IMG/VR virus record: IMGVR_UViG_3300025407_001511
DNA: 15,349 nt
Source: a virus
Direction: 5' to 3' (one strand)
Part shown: one piece after another, positions 1 to 15,349 of the stretch
How the letters are laid out: each line of letters starts with the position of its first letter
How positions within the stretch are numbered: the first letter of the stretch is position 1
Made by a program: the position numbers and the translations under genes
The notes under the pieces: model-generated
Database searches by the model: none
Told to the model about the DNA's origin: nothing
Seen by the model: only the letters and a program-made list of their open reading frames with translations

Positions 1-482
1 CCAAACTTAAAATCGCACTCATTGTCGATAATACCTAGTGCGGTAGTCAAACTGCATCCAAGGAGCGCAGCGAGGTCATTAGGGGTCTCTGAAGGGACTG
101 TAGTGAGTCGGTTCTCTGACACGATAGCCCACTGAGCAAGAGTATTTACCTTGCCACTACTAAAAGTCTTGTCACCAAGGGTGTACTGAGGAAACGCAGC
201 ATCGATACCAGTACCTGGTCGCCAGTGCATAACAACCTTGTCACCTACTTTAACAGTGGTTACTCCAGGGCCAATGTCTTCTACAATGCCACAACCCTCA
301 TGACCCATAAGGTGAGGAAGGAACTTGCCATTACCCTTGTTGCCATTGATCTCGTGTAGTTGTGAGCCACAGATACCGCTGACAAGGACACGAACCTGTA
401 CTTGACCCACTTGGAGCTCAGTAAGGCCAACATCTTCAATAGAAAGAGGAGCGTTGAGCTCTTTGAGAACGGCAGCCTTCAT
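1..482 (-). CDS. Zn-dependent alcohol dehydrogenase / MDR-superfamily oxidoreductase, N-terminal about 160 aa. The 3' part lies beyond the window start.
   Basis: I translated the reverse complement of 1-482 by hand: MKAAVLKELNAPLSIEDVGLTELQVGQVQVRVLVSGICGSQLHEINGNKGNGKFLPHLMGHEGCGIVEDIGPGVTTVKVGDKVV... It carries the classic Zn-ADH signature GHEGxGxVxxxGxxV (GHEGCGIVEDIGPGVT) and the catalytic-zinc Cys/His region (GICGSQLHE). The ATG at 480-482 overlaps the upstream gene's stop (TAATG). It is absent from the ORF track because it runs off the window edge. Confidence 0.7.
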   Translation of the reverse strand, partial: MKAAVLKELNAPLSIEDVGLTELQVGQVQVRVLVSGICGSQLHEINGNKGNGKFLPHLMGHEGCGIVEDIGPGVTTVKVGDKVVMHWRPGTGIDAAFPQYTLGDKTFSSGKVNTLAQWAIVSENRLTTVPSETPNDLAALLGCSLTTALGIIDNECDFKF

Positions 483-1330
483 TAGATCAACTCGTACAAT
501 GACTTGACGGTGCTGAACTTCTTATTGATGTCAAATGTTCTAGCCATATCACGGTAAGGAACATTTGTATTAACTCGGTCAAGCAGAGAGATGAACTCAC
601 CAACCGTTTCCATGCTCCACTTGTTAACAGCAGCAATGAAAGGTGCATTTGGTACGCCAACAACTGCCTTACAACGCTTAGCTAGCTTACCAATATCAAC
701 CAAAGTCAAATTGTGATCTTGAGTGCTGCGGTAGCCTTCCACCTTGACAGTAGTAATGACTTTCTTACCCTCATCGGTCAAGTATTGCAGCAATGCAGCA
801 AAGTTCTTGTCTTGTTCTTCTCTAGACATAAGAAGGACTGGGCTAACAGGGTATCCATTAATTACTAGGCAGTCAAACTCTTCGCCATCGAGTACATCCT
901 CGGCAAAGCACTCTTCATCAAGTACAACATCATCAATAGAGTTGAATGGCTTGTTTAGGTGAGGCAAGTTGTACTGGTGCAGGTAGTTACCCATTTCATA
1001 TACCCACATTGAGTAGCTGCTAAGGGTGTTGTCCTGCTTCGAGTAGTGGATAGGATCATAAATGCTATCGCCAAGCAAAGCGTGGCACCACAAGTCAATT
1101 GAATAACGTGGGTGTGGTGCATCAATAAAGCTTACGTTTGTATCTTGGATCAGCTCAACAAGTTGAGAACGATACTGAGCAGGAATTAAGATGTTGCATT
1201 TAATTTGTTTGTTGTTTTCACACAACTTCTTCAAAACATGCAATGCAACAATGCAATCACCATGGCCTTTATCACAATGGAAGTAAAGGTCGTTAGTCAT
1301 TAACATATCTAAGTTAATTGATTTATTCAT
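482..1330 (-). CDS. Hypothetical protein, 282 aa; possibly a GT9-like (heptosyltransferase-like) glycosyltransferase.
   Basis: Track ORF 482..1366 overlaps the tRNA. The in-frame ATG at 1328-1330 (MNKSINLD...) sits immediately 3' of the tRNA and is the likely true start. It shows weak resemblance to GT9: an N-terminal GHGDCIVALHVLKKL (like GxGDxxxxxPxLxxL) and a C-terminal VVGVPNAPFIAAVN (like GNDSGPMHLAAAL). Its stop overlaps the ADH start. Confidence 0.35.
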   Translation of the reverse strand: MNKSINLDMLMTNDLYFHCDKGHGDCIVALHVLKKLCENNKQIKCNILIPAQYRSQLVELIQDTNVSFIDAPHPRYSIDLWCHALLGDSIYDPIHYSKQDNTLSSYSMWVYEMGNYLHQYNLPHLNKPFNSIDDVVLDEECFAEDVLDGEEFDCLVINGYPVSPVLLMSREEQDKNFAALLQYLTDEGKKVITTVKVEGYRSTQDHNLTLVDIGKLAKRCKAVVGVPNAPFIAAVNKWSMETVGEFISLLDRVNTNVPYRDMARTFDINKKFSTVKSLYELI

Positions 1331-1332
1331 AG

Positions 1333-1406
1333 CGACCTTGATGGGACTCGAACCCACGACCCCCACCGTGACAGGGTGGTGCTCTAACCAACTGAGCTAC
1401 AAGGCC
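1333..1406 (-). tRNA. trnD: tRNA-Asp, anticodon GUC.
   Basis: The reverse complement of 1333-1406 folds as a canonical cloverleaf. Acceptor stem is GGCCUUG/CAAGGUC with one G-U pair. D arm is GCUC-AGUUGGUUA-GAGC. Anticodon stem is CCACC/GGUGG with loop CUGUCAC, giving anticodon GUC. Variable loop is GGGUC. T arm is GUGGG-UUCGAGU-CCCAU (GGTTCGAGTCC box). Discriminator is G and no CCA is encoded. It is wedged between two coupled CDSs, with a 9-nt gap above and a 2-nt gap below. Confidence 0.9.
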
Positions 1407-1415
1407 TAAACTGCG

Positions 1416-1730
1416 TTACTTCTTAGGCGTAGCCTTCTTGACAGCAGGAGCCTTCTTAGCAACGGGTGCTGGCGTAGGTTCTACGACAACAGCAGCAGTC
1501 TTAGGCTGAGGAAGGGTACCAAGCAACCAACCAAGATTGGGGTACTTCTTCTCCAAGGCAGTGATAGCCGTGTAGTACAGGCCAGAAGCGACAGGTGTCA
1601 ACGCAGCGAACGTACCGGTGTTGAACTTACCCCACTTGGTTGCACCCCAAGCGATAAGAGCACCAACGATAGCAGCAACAAAGGCACGGCCTATAGCTCT
1701 AGTTGTTGTTGTGTTAATTGGATCTGACAT
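1416..1730 (-). CDS. Small membrane protein with two predicted TM helices and a Lys/Pro/Ala-rich C-terminal tail; holin-like candidate.
   Basis: 104 aa. Hydrophobic segments are AIGRAFVAAIVGALIAWGA and GTFAALTPVASGLYYTAITAL, followed by a basic tail PAPVAKKAPAVKKATPKK. A Shine-Dalgarno AAGGAG lies 8 nt upstream of the ATG at 1728-1730. It lies just downstream of the putative peptidase gene at 1943-2491. Confidence 0.45.
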   Translation of the reverse strand: MSDPINTTTTRAIGRAFVAAIVGALIAWGATKWGKFNTGTFAALTPVASGLYYTAITALEKKYPNLGWLLGTLPQPKTAAVVVEPTPAPVAKKAPAVKKATPKK

Positions 1731-1900
1731 TATTTATTCTCCTTGTTGTTTTGGAACTTCACCGACACCTGTACGCCATTAACTTGGGTTCGCAAGCTAT
1801 TCAAAAGACCAGCCATTGTTTCACTGATTTCTTGGCTTGCAAGCTCATCGCTCTGAGCGTCACGAGGGTCATAACTGATTGTAATGACTGCTTTTTTCAT
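1730..1900 (-). CDS. Small hydrophilic ORF, 56 aa, hypothetical. Its 3' end supplies the AAGGAG ribosome-binding site of the holin-like gene.
   Basis: ATG at 1898-1900. Hand translation gives MKKAVITISYDPRDAQSDELASQEISETMAGLLNSLRTQVNGVQVSVKFQNNKENK. Its stop TAA overlaps the ATG of the next gene (TAATG). It is not in the ORF track because it is under 60 aa. It has no Shine-Dalgarno of its own, and a promoter-like element abuts its ATG, so it may be leaderless. Confidence 0.3.
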   Translation of the reverse strand: MKKAVITISYDPRDAQSDELASQEISETMAGLLNSLRTQVNGVQVSVKFQNNKENK

Positions 1901-1945
1901 AACTTTATGATATATGCAATATTTGCATAAATCAAGCTATTATCA
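1901..1945 (-). promoter_or_regulatory. Sigma70-like promoter (TTGATT-N17-TATCAT on the minus strand) whose spacer is a 17-bp palindrome TATGCAA-TAT-TTGCATA (1913-1929), an operator-like site.
   Basis: This is the only intergenic gap over 40 nt in the 1.4-4.4 kb region and it is AT-rich. Reverse complement reads tgataatagcTTGATTtatgcaaatattgcataTATCATaaagttATG. The perfect 7-bp inverted arms with a 3-bp spacer lie exactly between the -35 and -10 hexamers. Confidence 0.3.
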
Positions 1946-2491
1946 ATTATTTGGCAATTCTGTCAAAATATTGAAAGAAGCAGCAAGATCAGCTGGCATC
2001 ATTTGGTAAGGGTTGCGGTCGAATACAATGCCGCCTGCCCACAAGGATTGTGCTACTACGGCACTACAAATCATGGTGTTGCTATTTGTGAACTGCATCT
2101 TAATACCAGTCAGCAACTCCAAGGCAATACTCAAGATGGTTAGGAAACCATACTTATCCTTAATGAAGCTCTTGCAAGCAGAAACCGTTTGATCACGGCT
2201 TTGCTTGTTAAGCTTTGTTGTAACGTAGTAATACTCTACGTCTTTGTATTCACTAATGTTGCTTACGATAACACCACGGCCAACAGCCTCAACGATGGTT
2301 CCACCTTCATCGATGATCATAGCTGCATGGTTCCAATGAGCAAAAGGCTTCATCTTTCCGTGGTAACGGATGAATTGACCAAAACGAATGAACTTAGCTA
2401 GAATGCCCTTAGATGAAACCAGGATGAAGTCACCTGGTACATACTTTGTTGGGTCTTGTCCTGCGGCATATACCTTATATGTCGTAGTCAT
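1943..2491 (-). CDS. Permuted papain-fold (NlpC/P60 superfamily, YaeF/YiiX/C92-like) hydrolase; possible endolysin-type peptidase.
   Basis: 182 aa. Motifs appear in the permuted order typical of YiiX/LRAT-type enzymes: N-terminal PGDFILV, a His region FAHWNHAAMII, and a later Cys region MICSAVVAQSLW. A Shine-Dalgarno AAGGTGA precedes the ATG at 2489-2491. Confidence 0.45.
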   Translation of the reverse strand: MTTTYKVYAAGQDPTKYVPGDFILVSSKGILAKFIRFGQFIRYHGKMKPFAHWNHAAMIIDEGGTIVEAVGRGVIVSNISEYKDVEYYYVTTKLNKQSRDQTVSACKSFIKDKYGFLTILSIALELLTGIKMQFTNSNTMICSAVVAQSLWAGGIVFDRNPYQMMPADLAASFNILTELPNN

Positions 2492-3536
2492 CTACATCAC
2501 CTTCATATCCATATGTTTCATTCAAACCAAAGTGATTACTGGCGAACCAGCCCTCTACTGCACCACCATCTGGCACAGACTGACCACCACCACGTGCTTG
2601 TGGCAGGTCAACAGCACTTTCAACGTCTTCTTCGATTGGCTCATCTACAGTTCTGCTACCAACGGCAATGTTCCCGAATGGAGCAGCTGAAGCATCGCTT
2701 TTGACTCGCTCAGTACCCAAATCTGTACCTTGTTCGTTCCCAGGTTGCGTTACGTACCAGCTAGCACCACTAATTGGAGCTCCACCACCAATACCAGTAG
2801 CTGGAGTGGCTTCTTGGTGAAGCCCACCGTCTCGAGGAGCATCATTGACACTCTGGAACTCGTTTGGTCGGTTAAGAGTGAAAGCACCACCAGTATCGCT
2901 GTCAATAGCAACGATCTTGAAACCCATAAACAGTTTTGGGTGATTCTTAGCTGGTGCACCACCGTCTAGAGGGGTAGCTCCATCACTATCCATGTCAGTA
3001 ATGTCACTTGGGGTGTCTTCGTCAACAGGTTGGCTTTCTTCAGCACCTGGACCATAGACAGTTGGCAAGATTTCACTGGTTGGGTCAGCGTAGTGTACGC
3101 TAGCATGCCAACCAAGCGATCCGTCTTCATTAGGACCGATCGTGTATTGTGGATCGTGGTCTAGTGGTACGTTAAGCTTCTCATCAACACCAGAATCACT
3201 GCCGTGTGGCCCCCAGGCGCCTACGGTGCCCTCATTCTCTTTGCCAGCCTTAGGTAAACGGATGATTTGTATCTTACGGATGGCATCAGCAGCAGTTACG
3301 CTCTCTACGAACTGGTTCCAGAGAATCTTGTCTCTTGCCATCGTAGCTGAAAGGTTATCACCAAGTTGAAGAGATAGGATAAACCCATCATCCATCAAAG
3401 TAACTTCAGGATCAGCAAAGTATCCTTCGAACTGCGACATGATTGAACGAACGACTGCGTCCTTGTTATATTCTGAGACATAACGGTTAAAGACGCAGCG
3501 AAAGTTCTTGCGCTGAGGAGTATTTGCAGATGCCAT
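2475..3536 (-). CDS. Hypothetical protein, 353 aa, rich in Gly/Asp/Pro/Thr; possible structural protein.
   Basis: Long ORF with ATG at 3534-3536, 3 nt after the upstream gene's stop. It overlaps the next gene by 17 nt. No recognisable catalytic motif. Confidence 0.55.
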   Translation of the reverse strand: MASANTPQRKNFRCVFNRYVSEYNKDAVVRSIMSQFEGYFADPEVTLMDDGFILSLQLGDNLSATMARDKILWNQFVESVTAADAIRKIQIIRLPKAGKENEGTVGAWGPHGSDSGVDEKLNVPLDHDPQYTIGPNEDGSLGWHASVHYADPTSEILPTVYGPGAEESQPVDEDTPSDITDMDSDGATPLDGGAPAKNHPKLFMGFKIVAIDSDTGGAFTLNRPNEFQSVNDAPRDGGLHQEATPATGIGGGAPISGASWYVTQPGNEQGTDLGTERVKSDASAAPFGNIAVGSRTVDEPIEEDVESAVDLPQARGGGQSVPDGGAVEGWFASNHFGLNETYGYEGDVDDYDI

Positions 3537-3539
3537 ATA

Positions 3540-4406
3540 CTACATACGCGGATACTTGAGCTTTTTAAACCGTTCGAGGCTCATTCCCTCATATCTACGG
3601 CACAAAGAGTCAAGTGAAATCTGCTGGATGTCATAACTACCGTTTTGGACACCATGCTTAACGACAATACCTCTAAAGTGAGCATTGCCTTGTGGTCCCT
3701 TGTAGTTTTCATCGTGCAGGTAACAAGCACCGGCTACAAGGCCATGCTGTGAGAACGCATCATTCTCATCTCTTCCACCATTTACGTAACGCATGCCATA
3801 AAGGAACGTTTGTTGGTGACCCATAGTAAATGAGTGGCCGATATTCTTCAGACGAGCATCAATCGTACCACCATAGGGGTTTCCCGTCATAGGGTTATAA
3901 AAGAAGTGACTGTAAGCTACACCATCAAGCCAAAGAATGTGCTTGAATGGGCTAACTCTCCAACCGCTACGGGCATAGTCAAGGTCATCTGTGCTAAATA
4001 GGCCATCAATCTGTGCATCCATCTCTGTTGCACGGTTGATACGATCTTCGTGGTTACCAAGAAGAATGTGACGCTCTGGGTTCCAGATAGCATGCTTAGA
4101 CTTACGCTTGTTTTCGTTATAGTCATAAAGAGGCTGGTTTAGGATGTGCCAGTGTTCATTGGCAGCTTCAATGTCTGCTTTGACACGACGACCCTCCATG
4201 CTCTTCTTACCCTTATCGTACATTGAAAGGGCTGGCATATCAGCGTGGTCACCAAGGTGAATGATCTTCACATCTTGGTTGTGGAACTCTTCTACAATAT
4301 AGTTACCGATCCAAGTGAGGTGGTCGGTTGGGACCCCATCTTTAGCTTGGGTGTCCGGGATAACGATGTGTGTTGCTGGGTCTTTCTCGACAGAGCTATT
4401 CGTCAC
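3540..4406 (-). CDS. Calcineurin-like metallophosphoesterase.
   Basis: 288 aa. Ordered metallophosphatase motifs are present: IVIPDTQ (motif I variant), IIHLGDHAD (GDxxD), LLGNHEDR (GNH[DE]), plus later His-containing motifs (GHSFTMGHQQ). GTG start at 4404-4406 with TAAGGAA 6 nt upstream. Confidence 0.7.
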   Translation of the reverse strand: MTNSSVEKDPATHIVIPDTQAKDGVPTDHLTWIGNYIVEEFHNQDVKIIHLGDHADMPALSMYDKGKKSMEGRRVKADIEAANEHWHILNQPLYDYNENKRKSKHAIWNPERHILLGNHEDRINRATEMDAQIDGLFSTDDLDYARSGWRVSPFKHILWLDGVAYSHFFYNPMTGNPYGGTIDARLKNIGHSFTMGHQQTFLYGMRYVNGGRDENDAFSQHGLVAGACYLHDENYKGPQGNAHFRGIVVKHGVQNGSYDIQQISLDSLCRRYEGMSLERFKKLKYPRM

Positions 4407-4414
4407 ACTATTCC

Positions 4415-4579
4415 TTAGTTCTGGTCCTCTGCATCAAGATCCTGCAAGTCTCTATAGTTCTCGCTAGGCTTATCTTCATCATTAAGACCAGCTACGTCCT
4501 TAGTTGTCTTAATTGTTGAAGTAGGGCTATCTGTGATGACGCGGGCATTCTTATCTGGCTTGTTGCTGTATCTAATCAT
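4415..4579 (-). CDS. Small hypothetical protein, 54 aa.
   Basis: ATG at 4577-4579 with AAGGAAAGG Shine-Dalgarno 8 nt upstream, 2 nt after the stop of the preceding gene. The track ORF 4415..4615 begins at a TTG further upstream. Confidence 0.4.
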   Translation of the reverse strand: MIRYSNKPDKNARVITDSPTSTIKTTKDVAGLNDEDKPSENYRDLQDLDAEDQN

Positions 4580-4868
4580 TGCTATGCCTTTCCTTGTGTT
4601 TATCAAGTTTTGCAATGAGAGTCTCGTTGATCATTTTTATGCATCTAACGCGATCCTTTGGCAAAACGTTCTTCCACAGGATAATTTCACTAGGTAACGT
4701 TTTTACGATACCTTCGTGCTTGTTATTAATTGTAACGAGTGAAGCTTGAAAATGCAAGTCACATACGTTACATTTTGTATCATTTACAACTTCGTTTACA
4801 AATTCTAGTTCTATTTCGTTAGAAATATTATCGTTGTACGTAATACCTTCAGGTAATTCTAATGCCAT
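4572..4868 (-). CDS. Hypothetical protein with a CxxC pair, 98 aa; lies in an AT-rich (about 33% GC) island.
   Basis: ATG at 4866-4868, 2 nt after the upstream stop. Contains CNVCDLH...RCIKM. Confidence 0.45.
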   Translation of the reverse strand: MALELPEGITYNDNISNEIELEFVNEVVNDTKCNVCDLHFQASLVTINNKHEGIVKTLPSEIILWKNVLPKDRVRCIKMINETLIAKLDKHKERHSND

Positions 4869-4870
4869 AT

Positions 4871-5101
4871 TTAGTTAGCTTTGTAAGCTACAAGTGCCAA
4901 GTTCTTTAGGCACTCTTCTGGGGTGATCCCATTTACGCTTGATAGTTTATTGATAAACACCATCATAACACCAGCAAGTGAGCTGAAGAGTTGGATGGGA
5001 TCACTCTCGAGGACCATTTCATAAGCTAGTTCCTCTTGGCCGCTGATGATTGCTGTCATCAAAGCGACTACGTTGCCAATGTTCTCTGTTACAGAATCCA
5101 T
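4871..5101 (-). CDS. Small hypothetical protein, 76 aa.
   Basis: The track ORF begins with a GTG at 5137, inside the Dps gene. The in-frame ATG at 5099-5101 overlaps the Dps stop as TAATG and is the more plausible start (MDSVTENIGNVVALMTAIISGQ...). Confidence 0.4.
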   Translation of the reverse strand: MDSVTENIGNVVALMTAIISGQEELAYEMVLESDPIQLFSSLAGVMMVFINKLSSVNGITPEECLKNLALVAYKAN

Positions 5102-5622
5102 TATGCCTCGGTAGACGCCTTCAAGAACCAACTCCACTTTTGGTGTTGATCAATGCGTTCAGCAATGAAGTTTGCAATACCTTGCTCGTTATCTTTGTCA
5201 GCAAGAACAAAGACCTTTTTAATGTGATCAATGTATTCGTTATTCATATCTAAGAATTGCTTAGCAAGATTACGTGCATCATCATCGTTAGAACCTACTT
5301 CTTTAATTCTACTAAGTCCAGACAATTGGCTCATTACAAAAGGAGCTTTAGCATCAAGCTTTCTGATGTTTTCTGCAATTGGGTCAATGTTTTCGTAGAT
5401 ATCATCTACGATCTCATCAAAGAACTTGTGATATTGATAGAAGTCATTACCAACAACATTCCAGTGGAAACCATGAATAGTGTGATAGAGAACGTATGCT
5501 TCAGCAAGCATTCTTTTCAGAGCAGTGACCAAATCACTAACATCTTCTTCATATTCTGGGTTTCTAGTGTCGTCTTCTACTTCTGTTGCACTGACGACTC
5601 TAAAGCCATTCCAATTGTCCAT
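5101..5622 (-). CDS. dps: Dps-family (DNA-binding protein from starved cells) ferritin-like protein.
   Basis: 173 aa. Dps hallmark motifs are present: HTIHGFHWNVVGNDFYQYHKFFDE (ferroxidase-site His/Asp/Glu spacing) and the typical C-terminus ...ERIDQHQKWSWFLKAS. ATG at 5620-5622. Confidence 0.7.
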   Translation of the reverse strand: MDNWNGFRVVSATEVEDDTRNPEYEEDVSDLVTALKRMLAEAYVLYHTIHGFHWNVVGNDFYQYHKFFDEIVDDIYENIDPIAENIRKLDAKAPFVMSQLSGLSRIKEVGSNDDDARNLAKQFLDMNNEYIDHIKKVFVLADKDNEQGIANFIAERIDQHQKWSWFLKASTEA

Positions 5623-5624
5623 TG

Positions 5625-6335
5625 TTACAGCCAGTTAAGGCCATCTCCGAACGACTCATCAATTGATTGCTCAACAAGGCGAGCAGACAGCTTGTTTGCG
5701 CTAGCACTCTTGATGCTGCGGAAGCCTGCACCCTCGTTCTTAGCACGACGGCAAATCTCTACATTGTCAACAAAGTTTTCAATGATAGATGCACGCTTTA
5801 CAGTGTCAAGGATAGGAAGCGTCTTACGCTCTACGTAGTAAACAGCAGCTTCACGTGTGTCAAGCTGGCTGCCCAGAAGGCGGTTGTGTTGGTCTTCGAC
5901 CCAAACCTCAGCACCAGCGGTAACGAAGTTGATCCAGTCAGCTGACTCAAACTCGTTCTCAATGCCAGCAGCTGTACGGTACAAAAGGCTGCCATCGTCT
6001 TCGCCAAGGTCACTTGTGCCAGCACTGCTAACGCGATATTCCTTAGCAATTGTGCCACCAGGCAAGCTATTGAGGTAGTCCTCAGTGTCAAAGTCAACGT
6101 ACTCTGAAGCCAGCTTCTCGAGCGATTCCTTCTCAGCACCAAGCTCGGTGATGATGTTAGCATAGCGCTCGATCTCTCTTTGACCAACGTTAGGGTTGCT
6201 AGCAGCCATACGAGTCTTGTCCAGAATGTCCTGCAGCCTGTCAAGACGTGTCAAGATGCTCTCTGAGGTACCATTAAACCAGCGTGCATCAGCAGCTGCG
6301 GTCTTGGCTTCAATCTCAATATTTTCGTAGTTCAT
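5625..6335 (-). CDS. Hypothetical protein, 236 aa from the ATG at 6333-6335.
   Basis: Long ORF. The track start at 6359 is a TTG 3 nt after the upstream stop. An ATG 8 codons in (MNYENIEIEAK...) is preceded by an A/G-rich stretch. Both starts are possible. Confidence 0.5.
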   Translation of the reverse strand: MNYENIEIEAKTAAADARWFNGTSESILTRLDRLQDILDKTRMAASNPNVGQREIERYANIITELGAEKESLEKLASEYVDFDTEDYLNSLPGGTIAKEYRVSSAGTSDLGEDDGSLLYRTAAGIENEFESADWINFVTAGAEVWVEDQHNRLLGSQLDTREAAVYYVERKTLPILDTVKRASIIENFVDNVEICRRAKNEGAGFRSIKSASANKLSARLVEQSIDESFGDGLNWL

Positions 6336-6362
6336 AATGGAATCTTTCTTTTTCCTCAAACA

Positions 6363-7013
6363 CTATTGCGCGTTACGGCTATGATTACATTCATCGTGTG
6401 TCATATGTTCTGTGCAAAAACTAGGGCCCAACTCTTCTGAAAGCAACTCGGCTAGCTTCTTGCTAGCAGTAGTACCACTATTCAATGGGTTAGCACCATT
6501 CAGCTCACCGGGTTGAAGGTCATTGGGAGCAGTAGCTTGGCCAATAGGACTTTGGTTAGTGGCAGAAAAATCTTGTGATTTTCCCGAAGGAGGAGCTGGG
6601 TTAGGACCGTTGTTGGCAAAGTTCTGTGAGCTTGCTGCCTGTGGGACAATCAGATCGGGAGCACCTTCAAAATAAGCAAGTGCGTTAACGATCTTTGATG
6701 CACCCTTGCGGTGTCTCCAAGAGTAAACTGAATCAGCTGCCTTATCAAGTGCATCTTCTTCACTTTCCTTTTGACCAGGCTCGTATGGGTGACACTTGGC
6801 TCTGTCTCCAGGACCCTTCCAGCCAGGCTTAGTGCCTTCTGCAGTTTCAATAGTGCATTCTCTCAGCTCGTTCTTAATATTGGCAGCAGTGATGCTAAAA
6901 CCAAGATATGAGCTAAGAATTACGCGGCGGCAACCATTGCAATAGATTTCTGGGCCAGCCTTGCTAGATGTTCTAACAAGCTCACCCTTTCTGCATATAA
7001 AACATTTTTCCAT
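6363..7013 (-). CDS. Hypothetical protein with an N-terminal zinc ribbon (CxxC-x17-CxxC) followed by a low-complexity region.
   Basis: The track ORF extends upstream into the preceding gene. The ATG at 7011-7013 (MEKCFICRKGELVRTSSKAGPEIYCNGCRRV...) starts 1 nt after the stop of gene 7015-8295. Confidence 0.5.
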   Translation of the reverse strand: MEKCFICRKGELVRTSSKAGPEIYCNGCRRVILSSYLGFSITAANIKNELRECTIETAEGTKPGWKGPGDRAKCHPYEPGQKESEEDALDKAADSVYSWRHRKGASKIVNALAYFEGAPDLIVPQAASSQNFANNGPNPAPPSGKSQDFSATNQSPIGQATAPNDLQPGELNGANPLNSGTTASKKLAELLSEELGPSFCTEHMTHDECNHSRNAQ

Positions 7014-7014
7014 A

Positions 7015-8295
7015 TTAGAACCTAAAGAACTTTTCGAGAACATCAACGGGGAGACCGATAGATGAAGTTCTTGCAGCAGGTGGGTTCGTTGGGTCTTTTG
7101 CCCAAGCTGCTCTAGAAGCAACATCTGCATTGTTTTTAGCTTTGTTGTAGTTCATGCCAGTTCCAGGAGTCGCTATAGCTTTTCCATGTGCTTCTGCTGC
7201 ATCCATGTGTGCGAAGTAAGCTTCTCTGTGATCAGGGTTGTTACCATGGAAAGTATCAGCACCATGAAACTCTGGAGAACCATCGGAGTTTGTTCTTCCT
7301 GTCCATGGAGTGTTACCCTGCAACTTGTTAGCAGCATTGAGGTGATTATCACGCAAAGTTGCATGATAGTTATTGGTATCATCCTTTTGGGAGTCTTTAC
7401 GATCCATGAACATGTGTGCAGCATCATACATACCGGCTTGCTTGGATGCAGTGGCGTGACCAAAACCATCAGTCAGCTCAAGAGGACCACGATCAGCTTC
7501 GCCAGGTGTCATATCGTGTGAACGAGGAATTAAGTTGCTATTTGGTTTAATGTCATACAAGCTTTGACCTTCGCTCTGCTGAGGGGTCTTGTTGTAGAAC
7601 TTGTATTGTGTGTAACCGTTGTAGTAGTCCTTGCTCAAGAGGGCAAGATCCTCGTCCATTGGCTTACCGGCTTGTGCATCGCCGTAGCCTTGGTAGTAAA
7701 GCTCACTGTCGTTAGCTTCTTTGAACATAGCGTAGAAAGCACCAGCGGCACCCATCTTGGCTTCTTCCTTAACGATGTCACGCCCAGCATCAAGGTCGCC
7801 AGCAGTAGGGCCTTCTACTGTTGTAAGGCTCTCACCCGAGAAGTTATTTTCGCCAATGCCGTGGTCATTAGCAGGCTGGTTGCAACCACAATTTGTGCAT
7901 GCAATGCGTGTTCCTGGGAAGTATGTCTTTTCGCAGTGATTACAGAATGGCTCACCATTCTCCATCACGTATGCAATTCTTGCATTCATGCTCATGTTTG
8001 CTCCAATAATTGTTGATAGCGATCCTGGAGATACGCTAGAAAGCCCTTCATTGCTTACAACTGGTGGTTGCCCCTCGAGATCAATTGTATCCTTAGGCTC
8101 ATCGCCCAAAGCAGTCAATCTCGTAGAGTTTTCGTCTTCGTTACCAATGTCTGCAAATCTAAAGTGGCCAACAGTACCGACTTGGCTTTGTCCTGGAAGG
8201 CCAAACCCTGCATCGTCTTCTTCGGTAGCGTCTTCAATGCCTCGTAGCGAAGCATCGTCTCCGTAATTACCGTTATCCTGCGTAGCGTATCTCAT
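7015..8295 (-). CDS. Hypothetical protein, about 426 aa, with an internal zinc ribbon (CNHCEKTYFPGTRIACTNCGC); rich in Gly/Asn/Asp and possibly structural.
   Basis: Long ORF. The first track codon at 8296-8298 is TTG, and the ATG at 8293-8295 is the likely start. No recognisable enzyme motif. Confidence 0.55.
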   Translation of the reverse strand: MRYATQDNGNYGDDASLRGIEDATEEDDAGFGLPGQSQVGTVGHFRFADIGNEDENSTRLTALGDEPKDTIDLEGQPPVVSNEGLSSVSPGSLSTIIGANMSMNARIAYVMENGEPFCNHCEKTYFPGTRIACTNCGCNQPANDHGIGENNFSGESLTTVEGPTAGDLDAGRDIVKEEAKMGAAGAFYAMFKEANDSELYYQGYGDAQAGKPMDEDLALLSKDYYNGYTQYKFYNKTPQQSEGQSLYDIKPNSNLIPRSHDMTPGEADRGPLELTDGFGHATASKQAGMYDAAHMFMDRKDSQKDDTNNYHATLRDNHLNAANKLQGNTPWTGRTNSDGSPEFHGADTFHGNNPDHREAYFAHMDAAEAHGKAIATPGTGMNYNKAKNNADVASRAAWAKDPTNPPAARTSSIGLPVDVLEKFFRF

Positions 8296-8330
8296 CAATG
8301 ACTAGTGCGCCTTGGGGGCTATTTTAACTC

Positions 8331-9410
8331 TTATTCCCAGCTGGTTGGTTTGTCATTGTTAGTTGAATTGAAACGATCTTCATTCAACAAATCAATTAAT
8401 CTATTGCTGCTACCAGTGATTGGTCGAGCTGGCGTTGGGAAGTTAGATATAGTTTGTGGGAAATTAAGCTCAAGGTTAATTCCTGCTCCAGGACCAGATG
8501 ACCCTTTTTCTGGCGTTTGCTTTGTAGGCATTGGTTCTTGACCAGTTTCAAGCTTAGTTTTCTGTTGTGGTGGGTTACTAGTCTCTTGCTCACTCTTAGT
8601 AGAAGTTTCTTCTTCAAGAGAAGGTTCTGGCATAGCTTCTGTTTTATCACCAATTGTTTTAGGAGCTGGCTGCCAAGTTGTGGGAGATGGTTGTGGTGTG
8701 CTAGGAGGAGTCTTTGATGGCTTACCAGGAACAGTGAAAGGTGGAACTGTGATTGGCTTAGTAGGAGCCAATGGGTGAGTCTCGAGAGGCATGATGCTAC
8801 CAACTACGGGGTTAGCAGGGCTTGCAAAGCTCTGTCCACCACCAGAATCTGGCGTATTGTTGATATCATTGCTATTGTCGCCATTTTCATTACCGCTTGA
8901 GTTGCTACTAGGCAAGTTCTTCAATGCATCGCTAAGGCCACCACCTTCTGCACCTGCAGCGGCCTCTCCAGCGCCAGCGACTGCTTCTCCAGCACCAAGA
9001 AGCTCTGGGATAGCAAGAAGAGGACCAGCAGTCACAATTGTGCTTGCTGTGACCATGCGAAGTTCCTTAGCAGCGAACCCCTTACCAGCTTCTGACTGGT
9101 AAACTTGGTTATCTGTCAATGCATAAGGAATAACGTTAACAGTTGCGTGCGCTTTGCGCAGCATTTCTGTTGCAATGCCTTGGTTTCGGTATTCTGGCTC
9201 GACGTAAACACCATCCATGATGTAGTTGCCACTAGCTTGCTTTTCAGCAGTGAAATAACCGATTCTTTCGTCTCCAACCATTGCTTCAACAAGAAGACCA
9301 GAGAACGTGCCACCAGTCTTGTATTGCATTGGGCCAACGTTAGCAACAATTCGAACCTTGTCACCTTGTTCTTCAAGGATCTCATTAAGTCTTGGTGGGA
9401 TAGTAGCCAT
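8331..9410 (-). CDS. GNAT-family N-acetyltransferase-like N-terminal domain fused to a long Gly/Ala-, Ser/Asn- and Pro/Thr-rich low-complexity C-terminal region.
   Basis: 359 aa. GNAT motif A is VYVEPEYRNQGIATEMLRKA (R-x-x-G-x-A acetyl-CoA pyrophosphate loop). Residues about 130-359 are low-complexity (AGAGEAAAGAEGGG..., PPSTPQPSPTTWQPAPK...). The ATG at 9408-9410 overlaps the upstream stop (TAATG). Confidence 0.5.
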   Translation of the reverse strand: MATIPPRLNEILEEQGDKVRIVANVGPMQYKTGGTFSGLLVEAMVGDERIGYFTAEKQASGNYIMDGVYVEPEYRNQGIATEMLRKAHATVNVIPYALTDNQVYQSEAGKGFAAKELRMVTASTIVTAGPLLAIPELLGAGEAVAGAGEAAAGAEGGGLSDALKNLPSSNSSGNENGDNSNDINNTPDSGGGQSFASPANPVVGSIMPLETHPLAPTKPITVPPFTVPGKPSKTPPSTPQPSPTTWQPAPKTIGDKTEAMPEPSLEEETSTKSEQETSNPPQQKTKLETGQEPMPTKQTPEKGSSGPGAGINLELNFPQTISNFPTPARPITGSSNRLIDLLNEDRFNSTNNDKPTSWE

Positions 9411-10138
9411 TATAGTTTTCCTAGGTCAGTAGTGAGGTCTTCAAGGCGCATATCGCCATATTGACCCTTTTCAACAATCTCTGGAGTGATGAGAGCCCAG
9501 CTCTCTTCCATGTAGCTTTGCAGCCATCTCCACGTTACCTTCTGCACTTTACCCCAGGTAATACATTCAGCGTAGTCCTTGTCGTAACCTACGAGGATGA
9601 CACAGTGGCCACCTTCGATCTGATTGTCAGCAGGAGTGCCTGTAAGGTCCCATGGCTGGTTGTCAAGGAATTGCTGCTGGAAGGTGACTGGGAGCTTTAC
9701 ACCAATGTATACAAGCCCATATGAGGCAATTACGCTACGGAGCTCATCAAGGTCAGCATGGTCAGTAGGGGCGAACGCAGCAAGCTTTGTGTTGAACAAG
9801 CCGTTGGTCTGCCAGTACTTTAGTAGGTCCGCCTCGACCGCTCCAGCATCTTGTCCATTCGTATAATTGAGATAACTTTGCTCGACTTCGGTGTCAGAAG
9901 GGAATCCTTCTGTAAGTTGTAAGAAAGCAGCGTTAGCCATTCTGGCGTGAACAATACCAGCAAAAGTACAATCCCCATATTTATCATTTCCTAACATTCC
10001 CCAATTATCTACGTTTGGCACTGCTACGCTCTCTGGTGCAGCTGGCAACGGGTTGCCCTGATAGAAAGCAAGCATGTGCAACCCAGCAGGGCGCTTAGGA
10101 TCTAGCTTACCTAATTTACCAACAATACGATCAGTCAT
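9410..10138 (-). CDS. Papain-like (clan CA, C1-like) cysteine peptidase.
   Basis: Track ORF 9410..10165 has an in-frame ATG at 10136-10138, 2 nt after the upstream stop (MTDRIVGKL...). The Cys motif is NDKYGDCTFAGIVHA (papain QGSCGSCWAF-like, with an Asn 6 residues before the Cys). The His motif is GGHCVILVGYD (papain HAVAAVGY-like), about 131 residues after the Cys as in papain. A Trp sits 17 residues after the His (ITWG, like papain NSWG). Confidence 0.5.
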   Translation of the reverse strand: MTDRIVGKLGKLDPKRPAGLHMLAFYQGNPLPAAPESVAVPNVDNWGMLGNDKYGDCTFAGIVHARMANAAFLQLTEGFPSDTEVEQSYLNYTNGQDAGAVEADLLKYWQTNGLFNTKLAAFAPTDHADLDELRSVIASYGLVYIGVKLPVTFQQQFLDNQPWDLTGTPADNQIEGGHCVILVGYDKDYAECITWGKVQKVTWRWLQSYMEESWALITPEIVEKGQYGDMRLEDLTTDLGKL

Positions 10139-10140
10139 TA

Positions 10141-10509
10141 TTATCTCCCATAAACATCTTTCCATTGACTAAAAGTCAAACCAGTTTTGCCTGCAAGGAA
10201 CGAGTGAGTGTTGCAATATGGCCTTGGCACTGAAGAATCAGACCAATGCATGTATTTTGCTTCGTACTTCTTACCTTGGCAGTCGCCATGAGCACATGCA
10301 GCCATACCCTTGCGGTCTACGTAAGGTGCTTTCCTAGTTTTCTTAGGAGGCTCTGGCTGTGGGTTCTCTGCTAAGTACTTCTGCGTGTTCTCGCAATCGG
10401 TAGTGTCTTTGCACCTACCGCTGCTAACGATTGTGTGGGTGCCATCATCTGATGCACCACAGAGCTGACATTGGTCAGGACGAGCAGCGTAACGTTCTGA
10501 CCAAGACAT
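10141..10509 (-). CDS. Cys/His-rich small protein, 122 aa; member C of the N-terminal W-S-x-R-Y-A-A paralog set.
   Basis: Starts MSWSERYAARPDQCQLCG... It contains many Cys/His residues consistent with zinc binding (CQLCG, GRCKDTTDC, CAHGDC, CNTH). The ATG at 10507-10509 overlaps the upstream stop (TAATG). Confidence 0.5.
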   Translation of the reverse strand: MSWSERYAARPDQCQLCGASDDGTHTIVSSGRCKDTTDCENTQKYLAENPQPEPPKKTRKAPYVDRKGMAACAHGDCQGKKYEAKYMHWSDSSVPRPYCNTHSFLAGKTGLTFSQWKDVYGR

Positions 10510-10964
10510 TAGAAGTATTTCTGTCGTTCTGACGGAGTCATCTTGCCTGATTTTGCTACAGCAGCATCGTGGCTCAGCGGTGTTGGGTTGGGGTTATGAC
10601 GTCCATTGACTATTGTTTCTCCAACTGATCTAAGCAAGCTATAGTGATTGGGAATAACATTTTTGTTGAGAGCGTCAATCGCTTCATCATGTGTAGCTAG
10701 CAGTCTGGGCTCTAAAGCTTCTGGGCCACCAAGCCATGGATCATTGCGTGCACGTGCACTAACATATAAACTGATATTGTGACCCTGGGTATAGGCATGC
10801 ATCATTTCGTCTTCGGTAATACCGTGTCGCCTAGCATCATCAACATGCTTCTTTTGAATAAGCTTGGGGTTGCCTGAGTTGGCGTGATCAATCAGCTTCT
10901 CAAAGTAGTGTGGATCACCATAACCAAAGGTATCTTCAGCTGCGTATCTTCTTTTCCAATTCAT
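10509..10964 (-). CDS. Hypothetical protein, 151 aa from the ATG at 10962-10964; member B of the N-terminal N-W-K-R-R-Y-A-A-E paralog set.
   Basis: Track ORF 10509..10985 begins at a non-coupled upstream codon. The ATG at 10962-10964 (MNWKRRYAAEDTFGY...) overlaps the stop of gene A as TAATG. The body is unrelated to A and C and is His-rich (RRHGITEDEMMHAYTQGH). Confidence 0.5.
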   Translation of the reverse strand: MNWKRRYAAEDTFGYGDPHYFEKLIDHANSGNPKLIQKKHVDDARRHGITEDEMMHAYTQGHNISLYVSARARNDPWLGGPEALEPRLLATHDEAIDALNKNVIPNHYSLLRSVGETIVNGRHNPNPTPLSHDAAVAKSGKMTPSERQKYF

Positions 10965-11155
10965 TAATCTTCTCCAAGGATCCAATCGGCTACTTCTTTA
11001 CTGCGTGAGTGTTCTTGTCCAATAGATGGCCCTTCTTGTCTACTCAGTTCAGAAATAATGTGTTTTTCTGCTTCAGTAGTGTTAGGGCATTGCAGTTTAG
11101 GCCAGCCATGGCATGAACAGCTTTCTGCTGCGTATCTTTTAGACCAATTACTCAT
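10964..11155 (-). CDS. Small protein, 63 aa; member A of the paralog set (MSNWSKRYAAESCSCHGW...).
   Basis: The ATG at 11153-11155 overlaps the HNH gene stop (ATGA). It shares its first 11 residues with B and C, and about 15 of 17 nt with B at the DNA level (AGATACGCAGC). Confidence 0.5.
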   Translation of the reverse strand: MSNWSKRYAAESCSCHGWPKLQCPNTTEAEKHIISELSRQEGPSIGQEHSRSKEVADWILGED

Positions 11156-11574
11156 TTGATGAGTCCTCTCACGTATTTTGCTGCCTCAAAGTCACTGTAA
11201 GCTGTGACGTGTTTGCCACCATGACCTCTGTGGTGGAAAAGGCATAGCCATTCCAGGTTTGTTGCGCTCTCTACCCATGCACCAACGGTGTCTGGGTCGC
11301 TAACGCCGGGGTAATCGACTTCGAGCCACTTAAGATCGACGCCATTCTGCAATGAGAACTCAATATGAGTGTGGTGAAGCTCCAAAGGGTGCTCAGAGTC
11401 GCACTCACTGAAGTCATTGCGGTGTTCACCGATAGCACATTTAGCTGTTGCCTTCGTTTTCTCACGGAAATGGTGAAAATCGACGTAATGTGGGTCATCT
11501 TCACGCTCTGGGTGAGGTGGATAGTGAACGGTGTAATGATGAGTGATGTTCTGGTCGTGTTCTTCGACGGTCAT
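11152..11574 (-). CDS. HNH-family endonuclease-like protein.
   Basis: 140 aa. Carries LELHHTHIEFSLQNG...NLEWLCLFHHRGHGG, matching the HNH core (HH...N...N-L-x-x-L-C-x-x-H-H), with upstream Cys (KCAIGEH...SECDSEH) for a zinc site. The ATG at 11572-11574 overlaps the upstream stop (TAATG). Confidence 0.5.
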   Translation of the reverse strand: MTVEEHDQNITHHYTVHYPPHPEREDDPHYVDFHHFREKTKATAKCAIGEHRNDFSECDSEHPLELHHTHIEFSLQNGVDLKWLEVDYPGVSDPDTVGAWVESATNLEWLCLFHHRGHGGKHVTAYSDFEAAKYVRGLIK

Positions 11575-11966
11575 TAGTCTTTTTCCCTTCTATCTTGCTG
11601 AAGGTAGTCAATAACTTCGTCTAAACTGCCAAAAACGCGTATATCATCTTCATATTCGTCGTTATCTAGGTCAAAATCGTCTTCATCTGACGAAAAAAGC
11701 TCTTCCATGATCATCTGGAAAGCAGAAAAGGTGATTTCTCTTGAATATTCTACAAAAACACCGTCATGCTGACAGTATTCACTTACGTTAATACGATAAG
11801 TGTGGTCTTCATCGTCATCTTTTGGCTTATCGATGGAGAAATCATCTGAAAGAGAGGAAATCTGGGCAATACTCTCCTTAAACCGGGAGACATATGCACT
11901 TTTCTCTGTAGTATCACTGTACTTTGCTATGTTCTTGCAAGTTTCACAGTCACAGTTGTTTGACAT
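11574..11966 (-). CDS. Acidic hypothetical protein, 130 aa, with Asp/Glu-rich tracts and an N-terminal CDCETC.
   Basis: ATG at 11964-11966 with AAGGAAA 5 nt upstream. It is preceded by a strong promoter-like element. It is the first gene of the coupled operon that runs down to the papain-like peptidase. Confidence 0.5.
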   Translation of the reverse strand: MSNNCDCETCKNIAKYSDTTEKSAYVSRFKESIAQISSLSDDFSIDKPKDDDEDHTYRINVSEYCQHDGVFVEYSREITFSAFQMIMEELFSSDEDDFDLDNDEYEDDIRVFGSLDEVIDYLQQDRREKD

Positions 11967-12023
11967 GTTTTCCTTAGTTATATATATAAGAGGATTTTTT
12001 AAATTTTGTCAATAGATTTTAAG
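11959..12023. promoter_or_regulatory. Face-to-face sigma70-like promoters sharing a TATATATA -10 region. The minus-strand one is TTGACA(12012-12007)-N18-TATATA. The plus-strand one is TTGACA(11960-11965)-N17-TATATA(11983-11988).
   Basis: AT-rich 72-nt intergenic gap. Both -35 hexamers match consensus perfectly. The minus-strand promoter would drive the operon beginning with 11574-11966. The plus-strand promoter would run antisense into gene 12039-13154. Confidence 0.35.
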
Positions 12024-12038
12024 ATAAAACTTTAAAAT

Positions 12039-13154
12039 TTATTCGCCAGAGTAGCTATCATCAGCGTGAACAGCTCTATTTATAGCTGTTGAAGGACTGT
12101 AAAGGTGAGAAACACCCTCTCCACCTCTCGCACGATGACGTACTCTTGGTGCAACTACAGCTGCATGGTTGTCTTCGTCCTGTCTAAAGTTGACATGGTG
12201 GTTGATAATGGTCTGTTCAGCCTTCGTACCATACAAAACACGGTGGTGTGAACGTCTTCCGACCTTACCAAACTCTCCAGCTTCCTTAGAAACGGGGAAA
12301 CCAGCGAAATAAGCGGCTCTAATCTTGGGATCTTGAGTTCTTTTGGCTGCTTCTTCGTGGTGTTGCATGTCCCAAAGCTGGTTTGTGGGGTGAGTACTGT
12401 CATTTACAACGCAGTATGGGCAGAAACACTTAACAAAACGGGCAGTTTTACCCTGATCGATGACATTTTGCTCAACAGGATCGATAGCATCGTGCGTATT
12501 GCACATGTTATTGATGGTGTGGTTGAATGCGTGGTGCACTGCAAGGTCACCATGGGTGTGATCACTGACAGTTTTCATGGCATCTCGGTAGAACTTAGGG
12601 TCCTTGATGCCATTACGCTTACCCTCGTTGAATGCCATGATCGTTTCAATGTGCGATTGGCCCAAAGCTGAGAGTGGGTGGACCATCAAACGCTCACCAG
12701 TCTTTGCATTCACGTGTTCACCGGCACGGAAAGCACGATCATCCAGGTGGCCCTCTTCGCTGGGAGCAATCATCATAGTAGGTTGATGGATACCCTGCTC
12801 GAGCTTGTAAGGCTTACCAGTGGTCTTGTTGCGAACAGCAACGGTCATGTAGTCACTTGCGGTTTTAACGTTGGCAAGCTGCGAGTGAGCGCGACTGTGA
12901 TACCAGTCGCCCTTTTTGCTTTGCTTCAAGCCAAACAAACGCACTGCGTCAGGATTGGGCTCTTCGCCCTCACCAAGGCTACCTATGTAGTGATTAGCGG
13001 CTTTCTCAGCAGCATGAGGCACATGATAGTACTCAGGGTCTTCCTTGTGGGTGGCGTAGCCAGTACCCTCTTGGAAGATAAGCGTCATAGCGTTGGCAGG
13101 TCCGCCAGTCTTGAATTGCTTATCGTGTTTTGCAGCTTCTCTGCTGTTGAACAT
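12039..13154 (-). CDS. Hypothetical His-rich protein, 371 aa.
   Basis: Long ORF. ATG at 13152-13154 with AGGAG 8 nt upstream. Contains many His plus a CFCPYC motif. No confident family assignment from motifs alone. Confidence 0.55.
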   Translation of the reverse strand: MFNSREAAKHDKQFKTGGPANAMTLIFQEGTGYATHKEDPEYYHVPHAAEKAANHYIGSLGEGEEPNPDAVRLFGLKQSKKGDWYHSRAHSQLANVKTASDYMTVAVRNKTTGKPYKLEQGIHQPTMMIAPSEEGHLDDRAFRAGEHVNAKTGERLMVHPLSALGQSHIETIMAFNEGKRNGIKDPKFYRDAMKTVSDHTHGDLAVHHAFNHTINNMCNTHDAIDPVEQNVIDQGKTARFVKCFCPYCVVNDSTHPTNQLWDMQHHEEAAKRTQDPKIRAAYFAGFPVSKEAGEFGKVGRRSHHRVLYGTKAEQTIINHHVNFRQDEDNHAAVVAPRVRHRARGGEGVSHLYSPSTAINRAVHADDSYSGE

Positions 13155-13260
13155 AAGTTGTACTCCTAGTTAAGTTAAAACAGGCACCGCGCGTCACCGG
13201 CCCTAGACCCGATTCCGAATTTTCTTTTACCCTTATGTTATAAGGGGTTTAGACTCTTAG

Positions 13261-13926
13261 TTAGCAACCACCACGGCAAATCCATCCAGTACCGTATTCT
13301 TGACTTGGGTCCCAAACAATGTCTTGGGTGTTTCCACAGTTGTAGCAGTAGCGAGAATTGCCTGGGATGTGCCCATCCATAGGCTTATTTTCCCCCATTG
13401 AGTTATCGTTGGCGTAACGCTCAGCGAAAGAAGCACTCTTAGGCTTAAGTGGTGGCACATCGCGAACGTGCTTGTAGACTTGTGGGTCGTACTTAGTGTC
13501 TGGGTCTTGCATCATTTTCACTCTTGAATTAAGAGGAACGTTAGGATTTGTTACTTCTTTGCTAATGTTTGTCTGAGGAGCCTTGCTCTTTGTGCTTGTC
13601 TGCTCTGTGGGGAAATGCTTTTCCATAAGATCACTATAGTGTTCCACAAGGCTCTTTTGGTTAACGCCTGGTTGTGTGCGCTTCAGTACTTCTTGGTGCA
13701 TCTCATTAATTTTGCCAACGCCTTGCTGGAACTTCCCAATGCTGTCCATAACGTCATTGTGGTTATTACGGACTTCATCAACCATTCTTGCATTAGGGAC
13801 GTTAGGCTTGTTCTTTTCGTATTCATCACGCGTTTGGTATCTATTCTCAGCGATTCTAATCGCCGCCATTTTTGCATTGCCAAGTGAGTTCTGGTAGCTC
13901 TTTGACCAGTCGTTGAATTGTGCCAT
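13261..13926 (-). CDS. Hypothetical protein, 221 aa, with a C-terminal zinc ribbon (CYNCGN...WICRGGC) and an N-terminal NDWSKSY motif related to the A/B/C paralog leader.
   Basis: ATG at 13924-13926 with AAAGGG upstream. It is the first gene of the minus-strand block next to the divergent junction. Confidence 0.5.
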   Translation of the reverse strand: MAQFNDWSKSYQNSLGNAKMAAIRIAENRYQTRDEYEKNKPNVPNARMVDEVRNNHNDVMDSIGKFQQGVGKINEMHQEVLKRTQPGVNQKSLVEHYSDLMEKHFPTEQTSTKSKAPQTNISKEVTNPNVPLNSRVKMMQDPDTKYDPQVYKHVRDVPPLKPKSASFAERYANDNSMGENKPMDGHIPGNSRYCYNCGNTQDIVWDPSQEYGTGWICRGGC

Positions 13927-14479
13927 GGTGTAGCCCTTTGTAGATAGTAGAACGATTGCTATCCCCTATACCAAGAACTATATGTATTTACATTATTCTC
14001 TCTTTTTTTCTATCTACTTTAGTGCACCTAGTATTTCATACGTGGCCAAGGCCTCCGGCATTTTTAATTCTTACCAGTACGATCTCAACGCCTGCTCTAT
14101 CGAATACCCCATAGGGCTGCCCGCCATTTTTTAAAGGCGTTTCTATACGCTCCCATTGGGACCCCTATTGGCGAGCCTTACAGAGCCTTTTAGGCCCCTC
14201 TCAAGGCACTCCTCTAAAACCCTTTAGTTCTGGAAATGGCAAAACCTACCATCCTATTTCACGCCTTGGATTGCGTGTTAGTTACACGCTAGCAAAAGAT
14301 TATGAACTTCTTTGCGTCCTTGGGCACAATGTCCAAGTGAGGCTGAGAACTCATGGTCCTAGCAATCACCTGTATGTTGCTGAACTACAGCACCGTACAG
14401 CTGTGTGCGCAAACGTACTACTCAGTAGTGCGCGAACGTACGCAGCAACCCAACACCTATGCATTAGAAAGAGATTAAA
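13927..14479. other. Divergent non-coding junction of about 550 bp between the minus-strand and plus-strand gene blocks.
   Basis: No credible ORF. Positions 13960-14040 are about 25% GC with T-tracts. Positions 14040-14230 are about 52% GC and carry three imperfect CCC(A)T(A/T)(T/G)GG repeats (14107-14116, 14152-14160, 14163-14172). A 6-bp stem-loop GCGTGT-tagtt-ACACGC lies at 14273-14289. Confidence 0.5.
14404..14440 (+). promoter_or_regulatory. Two 14-bp direct repeats GTGCGC(A/G)AACGTAC (14404-14417 and 14427-14440) flanking the 13-bp palindrome ACTACT-C-AGTAGT; candidate operator or transcription-factor site 40-75 nt upstream of the first plus-strand gene.
   Basis: Read directly: ...gtgcgcaaacgtac tactcagta gtgcgcgaacgtac... 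The repeats match at 13 of 14 positions and each contains a GTAC palindrome. Confidence 0.35.
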
Positions 14480-14665
14480 ATGAAGCGTTTTCAGCTGATT
14501 TCCCTGCTCCTTGGTAGCTTTGCGTTCACGTTCGCAGTATCGTTCGTGAACACAATGATCTCGTGGTACACACCCATGGGGCAGGCACAGACCGTACTCA
14601 CGGTCTCGTTGTCGTTCACCTTCGTGGTGTTCGTGGCTGCAGTCCTGTACACAGCCAAGAAGTAG
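14480..14665 (+). CDS. Small membrane protein, 61 aa, with 2 predicted TM helices.
   Basis: ATG at 14480. Two hydrophobic stretches (LISLLLGSFAFTFAVSFV and VLTVSLSFTFVVFVAAVLY) and a KK C-terminus. Weak GAGA-type Shine-Dalgarno. It is the first gene on the plus strand after the junction. Confidence 0.4.
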   Translation: MKRFQLISLLLGSFAFTFAVSFVNTMISWYTPMGQAQTVLTVSLSFTFVVFVAAVLYTAKK

Positions 14666-14747
14666 TACGCAATGCCGAAATCATCACGTCGGGAGATGTT
14701 GTGGTCGTCGTAGGGTGATGCCTACGGCCTGATGATGGCAGTCAGCT

Positions 14748-14795
14748 AACTAAACCAGTCCTGAGGAGGACACTATGAAGGAAGTAACAACGATC
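14748..14795 (+). repeat. Copy 1 of a perfect 48-bp direct repeat spanning the Shine-Dalgarno, ATG and first 7 codons (AACTAAACCAGTCCTGAGGAGGACACTATGAAGGAAGTAACAACGATC).
   Basis: Identical to 15196-15243, 448 bp away. The flanks differ immediately outside the 48 bp. Confidence 0.85.
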
Positions 14796-15143
14796 GACGC
14801 TGCTAAGGCTTTGGTTGAGCACTACGCTGCTGCGGCTGAGCTCATGACTGCTGAGGCTAAGGCTGAGTACGAGGCTGCTTTGGCTGCGTACGAGGCTGTT
14901 GAGGCTAAGTACGAGGCTAAGCAGGACGCTGCTTGGGCTAAGCGTGACGCTGCTAAGGCTGAGTACTACGCTGCTCAGGCTGAGTTCAAGGCTGCCGAGG
15001 CTGAGTTCGACGATGCTTGGGCTGAGTACCACGCTGCTTTGGCTAAGTACGACGCTGCTTTGTCTAAGCCTGAGGTCAAGGCTGCTTGGGCTAAGTTCTA
15101 CGCTGCTATGGCTGAGCTCAACGCTGCTCAGGCTGAGCAGTAA
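14775..15143 (+). CDS. Acidic Ala/Glu/Lys/Tyr-rich heptad-repeat (coiled-coil) protein, 122 aa.
   Basis: A strong Shine-Dalgarno GAGGAGGA sits 7 nt upstream of the ATG. Aromatics (Y/F/W) recur every 7 residues (positions 32, 39, 46, 64, 71, 78, 85, 92) in an A-E-Y-x-A-A-x heptad. Net charge is about -13. The gene is about 58% GC with extreme GCT/GAG/AAG codon bias. The antisense ORF 14742..15032 is an artefact. Confidence 0.65.
   Translation: MKEVTTIDAAKALVEHYAAAAELMTAEAKAEYEAALAAYEAVEAKYEAKQDAAWAKRDAAKAEYYAAQAEFKAAEAEFDDAWAEYHAALAKYDAALSKPEVKAAWAKFYAAMAELNAAQAEQ
14850..15130 (+). repeat. About nine tandem copies of a 21-bp unit (consensus GCTGCTnnGGCTGAGTACGAG-like), in frame within the Ala-rich gene.
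   Basis: Copies read directly: ggctgagtacgaggctgc, ggctaagtacgaggctaagc, ggctgagtactacgctgc, ggctgagttcaaggctgc, ggctgagttcgacgatgc, ggctgagtaccacgctgc, ggctaagtacgacgctgc, ggctaagttctacgctgc, ggctgagctcaacgctgc. Confidence 0.7.
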
Positions 15144-15195
15144 CAGCTCGGTTCACAAGGGGTATGAGCTCCACCCCACCCAACGGGCTCAACCC

Positions 15196-15243
15196 AACTA
15201 AACCAGTCCTGAGGAGGACACTATGAAGGAAGTAACAACGATC
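15196..15243 (+). repeat. Copy 2 of the 48-bp translation-initiation cassette.
   Basis: Same 48 nt as 14748-14795, here heading the next gene. Confidence 0.85.
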
Positions 15244-15349
15244 AGCGGTTCCGTCTACCTCATCAATGAAGATGAGCAGATGTGGTGCCGGAAGTCAACT
15301 GCCCCTGTGCGCAAGTACGATAACGGGGAGTACGTCGACACCGCTCTGG
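15223..15349 (+). CDS. Hypothetical protein, 5' part only (MKEVTTISGSVYLINEDEQMWCRKSTAPVRKYDNGEYVDTAL...); continues beyond the window.
   Basis: The ATG at 15223 is preceded by the same GAGGAGGA ribosome-binding site. Its first 7 residues (MKEVTTI) are identical to the previous gene because of the 48-bp repeat. The open frame runs to the window edge. Confidence 0.55.
   Translation, partial: MKEVTTISGSVYLINEDEQMWCRKSTAPVRKYDNGEYVDTAL

Follow-up and report, generated by a model that had tools for sequence, protein, structure and literature searches.

Three adjacent genes (A, B and C) in a 15,349-nt stretch of viral DNA (IMG/VR record IMGVR_UViG_3300025407_001511; the whole stretch is referred to below as the window) encode proteins that share only a short N-terminal peptide, which stands at the start of at least 109 distinct open reading frames (ORFs) in related uncultured freshwater phage contigs. 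This tag is almost certainly real and selected as a peptide, and the presence of one peptide on more than 100 unrelated proteins looks, judging from the sequences, like a portable address label. The reading favored here, to which a probability of about 0.4 is assigned, is that A, B and C belong to a large set of accessory proteins with rapid turnover, all bearing one portable docking tag, which would be read by a shared receptor, with loading into the capsid as the leading guess.

Three Tagged Genes in Tandem

A first-pass annotation of the window gave the correct position, strand and peptide start for each of the three genes (Table 1), and an independent gene caller yielded the same products of 63, 151 and 122 aa on identical metagenome contigs. 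The chaining by TAATG overlaps that the annotation described was found at both the A/B and B/C junctions; the HNH/A junction is an ATGA overlap, and 2 nt separate C from the peptidase gene. The three proteins start with MSNWSKRYAAE, MNWKRRYAAE and MSWSERYAAR, respectively, and have nothing else in common; a BLASTP comparison of B with C gave an alignment restricted to residues 1–9. The motif W..[RK]Y[AS] occurs five times in the six-frame translation of the window, three of them heading A, B and C, compared with a mean of 0.26 in dinucleotide shuffles (n = 500), only two of which contained three or more.

Table 1. Tagged genes and their neighbors in the window.
Feature	Position	Strand	Product	Tag or assignment
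54-aa protein	4415–4579	−	54 aa	MIRYSN start, a truncated tag
Conserved 426-aa protein	7015–8295	−	426 aa	M(M)RYATQ start, a truncated tag without W
Cysteine peptidase, papain fold (C1-like, predicted)	9410–10138	−	242 aa	Cys57/His178; phrog_19005, E 3e-29
Gene C	10141–10509	−	122 aa, Cys/His-rich	SWSERYAAR, 10480–10506
Gene B	10509–10964	−	151 aa, His-rich	NWKRRYAAE, 10935–10961
Gene A	10964–11155	−	63 aa, Cys-rich	SNWSKRYAAE, 11123–11152
HNH-like protein	11152–11574	−	140 aa	Upstream border of the variable cassette; phrog_8048, E 0.004
Conserved 371-aa protein	12039–13154	−	371 aa	FNS variant at start (MFNSREAAK), 13128–13151
221-aa protein	13261–13926	−	221 aa	MAQFNDWSKSY start; variant N-terminal tag FNDWSKSY, 13894–13917

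Relatives of these proteins are scarce. Gene A has no match in Pfam or PHROG and was seen only in contigs of its own phage, and B has only two relatives among 5.8 billion clusters, the full-length one beginning MSNWSRRYAAED. A homologue search with C likewise returned two relatives only; homologues of C in the tagged phages L008, L020 and L021 are 49–51% identical and carry the tag either N-terminally or internally, behind a fused N-terminal module, and a relative (P0125) begins MSNWAQRYAN. No nucleotide match to the window was found in INPHARED, and tblastn searches with B and with the HNH-like protein for known phage relatives returned nothing. The AlphaFold2 (AF2) model of B is of low confidence (pLDDT 50.7) and was set aside as structural evidence.

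Four further proteins of the window carry forms of the tag. The related NDWSKSY start noted earlier in the 221-aa protein was recovered, together with a second, internal copy (SFAERYAND, 13405–13431) ahead of a C-terminal zinc-ribbon module. Homologues of the 371-aa protein begin MFNSKEAAK, MTKFNSRAAAK or MKIFNSSKK, and this FNS variant is bridged to the NW..RYA form by hybrids such as KTFNSRYAAG and MKRTFNSRYAHG. The truncated forms recur in homologues of the 426-aa protein (MMRYATQGNG, MRYATQGNG, MKYADTS) and of the 54-aa protein (MIRYSNTPDK, MIRYSTQPSK).

A Peptide Tag Confined to One Phage Clade

The tag has the consensus [N/S]-[W/F]-[N/S]-x-R-Y-A-x-[E/D]. A first count of 49 tagged ORFs was extended to the present minimum of 109; in 95 of 109 N-terminal tags the ATG lies exactly two codons before W/F, which is residue 3, and the last position is E or D in 65 (approximately 60%). 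Approximately 25 more copies are internal to longer ORFs, where they lie at module junctions, generally with small residues ([A/S]-S) in front of them; in other phages the modules of these fused ORFs occur as separate genes. The tagged bodies, 40–470 aa in length, belong to dozens of unrelated sequence families (39 BLAST-unrelated clusters) and include folded enzyme domains: the tag stands ahead of the Exo I motif in a DnaQ/RNase_T exonuclease, and likewise ahead of ParB-like nuclease and cupin domains, and many bodies contain zinc ribbons and GCRC repeats. An ADP-ribosyltransferase identity considered for one tagged module (L021 10603) was dropped, as it had no Pfam or PDB support. The carriers are mostly small, clade-specific accessory proteins, and large conserved proteins are tagged too. 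The earlier proposal that proteins with nothing else in common carry a short conserved leader is thereby upheld and greatly widened, and an alignment of 31 tagged representatives, in which W, R and Y alone are invariant, agrees with its expectation that only the N-terminus is conserved.

A and B share AGATACGCAGC at the DNA level, with 11 identical nucleotides, and A, B and C are translationally coupled, as might be expected if the motif were a DNA or RNA element, such as a recombination junction or a translation-initiation signal, rather than a peptide signal. However, C encodes the same tag residues with other codons (CGT TAC GCT GCT), both Arg codon families are used (AGA 24, CGT 10, CGC 9, CGA 4), Tyr codons are evenly divided (TAT 25, TAC 24), and Ala and Asn codons are mixed. 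Synonymous codons for R, Y, A and N are thus free to vary while the residues stay fixed, which places selection at the level of the peptide rather than the DNA, and a DNA-level repeat or recombination junction was ruled out by this codon table. Ordinary paralogy of A, B and C was rejected by the 39 dissimilar clusters, the three invariant residues and the nine-residue B–C alignment, and unrelated known domains follow the tag. An origin of either kind is considered very improbable.

The tag DNA pattern was found in 31 clustered stretches in IMG/VR. A search of 596 Gb of bacterial genomes (GTDB) with the strict pattern returned 88 single matches scattered over unrelated taxa, approximately the chance expectation, and a host-derived motif or a prophage origin was rejected on this basis. 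Sister phages with large terminase (TerL) sequences 58–64% identical have no tags. The tag is therefore restricted to a single uncultured clade of freshwater phages, whose contigs reach approximately 140 kb and whose hosts are probably Actinobacteria.

The fixed position at the extreme N-terminus and the prevalence of small, clade-specific carriers would also suit a stability signal, that is, a degron or anti-degron giving accessory proteins a common lifetime. This is quite unlikely, since the internal copies could not serve as N-degrons, the chance-level occurrence in bacterial genomes gives no sign of a host-encoded substrate class, and large conserved proteins also carry the tag.

An Insertion Hot Spot Beside a Papain-Fold Peptidase

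The interval between the HNH-like gene and the peptidase gene varies from 0 to 2083 bp and holds different tagged genes in each lineage, in keeping with the diversifying cassette envisaged in the first-pass annotation. In L002-type phages no gene lies between the two, and the tags are elsewhere. Tagged genes have at least two insertion hot spots, the HNH-to-peptidase gap and another upstream of the p371 family. The HNH-like protein has 119 relatives in IMG/VR (65–84% identity) with invariant residues C46, C58, H67, H68, H70, N77, C111, H114 and H115; this Cys/His/Asn pattern is compatible with the HNH label and the PHROG match to it is weak, whereas no Pfam match or PDB sequence match was obtained, so that the label is tentative.

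The assignment of the neighboring gene as a papain-like peptidase is borne out by its predicted structure (AF2 pLDDT 91.4), for which the best Foldseek match is xylellain (3ois, E 2e-9, TM 0.67), followed by Lpg2622, procathepsins and papain; the C39_2 match is sub-threshold only. The peptidase has 222 metagenomic relatives, and no substitution at C57 or H178 was seen among 42 sequences. At the position of the N-S-W-G motif it reads I-T-W-G; the Asn is absent, and another residue may substitute for it.

The peptidase adjoins the cassette throughout the tagged clade and has what the model indicates to be a genuine C1-like fold, and it had been named as the candidate processing enzyme. The tag would then be its processing site: fused ORFs would be small polyproteins, and the products of free-standing genes would be leader-trimmed. 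The internal tags at module junctions, with [A/S]-S usually before them and their modules separate elsewhere, fit such a scheme. Enzymes of family C1 (papain) have a P2 preference, which an invariant aromatic residue followed by a small one (W-N, Y-A) would satisfy. The comparative data speak against it. A sister phage (L235) encodes a peptidase 58% identical to that of the window and has no tag in 22 kb (approximately 35 genes), while a phage with a 55% identical peptidase (L023) has approximately 12 tags; homologues at 30–39% identity occur in tag-less phages beside holin-like genes and C92 or N-acetylmuramoyl-L-alanine amidases, which is a lysis-cassette position. Tagged genes occupy a span of at least 40 kb, on both sides of the large terminase gene and as far as tens of kilobases from the peptidase, and the conserved positions extend over eight residues with helical spacing instead of surrounding one scissile bond. 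A processing site is accordingly unlikely, and the role of a dedicated processing enzyme, which the L002-type arrangement also speaks against, is not upheld. From these sequence comparisons, the peptidase is a conserved flank of the hot spot and is more likely related to lysis than the dedicated partner of the tag, and its context in other phages suggests an endolysin. Gene adjacency was misleading in this case: the obvious-looking partner is the one that the comparisons disfavor.

A Candidate Docking Helix

The residue spacing of the tag (N-cap at −1, W0/Y4, R3/E7 and A5) suggests a capped two-turn amphipathic helix; counting against a helix, the tag of B is mostly coil in the AF2 model, with pLDDT below 50. 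Through such a helix, every tagged protein or module would attach to a single shared receptor, and it is probable that a common receptor of some kind reads the tag. The assembling procapsid is the leading guess for that receptor, possible yet doubtful, and is drawn from analogy with the T4 capsid targeting sequence (CTS); tagged proteins would be packaged and delivered together with the DNA.

Several observations touch on the capsid, and the evidence for virion packaging, as for the anti-defence role put forward in the first-pass annotation, is circumstantial. The large terminase gene is flanked by tagged genes; the domain of one tagged family is N-terminal in head-module proteins beside portal/MuF in cultured phages; and one tagged product of 57 aa has a Lys/Ala-rich basic tail. 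On the opposite side, E or D at only 60% of last positions is loose for a T4-like cleavage site, up to approximately 12 tagged proteins occur in 20 kb, more than in known capsid cargo sets, a DnaQ-type exonuclease and conserved proteins of large size are among the carriers, and the T4 system has no internal copies. The approximately 40 kb inspected contained no recognizable prohead protease, scaffold or capsid protein; candidate portal, capsid or scaffold ORFs near TerL (in L113 and L220) had no PHROG, Pfam or PDB matches, and a head protease was therefore not identified.

Alternatively, the tag may be a localization signal that docks onto a hub other than the capsid, such as phage DNA, a factory for replication or transcription, a compartment built by the phage or a hub protein of the host. 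The recognizable bodies are related to nucleic acids (ParB-like nuclease, DnaQ exonuclease, zinc ribbons and GCRC repeats), metabolic enzymes encoded nearby are untagged (ADH, transketolase, PfkB, epimerase and metallophosphoesterase), and internal tag positions are compatible with docking of this kind. This enrichment, however, comes from a handful of annotated bodies, most of the others lacking a known function, cupin and other non-DNA domains are tagged too, and no candidate receptor was found, and such a hub appears somewhat unlikely.

Stated more generally, and tentatively, the docking tag may be a sequence-defined addressing code, a capped helix of 8–10 residues akin to a signal peptide or nuclear localization signal. 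It would send more than 100 unrelated accessory proteins, and modules within fused proteins, to one phage-specific destination, be it the interior of the capsid or some other compartment or complex built by the phage, and new genes would join the system simply by gaining the tag.

Comparison with Known Systems

RNA-virus polyproteins likewise combine a short recurring motif at module boundaries in long ORFs with an encoded papain-fold protease. In the present phages, however, most modules are encoded by genes of their own, the presence of the protease does not follow that of the motif, and cleavage is putative. The tandem genes, conserved leader, variable and often Cys-rich remainders and adjoining papain-superfamily peptidase also recall RiPP precursors with C39 leader peptidases, the leader-plus-protease arrangement raised in the first-pass annotation. 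This was rejected because the bodies are as long as 470 aa and contain folded enzyme domains (ParB, DnaQ and cupin); in addition, the leader here is only 8–10 aa long, the window contains no modification enzyme or ABC transporter, and the peptidase matches C1 structures rather than C39.

In Staphylococcus phage 80alpha, the capsid and scaffold proteins share a Prp-cleaved N-terminal extension with ribosomal protein L27. There, too, a short N-terminal motif is found on several phage proteins, from which a cysteine protease cuts it off. The 80alpha motif derives from a host protein, whereas the tag described here is at chance level in bacterial genomes by its strict DNA pattern; moreover, the fold of Prp is unlike that of the C1-like peptidase, and only two phage proteins carry the 80alpha motif.

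The T4 CTS, MKTYQEFIAE, matches the tag of B (MNWKRRYAAE) in length, and an A-x-E or A-E ending is frequent in both systems. In both, the carriers occupy variable loci that differ between related phages. A leader of approximately 10 residues is the sole conserved part of the unrelated small proteins here, as it is in the diverse, fast-evolving internal proteins IPI, IPII and IPIII of T-even phages and in polymorphic relatives of these (PMC3012670). The differences are substantial: the leaders have no sequence similarity, the terminal acidic residue is less regular here, the 40 kb covered yielded neither a prohead protease nor a scaffold of the T4 type, and the tag, known from sequences alone, is also internal, stands on enzymes and large proteins, and has far more carriers per genome. 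Should the address-label reading hold, the T4 CTS would be the sole well-defined predecessor of the tag among peptide codes that direct arbitrary proteins to a destination during phage infection, and the new code would come from an unrelated uncultured lineage and operate on a much larger scale. It would then single out over 100 proteins as potential cargo or effectors, most without known relatives, and supply a short, transferable label with which foreign proteins could be loaded, and accessory genes would plug into the phage system by gaining eight residues.

A common N-terminal peptide on three unrelated genes

The window is phage-like, with nearly every gene on the minus strand, and no nucleotide match to it was found among 50,697 deposited phage genomes; relatives are present in IMG/VR and in metagenomes. 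The three small tandem genes A, B and C, described in the first-pass annotation as sharing an N-terminal peptide and chained by TAATG overlaps, were recovered with the same coordinates, products and overlaps (TAATG at both the A/B and B/C junctions). The junction between the HNH-like gene and A is an ATGA overlap, and 2 nt separate the end of C from the peptidase start. On identical metagenome contigs, the three products were also predicted by an independent gene caller. None of the three has a Pfam or PHROGs match, and the alignment of B with C is confined to the first nine residues. The six-frame translation of the window contains the pattern W..[RK]Y[AS] at five places, three of which are where A, B and C begin; in 500 dinucleotide shuffles the mean was 0.26, and three occurrences were reached in only two. 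B and C are near-orphans, with two relatives each among 5.8 billion clusters; the three of these relatives whose N-terminus is intact retain the shared peptide (hereafter the tag), and it is absent from the remaining one, P0122, in which the N-terminus is different.

Tag-like starts are present elsewhere in the window (Table), including the one previously noted in a fourth gene. The phage also encodes a Dps/ferritin-like protein (Pfam Ferritin, E 7e-20) that is extended at its N-terminus by 33 residues opening with the tag-like MDNWNGFRVV; relatives keep this extension (METWNGFRVV, MTDSWNGFRVV).

Table. Features of the window and of related phage loci
Feature	Sequence	Coordinates	Strand	Remark
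Gene A	Window	10964-11155	-	MSNWSKRYAAE
Gene B	Window	10509-10964	-	MNWKRRYAAE
Gene C	Window	10141-10509	-	MSWSERYAAR
HNH-like gene	Window	11152-11574	-	
Peptidase	Window	9410-10138		
GNAT protein	Window	8331-9410	-	359 aa
Dps/ferritin-like protein	Window	5101-5622	-	
p371 family member	Window	12039-13154		x-F-N-S-[K/R] form
Tag-like start	Window	13261-13926		FNDWSKSY
Internal tag	Window	13405-13431		SFAERYAND, inside protein 13261-13926
Tag-like start	Window	7015-8295		MRYATQ
Tag-like start	Window	4415-4579		MIRYSN
C92-like amidase	Window	1943-2491	-	C92-type permuted papain-like; further down operon
Small membrane protein	Window	1416-1730	-	Further down operon
tRNA-Asp (GTC)	Window	1332-1406	-	
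Long ORF call	Window	482-1366		
Repeat protein	Window	14775-15143	+	122 aa
Internal tags	L020	10420-11619		Three
Internal tags	L021	10420-11751		Two
Internal tag	L229			One, residue 981
C-terminal motif module	L007	6445-6825		
C-terminal motif module	L065	10157-10483		
C-terminal motif module	L002	7085-7801		
Lysis-type cluster	L027	7208-10444		Peptidase, C92 amidase, HNH-like contiguous; holin-like genes and tail fibres alongside
Lysis-type cluster	L085	8002-10423		As for L027
Terminase with insertion	L112	6314-9046	-	
Terminase with insertion	L216	659-3391		
Sugar-nucleotide-type cluster	L124	10876-16202		Zinc alcohol dehydrogenase, split transketolase, PfkB kinase, epimerase, cytidylyltransferase, cupin
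WhiB-like proteins or HGTxxGYxxGCRCxxC modules	L220	16260-16508	-	
As above	L231	13718-14014	-	
As above	L023	6618-7757		

The tag in related phages

A search with the peptidase returned 8 loci of 70-86% identity and one with the HNH-like protein 119 relatives, for 80 of which the loci were fetched. The gene order of the syntenic clade is HNH-like, variable interval, peptidase, (GNAT), p427, Dps-like and metallophosphoesterase. The tag stands at the head of many ORFs in this clade (at first 49 distinct instances, and 109 once further loci were included), with an ATG exactly two codons ahead of W/F in 95 of the 109. Its consensus, [N/S]-[W/F]-[N/S]-x-R-Y-A-x-[E/D], carries ~3.6-4 bits each at R, Y, A and W/F and falls to background level past the acidic position. 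A second form, x-F-N-S-[K/R], is found on larger conserved proteins such as the p371 family member of the window, and the hybrids KTFNSRYAAG, MKRTFNSRYAHG and MNFNERYAKEK bridge the two forms. The bodies behind the tag form 39 clusters mutually unrelated by BLAST, and aligning 31 representatives left W, R and Y as the sole invariant residues.

Codons at the conserved positions vary freely (Arg: AGA 24, CGT 10, CGC 9, CGA 4, CGG 1; Tyr: TAT 25, TAC 24; Ala: GCT 21, GCC 10, GCA 9; Asn: an even split), and C encodes the same tag residues as A and B with other codons. The 11-nt identity between A and B is thus incidental, and the tag is selected at the amino-acid level. A DNA or RNA element is highly improbable because of this synonymous freedom, as is ordinary paralogy, since the bodies are unrelated and the similarity of B to C stops with the tag.

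A degenerate DNA pattern, ATGAAYTGGAAYNNNMGNTAYGC, was scanned in IMG/VR (31 stretches, at most 4 copies per stretch), in metagenome contigs (>120 stretches) and in 596 Gb of bacterial and archaeal genomes, where the 88 hits were single, scattered over unrelated taxa and close to chance expectation. Phages with a large terminase identity of at least 68% carry 2-6 tags in the same neighbourhood, and tags are absent from this neighbourhood in contigs L217, L218 and L234-L236, whose large terminases are 58-64% identical. The tag is specific to one phage clade. Related contigs carry WhiB-like genes and GCRCxxC repeats, which suggests actinobacterial hosts.

The tag as an extension and module marker

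Where the body contains a known domain, the tag is an extension N-terminal to it: in a tagged DnaQ/RNase_T exonuclease (MFNAKYANSE...), Exo I begins at about residue 30, and a ParB-like nuclease and a cupin are likewise preceded by the tag. About 25 genuine copies are internal to longer ORFs, mostly behind [A/S]-S, and modules of such fused ORFs are found in other phages as separate tagged genes; C is free-standing in the window and L020 and fused behind another module in L008 and L021. A clade-specific peptide of 8-10 residues heads unrelated proteins and marks module junctions.

At the opposite end, a recurring motif, P-H-Y-[K/L]-G-x-x-W-x-P (for example …PHYLGPSWTP, …PHYLGDGWIP and …PPHYKGSK), closes several modules, and proteins in the GNAT position terminate in T-[S/T]-W-E; these ends are possibly a second short linear motif.

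The variable interval and its flanks

In L002-type phages the HNH-like and peptidase genes have 0 bp between them; in the other phages the interval measures 255-2083 bp. Each lineage has its own content there, and the majority of the genes in the interval bear the tag or the FNS variant, so that "diversifying cassette" is a fair label. The earlier proposal of a common leader on diversifying proteins is supported. Another hot spot is found upstream of the p371 family, tagged genes also occur on either side of the large terminase gene, and a tagged 409-aa protein is encoded 17 kb downstream of A-C.

The HNH-like protein, which no curated family model recognises, retains 65-84% identity (loci L013-L092) across clades otherwise sharing few genes, an unusually high conservation for a homing-type nuclease. 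In the GNAT protein, the N-terminal acetyltransferase domain is followed first by a hydrophobic stretch rich in Gly/Ala and then by a long tail rich in Pro/Thr/Ser; the L007 protein at this position is without the GNAT domain and keeps both ends.

The peptidase

The peptidase belongs to a large, metagenomic family in which Cys57 and His178 are invariant. Its model (pLDDT 91.4) and structure matches to xylellain, Lpg2622, procathepsins and papain indicate a true C1-like papain fold, in agreement with the papain-like assignment made previously. The accompanying proposal that this enzyme processes the leader fared less well and is unlikely. Contig L235 carries a copy 58% identical, yet no tag in 22 kb (~35 genes); in L023, a copy 55% identical accompanies ~12 tags. 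Homologues of 30-39% identity in tag-less clades lie in the order holin-like genes, peptidase, C92 amidase, HNH-like, adjoining tail fibres, and in the deposited myovirus MW202816, where the baseplate module ends, the homologue and an N-acetylmuramoyl-L-alanine amidase overlap. The C92 amidase and small membrane protein of the window look like lysis genes. Given this gene context, a lysis-related role would be no less likely than leader processing.

Other features of the window and its relatives

The tRNA-Asp gene overlaps the 5' end of a long ORF call, the true start of which is probably an internal ATG (MNKSINLD...). An Ala/Glu/Tyr-rich protein on the strand opposite the A-C operon is made up of a 21-nt (heptad) tandem repeat, present in ~13 copies (AEAKAEYEAALAAYEA...). 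The gene cluster of L124, which belongs to the same phage downstream of the window, suggests synthesis of a modified sugar. The large terminase of a related phage (L112, L216) contains a 246-aa insertion that is almost certainly an intein, because it starts with Cys, ends in SHN|T and is absent from the 97%-identical terminase of L220.

Possible function of the tag

The spacing of the conserved positions suggests that the tag may form a capped two-turn helix, in which N/S at -1 would be the N-cap, W0 and Y4 would share a face, R3 and E7 would have salt-bridge spacing and Ala would occupy position 5; the quality of the AF2 model of B is too low for judging this idea. On this fit, a docking motif is more likely than an extended protease substrate, and we place the probability that the tag docks its carriers to a shared receptor at about 0.65. 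Localisation other than to the capsid is rather unlikely, and a stability signal improbable.

Within the docking reading, capsid loading is a tentative possibility. Circumstantial evidence for it comes from the tagged genes around the terminase, from a tagged 57-aa product with a Lys/Ala-rich basic tail and from one tagged family whose domain forms the N-terminus of head-module proteins beside portal/MuF in cultured Roseobacter and Vibrio phages. Against it, the acidic end position is conserved in only ~60%, neither a prohead protease nor a scaffold was found in the examined tagged-phage candidates, the carriers are unusually many and include an exonuclease, and the internal copies are without counterpart in T4.

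Comparison with known systems

No description of the tag motif was found in a literature search on the T4 capsid targeting sequence, in which only systems of the T4, SPN3US and P1 type came up. That sequence is the closest precedent: the T-even internal proteins are a varied group whose one conserved part, the capsid targeting sequence, directs their loading into the scaffolding core (PMC3012670). T4 already offers an example of a short leader common to diverse phage proteins. New here are the sequence itself, the lineage of phages that carries it, the scale (>100 carriers), the presence of enzymes among the carriers and the internal copies.

What the first reader, a model, noticed from the sequence alone, without database searches (positions are those of the whole stretch)
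13927..14479. Divergent junction with sharp compositional shift and short iterated motifs
Genes switch strand here. The left 100 bp are about 25% GC and T-tract rich, in a promoter or UP-element style. The next roughly 200 bp are about 52% GC and contain three CCC(A)T(A/T)(T/G)GG repeats within about 65 bp, paired CATTTTT(T)AA motifs (14058-14067 and 14125-14135) and a 6-bp stem-loop at 14273-14289. Everything to the right is GC-richer than the 14 kb to the left. This could be a boundary between early and late modules, a horizontally acquired module, or an origin or regulatory hub with iterons.
Basis: seen in the sequence. Interest (0 to 1): 0.5.

Follow-up and report, generated by a model that had tools for sequence, protein, structure and literature searches.

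The report
Conserved phage divergent control region
This 553-base gap between two outward-facing gene blocks of an uncultured phage is non-coding DNA that is kept far better than the genes around it. It most likely holds the start signals and leader of the rightward genes, and it is also a place where related phages swap genes.

Summary

No ORF in the gap is conserved, and no Rfam family matches it. Thirteen related lineages from metagenomes carry the same gap. Their flanking proteins are only 22-60% identical, yet three blocks are nearly invariant:
- TTTACATT (13987-13994).
- A 20-nt motif, ACTTTAGTGCACCTAGTATT (14016-14035). It is always rightward. It occurs once or twice per genome and only in this gap. 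In relatives it is followed by a GC hairpin and a U-run.
- A core (14241-14315) of two boxes, separated by a spacer that has diverged almost completely but never gained or lost a base.

A + strand RNA hairpin (14371-14399) is kept in four lineages. The window's copy is a mosaic of different lineage types. The two CATTTTT(T)AA motifs are the T-runs of two terminator-like modules of different origin. The genes downstream of the core differ from lineage to lineage.

Best reading: a divergent transcription-control region, made of a promoter/operator, an attenuator and a leader, at the head of a hypervariable operon. An iteron-type origin is not supported. Whether the core acts as RNA or as DNA is unresolved.

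The parts
13927..13963 (-). 5' untranslated region of the leftward 221-aa gene, with the conserved block TAGAACGATTGCTATC (13948-13963) inside a small hairpin (GATAG...CTATC).
   Evidence: The ORF starts at 13926. The block is identical in 4-7 of 12 other lineages and is visible in all lineages.
13966..13996 (.). Conserved block L, CTATACCAAGAAC...TTTACATTAT. TTTACATT (13987-13994) is nearly invariant. It is a candidate promoter or operator of the leftward operon. In some relatives the same block overlaps a + strand TTGCTT-N16/17-TATACT promoter-like site for a small-RNA candidate that the window lacks.
   Evidence: Conserved in 8-9 or more of 12 lineages, with alignments. It occurs once in the window. 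No sigma-70 match was called here. The function is inferred.
14016..14038 (+). Near-invariant 20-nt motif ACTTTAGTGCACCTAGTATT(TCA). It is a candidate rightward promoter with an embedded dyad (TTAGTGCACnTA) that could serve as an operator. TAGTAT is -10-like.
   Evidence: One match in the window at up to 3 mismatches, against 0.01 expected. It has the same orientation in every lineage, and most lineages carry two tandem copies. The exact pattern occurs only in this gap in family contigs of 27-123 kb. The 12-bp dyad is a perfect palindrome in copy 1 of L112 and L117. The promoter and operator roles are inferred.
14042..14067 (+). Terminator-like module a (lineage B/D type): a weak GC hairpin followed by CATTTTTAA.
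   Evidence: 89% identical to L106 and 80% to L013 over this part. The orthologous hairpin plus U6-8 follows copy 1 of the motif in all ten lineages that have it and is called as a terminator in L117. In the window the hairpin is weak (-5.6 kcal/mol) and was not called.
14068..14106 (.). Lineage-specific insert with no counterpart in any relative.
   Evidence: No conservation across this stretch. The only sigma-70-like hit of the scan (- strand, 14088-14060) lies here and is therefore probably a chance match.
14107..14139 (+). Terminator-like module b (lineage C/L115 type): CCCCATAGGGCTGCCCGCCATTTTTTAAAGGCG. It holds the first CCC..GGG motif and the second CATTTTTTAA.
   Evidence: It aligns to the module that directly follows the motif in L014 and L115. 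The predicted hairpin at 14094-14117 has -7.6 kcal/mol.
14152..14201 (+). C-rich, G-poor stretch with CCCATTGGGACCCCTATTGG (14152-14171) and TTTAGGCCCCTCT (14189-14201). R-G-R-CCCC units recur upstream of the second motif copy in relatives.
   Evidence: 64 C against 35 G over 14027-14226 and GC skew -0.31. The pieces are conserved in 3-5 lineages. The function is unknown.
14214..14240 (+). Degenerate second copy of the motif (CTAAAACCCTTTAGTTCTGGAAATGGC), 9 nt shorter than the intact copy 2 of relatives.
   Evidence: Alignments. Conserved in 6-9 lineages. Where copy 2 is intact it lies exactly 35-36 nt upstream of CCATCC.
14241..14315 (+). Conserved core. It consists of Box 1 AAAACCTACCATCCTATT (14241-14258), GCCT (14263-14266), a variable spacer that includes the 6-bp stem-loop at 14273-14289, and Box 2 CAAAAGATTATGAACTTCTTTGC (14293-14315, inverted repeat AAAGA-N9-TCTTT).
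   Evidence: 79-85% nucleotide identity to lineages whose flanking proteins are 52-61% identical. Thirteen distinct lineages all have exactly 41 nt between CCATCCTATT and TTAT, although the spacer sequence has diverged almost completely. Stop codons occur in all three + frames in several lineages. There is no Rfam match. Covariation in the Box 2 hairpin is not significant.
14371..14399 (+). RNA hairpin H3, UGUAUG-U-UGCUG-AACUA-CAGCA-C-CGUACA.
   Evidence: Kept in lineages A, B, F and C. 95.5% of cells are paired, against 14-59% when the partner is slid. Two pairs show compensatory changes. Several U-G pairs would be C-A mismatches on the other strand. Energy -11.8 kcal/mol. Only four sequences were available, so this is not statistically decisive.
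14400..14446 (+). Long lineage-specific hairpin (18 bp, -27.1 kcal/mol), built from the direct repeat GTGCGC(A/G)AACGTAC around ACTACTCAGTAGT.
   Evidence: Not conserved in relatives. It contributes much of the + strand folding signal of the gap (z -4.9, against -1.0 for the - strand).
14466..14665 (+). Ribosome-binding region and the 61-aa hydrophobic ORF, the first gene of the rightward operon in this lineage.
   Evidence: ORF. 77% amino-acid identity in lineage B. Absent at this position in lineages C, D and others.

Best explanation
The gap is the divergent transcription-control region of a clade of uncultured phages.

**Left part**
- It carries the 5' UTR of the leftward operon and probably its promoter/operator (TTTACATT block).

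**Rightward signals, in order**
- A near-invariant 20-nt motif, read as a promoter with a -10-like TAGTAT and a dyad-symmetric operator in front of it.
- One or two GC-hairpin/U-run modules that would attenuate or insulate transcription. They are strong in relatives and decayed in this lineage.
- A C-rich stretch.
- In most relatives, a second copy of the motif.
- Exactly 35-36 nt after that second copy, a core of two conserved boxes at a fixed distance from each other.
- A structured leader that runs to the first gene.

**Role in gene exchange**
- The genes behind this cassette differ from lineage to lineage.
- The cassette is kept while everything around it diverges, and it is itself a patchwork of lineage types.
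- It therefore also serves as a homologous crossover point for swapping downstream cargo genes.

**Shown**
- The gap is non-coding.
- The blocks are conserved and the motif has a fixed orientation.
- The motif is unique to this gap in each genome-scale contig.
- The box spacing is fixed.
- Terminator-like hairpins are present in relatives.
- The + strand hairpin H3 is kept in four lineages.
- The window's gap is a mosaic, and the downstream genes are variable.

**Inferred**
- The motif is a promoter/operator.
- The hairpins terminate transcription.
- The core acts on or in the rightward transcript.
For: - **Non-coding.** No ORF is conserved, and stops occur in all three + frames of the core in several lineages.
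- **Conservation against flanks.** The 371-aa and 298-aa flanking proteins are 22-60% and 24-78% identical among lineages. The motif and the boxes are nearly invariant, and the core is 77-85% identical at the DNA level.
- **Motif.** One copy in the window against 0.01 expected. It always points toward the rightward genes, mostly as two tandem copies. In family contigs of 27-123 kb it occurs only in this gap.
- **Hairpin plus U-run after copy 1.** Present in all ten lineages that carry copy 1, with different stem sequences. It is tool-called as a terminator in L117, and a further + strand terminator upstream of copy 1 is called in L116 and L106.
- **Fixed geometry.** Copy 2 lies 35-36 nt before CCATCC. 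There are 41 nt between the boxes in all 13 lineages, although 36-46 were allowed in the search.
- **Strand.** The + strand folds better than shuffles, and better than the - strand, in the long-leader lineages. Hairpin H3 has compensatory and U-G pairs.
- **Mosaic.** 13927-14065 is B/D-like (80-89%), 14068-14106 is unique, 14103-14318 is C/L115-like (77-80%), and 14214-14411 is B/F-like (67-71%).
- **Variable cargo.** The distance from the core to the 298-aa gene is 348 to about 3000 nt, with different first genes.
- **Published analogue.** Composite promoter/stem-loop cassettes at variable loci are described in T4-type phages (PMC4122927).
Against: - No canonical sigma-70 promoter is called at the motif in the window or in relatives. 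The conserved part of the motif would lie in the spacer of any such promoter.
- A terminator about 6 nt after a promoter's -10 region is odd.
- In the window the hairpin/U-run modules are weak and were not called.
- Covariation for the Box 2 hairpin is not significant, and the core does not fold better than shuffles. The core could therefore act as DNA, for example as two protein sites at fixed phasing, rather than as RNA.
- Part of the invariance of the boxes is by construction. Nine of the 13 lineages were found with a pattern that required them. Five lineages were found independently of the pattern (A, B, C, D, F).
- There is no expression data, and the host is unknown.
Confidence: 0.55

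Rival explanations
1. The gap is a replication origin, alone or together with promoters. The unique motif copies would bind an initiator, the AT-rich tract would unwind, and transcription through the region would activate or prime replication, as at T7 or T4 origins. That comparison rests on my own knowledge.
For: - The motif occurs only here in genome-scale contigs.
- Most lineages have tandem copies.
- There is a 28% GC tract at 13960-14040.
- The region has hairpins and a strongly strand-biased stretch whose - strand is G-rich.
- The cumulative GC skew reaches its minimum at about 14400-14700.
Against: - There are only one or two copies, at variable spacing of 97-178 nt, so this is not an iteron array.
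- The window has a single copy.
- The AT-rich tract is not the most AT-rich in the window.
- The skew minimum is equally explained by the switch in gene strand.
- No replication gene was identified nearby.
Confidence: 0.15
2. The gap encodes one or more free-standing non-coding RNAs rather than a leader. One option is a + strand structured RNA of about 300-440 nt, running from the motif to about 14450. Another is a - strand RNA that starts at the -10-like GATAAT/CATAAT inside Box 2 and ends at the bidirectional hairpin next to the motif.
For: - The + strand fold has z -4.9 and -6.6 for the core-to-ORF part.
- Hairpin H3 is conserved.
- Sigma-70-like hits on the - strand fall at Box 2 in three relatives.
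- Relatives carry a separate small-RNA-like unit with its own promoter-like site and terminator next to the motif.
Against: - There is no terminator after the structured part in the window.
- In short-leader lineages a ribosome-binding site and a start codon follow Box 2 within 60-95 nt, which fits a 5' UTR.
- The -35 of the - strand reading is not conserved, and its -10 loses the final T in three lineages.
- No Rfam family matches.
Confidence: 0.15
3. The gap holds the genome ends or a packaging site (terminal repeat, cos or pac). It would appear internal only because the assembly joined the ends.
For: - Several large family contigs end within a few hundred to a few thousand bases to the right of the core.
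- The motif occurs only in this gap in each contig.
- The window's metallophosphoesterase has its closest relatives in phages of proteobacteria. I recall that some of these have terminal repeats and inward-pointing gene blocks. I did not check this.
Against: - The contig ends are scattered (55 nt, 769 nt, 2.3 kb, 2.4 kb and 4.3 kb from the gap in lineage C), not at one position. This is what strain-level variation in a hypervariable region would produce.
- At least one contig has the gap well inside it (L014).
- No terminase gene was identified nearby.
Confidence: 0.05
4. The gap is ordinary spacer DNA, and its motifs and compositional shift arose by chance.
For: - The individual short motifs are weak on their own.
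- The promoter and terminator scans of the window are at background level.
Against: - Blocks are nearly invariant across 13 lineages whose flanking proteins are as low as 22% identical.
- A spacer that has diverged almost completely has no insertions or deletions.
- The motif has a fixed orientation and fixed geometry.
Confidence: 0.02

Closest known systems
PeSL cassettes (promoter-early stem-loop) of T4-type phages (Arbiol et al. 2010, PMC2839356; Comeau et al. 2014, PMC4122927)
   Same: - Both are composite elements of a terminator-like stem-loop plus a promoter.
- Both are better conserved than the genes around them.
- Both sit next to insertions, deletions and replacements of small ORFs of unknown function.
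- Both are proposed crossover points for modular exchange. Here the gap is a mosaic and the downstream genes vary.
   Different: - PeSLs are dispersed in many copies through hyperplastic regions and have near-consensus sigma-70 hexamers. Here the motif is confined to one gap, with one or two copies per genome, and has no clear -35/-10 pair.
- In PeSLs the stem-loop lies upstream of the promoter. Here a hairpin plus U-run directly follows the first motif copy.
- PeSLs have no counterpart of the Box 1/Box 2 core.
Divergent early control regions of temperate phages, such as the lambda immunity region with operators overlapping divergent promoters and promoter-proximal nut sites (from my own knowledge)
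   Same: - Both are intergenic regions between divergent operons.
- Both have repeated dyad-like sites overlapping presumed promoters.
- Both have a conserved promoter-proximal element in the leader at a fixed distance from the promoter.
- Both have terminators nearby.
   Different: - No repressor, Cro-like or N-like gene was identified.
- No boxA or boxB sequence was recognised.
- There are one or two sites rather than three.
- Nothing here was tested functionally.
Late promoter with an immediately following terminator, read through by an antiterminator that is loaded at the promoter (lambda pR'-qut-tR' with Q; from my own knowledge)
   Same: - A conserved DNA element lies within or just upstream of the -10-like hexamer.
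- A terminator follows very soon after it (copy 1 of the motif).
   Different: - The terminator begins about 6 nt after the motif, much closer than in the lambdoid cases.
- No Q-like gene is known here.
- The second motif copy has no terminator after it.

Membership tests
Sigma-70-type promoter | A TTGACA-like and a TATAAT-like hexamer 16-18 nt apart. | tested here: not met
   The consensus scan of 13700-14800 found one site, on the - strand at 14088-14060, inside the non-conserved insert. That is at or below the shuffle expectation. Nothing was called at the motif in L117, L116 or L106. By eye, copy 2 of L109 and L116 reads TTGGCC-N16/17-TAGTAT, a weak match that the window lacks.
Intrinsic (Rho-independent) terminator | A GC-rich hairpin immediately followed by a run of U on the transcribed strand. 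| tested here: inconclusive
   No + strand site was called inside 13927-14479, and the window hairpins are weak (-5.6 and -7.6 kcal/mol). Orthologous positions in relatives carry 4-6 bp GC stems plus U6-8. The site in L117 was called by the scan. In most lineages 2-8 nt separate the stem from the U-run, which is not canonical.
Iteron-type replication origin | Three or more direct repeats of about 17-22 bp at regular spacing, next to an AT-rich unwinding element. | tested here: not met
   The window has one copy of the only real repeat, and relatives have two, at spacings of 97-178 nt. The CCC..GG motifs belong to different conserved modules.
PeSL cassette | Many dispersed copies per genome in variable regions. 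| tested here: not met
   The exact-pattern scan finds the motif only in this gap in family contigs of 27-123 kb. Box 1 and Box 2 are single-copy in the loci examined.
PeSL cassette | A composite of stem-loop and promoter, adjacent to insertions, deletions or replacements between relatives. | tested here: met
   Hairpin plus U-run modules flank the motif copies. The genes downstream of the core, and their total length, differ among lineages. The gap is a mosaic. The promoter identity is inferred.
Any described RNA family (Rfam 15) | A score reaching the family's covariance-model threshold. | tested here: not met
   No match of any kind inside 13927-14479 at E up to 10. No match in the equivalent gap of nine relatives.
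Protein-coding gene | An open reading frame kept in relatives. | tested here: not met
   All three + frames of the core carry stops in several lineages. The four window ORFs of 41-70 aa show only nucleotide-level echoes in the closest lineages. There is no - strand ORF of 40 aa or more in the gap.
Hammerhead ribozyme type II (the side feature at 14673-14747, not the finding itself) | The conserved core (CUGAUGA, GAAA, cleavage triplet) within three helices, scoring at the Rfam gathering threshold. | tested here: inconclusive
   The window copy scores 31.5 bits against a threshold of 37 (E 4.9e-4), over the full model and with CUGAUGA and CGAAA present. Paralogues and orthologues score 36.7, 40.0, 38.3 and 37.5 bits.

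The most novel reading that the evidence does not exclude
The Box 1 / fixed 41-nt spacer / Box 2 core, placed exactly 35-36 nt after the motif, may be a previously undescribed promoter-proximal element. It could act as RNA, like the put or nut antitermination sites, or as a DNA site for a phage factor. It would reprogramme RNA polymerase so that it reads through the hairpin-, ribozyme- and tRNA-studded cargo region. Its near-invariance would then make it the fixed 'socket' into which this phage clade plugs interchangeable genes.
Probability: 0.15. Interest if true: 0.6.

Novelty: new member of a known kind. Interest (0 to 1): 0.4.

Why it matters
**What it offers**
- Almost every protein of this clade of uncultured lake phages is of unknown function. 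This gap is the best-conserved feature found here. It gives a handle on how these phages are transcribed, and a clade-specific marker sequence.
- Near-invariant boxes, an indel-free spacer that has otherwise diverged almost completely, and variable genes downstream form a clear natural example of a conserved regulatory 'linker' at a module boundary where gene exchange happens.

**If the core proves to be new**
- If the core turns out to be an antitermination or replication element of a new type, it would add a new class of cis-acting signal.

**As it stands**
- This is an ordinary kind of thing, a divergent phage control region, in an unusually well-resolved and unusually constrained form.

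Tried and rejected
**Searches for relatives**
- Megablast of 12000-15349 against deposited phages: no match.
- Protein-pattern scan of IMG/VR with the 221-aa protein: none.
- tblastn of the 298-aa protein against phages: none.
- All exact-protein look-ups for lineage A returned 100% identical DNA, which is useless for comparison.
- A 17-mer and two two-block patterns scanned in IMG/VR gave almost only chance hits, apart from lineage C.
- The genome-contig scan gave one chance hit, in an Anoxybacteroides genome, so there is no host clue.

**Tests of the elements**
- Rfam on the gap and on nine relatives: nothing in the gap.
- Coding hypothesis: rejected.
- Box 2 hairpin. My first structure string was off by one column. 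In the correct register, covariation is not significant. A flank-shuffle test of helix extension gave Stouffer Z -1.4. There is no strand preference by energy.
- The core does not fold better than shuffles.
- Complements of the Box 2 loop and of Box 1 were looked for as possible pairing targets: none.

**Alternative readings considered by eye and dropped**
- Sigma-54, Bacteroidota-type, T7/SP6-type and N4-hairpin promoter readings of the motif. None has a convincing match, and a phage-polymerase promoter should recur along the genome, which this motif does not.
- The DnaA-box and IHF-site resemblance of Box 2 (7 of 9 and 8 of 9 positions, by eye). It was not pursued because the G variant of Box 2 breaks both.

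**Context of the flanking genes**
- Structure predictions of the 371-aa and 298-aa proteins had mean pLDDT 42.7 and 32.4. That is too low for fold searches.
- PDB profile searches were uninformative.

**Technical**
Full report
**What is at the coordinates**

The 553 bases at 13927-14479 lie between a 221-aa ORF on the - strand (start at 13926) and a 61-aa hydrophobic ORF on the + strand (start at 14480). Both genes are real, because lineage B keeps them.

- CATTTTT(T)AA at 14059-14067 and 14125-14134.
- The 6-bp stem-loop at 14273-14289.
- CCCATAGGG at 14108-14116, CCCATTGGG at 14152-14160 and CCCCTATTGG at 14163-14172.

The composition figures need correction:
- The first 100 bp are 34% GC (28% for 13960-14040), not 25%.
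- The next 200 bp are about 50% GC.
- The main peculiarity of that stretch is strand bias: 64 C against 35 G, skew -0.31.
- The 870 nt to the right are 54.7% GC, against 45.6% on the left. That is above any left-hand window of the same size.

**It is not coding and not a known RNA**

- Rfam gave no match in the gap at E up to 10.
- It gave no match in the equivalent gaps of nine relatives.
- ARAGORN found no tRNA there.
- The ORFs of 41-70 aa inside the gap are not conserved.
- In the aligned core, all three + frames carry stop codons in several lineages.

**Relatives**

The window matches no deposited phage. The same genome occurs at 100% identity in many metagenome samples.

Distinct lineages came from two routes:
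- Homologues of the flanking proteins gave lineages B (L013), C (L014 and others), D (L106) and F (L108).
- One pattern scan of metagenome contigs gave nine more.

This makes 13 distinct versions of the gap. Across them the flanking 371-aa protein is 22-61% identical. The 298-aa protein on the right is 24-78% identical.

The gap behaves differently from its flanks. Pieces of it are 77-89% identical at the DNA level, and some blocks are nearly invariant.

One caveat applies. The pattern required CCATCCTATT and TTATSAACTTCTTT. Their invariance in the nine pattern-derived lineages is therefore by construction. The five lineages found without the pattern (the window's lineage A and the four reached through proteins) share these blocks as well.

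**Anatomy, left to right on the + strand**

1. **13927-13963.** The 5' UTR of the leftward gene, with the conserved block TAGAACGATTGCTATC.
2. **13966-13996.** Block L, ending in the near-invariant TTTACATT.
3. **14016-14038.** The motif ACTTTAGTGCACCTAGTATT.
   - It occurs once in the window, against 0.01 expected.
   - It always has the same orientation.
   - In most relatives it occurs as two tandem copies 97-178 nt apart.
   - A scan of all IMG/VR contigs for the exact pattern found it in family contigs of 27-123 kb only in this gap. All other hits were unrelated chance matches.
   - It contains the dyad TTAGTGCACnnA, which is a perfect 12-bp palindrome in copy 1 of two lineages, followed by the -10-like TAGTAT/AAGTAT.
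4. **Hairpin and U-run after copy 1.** About 6 nt after the motif, each of the ten lineages that carry copy 1 has a GC hairpin with its own stem sequence, then a run of six to eight U. The simple terminator scan calls it in L117. It also calls a further + strand terminator just upstream of copy 1 in L116 and L106.
5. **The window's two versions of that module.**
   - 14042-14067 is of the B/D type.
   - 14068-14106 is a 39-nt insert with no counterpart in any relative.
   - 14107-14139 is of the C/L115 type.
   - Both hairpins are weak here (-5.6 and -7.6 kcal/mol) and were not called.
6. **14152-14201.** A C-rich stretch with CCCATTGGGACCCCTA and TAGGCCCCTCT, conserved in three to five lineages.
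7. **14214-14240.** A degenerate second motif, 9 nt shorter than the intact copy.
8. **14241-14315.** The core: Box 1, GCCT, a spacer, and Box 2.
9. **14318-14446.** Stable + strand hairpins.
10. **From 14466.** The ribosome-binding site and the first gene.

**The core**

- Where copy 2 is intact, it lies exactly 35-36 nt upstream of CCATCC.
- The roughly 30 nt in between have diverged to near-random similarity without a single insertion or deletion. This points to long divergence under a strict spacing constraint, not to recent transfer.

I could not settle whether the constraint is on RNA or on DNA:
- Box 2 is an inverted repeat (AAAGA-N9-TCTTT).
- The changes seen in its 5' arm within the five inner pairs are mostly A-to-G (four of the six changed sequences). 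These would keep G-U pairs on the + strand RNA.
- In-register covariation is not significant. 58 of 500 shuffles reach the observed score.
- Helix extension beyond the conserved part is not better than shuffled flanks (Stouffer Z -1.4).
- The two strands fold equally well there.
- The core as a whole does not fold better than shuffles.

**Evidence for a + strand RNA downstream of the core**

- The whole gap folds with z -4.9 on the + strand and -1.0 on the - strand.
- In the long-leader lineages the stretch from the core to the first gene has z -6.6, -3.5 and -6.0 on the + strand. The - strand values are -2.4, -0.9 and -4.0.
- Hairpin H3 (14371-14399) is kept in lineages A, B, F and C. 95.5% of its cells are paired, against 14-59% for slid partners.
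- H3 has two compensatory pairs and several U-G pairs that the other strand could not form. Four sequences are too few for significance.

**Mosaic structure and variable cargo**

The window's gap is a patchwork:
- 13927-14065 is closest to B and D (80-89%).
- 14103-14318 is closest to C and L115 (77-80%).
- 14214-14411 is closest to B and F (67-71%).

Downstream of the core the lineages carry different first genes. The distance to the conserved 298-aa gene ranges from 348 to about 3000 nt. In the window's lineage that interval holds:
- the 61-aa ORF;
- an alanine-rich 122-aa ORF;
- two further small ORFs;
- three hammerhead-like ribozymes;
- a tRNA-like gene.

Lineage C has none of these. The compositional step to the right of the gap therefore reflects lineage-specific cargo.

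**Interpretation**

The simplest reading is a divergent transcription-control region. The rightward side consists of a promoter/operator motif, attenuating or insulating hairpins, and a conserved promoter-proximal core and leader. It sits at the head of a hypervariable operon, and the conserved blocks double as crossover points.

The closest published analogue is the PeSL promoter/stem-loop cassette of T4-type phages (PMC4122927). Those cassettes are dispersed in many copies and have clear sigma-70 hexamers. This motif is confined to one gap and has no clear hexamer pair.

The rivals are set out in the Rival explanations section: an origin of replication, free-standing non-coding RNAs, or a genome terminus. 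An iteron-type origin is not supported. Contig ends near the gap are scattered rather than fixed, as expected from assembly breaks in a variable region.

**What did not work**

- The flanking proteins gave no informative family, structure or PDB match. The early/late question therefore stays open.
- The only host hint is that the window's metallophosphoesterase (3540-4406) resembles those of phages of proteobacteria.

Noticed in passing
window 14673-14747 (+); also L007 7323-7385 and 9190-9252 (to the right of the window's end), L014 3038-3099, L013 2998-3060, L111 1691-1753 and 2093-2167, L106 3570-3632: Type II hammerhead ribozyme candidates sit between genes of the rightward operon. The window copy scores 31.5 bits (threshold 37, E 4.9e-4) over the full model, with CUGAUGA and CGAAA present. 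Relatives reach 36.7-40.0 bits. By my reading of the alignment, the predicted cleavage site (GUC/A, near 14742) lies about 32 nt upstream of the start codon of the 122-aa gene. The operon transcript may therefore be cut into separate messages.
   Followed up: partly
window 14748-14795 and 15196-15243: An exact 48-nt direct repeat covers the ribosome-binding site and the first seven codons (MKEVTTI) of two successive genes. The first copy directly follows the hammerhead candidate. This looks like a duplicated gene-start cassette.
   Followed up: partly
window 14775-15143 (+): A 122-aa protein consists almost entirely of alanine-rich heptad-like repeats (AEYEAALAAYEAVEAKYEAK...). It has no family match. 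Lineage D has a different 67-aa alanine-rich ORF directly behind the core.
   Followed up: no
L007 7724-7794 (about 540 nt beyond the right end of the window) and L013 4477-4547: A tRNA-like gene scores 57-58 bits against the Rfam tRNA model, but ARAGORN cannot assign an anticodon ('tRNA-???'). By my reading the anticodon loop has six bases instead of seven. It is conserved in lineages A and B just upstream of the 298-aa gene.
   Followed up: no
L109, L116, L014, L115, L106 (between the TTTACATT block and motif copy 1); absent from the window: About 110 nt are inserted in some relatives. The insert carries a promoter-like TTGCTT-N16/17-TATACT, a CA-rich start (ACCAAACAAACAA), a hairpin and a tool-called terminator (CCCCTC...GAGGGG plus TTTTCT). 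It is a candidate small RNA of about 80 nt, highly conserved among the lineages that have it.
   Followed up: partly
window 11967-12038 (- strand): This is the most AT-rich intergenic stretch of the window (22% GC). It contains a perfect TTGACA followed 18 nt later by TATATA, upstream of the 130-aa gene. The scan's rules did not call it, because the second hexamer lacks the final T.
   Followed up: partly
window 1332-1406 (-): A tRNA-Asp (GTC) gene lies at the end of the leftward gene block.
   Followed up: no
window 3540-4406 (-), 8331-9410 (-), 11152-11574 (-): These are the few annotatable proteins of the leftward block. They are a metallophosphoesterase (PHROG 221, E 5e-41; 42-46% identical to proteins of phages of Vibrio, Pseudomonas, Acinetobacter and Methylophilales hosts), a GNAT acetyltransferase domain and a weak HNH match. 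None is a virion protein, so the leftward block may not be a 'late' module.
   Followed up: partly
L111 (upstream of the core): In this lineage both TTTAGT-like elements upstream of the core read TTGAGT (TTTGAGTGCC and CTTGAGTTCT). The same base change in two sites suggests that one factor reads both, or that gene conversion acted between them.
   Followed up: no

What the first reader, a model, noticed from the sequence alone, without database searches (positions are those of the whole stretch)
14748..15243. Perfect 48-bp duplicated translation-initiation cassette (Shine-Dalgarno, ATG and 7 codons) heads two consecutive, otherwise unrelated plus-strand genes
AACTAAACCAGTCCTGAGGAGGACACTATGAAGGAAGTAACAACGATC occurs at 14748-14795 and again at 15196-15243. 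Identity ends sharply on both sides. Both encoded proteins therefore start MKEVTTI and then diverge (an Ala-rich coiled coil versus SGSVYLINEDEQMWCRK...). This may be a recombination module for swapping gene bodies behind a fixed high-efficiency initiation region. It may also be a second conserved N-terminal tag, in parallel with the NWSKRYAAE leader on the other strand. A third reading is a recent partial duplication. Conservation of the non-coding Shine-Dalgarno part argues for a functional or recombinational role rather than protein constraint alone.
Basis: seen in the sequence. Interest (0 to 1): 0.7.

Follow-up and report, generated by a model that had tools for sequence, protein, structure and literature searches.

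The report
Shared gene-start cassette marks recombination joints
Two neighbouring, unrelated phage genes begin with the same 48 bases (ribosome-binding site plus first seven codons) because this "head" is the standard front end of a fast-shuffling family of alanine-rich genes, and related phages have swapped and reordered genes by recombining exactly at it.

Summary
The 48-bp exact repeat is real (14748-14795, 15196-15243; never seen in shuffles). It covers -27 to +21 of two start codons. The bodies that follow are unrelated: a 122-aa Ala-rich heptad-repeat protein, and an 86-aa protein "S" that runs off the window.

Metagenomic relatives explain it. The head is the usual 5' end of at least 9 distinct Ala-rich paralogs in about 6 phage lineages. 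S is the only other gene found carrying it. One related lineage has three consecutive head-bearing genes, in a different order (S, Ala98, Ala71). Heads group by genome, not by gene. The S body is 98.8% identical between two lineages, but its 27-nt upstream part differs at 7 positions and matches the local Ala-rich heads. A genome identical to the window over 1,143 nt diverges exactly at the left edge of copy 2.

So the head is a fixed translation-initiation module that serves as a short-homology crossover site for cassette exchange. This resembles the PeSL cassettes of T4-type phages, but the head has no promoter and extends into coding sequence.

By-product: copy 1 directly abuts a type II hammerhead ribozyme candidate (14673-14747), one of several that punctuate this operon.

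Verdict: new variant of a known kind, moderately interesting.

The parts
14673..14747 (+). Type II hammerhead ribozyme candidate ('E1'), directly abutting head copy 1. Core: CGAAA 14676-14680 and CUGAUGA 14729-14735. Stem III hairpin 14680-14705. Predicted cleavage after C14706. Stem I 14707-14714/14721-14728 with loop GUGAUG. Possible loop-I/3'-tail pseudoknot UGAU 14716-14719 with GUCA 14741-14744.
   Evidence: Rfam RF02276, 31.5 bits, E=4e-4, full-length model match; this is below the gathering score of 37. Sister copies score 38.3, 37.5, 36.7 and 27.9 bits. All 9 sequence variants fold to the same architecture, with compensatory changes in stems I and III.
14748..14795 (+). Head copy 1: 27-nt 5'UTR part plus ATG and 6 more codons (MKEVTTI). 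Contains the hairpin GUCCU-GAGG-AGGAC (14758-14771), which holds the Shine-Dalgarno GGAGG.
   Evidence: Exact repeat. Hairpin, and an unpaired region from the AUG to +21, in the predicted fold. The head uses rare A-ending codons GAA, GTA and ACA.
14775..15143 (+). Ala-rich heptad-repeat gene (122 aa), one member of a multi-copy, length-variable paralog family (30-182 aa) that normally carries the head.
   Evidence: No Pfam, PHROG or PDB match.
15159..15191 (+). 'SP' element core GGGGTATGAGCTCCACCCCACCCAACGGGCTCA. It follows the stop codon of the Ala-rich gene and sits immediately left of head copy 2. It could form a hairpin or an H-type pseudoknot. Function unknown.
   Evidence: The core is invariant apart from one C/T position in 6 different contexts. 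The fold of 15130-15200 has z=-2.6. No Rfam match at E<=1.
15194..15195 (.). Population-level mosaic breakpoint at the left edge of head copy 2.
   Evidence: The window and L002 are identical over 1,143 nt (14001-15143). They differ at one base in SP and then lose all similarity from about 15195 on. L002 continues into a different 47-aa Lys-rich gene with its own RBS.
15196..15243 (+). Head copy 2 (SD hairpin 15206-15219; ATG 15223).
   Evidence: Exact repeat. The same SP-head junction precedes an Ala-rich gene in L019/L021 (context h8).
15223..15349 (+). 5' part of gene S (86 aa in full; complete in L001 7058-7318). Its body is unrelated to the Ala-rich family.
   Evidence: There are only two protein clusters in 5.8 billion sequences, both starting MKEVTTISGS.

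Best explanation
The 48-bp element is a complete translation-initiation region: a small hairpin carrying the Shine-Dalgarno GGAGG, a 5-nt spacer, the AUG and six A-rich codons. It spans about -27 to +21, roughly the stretch of mRNA a ribosome covers at initiation. It is the standard front end of a family of Ala-rich, 21-nt-periodic genes that are present in 1-3 copies per genome, in a variable block of small genes in a group of uncultured phages known here only from metagenome assemblies. The unrelated gene S carries the same front end, so one of the two gene types is a chimera; which one donated the head is unresolved.

Because several copies of the head lie close together in one genome, and in co-infecting relatives, ordinary homologous recombination crosses over inside it. 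The same happens in the other conserved intergenic modules: the hammerhead core, the SP element and tRNA-like elements. These crossovers move, delete, replace and reorder whole genes as cassettes without damaging their expression signals. They also make the heads within one genome alike. The perfect 48/48 identity in this window is the scar of such a recent crossover, which joined an 'SP + head' junction of the Ala-rich array to the body of S.

What is shown: the repeat; its distribution among genes and lineages; the permuted gene order; the breakpoints at both edges; and the discontinuity in divergence at the start codon. What is inferred: that recombination is homology-driven and passive rather than enzyme-targeted; that the head is kept because it gives reliable, strong initiation on an mRNA whose 5' end is defined by ribozyme cleavage; and that the ribozyme is active.
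For: 1. The head precedes 9 distinct Ala-rich paralogs plus S in two lineages, giving 11 distinct contexts.
2. Lineage B (L007-L015, L022, L024) has the order tRNA-like element-head-S-hammerhead-head-Ala98-SP-head-Ala71. The window has hammerhead-head-Ala122-SP-head-S-hammerhead.
3. Heads cluster by genome. The window's S head has 0 differences from Ala-rich heads of lineages A and D, but 7 differences from the S head of lineage B. The S bodies differ at only 3 of 240 nt and the 21 coding head bases at none. The Poisson probability of at least 7 differences in 27 nt at the body's rate is 7e-8.
4. The near-identical S segment (96.7% over 305 nt, against 77% for the neighbouring hammerhead-head-Ala segment) starts in the head and ends 14 nt after the stop codon, inside the conserved hammerhead 5' core ...ACGCCGAA.
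5. The window and L002 are identical for 1,143 nt and switch partners at the left edge of copy 2.
6. Ala-rich genes themselves recombine. There are 30- versus 100-aa and 121- versus 182-aa variants, and the L019 gene is a fusion of two paralogs joined at ...AKYD.
7. Codons 3-5 of the head (GAA, GTA, ACA) are the rare synonymous choices. In Ala-rich bodies the counts are GAG 119 to GAA 8, GTA 0 of 17 Val codons and ACA 0 of 16 Thr codons. The AUG to +21 is unpaired in predicted folds.
8. There is precedent for this mechanism. PeSL cassettes in T4-type phages end with the SD and start codon, and crossovers were mapped between the -10 box, the SD and the ATG (PMC2839356, PMC4122927).
Against: No recombination intermediate or event was observed directly; everything rests on comparing assembled metagenomic contigs. 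The simple predicted deletion product (hammerhead-head-S, with the Ala-rich gene looped out) was not among the contigs seen. Within contig L023 the two heads are not identical (7 differences), so homogenisation is not universal. Only one non-family gene (S) carries the head, so 'general socket for any gene' is not shown. A functional reason for conserving MKEVTT as a peptide cannot be excluded. The collections that could be scanned by DNA were limited: the head is absent from IMG/VR and from GTDB genomes, and there were 9 JGI stretches.
Confidence: 0.7

Rival explanations
1. Pure functional constraint. The two copies are identical only because every base of the initiation region is under strong purifying selection for translation efficiency, with no exchange between copies.
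For: There is rare-codon, A-rich bias in codons 3-5 and an unpaired start region. The coding 17 nt ATGAAGGAAG[T/C]AACAAC is nearly invariant even behind different UTRs (contexts h7 and h9).
Against: The non-coding 27 nt differs between lineages by indels and substitutions, yet the same lineage-specific variant appears on both S and Ala-rich genes of one genome. That would need several parallel changes. Flanking modules and gene order differ, with breakpoints at the head edges.
Confidence: 0.08
2. N-terminal peptide tag. MKEVTT(I) is a functional signal shared by the proteins, for example for localisation, assembly, partner binding or regulated stability, and the DNA identity is secondary.
For: The peptide is kept on all Ala-rich paralogs and on all three S variants, even where the UTR is different. 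Three consecutive minus-strand genes in the same window share another N-terminal motif, M(S)NWSKRYAAE, so shared N-termini recur in this phage.
Against: There is no signal-peptide-like character. Synonymous sites in the head are as conserved as non-synonymous ones and use atypical codons, which points to the nucleotide level. It does not explain identity of the 27 non-coding bases or the breakpoints. It is not mutually exclusive with the best explanation.
Confidence: 0.1
3. Shared translational operator. The head is the binding site for a phage- or host-encoded trans-acting regulator (a repressor protein, an endoribonuclease or a small RNA) that switches S and the Ala-rich genes on or off together, as T4 RegA and RegB act on the initiation regions of many early mRNAs.
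For: The element spans exactly an initiation region and contains GGAG inside a conserved 5-bp hairpin. That hairpin recurs, with two compensatory pairs, at another gene start (L001 9001-9014). RegB cuts GGAG in early-gene initiation regions, and RegA competes with ribosomes on about 30 mRNAs (PMC3014915, PMC1702504).
Against: No regulator was identified; nearly all neighbouring proteins lack any family match. The hairpin may simply follow from an SD next to a CCU-rich spacer. It does not by itself explain the mosaic junctions.
Confidence: 0.08
4. Insertion of a mobile Ala-rich gene with a 48-bp target-site duplication, or a simple local tandem duplication of 448 bp followed by divergence of the bodies.
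For: Two direct repeats flank one gene, spaced 448 bp apart.
Against: The bodies show no residual similarity. 48 bp is far longer than transposon target duplications, and no transposase or terminal repeats are present. Relatives do not show the empty site hammerhead-head-S; instead they carry heads on three genes in another order.
Confidence: 0.02
5. Metagenome assembly artefact: a chimeric join at a repeat.
For: The window appears to come from a metagenome assembly, and repeats can cause mis-joins.
Against: The same arrangement was assembled independently in 6 other contigs from 6 samples and two data sources. The alternative arrangement appears in more than 10 contigs.
Confidence: 0.01

Closest known systems
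PeSL (promoter-early stem-loop) mobile regulatory cassettes of T4-type phages (Arbiol et al. 2010, PMC2839356; Comeau et al. 2014, PMC4122927)
   Same: Both are short conserved composite expression cassettes repeated in front of small, non-essential ORFan genes in hypervariable regions. Both end with the Shine-Dalgarno and start codon. Insertions, deletions and replacements between close relatives have their crossovers inside the cassette, mapped between the -10 box, the SD and the ATG in PeSLs. Patches of homology under 50 bp are sufficient.
   Different: Here there is no sigma-70-type promoter and no terminator with a U-tract. The upstream partner is a self-cleaving ribozyme candidate, a tRNA-like element or the SP element. 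The conserved block extends 21 nt into the coding sequence, so recombinants are protein chimeras. It is tied mainly to one paralog family. Mini-circles were not tested.
Clustered hammerhead ribozymes flanking single genes in prophage and phage operons (Perreault et al. 2011, PMC3088659)
   Same: Several type II hammerheads lie within a few kb, between short genes of a polycistronic unit. There is a possible pseudoknot between loop I and the 3' tail. A ribozyme lies a few tens of nt upstream of a start codon (13 nt in haloviruses HF1 and HF2). The proposed role is processing into single-gene mRNAs.
   Different: That work did not describe a fixed initiation region duplicated behind the ribozymes, nor ribozyme cores acting as recombination joints. 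Here hammerheads alternate with tRNA-like and SP elements. Activity was not tested here.
RiboJ-type synthetic ribozyme insulators (PMC6206723)
   Same: A hammerhead-class ribozyme placed just upstream of the RBS cleaves off the variable upstream RNA. Every transcript then starts with the same hairpin-capped leader and the same RBS context. The window's layout has the same logic: ribozyme, 41-nt leader with a 5' hairpin, then a fixed initiation region.
   Different: RiboJ is engineered (type III sTRSV ribozyme plus a 23-nt hairpin). The natural element is type II, and its insulating function is only inferred.
Mosaic boundaries at gene junctions in tailed-phage genomes (general knowledge, not checked in a paper here)
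   Same: Sharp transitions in similarity coincide with gene borders, and cassettes are exchanged between lineages.
   Different: Most such junctions are thought to arise from illegitimate recombination followed by selection. Here a defined shared sequence sits at the junctions.
T4 RegA/RegB control of early-gene initiation regions (PMC3014915, PMC1702504)
   Same: Many early mRNAs share features of the initiation region, including GGAG, that are read by one regulator.
   Different: RegA and RegB targets are loosely similar, not 48-nt identical. No homolog of either regulator was found here.

Membership tests
PeSL-type recombinogenic regulatory cassette | Conserved composite element repeated before several small genes of a hypervariable region | tested here: met
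   There are 2 copies in the window lineage and 3 in lineage B, and 11 distinct contexts overall.
PeSL-type recombinogenic regulatory cassette | Contains a strong sigma-70-like early promoter | tested here: not met
   There is no promoter-like site in or next to either head. The scan gave 3 sites in 3.8 kb against 2.7 expected, none at the heads.
PeSL-type recombinogenic regulatory cassette | Contains an upstream stem-loop that terminates transcription | tested here: not met
   The upstream partners are a hammerhead candidate or the SP element. Neither has a U-tract, and no terminator-like hit lies on the + strand at these sites.
PeSL-type recombinogenic regulatory cassette | 3' end formed by the Shine-Dalgarno and start codon of the downstream gene | tested here: met
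   GGAGG, a 5-nt spacer and ATG are present. The conserved block additionally runs 21 nt into the ORF.
PeSL-type recombinogenic regulatory cassette | Differences between close relatives (insertion, deletion, replacement) have breakpoints inside the element | tested here: met
PeSL-type recombinogenic regulatory cassette | Excised mini-circles formed by recombination between neighbouring elements | not testable with these tools
   This needs inverse PCR or long reads on infected cells or virions.
Type II hammerhead ribozyme (Rfam RF02276), for 14673-14747 | Catalytic core: CUGANGA, GAAA, and a cleavage-site triplet NUH | tested here: met
   CGAAA, GUC followed by the cleavage site, and CUGAUGA all align to the model. 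The unpaired residue at the cleavage site is C or A in all 9 variants.
Type II hammerhead ribozyme (Rfam RF02276), for 14673-14747 | Stems I and III closed by loops, stem II open; helices supported by covariation | tested here: met
   All 9 variants fold identically. Stem I positions 3, 4, 6 and 8, and the whole of stem III, change in a compensatory way.
Type II hammerhead ribozyme (Rfam RF02276), for 14673-14747 | Score at or above Rfam's gathering threshold (37 bits) | tested here: not met
   The window copy scores 31.5 bits, probably because of its long stem III. Sister copies in L018 score 38.3 and 37.5 bits and pass.
Type II hammerhead ribozyme (Rfam RF02276), for 14673-14747 | Pseudoknot of at least 4 bp between loop I and the 3' tail | tested here: inconclusive
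   UGAU (14716-14719) can pair with GUCA (14741-14744), including one G-U pair. Both strands are invariant across the copies, so there is no covariation to judge by (criterion from PMC3088659).
Type II hammerhead ribozyme (Rfam RF02276), for 14673-14747 | Self-cleavage | not testable with these tools
   This needs in vitro transcription or 5'-end mapping.
Full-length paralogs (ordinary gene duplication) | Detectable similarity along the whole proteins | tested here: not met
   BLASTP aligns only MKEVTTI.
Transposon insertion with target-site duplication | Short direct repeats flanking an element with its own ends or transposase, and an empty site in relatives | tested here: not met
   48 bp is too long for a target-site duplication, there is no transposase, and relatives show other arrangements rather than an empty site.

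The most novel reading that the evidence does not exclude
These phages may run a natural 'plug-and-play' expression system. Each small gene of the operon would be released as its own mRNA by a processing element (hammerhead ribozyme, tRNA-like element, possibly SP). It would then be translated from a standardised initiation region that covers the whole ribosome footprint. This socket would not only shuffle existing genes but also give birth to new ones. The weak similarity of S residues 4-63 to the start of the Fib_succ_major domain (VTDIDGNVY...), if real, would mean that VTTI is native to S. In that case the entire Ala-rich family would have arisen de novo, by duplication of S's initiation region followed by expansion of a 21-nt repeat behind it.
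Probability: 0.15. Interest if true: 0.75.

Novelty: new variant of a known kind. Interest (0 to 1): 0.5.

Why it matters
It gives a clean, sequence-level example of how phages exchange and reorder small accessory genes without breaking their expression: crossovers are channelled into short conserved expression modules. Compared with the T4 PeSL paradigm, two things are new. The shared module reaches into the coding sequence, so recombinants are N-terminal protein chimeras. The module is also combined with self-cleaving ribozyme candidates rather than promoter-terminator pairs, which points to RNA-level rather than transcription-level insulation of cassettes. If the ribozymes and the head work as inferred, this is a natural counterpart of the ribozyme-insulator plus standard-RBS designs of synthetic biology, and a possible source of compact, context-independent expression parts. 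It also flags a hypervariable Ala-rich heptad-repeat protein family and an 86-aa ORFan as likely host-interaction genes worth testing.

Tried and rejected
- Close relatives in INPHARED phage genomes: none by megablast. Only distant protein-level matches to a metallophosphoesterase.
- Head pattern in IMG/VR viral contigs, two scans: none. Head pattern in GTDB species genomes: none.
- Protein search with the Ala-rich ORF: nothing passed, because of its composition. PDB sequence search: nothing. PHROGs and Pfam for the Ala-rich protein, S and their neighbours: nothing except an HNH endonuclease further downstream.
- Exhaustive HMMER search with S gave only its own family plus weak multi-repeat hits (Fib_succ_major and Ig-like giants). 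S does not hit PF09603 or NCBIfam even at E<=10, so this was judged insufficient to fix the direction of head transfer.
- The AlphaFold2 single-sequence model of S had pLDDT 58.8. It was too poor for a fold search, which was not run.
- The third S lineage (P0002, 85% identity) has no DNA on file, so its arrangement could not be read.
- Folding of the head regions gave z-scores near 0, so there is no unusual structure beyond the 5-bp SD hairpin.
- The SP element has no Rfam family at E<=1 and no informative covariation.
- The MAFFT alignment of hammerhead variants splits stem III differently in the long and short forms, so pair counting was done by per-sequence folding instead.
- Rejected as explanations: target-site duplication, full-length paralogy, assembly artefact, and selection without recombination (see the rival explanations).
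Full report
**Observation.** The 48-mer AACTAAACCAGTCCTGAGGAGGACACTATGAAGGAAGTAACAACGATC is present exactly twice, at 14748-14795 and 15196-15243 on the + strand. No other copy appears even with 3 mismatches allowed, and none appears in 200 shuffles (family D5). It runs from -27 to +21 of two ATGs (14775, 15223), and GGAGG ends 5 nt before each ATG. The first ORF (14775-15143) encodes a 122-aa protein that is 37% Ala with a 21-nt (heptad) periodicity. The second begins MKEVTTISGSVYLINEDEQMWCRK and runs off the window. BLASTP aligns only the shared MKEVTTI.

**Extending the window.** An exact-protein look-up of the Ala-rich ORF returned contig L001. It matches window 8166-15349 with 0 mismatches in 7,184 nt and continues 3.1 kb further. 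The second gene ("S") is 86 aa (L001 7058-7318). No third copy of the head exists downstream in this genome. The same arrangement was assembled in six contigs from six samples, which excludes an assembly artefact. The window is phage-like: it has a metallophosphoesterase (phrog_221), phrog_19005, and an HNH endonuclease downstream. It has no close relative in INPHARED, IMG/VR or GTDB genomes.

**What relatives show.** S has only two protein clusters in 5.8 billion sequences, and both start MKEVTTISGS. Contigs carrying the 97%-identical S (lineage B: L007-L015, later L022 and L024) have a different layout. It reads: tRNA-like element, head, S, element E, head, Ala-rich gene of 98 aa, element SP, head, Ala-rich gene of 71 aa. 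So three consecutive genes carry the head there, and S lies upstream of the Ala-rich genes instead of downstream.

A pattern scan of JGI metagenomes added further lineages (L017-L025). In all, 11 distinct head contexts were found. Nine precede Ala-rich paralogs of 30-182 aa, and two precede S. The coding part ATGAAGGAAG[T/C]AACAAC persists even where the 5'UTR is replaced by other sequences (contexts h7 and h9). The head is therefore the normal front end of the Ala-rich family, and S is the one unrelated gene that shares it.

**Evidence for recombination at the head.**
1. Heads group by genome, not by gene. Over -27..+21, the window's S head has 0 differences from Ala-rich heads of lineages A and D, but 7 from the S head of lineage B. 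The lineage-B S head is closest to lineage-B Ala-rich heads.
2. The S bodies of lineages A and B differ at 3 of 240 nt, and the 21 coding head bases at none. At that rate, 0.34 differences are expected in the 27 upstream bases, against 7 observed (Poisson P=7e-8). Divergence therefore jumps at the start codon.
3. The near-identical S segment ends 14 nt after the stop codon, inside the conserved start of element E (...ACGCCGAA), after which the two lineages differ. The neighbouring E-head-Ala segment is only 77% identical. S thus looks like a recently exchanged cassette bounded by two short conserved sequences.
4. L002 is identical to the window over 1,143 nt through the Ala-rich gene, differs at one base in SP, and loses all similarity from about 15195, the base before copy 2. 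It continues into a 47-aa Lys-rich gene with its own RBS.
5. The exact SP-head junction that precedes S in the window precedes an Ala-rich gene in L019 and L021 (context h8).
6. The Ala-rich genes themselves recombine. There are 30- versus 100-aa and 121- versus 182-aa alleles, and the L019 gene is a fusion of two paralogs.

They also show that the perfect identity is a lineage-specific, recent state. Heads in lineage B differ by an indel, and the two in L023 differ at 7 positions.

**What flanks the head.** Element E is a type II hammerhead ribozyme candidate.
- Two copies in L018 pass Rfam's gathering score (38.3 and 37.5 bits).
- The window copy at 14673-14747 scores 31.5 bits (E=4e-4) over the full model, with CGAAA, GUC and CUGAUGA in place.
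- Two more copies lie downstream in L001 (36.7 and 27.9 bits).
- Nine sequence variants all fold into the same pattern: stem III hairpin, one unpaired C or A, an 8-bp stem I with loop GUGAUG, then CUGAYGA. Stems I and III carry multiple compensatory changes.

The predicted cleavage is after C14706. The model's 3' end (14747) is the base before head copy 1. A possible loop-I/3'-tail pseudoknot (UGAU with GUCA at 14741-14744) fits the feature described for type II hammerheads (PMC3088659), but it is invariant here and so untested by covariation. Clusters of hammerheads flanking single genes in prophages, interpreted as processing of polycistronic RNA, are known (PMC3088659).

Copy 2 is preceded instead by SP, whose core is GGGGTATGAG[C/T]TCCACCCCACCCAACGGGCTCA (15159-15191). 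This core is invariant in six contexts. It can form a hairpin or an H-type pseudoknot, and it has no Rfam match. In lineage B, S is preceded by a tRNA-like element. The "sharp edges" of the 48-mer are therefore junctions between conserved modules on the left and gene bodies on the right.

**Is the head also a functional unit?** It spans about the stretch an initiating ribosome covers (textbook knowledge; not checked in a paper here). Three lines of evidence bear on function.
- Codons 3-5 (GAA, GTA, ACA) are the rare synonymous choices in these genes. In Ala-rich bodies the counts are GAG 119 to GAA 8, GTA 0 of 17 and ACA 0 of 16. S bodies and 13 other genes show the same direction of bias.
- Predicted folds leave the AUG to +21 unpaired, and place GGAGG in the loop and 3' arm of a 5-bp hairpin, GUCCU-GAGG-AGGAC.
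- The same hairpin, with two compensatory pairs (UCCCU-GAGG-AGGGA), precedes another gene (L001 9001-9014).

These features fit selection at the mRNA level for a reliable initiation region. They do not prove it, and folding energies are not unusual (z near 0). A peptide-level role for MKEVTT, or a shared operator for a RegA/RegB-like regulator (PMC3014915, PMC1702504), remains possible and would be compatible with the recombination picture.

**Direction of transfer.** Parsimony over contexts suggests that S borrowed the Ala-rich family's head. However, all Ala-rich genes are paralogs, so a single event in either direction would suffice. An exhaustive HMMER search with S found only its own family plus weak, repeat-summed hits. 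One is to the start of the Fib_succ_major domain (VTDIDGNVY...QWM...YNNGD), aligned from S residue 4. If that similarity is real, VTTI would be native to S. But S does not hit PF09603 or NCBIfam at E<=10, the other weak hits are unrelated Ig-like repeats, and the AlphaFold model is poor (pLDDT 58.8). I leave this unresolved.

**Comparison with known systems.** The mechanism works like the PeSL cassettes of T4-type phages. Those are conserved composite expression elements that end in the SD and ATG, are repeated in hypervariable regions, and carry mapped crossovers between the -10 box, the SD and the ATG. In that system, patches of homology under 50 bp suffice (PMC2839356, PMC4122927). The head is not a PeSL by definition. 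No sigma-70-like promoter and no U-tract terminator is present. The conserved block runs into the ORF. The partner elements are a ribozyme candidate, SP, or a tRNA-like element. The layout of ribozyme, hairpin-capped leader and fixed RBS also parallels the engineered RiboJ insulator (PMC6206723). That is an analogy of design, not homology.

**Verdict.** This is a real feature, explained with fair confidence (0.7) as the conserved initiation module of a recombining paralog family that doubles as a crossover site for cassette exchange. It is a new variant of a known kind of phage mosaicism and is moderately interesting. The ribozyme-punctuated context adds value. The more novel reading is a natural standardised expression socket that also seeds new genes. 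It is not excluded, but I give it only about 0.15.

Noticed in passing
window 14673-14747; L001 7323-7385 and 9190-9252; L018 1691-1753(-) and 2093-2167(-); L007 10265-10341 and 11183-11247: Several type II hammerhead ribozyme candidates lie between short genes of the rightward operon, 2-3 per genome. Nine sequence variants share one fold, with compensatory changes. Predicted cleavage in the window is after C14706.
   Followed up: yes
L001 7322-7386 and 9189-9253 (downstream of the window end): Two hammerhead copies have GAAU instead of GAAA, with a matching A at the partner position. The normally conserved A15.1-U16.1 pair is therefore flipped to U-A. This is either a tolerated natural core variant or inactivated copies.
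   Followed up: partly
window 15159-15191; L007 10696 and 10984; L017 1501; L019 224; L021 880 and 1325: 'SP' is a 33-nt core, GGGGTATGAG[C/T]TCCACCCCACCCAACGGGCTCA, that is invariant in six different contexts. It is usually right after the stop codon of an Ala-rich gene. It can form an H-type pseudoknot (GGGG/CCCC plus GAGCUC/GGGCUC). It has no Rfam family, and its function is unknown (processing site, terminator or protective 3' structure are possibilities).
   Followed up: partly
L008 6990-7060 and 8686-8775; L021 468-545; L018 1458-1528(-): tRNA-like elements lie between genes. One is a 13-bp acceptor/T-arm minihelix with a UUCGAUU loop followed by GCCA (fold z=-5.3). One is called tRNA-His by ARAGORN but not by Rfam. 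These may be additional RNA-processing punctuation marks, and one directly precedes the head of S in lineage B.
   Followed up: partly
window 10141-11155, minus strand: Three consecutive minus-strand genes begin with related N-termini: MSWSERYAAR at 10509, MNWKRRYAAE at about 10961, and MSNWSKRYAAE at 11155. The DNA is only about 81% alike (family D14). This is a second, older case of shared gene heads in the same phage.
   Followed up: partly
L001 7397-7418 / L008 8785-8806 versus L017 743 / L018 / L025: A second shared head exists. The UTR aaggaaaaagataacaATGAAG precedes both the 98/99-aa MKYVYMATW gene and an Ala-rich gene (MKEATTIEAAL...), so 5'UTR modules are also exchanged independently of the coding head.
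   Followed up: partly
L017 323 versus L018 (30 versus 100 aa); L021 927 versus L019 271 (121 versus 182 aa): Ala-rich genes change length by in-frame repeat recombination. The 182-aa L019 gene is a fusion of the window-type gene and the MKEATT-type paralog, joined at ...AKYD.
   Followed up: partly
L001 7724-7794 (L008 9115-9185, L007 12023-12093): A tRNA gene is supported by Rfam (57 bits), but ARAGORN cannot assign its anticodon loop ('tRNA-???', anticodon 'ta').
   Followed up: no
window 14211-14266 (L001 6046-6101 = L008 6684-6739, 89% identical): An isolated conserved 56-nt block lies in the otherwise divergent AT-rich region between the leftward and rightward gene blocks. It is a candidate promoter, operator or origin element.
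   Followed up: no
L001 9001-9014: The RBS of a 54-aa gene forms UCCCU-GAGG-AGGGA. This is the same SD hairpin as in the head (GUCCU-GAGG-AGGAC) with two compensatory base-pair changes.
   Followed up: partly
window 14878-14960: A weak Rfam hit to a plant microRNA family (MIR8139, 21 bits against a gathering score of 90) falls inside the Ala-rich repeat. It is a repeat-driven false positive.
   Followed up: yes

What the first reader, a model, noticed from the sequence alone, without database searches (positions are those of the whole stretch)
14775..15143. Acidic Ala/Glu/Tyr heptad coiled-coil protein assembled from nine tandem 21-bp repeats, first strongly translated gene after the divergent junction
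The 122-aa protein has aromatic residues at every seventh position and a net charge of about -13. It is encoded by about nine in-frame copies of a 21-bp unit with extreme GCT/GAG codon bias. Its GC content is about 58% against about 45% for the minus-strand block, pointing to recent repeat expansion or foreign origin. It sits with a consensus Shine-Dalgarno at the head of a new transcription unit. Phages typically place early anti-host functions in such a position, and small acidic helical dimers there can be DNA mimics of the Ocr type. The sequence could equally be a structural coiled-coil spacer.
Basis: partly seen in the sequence, partly recalled or inferred. Interest (0 to 1): 0.65.

Follow-up and report, generated by a model that had tools for sequence, protein, structure and literature searches.

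The report
Variable-length alanine-rich coiled-coil phage gene
This is a real small phage gene built from about 15 in-frame 21-bp repeats; it encodes an alanine-rich helical protein from an undescribed family that ranges from 17 to 182 residues among related uncultured phages, has no known function, and does not look like a DNA mimic.

Summary
The ORF at 14775-15143 (122 aa) is real.

It has no database homologues. DNA-pattern scans nevertheless found a family in related uncultured phages. Members share the start MKE[V/A]TT and an ...AEQ stop (the stop was part of the search pattern). Lengths are 17, 35, 90, 92, 97, 112, 121, 122 and 182 aa.

Column shuffling predicts 15.6 stop codons in this frame; none is observed, so the protein frame is under selection.

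Acidity is not conserved: net charge runs from 0 to -17, against about -28 for Ocr. The DNA-mimic idea is therefore not supported.

The high GC follows from amino-acid composition and plus-strand codon usage, not from foreign origin.

The gene is not first after the junction. A 61-aa membrane-protein gene and a type II hammerhead ribozyme (14673-14747) lie upstream.

A perfect 48-nt copy of its Shine-Dalgarno site plus first seven codons heads the next gene.

Synonymous sites are oddly frozen: 4 synonymous against 206 nonsynonymous unit differences.

The likeliest reading is an abundant accessory protein forming a helical hairpin or coiled coil. Its function is unproven.

The parts
14480..14665 (+). 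Upstream neighbour: a 61-aa ORF with two hydrophobic segments. It is the first clear plus-strand gene after the divergent junction.
   Evidence: ORF list. It is called as a gene on all related contigs. A homologue with 77% identity lies next to the junction in the related phage locus L019. No family match was found.
14673..14747 (+). Candidate type II hammerhead ribozyme. GAAA is at 14677-14680 and GUC at 14704-14706, with predicted cleavage after C14706. Stem I is 14707-14714 paired with 14721-14728. CUGAUGA is at 14729-14735.
   Evidence: Rfam RF02276 scores 31.5 bits (gathering threshold 37), E = 4e-4, and the full model is matched. Sister copies in related loci reach 36.7-38.3 bits. In 8 copies stem I is 100% paired, with compensatory changes in 5 of 8 pairs.
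14748..14795 (+). Leader copy 1: the 5' UTR with the Shine-Dalgarno site GAGGAGG (14763-14769) plus the first seven codons (MKEVTTI) of the repeat gene.
   Evidence: Perfect 48-nt direct repeat with 15196-15243. Zero copies are expected by chance. The coding start ATGAAGGAAG[T/C]AACAAC is shared by 8 of 9 family members.
14775..15143 (+). Protein-coding gene of 122 aa, alanine-rich (37% Ala), encoding a heptad-repeat helical protein.
   Evidence: ORF. An identical protein is called on contigs from 37 sample blocks. Stop-codon avoidance in this frame is strong: 0 observed against 15.6 expected. The start and stop are conserved across the family. AF2 predicts three helices with pLDDT 88.
14790..15134 (+). 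Array of 15 in-frame 21-bp units with consensus GAG TAC GAC GCT GCT nnG GCT, encoding [E/K]-[Y/F/L]-x-A-A-x-A. Four in-frame insertions of 6, 6, 12 and 6 nt interrupt it.
   Evidence: Tandem Repeats Finder, the repeat finder families D1-D3, and in-register tiling with per-column information content.
15159..15191 (+). Conserved intergenic element GGGGTATGAGCTCCACCCCACCCAACGGGCTCA in the 3' UTR. Its nature is unknown.
   Evidence: The same element is found at 6 intergenic places in 5 loci. The GGGG/CCCC pair is replaced by CCGG/CCGG in L033. There is no Rfam match.
15196..15243 (+). Leader copy 2: the identical Shine-Dalgarno site plus seven codons, now heading the next gene.
   Evidence: In strain variants L002, L015, L016 and L036, the sequence from exactly this point onward is replaced by a different gene.
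15224..15349 (+). The 5' part of an 86-aa orphan gene (MKEVTTISGSVYLINEDEQ...), cut off by the end of the window.
   Evidence: The full gene is seen in L001 at 7058-7318. It has no homologue in any related locus or in Pfam or PHROGs.

Best explanation
Window 14775-15143 is a genuine protein-coding accessory gene of an uncultured phage.

**What it encodes**
- It is built almost entirely from about 15 in-frame 21-bp units.
- Each unit encodes the heptad g=[E/K], a=[Y/F/L], b=polar, c=A, d=A, e=variable (K/E/W/L/Q), f=A.
- The product is predicted to be nearly all alpha-helix, folding back on itself as an antiparallel, alanine-packed ('Alacoil'-like) helical hairpin or coiled coil. Such a fold can bind itself or another protein through helix-helix contacts.

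**The family**
- It belongs to a previously undescribed family present in at least six related phage lineages.
- Members share the start MKE[V/A]TT and the end ...A-x-AEQ-stop. They carry roughly 0 to 24 heptads (17-182 aa).
- Array length changes by slipped-strand mispairing or unequal recombination between units (inferred).
- The whole leader-plus-gene cassette moves between co-occurring phage genomes (shown by one near-identical gene in two different contexts).

**Expression (inferred)**
- Transcription is from a long plus-strand transcript.
- A type II hammerhead ribozyme would cut that transcript 68 nt upstream of the start codon.
- Translation then starts from a strong Shine-Dalgarno site.

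**Most likely role (inferred, about 35%)**
- An abundant, non-enzymatic protein of the non-structural programme that acts stoichiometrically on a host or phage protein. The comparison is with small phage helical-hairpin inhibitors.
- It does not act by DNA mimicry.

**Sub-claim likelihoods**

| Claim | Likelihood |
|---|---|
| Real gene in this frame | 0.95 |
| Family with variable repeat number | 0.95 |
| Helical coiled coil | 0.8 |
| Hammerhead processing | 0.7 |
| Host-factor-binding role | 0.35 |
For: **Coding in this frame**
- ATG with GAGGAGG 5 nt upstream.
- All spacings between units are multiples of 3.
- In 67 units from 6 distinct family members, shuffling bases within columns gives 15.6 in-frame stops (minimum 7 in 2000 shuffles). 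None is observed.
- The other open frames (+2 and the in-phase antisense frame) are open by composition alone. They lack conserved start codons or Shine-Dalgarno sites.
- Column 1 is restricted to purines, giving K or E.

**Family**
- L019 carries the 35-aa MKEVTTHEAAWAKFNAASAELDAAWTEFNAAKAEQ.
- Pattern scans found members of 17, 90, 92, 97, 112, 121 and 182 aa.
- The N-terminal motif was not part of the search pattern, yet 8 of 9 members share it.
- The host phages are related: the 371-aa neighbour shows 22-61% identity and a 54-aa neighbour 42-94%.

**Mobility**
- The L036 gene differs from the window gene by 1 mismatch and one 3-nt indel, but sits in a different gene context.
- In strain variants the downstream replacement starts exactly at the second leader copy.

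**Helix and hairpin**
- AF2 predicts helices 2-21, 26-96 and 99-121, with pLDDT 88 and pTM 0.54.

**Hammerhead**
-.
- There is precedent for hammerheads flanking single phage genes in PMC3088659.

**Non-structural neighbourhood**
- Small orphan genes, tRNA or tRNA-like elements, an HNH endonuclease, an AAA_5 ATPase and a weak transglycosylase-like hit.
Against: - No experiment or homology ties the protein to any function.
- Expression timing is unknown.
- The 17-aa and 35-aa versions, and the absence of the gene from the L020-type phage, show it is dispensable or replaceable.
- The window's hammerhead copy scores below Rfam's gathering threshold (31.5 against 37).
- Near-total absence of synonymous differences between units (4 against 206 nonsynonymous) is not what simple protein-level purifying selection predicts. 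It may indicate an additional nucleic-acid-level constraint.
Confidence: 0.55

Rival explanations
1. Ocr- or ArdA-like DNA mimic. An acidic helical dimer imitates the phosphate backbone and blocks type I restriction-modification or another DNA-binding defence.
For: - The window protein is acidic (net -10), small and helical.
- It lies in a region of small non-structural genes.
- Hammerhead ribozymes flank the anti-restriction gene ardA in an Agrobacterium prophage (PMC3088659). That is an analogy only.
Against: - There is no profile, sequence or fold match to any DNA mimic.
- Charge density is a third or less of Ocr's (-0.08 against -0.24 per residue).
- Acidity is not conserved. Family members of 92 and 97 aa have net charge -1 and -2, and 11-18% of residues are basic.
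- The conserved feature is an Ala/aromatic heptad, not an acidic surface.
Confidence: 0.04
2. Structural or assembly protein: a scaffold, head-decoration, fibre-spacer or size-determination coiled coil, with length set by repeat number.
For: - Scaffolding and spacer proteins are typically small, helical coiled coils rich in Ala, Glu and Lys and made in large amounts (general knowledge).
- The strong Shine-Dalgarno site and extreme codon homogeneity fit high expression.
Against: - No recognisable capsid, portal, terminase or tail gene lies within about 9 kb downstream in any related locus. The neighbours are orphan genes, tRNA-like elements, HNH, an AAA_5 ATPase and a transglycosylase-like protein.
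- The gene's position is not fixed relative to any conserved gene.
- It shrinks to 17-35 aa in some phages and is replaced in others. That is hard to reconcile with an essential structural role.
Confidence: 0.12
3. Functionless or nearly neutral repeat-expansion ORF. A tiny leader ORF, like the 17-aa version, has been inflated by slippage of a 21-bp unit and is translated without contributing to fitness.
For: - The size series 17, 35, 90-122 and 182 aa shares the same start and stop.
- The gene is lost or replaced in some lineages.
- No homologues exist outside this phage group.
Against: - Stop codons are avoided (0 against 15.6 expected), although T at column 16 and A at column 17 are each the commonest base.
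- Residue classes are kept by heptad position: a is hydrophobic or aromatic, c, d and f are Ala, and g is E or K.
- Five independent lineages keep 90-122 aa.
- The translation-initiation region is conserved at nucleotide level while the flanks have diverged.
Confidence: 0.12
4. The 21-bp array is primarily a DNA-level element, with the ORF secondary or incidental. Candidates are iterons of a replication origin, a partition-type or regulator binding array, or a recombination hot spot.
For: - The 21-bp period equals two helical turns.
- The core GCTGCTnnGGCT[G/A]AG is conserved and the spacer variable.
- The array lies near a divergent junction and a cumulative GC-skew minimum.
- Synonymous sites are as conserved as nonsynonymous Ala positions.
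- Contigs and strain variants break or recombine in and around it.
Against: - The array always coincides exactly with an ORF that has a conserved start, stop and Shine-Dalgarno site, and it avoids stops.
- There is no adjacent AT-rich stretch: GC is 0.51-0.57.
- There are no inverted repeats.
- The motif is absent from the rest of the window.
- In L019 the array lies about 3 kb from the junction, so the position is not conserved.
- Copy number falls to 0-4 in some phages.
Confidence: 0.05
5. Dual coding. A second protein is read from the +2 frame (Leu/Ser/Thr-rich, LSTTLLR-like heptads) or from the in-phase antisense frame. This would explain the frozen third codon positions.
For: - Third positions of the annotated frame are the most conserved: 1.50-1.72 bits, against 1.02-1.33 for positions 1 and 2.
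- Those third positions are second positions in frame +2 and first positions in the antisense frame.
- Both alternative frames are open across the array in every member.
Against: - Those frames cannot contain stops given the column composition. Shuffles give 0.96 and 0.13 stops, so openness carries no information.
- No conserved start codon or Shine-Dalgarno site exists. L026 has no start at all in the antisense frame. In the window, frame +2 is blocked by three stops in the first 70 nt.
- Column 1 is only A or G, although it would be four-fold degenerate in both alternative frames.
Confidence: 0.03

Closest known systems
T7 Ocr (gp0.3) and ArdA DNA-mimic anti-restriction proteins
   Same: Small, acidic, helical phage or mobile-element protein encoded among non-structural genes. 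The window protein has a similar size (122 aa against 117 aa).
   Different: - No sequence, profile or fold similarity.
- Net charge is -10 against about -28 (Ocr sequence recalled from memory).
- Acidity is not conserved in the family.
- It is built of tandem heptads and is 37% Ala.
- Length is freely variable, which a shape-matched DNA mimic would not tolerate.
Alacoil / ROP-type antiparallel coiled coils (Gernert et al. 1995, from my own knowledge; ROP structure 1yo7)
   Same: - Ala at fixed heptad positions allows very close antiparallel helix packing.
   Different: - This is a structural motif, not a homologous family.
- Here three of the seven positions are Ala, and the 'a' position is mostly Tyr, Phe or Leu.
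- The oligomeric state is untested.
NeuO poly-psi domain of prophage CUS-3 (PMC3046976)
   Same: A phage-encoded protein whose number of heptads (1-31) varies through slipped-strand mispairing of a tandem DNA repeat. Length tunes activity rather than being fixed.
   Different: - The NeuO DNA unit is 7 nt, so it causes on/off phase variation. It is an N-terminal appendage of an enzyme, and its heptad RLKTQDS is not a coiled coil in the crystal structure.
- Here the unit is 21 nt and always in frame, and the repeats make up the whole protein.
- The sampled population is clonal for 122 aa.
Small phage helical-hairpin inhibitors of host proteins, such as Aqs1 of phage DMS3 (PDB 6v7u)
   Different: - The match is generic to any helical hairpin, with 16% identity.
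- Aqs1 is not repetitive.
- No binding partner is known here. This comparison concerns how the protein might work. It is not a membership claim.
Alanine-rich heptad coiled-coil domains of polymorphic surface antigens, such as Plasmodium vivax MSP3 (PMC7335089, PMC3662707)
   Same: An Ala-rich central heptad-repeat domain predicted to form a coiled coil, with high polymorphism and length variation.
   Different: It comes from a eukaryotic parasite and is a secreted surface protein with non-repeat flanking domains. It is an analogy only and was not examined beyond the paper listing.
Unnamed phage proteins P0002/P0006 and P0005, the only weak sequence hits
   Same: - They carry the same type of heptad, K-[L/F/S]-[D/Y]-A-A-x-[A/T], encoded by 18 tandem 21-bp units.
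- They lie on a phage-like contig, as the third gene after a divergent junction.
- They start MKETTI, and the third codon base is likewise fixed by heptad position.
   Different: - E-values are only 1e-5 to 7e-4 on biased composition.
- They have additional N-terminal and C-terminal (H-x3-CPNCPWDGKTIF) regions that are absent here.
- Different codons are used (GCT GCC ... GCA), so there is no recent common DNA ancestry.
Hammerhead ribozymes flanking single genes in phage and prophage genomes (Perreault et al. 2011, PMC3088659)
   Same: Several same-strand type II hammerheads lie between small phage genes. They are proposed to cut long transcripts into gene-length mRNAs.
   Different: This concerns the gene's context, not the protein. 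The window copy is below the Rfam threshold, and cleavage is untested.

Membership tests
Ocr / ArdA DNA mimics | Sequence or profile similarity to the family | tested here: not met
   The Pfam scan at E <= 0.1 returns only a sub-threshold Mod_r hit. PHROGs, NCBIfam and PDB sequence searches return nothing.
Ocr / ArdA DNA mimics | Very high, conserved negative charge density with few basic residues | tested here: not met
   The window protein is at -0.082 per residue and family members at -0.011 to -0.062. Basic residues make up 11-18%. Ocr (sequence recalled from memory) is at -0.24 with 5% basic residues.
Ocr / ArdA DNA mimics | Fold and dimer shape that imitate bent B-form DNA | tested here: inconclusive
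Ocr / ArdA DNA mimics | Inhibition of type I restriction-modification enzymes | not testable with these tools
   Needs an expression and restriction assay.
Heptad-repeat coiled coil (Alacoil-like) | Seven-residue periodicity with hydrophobic 'a' and small or hydrophobic 'd' positions | tested here: met
   In 67 units, position a is Y 23, L 18, F 8, I 4 and V 3. Position d is A 59 and V 6. Positions c and f are A in 60 and 61 units.
Heptad-repeat coiled coil (Alacoil-like) | Alpha-helical secondary structure | tested here: met
   AF2 predicts helices at 2-21, 26-96 and 99-121, with mean pLDDT 87.8. This is a single-sequence prediction.
Heptad-repeat coiled coil (Alacoil-like) | Helix-helix supercoiled packing or a defined oligomer | tested here: inconclusive
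Hammerhead ribozyme type II (Rfam RF02276), for 14673-14747 | Catalytic core CUGANGA, GAAA and a cleavable NUH triplet in the right order | tested here: met
   CUGAUGA is at 14729-14735, CGAAA at 14676-14680 and GUC at 14704-14706. Model positions 1-66 are all matched.
Hammerhead ribozyme type II (Rfam RF02276), for 14673-14747 | Score at or above the curated gathering threshold | tested here: not met
   The window copy scores 31.5 bits against 37. Related copies in L028 and L038 score 37.5 and 38.3 bits, which pass. The L001 copy at 9190-9252 scores 36.7.
Hammerhead ribozyme type II (Rfam RF02276), for 14673-14747 | Stems supported by covariation | tested here: met
   Stem I has 8 pairs, is 100% paired in 8 copies, and 5 pairs show compensatory changes. 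None of 500 shuffles reaches the observed score. Stem II shows UGCC/GGCA changing to UGUC/GACA in L031 (read from alignment A2). My own column assignment for stem II was wrong and says nothing either way.
Hammerhead ribozyme type II (Rfam RF02276), for 14673-14747 | Self-cleavage | not testable with these tools
   Needs in vitro transcription or 5'-OH RNA mapping.
Iteron array / replication origin | Tandem 17-22-bp direct repeats together with an AT-rich unwinding region, independent of reading frame | tested here: not met
   Repeats are present. However, there is no AT-rich flank (GC 0.51-0.57). All spacings are multiples of 3. Stops are avoided in one frame. The array position is not conserved relative to the junction.
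Diversity-generating retroelement variable region | A nearby template repeat and reverse transcriptase, and variability between individuals of a population | tested here: not met
   No reverse-transcriptase domain is found in any window ORF scanned. The gene is 100% identical across at least 13 independent assemblies.
Contingency locus (NeuO-type VNTR phase variation) | A repeat unit that is not a multiple of 3, so that copy-number change switches the frame | tested here: not met
   The unit is 21 nt, and every family member is in frame.

The most novel reading that the evidence does not exclude
The array may be under two constraints at once: on the protein and on the nucleic acid.

Units differ almost only at first and second codon positions (206 nonsynonymous against 4 synonymous codon differences). 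The third base is fixed by heptad position whatever the amino acid. Leu is CTC at position 'a' but TTG at 'e', and Ala is GCG at 'g' and 'e' but GCT at 'c', 'd' and 'f'. This holds across phages whose other proteins are only 22-61% identical.

The most novel reading not excluded is this. The gene is a hypervariable, diversifying-selection 'decoy or inhibitor' cassette. Its 21-bp DNA or RNA periodicity is itself functional, for example as a target for in-register recombination that shuffles heptads between co-infecting phages. It would be delivered as a self-contained, ribozyme-delimited expression module.
Probability: 0.12. Interest if true: 0.7.

Novelty: new variant of a known kind. Interest (0 to 1): 0.45.

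Why it matters
If the reading is right, this defines a new orphan family of phage proteins. Its only invariant parts are a six-residue start, a three-residue end and a Tyr/Ala heptad. Its length changes ten-fold between relatives.

That would make it a natural system for several questions:
- how tandem-repeat genes grow from a minimal ORF;
- how repeat arrays recombine between co-occurring phages;
- why synonymous sites can stay frozen while amino acids turn over.

The context adds a second point. This phage group appears to punctuate a long transcript with hammerhead ribozymes and tRNA-like elements, producing single-gene mRNAs.

For defence and counter-defence research the practical message is negative. 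'Small, acidic, helical and early-looking' was not enough here to call a DNA mimic.

Tried and rejected
**Searches that found nothing**
- megablast of the region and tblastn of the protein and of the 371-aa neighbour against 50,697 phage records. The low-complexity filter may hide the repeat protein.
- The word-indexed protein search.
- The exhaustive phmmer search of 1.84 billion representatives. It gave only five weak, composition-driven hits. The exact protein is not in that collection, so absence of a self-hit is expected.
- Pfam, PHROGs, NCBIfam and PDB sequence searches for the protein and most neighbours.
- IMG/VR scans with the 48-nt leader and with the N-terminal pattern, and with peptides of the 371-aa protein.
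- Two scans of 185,579 species genomes for the C-terminal and N-terminal patterns. This leaves no prophage or host clue.

**Ideas considered and dropped**
- RNA structure in the mRNA: z-score -0.55, so not unusual.
- A Chi-like dispersed motif: the core occurs only inside the gene.
- A diversity-generating retroelement: the population is clonal and no reverse transcriptase was found.
- Overlapping genes in other frames.
- Concerted evolution visible as higher within-array similarity: not seen, 14.95 against 14.83 of 21.
- An intrinsic terminator after the gene: only a weak hairpin, z-score -1.0.
Full report
**1. What is at the coordinates**

Window 14775-15143 (+) is an ATG ORF of 122 codons. 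GAGGAGG at 14763-14769 lies 5 nt before the ATG.

Tandem Repeats Finder reports two period-21 arrays. One is at 14856-14918 (3.0 copies, 80% match). The other is at 14926-15137 (9.8 copies, 71% match).

Tiling the ORF in frame gives 15 units of seven codons, covering 105 of 122 codons. They are separated by four in-frame insertions of 2, 2, 4 and 2 codons. All unit-to-unit spacings are multiples of three.

Composition:
- 45 Ala (37%), 17 Glu, 12 Lys and 9 Tyr.
- 23 acidic and 13 basic residues, so net charge is -10, not -13.
- GC is 55.8%, not 58%.
- GCT accounts for 42 of 45 Ala codons and GAG for 16 of 17 Glu codons.

The 'aromatic every seventh residue' claim holds for 9 of 15 units. Four are aliphatic and two are Gln or Arg.

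The core GCTGCTNNGGCT occurs 10 times, all inside the gene, against 0.04 expected.

**2. Which frame is coding**

Frames +2 and the in-phase antisense frame are also open across the array, in this gene and in all relatives. I took 67 in-register units from six distinct family members and shuffled bases within alignment columns.

| Frame | Stops expected from shuffles | Stops observed |
|---|---|---|
| +1 (annotated) | 15.6 (minimum 7 in 2000 shuffles) | 0 |
| +2 | 0.96 | 1 |
| Antisense, in phase | 0.13 | 0 |

The two alternative frames are thus open by composition alone. They also lack conserved start codons or Shine-Dalgarno sites. In the window, frame +2 is closed by three stops in the first 70 nt.

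Column 1 of the unit is only A or G (Lys or Glu). It would be four-fold degenerate in both alternative frames. The annotated frame is therefore the selected one.

**3. A family with very different lengths**

Standard searches found nothing:
- phage BLAST;
- the word-indexed protein search;
- Pfam, PHROGs, NCBIfam and PDB.

An exhaustive phmmer search of 1.84 billion representatives gave five weak hits, with E from 4e-6 to 7e-4. The exact sequence is not in that collection.

The exact protein is nevertheless encoded on metagenome contigs from 37 sample blocks (JGI 3300025xxx and 33000060xx, ENA ERZ2727xxxx). Every copy fetched through its neighbours is also 122 aa. It is 100% identical in DNA across at least 13 assemblies. 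I could not look up the biome of these samples.

A homologue search with the neighbouring 371-aa protein found relatives at 61%, 52% and 35% identity. Their contigs were then inspected.

The 61% relative (L019) carries a 35-aa ORF, MKEVTTHEAAWAKFNAASAELDAAWTEFNAAKAEQ. It has 3.7 copies of the same 21-bp unit.

I then scanned IMG/VR and JGI metagenomes for the shared 3' end, GCTGCTNAGGCTGAGCAGTAA. This returned further members:

| Length (aa) | Loci | Note |
|---|---|---|
| 17 | L033 | Sequence VKEATTTAAAMAAKAEQ (GTG start) |
| 35 | L019 | Found via the neighbour search |
| 90 | L031 | |
| 92 | L029, L035, L037 | |
| 97 | L026, L027, L034 | N-terminus differs |
| 112 | L028, L030, L038 | |
| 121 | L036 | |
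| 122 | window | |
| 182 | L032 | |

Eight of nine distinct members start ATGAAGGAAG[T/C]AACAAC (MKE[V/A]TT). That motif was not part of the search pattern. The common ...AEQ stop was imposed by the pattern, so members with other ends would have been missed.

The phages carrying these genes are related. A 54-aa neighbour is 42-94% identical, and the 371-aa protein 22-61%.

**4. How the locus changes**

- **48-nt duplication.** In the window, a perfect 48-nt duplication (14748-14795 and 15196-15243) puts the same Shine-Dalgarno site and the same first seven codons in front of the next gene. That gene is an 86-aa orphan with no homologue in any related locus. The MKEVTT start belongs to the repeat gene in the other phages, so the orphan gene most likely captured a copy of this leader (inference).
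- **Strain variants.** In L002, L015 and L016, the DNA from exactly the start of the second copy onward is replaced by a different gene, MPAPKTKNLRK....
- **Cassette movement.** In L036, a gene differing by one mismatch and one codon indel sits behind different upstream genes. The cassette has therefore moved recently between genomes.
- **Possible chimera.** L032 (182 aa) is an exact join of the L036-type 5' part (277 nt) and the L028-type 3' part (294 nt), overlapping in a shared 22-mer. It is either a true in-register recombinant or an assembly chimera. I cannot tell which.
- **Slot replacement.** L033, with the 17-aa version, is 91% identical in DNA to the L020-type phage. That phage carries an unrelated 96-aa gene at the same slot.
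- **Assembly breaks.** Many contigs end within about 100-200 nt after the gene. This is what strain-level branching there would cause.

Units in the window are 73% identical on average (maximum 19 of 21). They are no more similar within arrays than between arrays: 14.95 against 14.83 of 21. 'Recent expansion' in this lineage is therefore not supported.

**5. Codon usage and GC**

| Codon share | Minus-strand block | Rest of plus-strand block | This gene |
|---|---|---|---|
| GAG (Glu) | 40% | 76% | 16 of 17 |
| AAG (Lys) | 70% | 87% | 12 of 12 |
| CAG (Gln) | 39% | 88% | 4 of 4 |
| GCT (Ala) | 53% | 30% | 42 of 45 |

GC is 51.6% in the rest of the plus-strand block.

The gene's G/C-ending codons thus match its own block. 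Its extra GC comes from 37% Ala. There is no sign of foreign origin.

What is unusual is GCT: 92-100% in every family member, against 30-53% in neighbours. More generally, the third base is fixed by heptad position whatever the amino acid:
- Leu is CTC in 18 of 18 cases at position 'a', but TTG in 9 of 9 at 'e'.
- Ala is GCG at 'g' and 'e', but GCT at 'c', 'd' and 'f'.
- Val is GTC at 'a', but GTT at 'c' and 'd'.

Relative to the consensus unit there are 4 synonymous and 206 nonsynonymous codon differences. Mean information per codon position is 1.02, 1.15 and 1.50 bits.

Codon optimisation alone cannot explain position-specific synonymous codons. Possible causes are:
- homogenisation of unselected sites in a recombining pool of arrays, together with selection on residues;
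- strong diversifying selection;
- a nucleic-acid-level constraint.

I could not separate these. The mRNA is not unusually structured (z-score -0.55).

The weakly similar phage protein P0002/P0006 has 18 such units with a different fixed third-base pattern. The phenomenon may therefore be general for such arrays.

**6. Expression context**

The gene is the second plus-strand gene after the junction. A 61-aa ORF with two hydrophobic segments (14480-14665) comes first.

Between them, 14673-14747 matches Rfam Hammerhead_II over the whole model. The score is 31.5 bits (threshold 37), E = 4e-4. CGAAA, GUC and CUGAUGA are all in place, and cleavage is predicted after C14706.

Sister copies on the same strand in related loci score 34.8-38.3 bits. 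In eight copies, stem I is fully paired, with compensatory changes in five of eight pairs. Stem II covaries in L031.

Hammerheads flanking single phage genes have been described and proposed to cut long transcripts into gene-length mRNAs (PMC3088659).

No sigma-70-like promoter was found on the plus strand near the gene. The 48-nt leader begins immediately after the ribozyme match.

The same block contains tRNA-like elements with odd anticodon loops. It also contains a conserved 33-nt intergenic element at 15159-15191.

Downstream genes in related loci are orphans, an HNH endonuclease, an AAA_5 ATPase and a weak transglycosylase-like protein. None is recognisably structural. Timing remains unknown.

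**7. Structure**

AlphaFold2 without an alignment predicts helices at 2-21, 26-96 and 99-121, with mean pLDDT 87.8 and pTM 0.54. The breaks fall at a Thr-containing unit and at the only Pro.

- Foldseek finds nothing significant in PDB or BFVD.

Family-wide heptad statistics:

| Heptad position | Residues |
|---|---|
| g | E or K |
| a | Y, L, F, I or V |
| b | polar |
| c | A |
| d | A (sometimes V) |
| e | K, E, W, L or Q |
| f | A |

A large 'a' residue with small 'c', 'd' and 'f' residues is the pattern of tightly packed antiparallel 'Alacoil'-type helices (from my own knowledge). Oligomerisation could not be modelled.

**8. Function**

*DNA mimicry is unlikely.*
- There is no similarity to any mimic.
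- Charge density is a third or less of Ocr's.
- Acidity is not conserved: net charge is -1 and -2 in the 92-aa and 97-aa members.
- A shape-matched mimic should not tolerate ten-fold length change.

*A structural role is not excluded.* However, it fits poorly with the neighbourhood, the mobile position and the loss or shrinkage in some lineages.

*A purely neutral ORF is contradicted* by stop avoidance, by position-specific residue classes and by five lineages keeping 90-122 aa.

My best estimate is an abundant, non-enzymatic accessory protein. It would act through helix-helix binding, either to itself or to a host or phage partner, during the non-structural programme. I put this at about 35%. 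The rest of the functional probability is spread over the rivals.

**9. Verdict**

The feature is real and coding, and it belongs to a new, fast-changing repeat family. The DNA-mimic, foreign-origin and first-gene claims are not supported.

The interesting residue is evolutionary and organisational rather than functional:
- the size series from 17 to 182 aa;
- cassette exchange at a shared leader;
- frozen synonymous sites;
- a ribozyme-punctuated operon.

Noticed in passing
window 14673-14747; also L001 9190-9252, L019 4998-5060 (-), L028 223-297 and 427-489, L029 10335-10409 (-), L031 707-781 (-), L035 3392-3466, L036 223-297: Multiple same-strand type II hammerhead ribozyme matches lie between small genes of this phage group. 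Scores are 31.5-38.3 bits against a threshold of 37. Stem I shows compensatory changes. Together with tRNA-like elements, they look like punctuation of a long transcript.
   Followed up: partly
window 14748-14795 and 15196-15243: A perfect 48-nt duplication of the Shine-Dalgarno site plus the first seven codons (MKEVTTI). Two adjacent, otherwise unrelated genes therefore share one translation-initiation region. The second gene (86 aa) has no homologue anywhere.
   Followed up: yes
L002 5739-5857, L015, L016 and L036 1293-1602, compared with window 15196 onward: Co-occurring strain variants replace everything from the start of the second leader copy onward. The replacement is a different gene encoding a very basic protein (MPAPKTKNLRKSDKVAMQKRTASNKLRKQK...).
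   Followed up: partly
window 15159-15191; L033 about 1172-1219; L028 about 1476-1521; L035 about 4876-4930; L036 855-902 and 1310-1345: A conserved 33-nt intergenic element, GGGGTATGAGCTCCACCCCACCCAACGGGCTCA, sits 30-70 nt upstream of several start codons. In L033 the GGGG...CCCC pair is replaced by CCGG...CCGG, which looks compensatory. There is no Rfam match. It could be a promoter, a processing site or a small structured RNA.
   Followed up: partly
L001 7724-7794; L019 6477-6547 and 1127-1198; L020 936-1008; L028 652-722; L029 9253-9301: tRNA-like genes with unusual anticodon loops. ARAGORN reports a two-base 'anticodon' (ta) and A34 anticodons His(ATG), Ile(AAT) and Asn(ATT). One element matches the mascRNA-like model at sub-threshold score. 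They may be processing signals rather than decoding tRNAs.
   Followed up: no
L032 271-819: A 182-aa version is an exact join of the L036-type 5' part and the L028-type 3' part across a shared 22-mer (GCTGCTTTGGCTAAGTACGACG). It is either a real in-register recombinant between two phages' arrays or an assembly chimera.
   Followed up: partly
L001 7311-7385 (upstream of the 98-aa gene): A third copy of the 31-nt hammerhead stem I plus core motif is present, but Rfam did not report it. The GAAA and GUC elements appear altered (CGAAU...GUGC). It may be a decayed ribozyme.
   Followed up: no
window 14758-14771 and 15206-15219: The Shine-Dalgarno site is embedded in a small hairpin, GUCCU-GAGG-AGGAC. 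The scan flagged it as terminator-like on the opposite strand. It might modulate ribosome access.
   Followed up: no
window 5101-5622 (-), 8331-9410 (-), 3540-4406 (-), 1943-2491 (-), 1332-1406 (-): The minus-strand block encodes several recognisable products. These are a Dps/ferritin-like protein (Pfam E = 7e-20), a GNAT acetyltransferase-domain protein, a metallophosphoesterase (PHROG E = 5e-41), a papain-like amidase or crotonase-like protein, and tRNA-Asp(GTC). Most other ORFs are orphans.
   Followed up: partly
L001 9021-9185 and homologues in L019-L023, L028-L031, L035, L037 and L038: A 54-aa basic protein (MAKANFVPAGFTIGEKAPKESARVHFTVIRNEAEQRKV...) is far better conserved (up to 94%) than its neighbours. 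It usually lies close to the repeat gene. It has no family match.
   Followed up: no
L039 5749-6399 (protein P0006/P0002) and P0005: Another phage-like contig carries a 216-aa protein with 18 tandem 21-bp units encoding K-[L/F/S]-D-A-A-x-A. It starts MKETTI and ends with an H-x3-CPNCPWDGKTIF motif. It is the third gene after a divergent junction. The third codon base is again fixed by heptad position.
   Followed up: partly
ends of L013, L014, L015, L016, L017, L018, L026 and of the window itself: Independent assemblies repeatedly terminate within about 10-210 nt after the repeat gene. This fits strain-level branching or repeat-induced assembly breaks at this spot.
   Followed up: no
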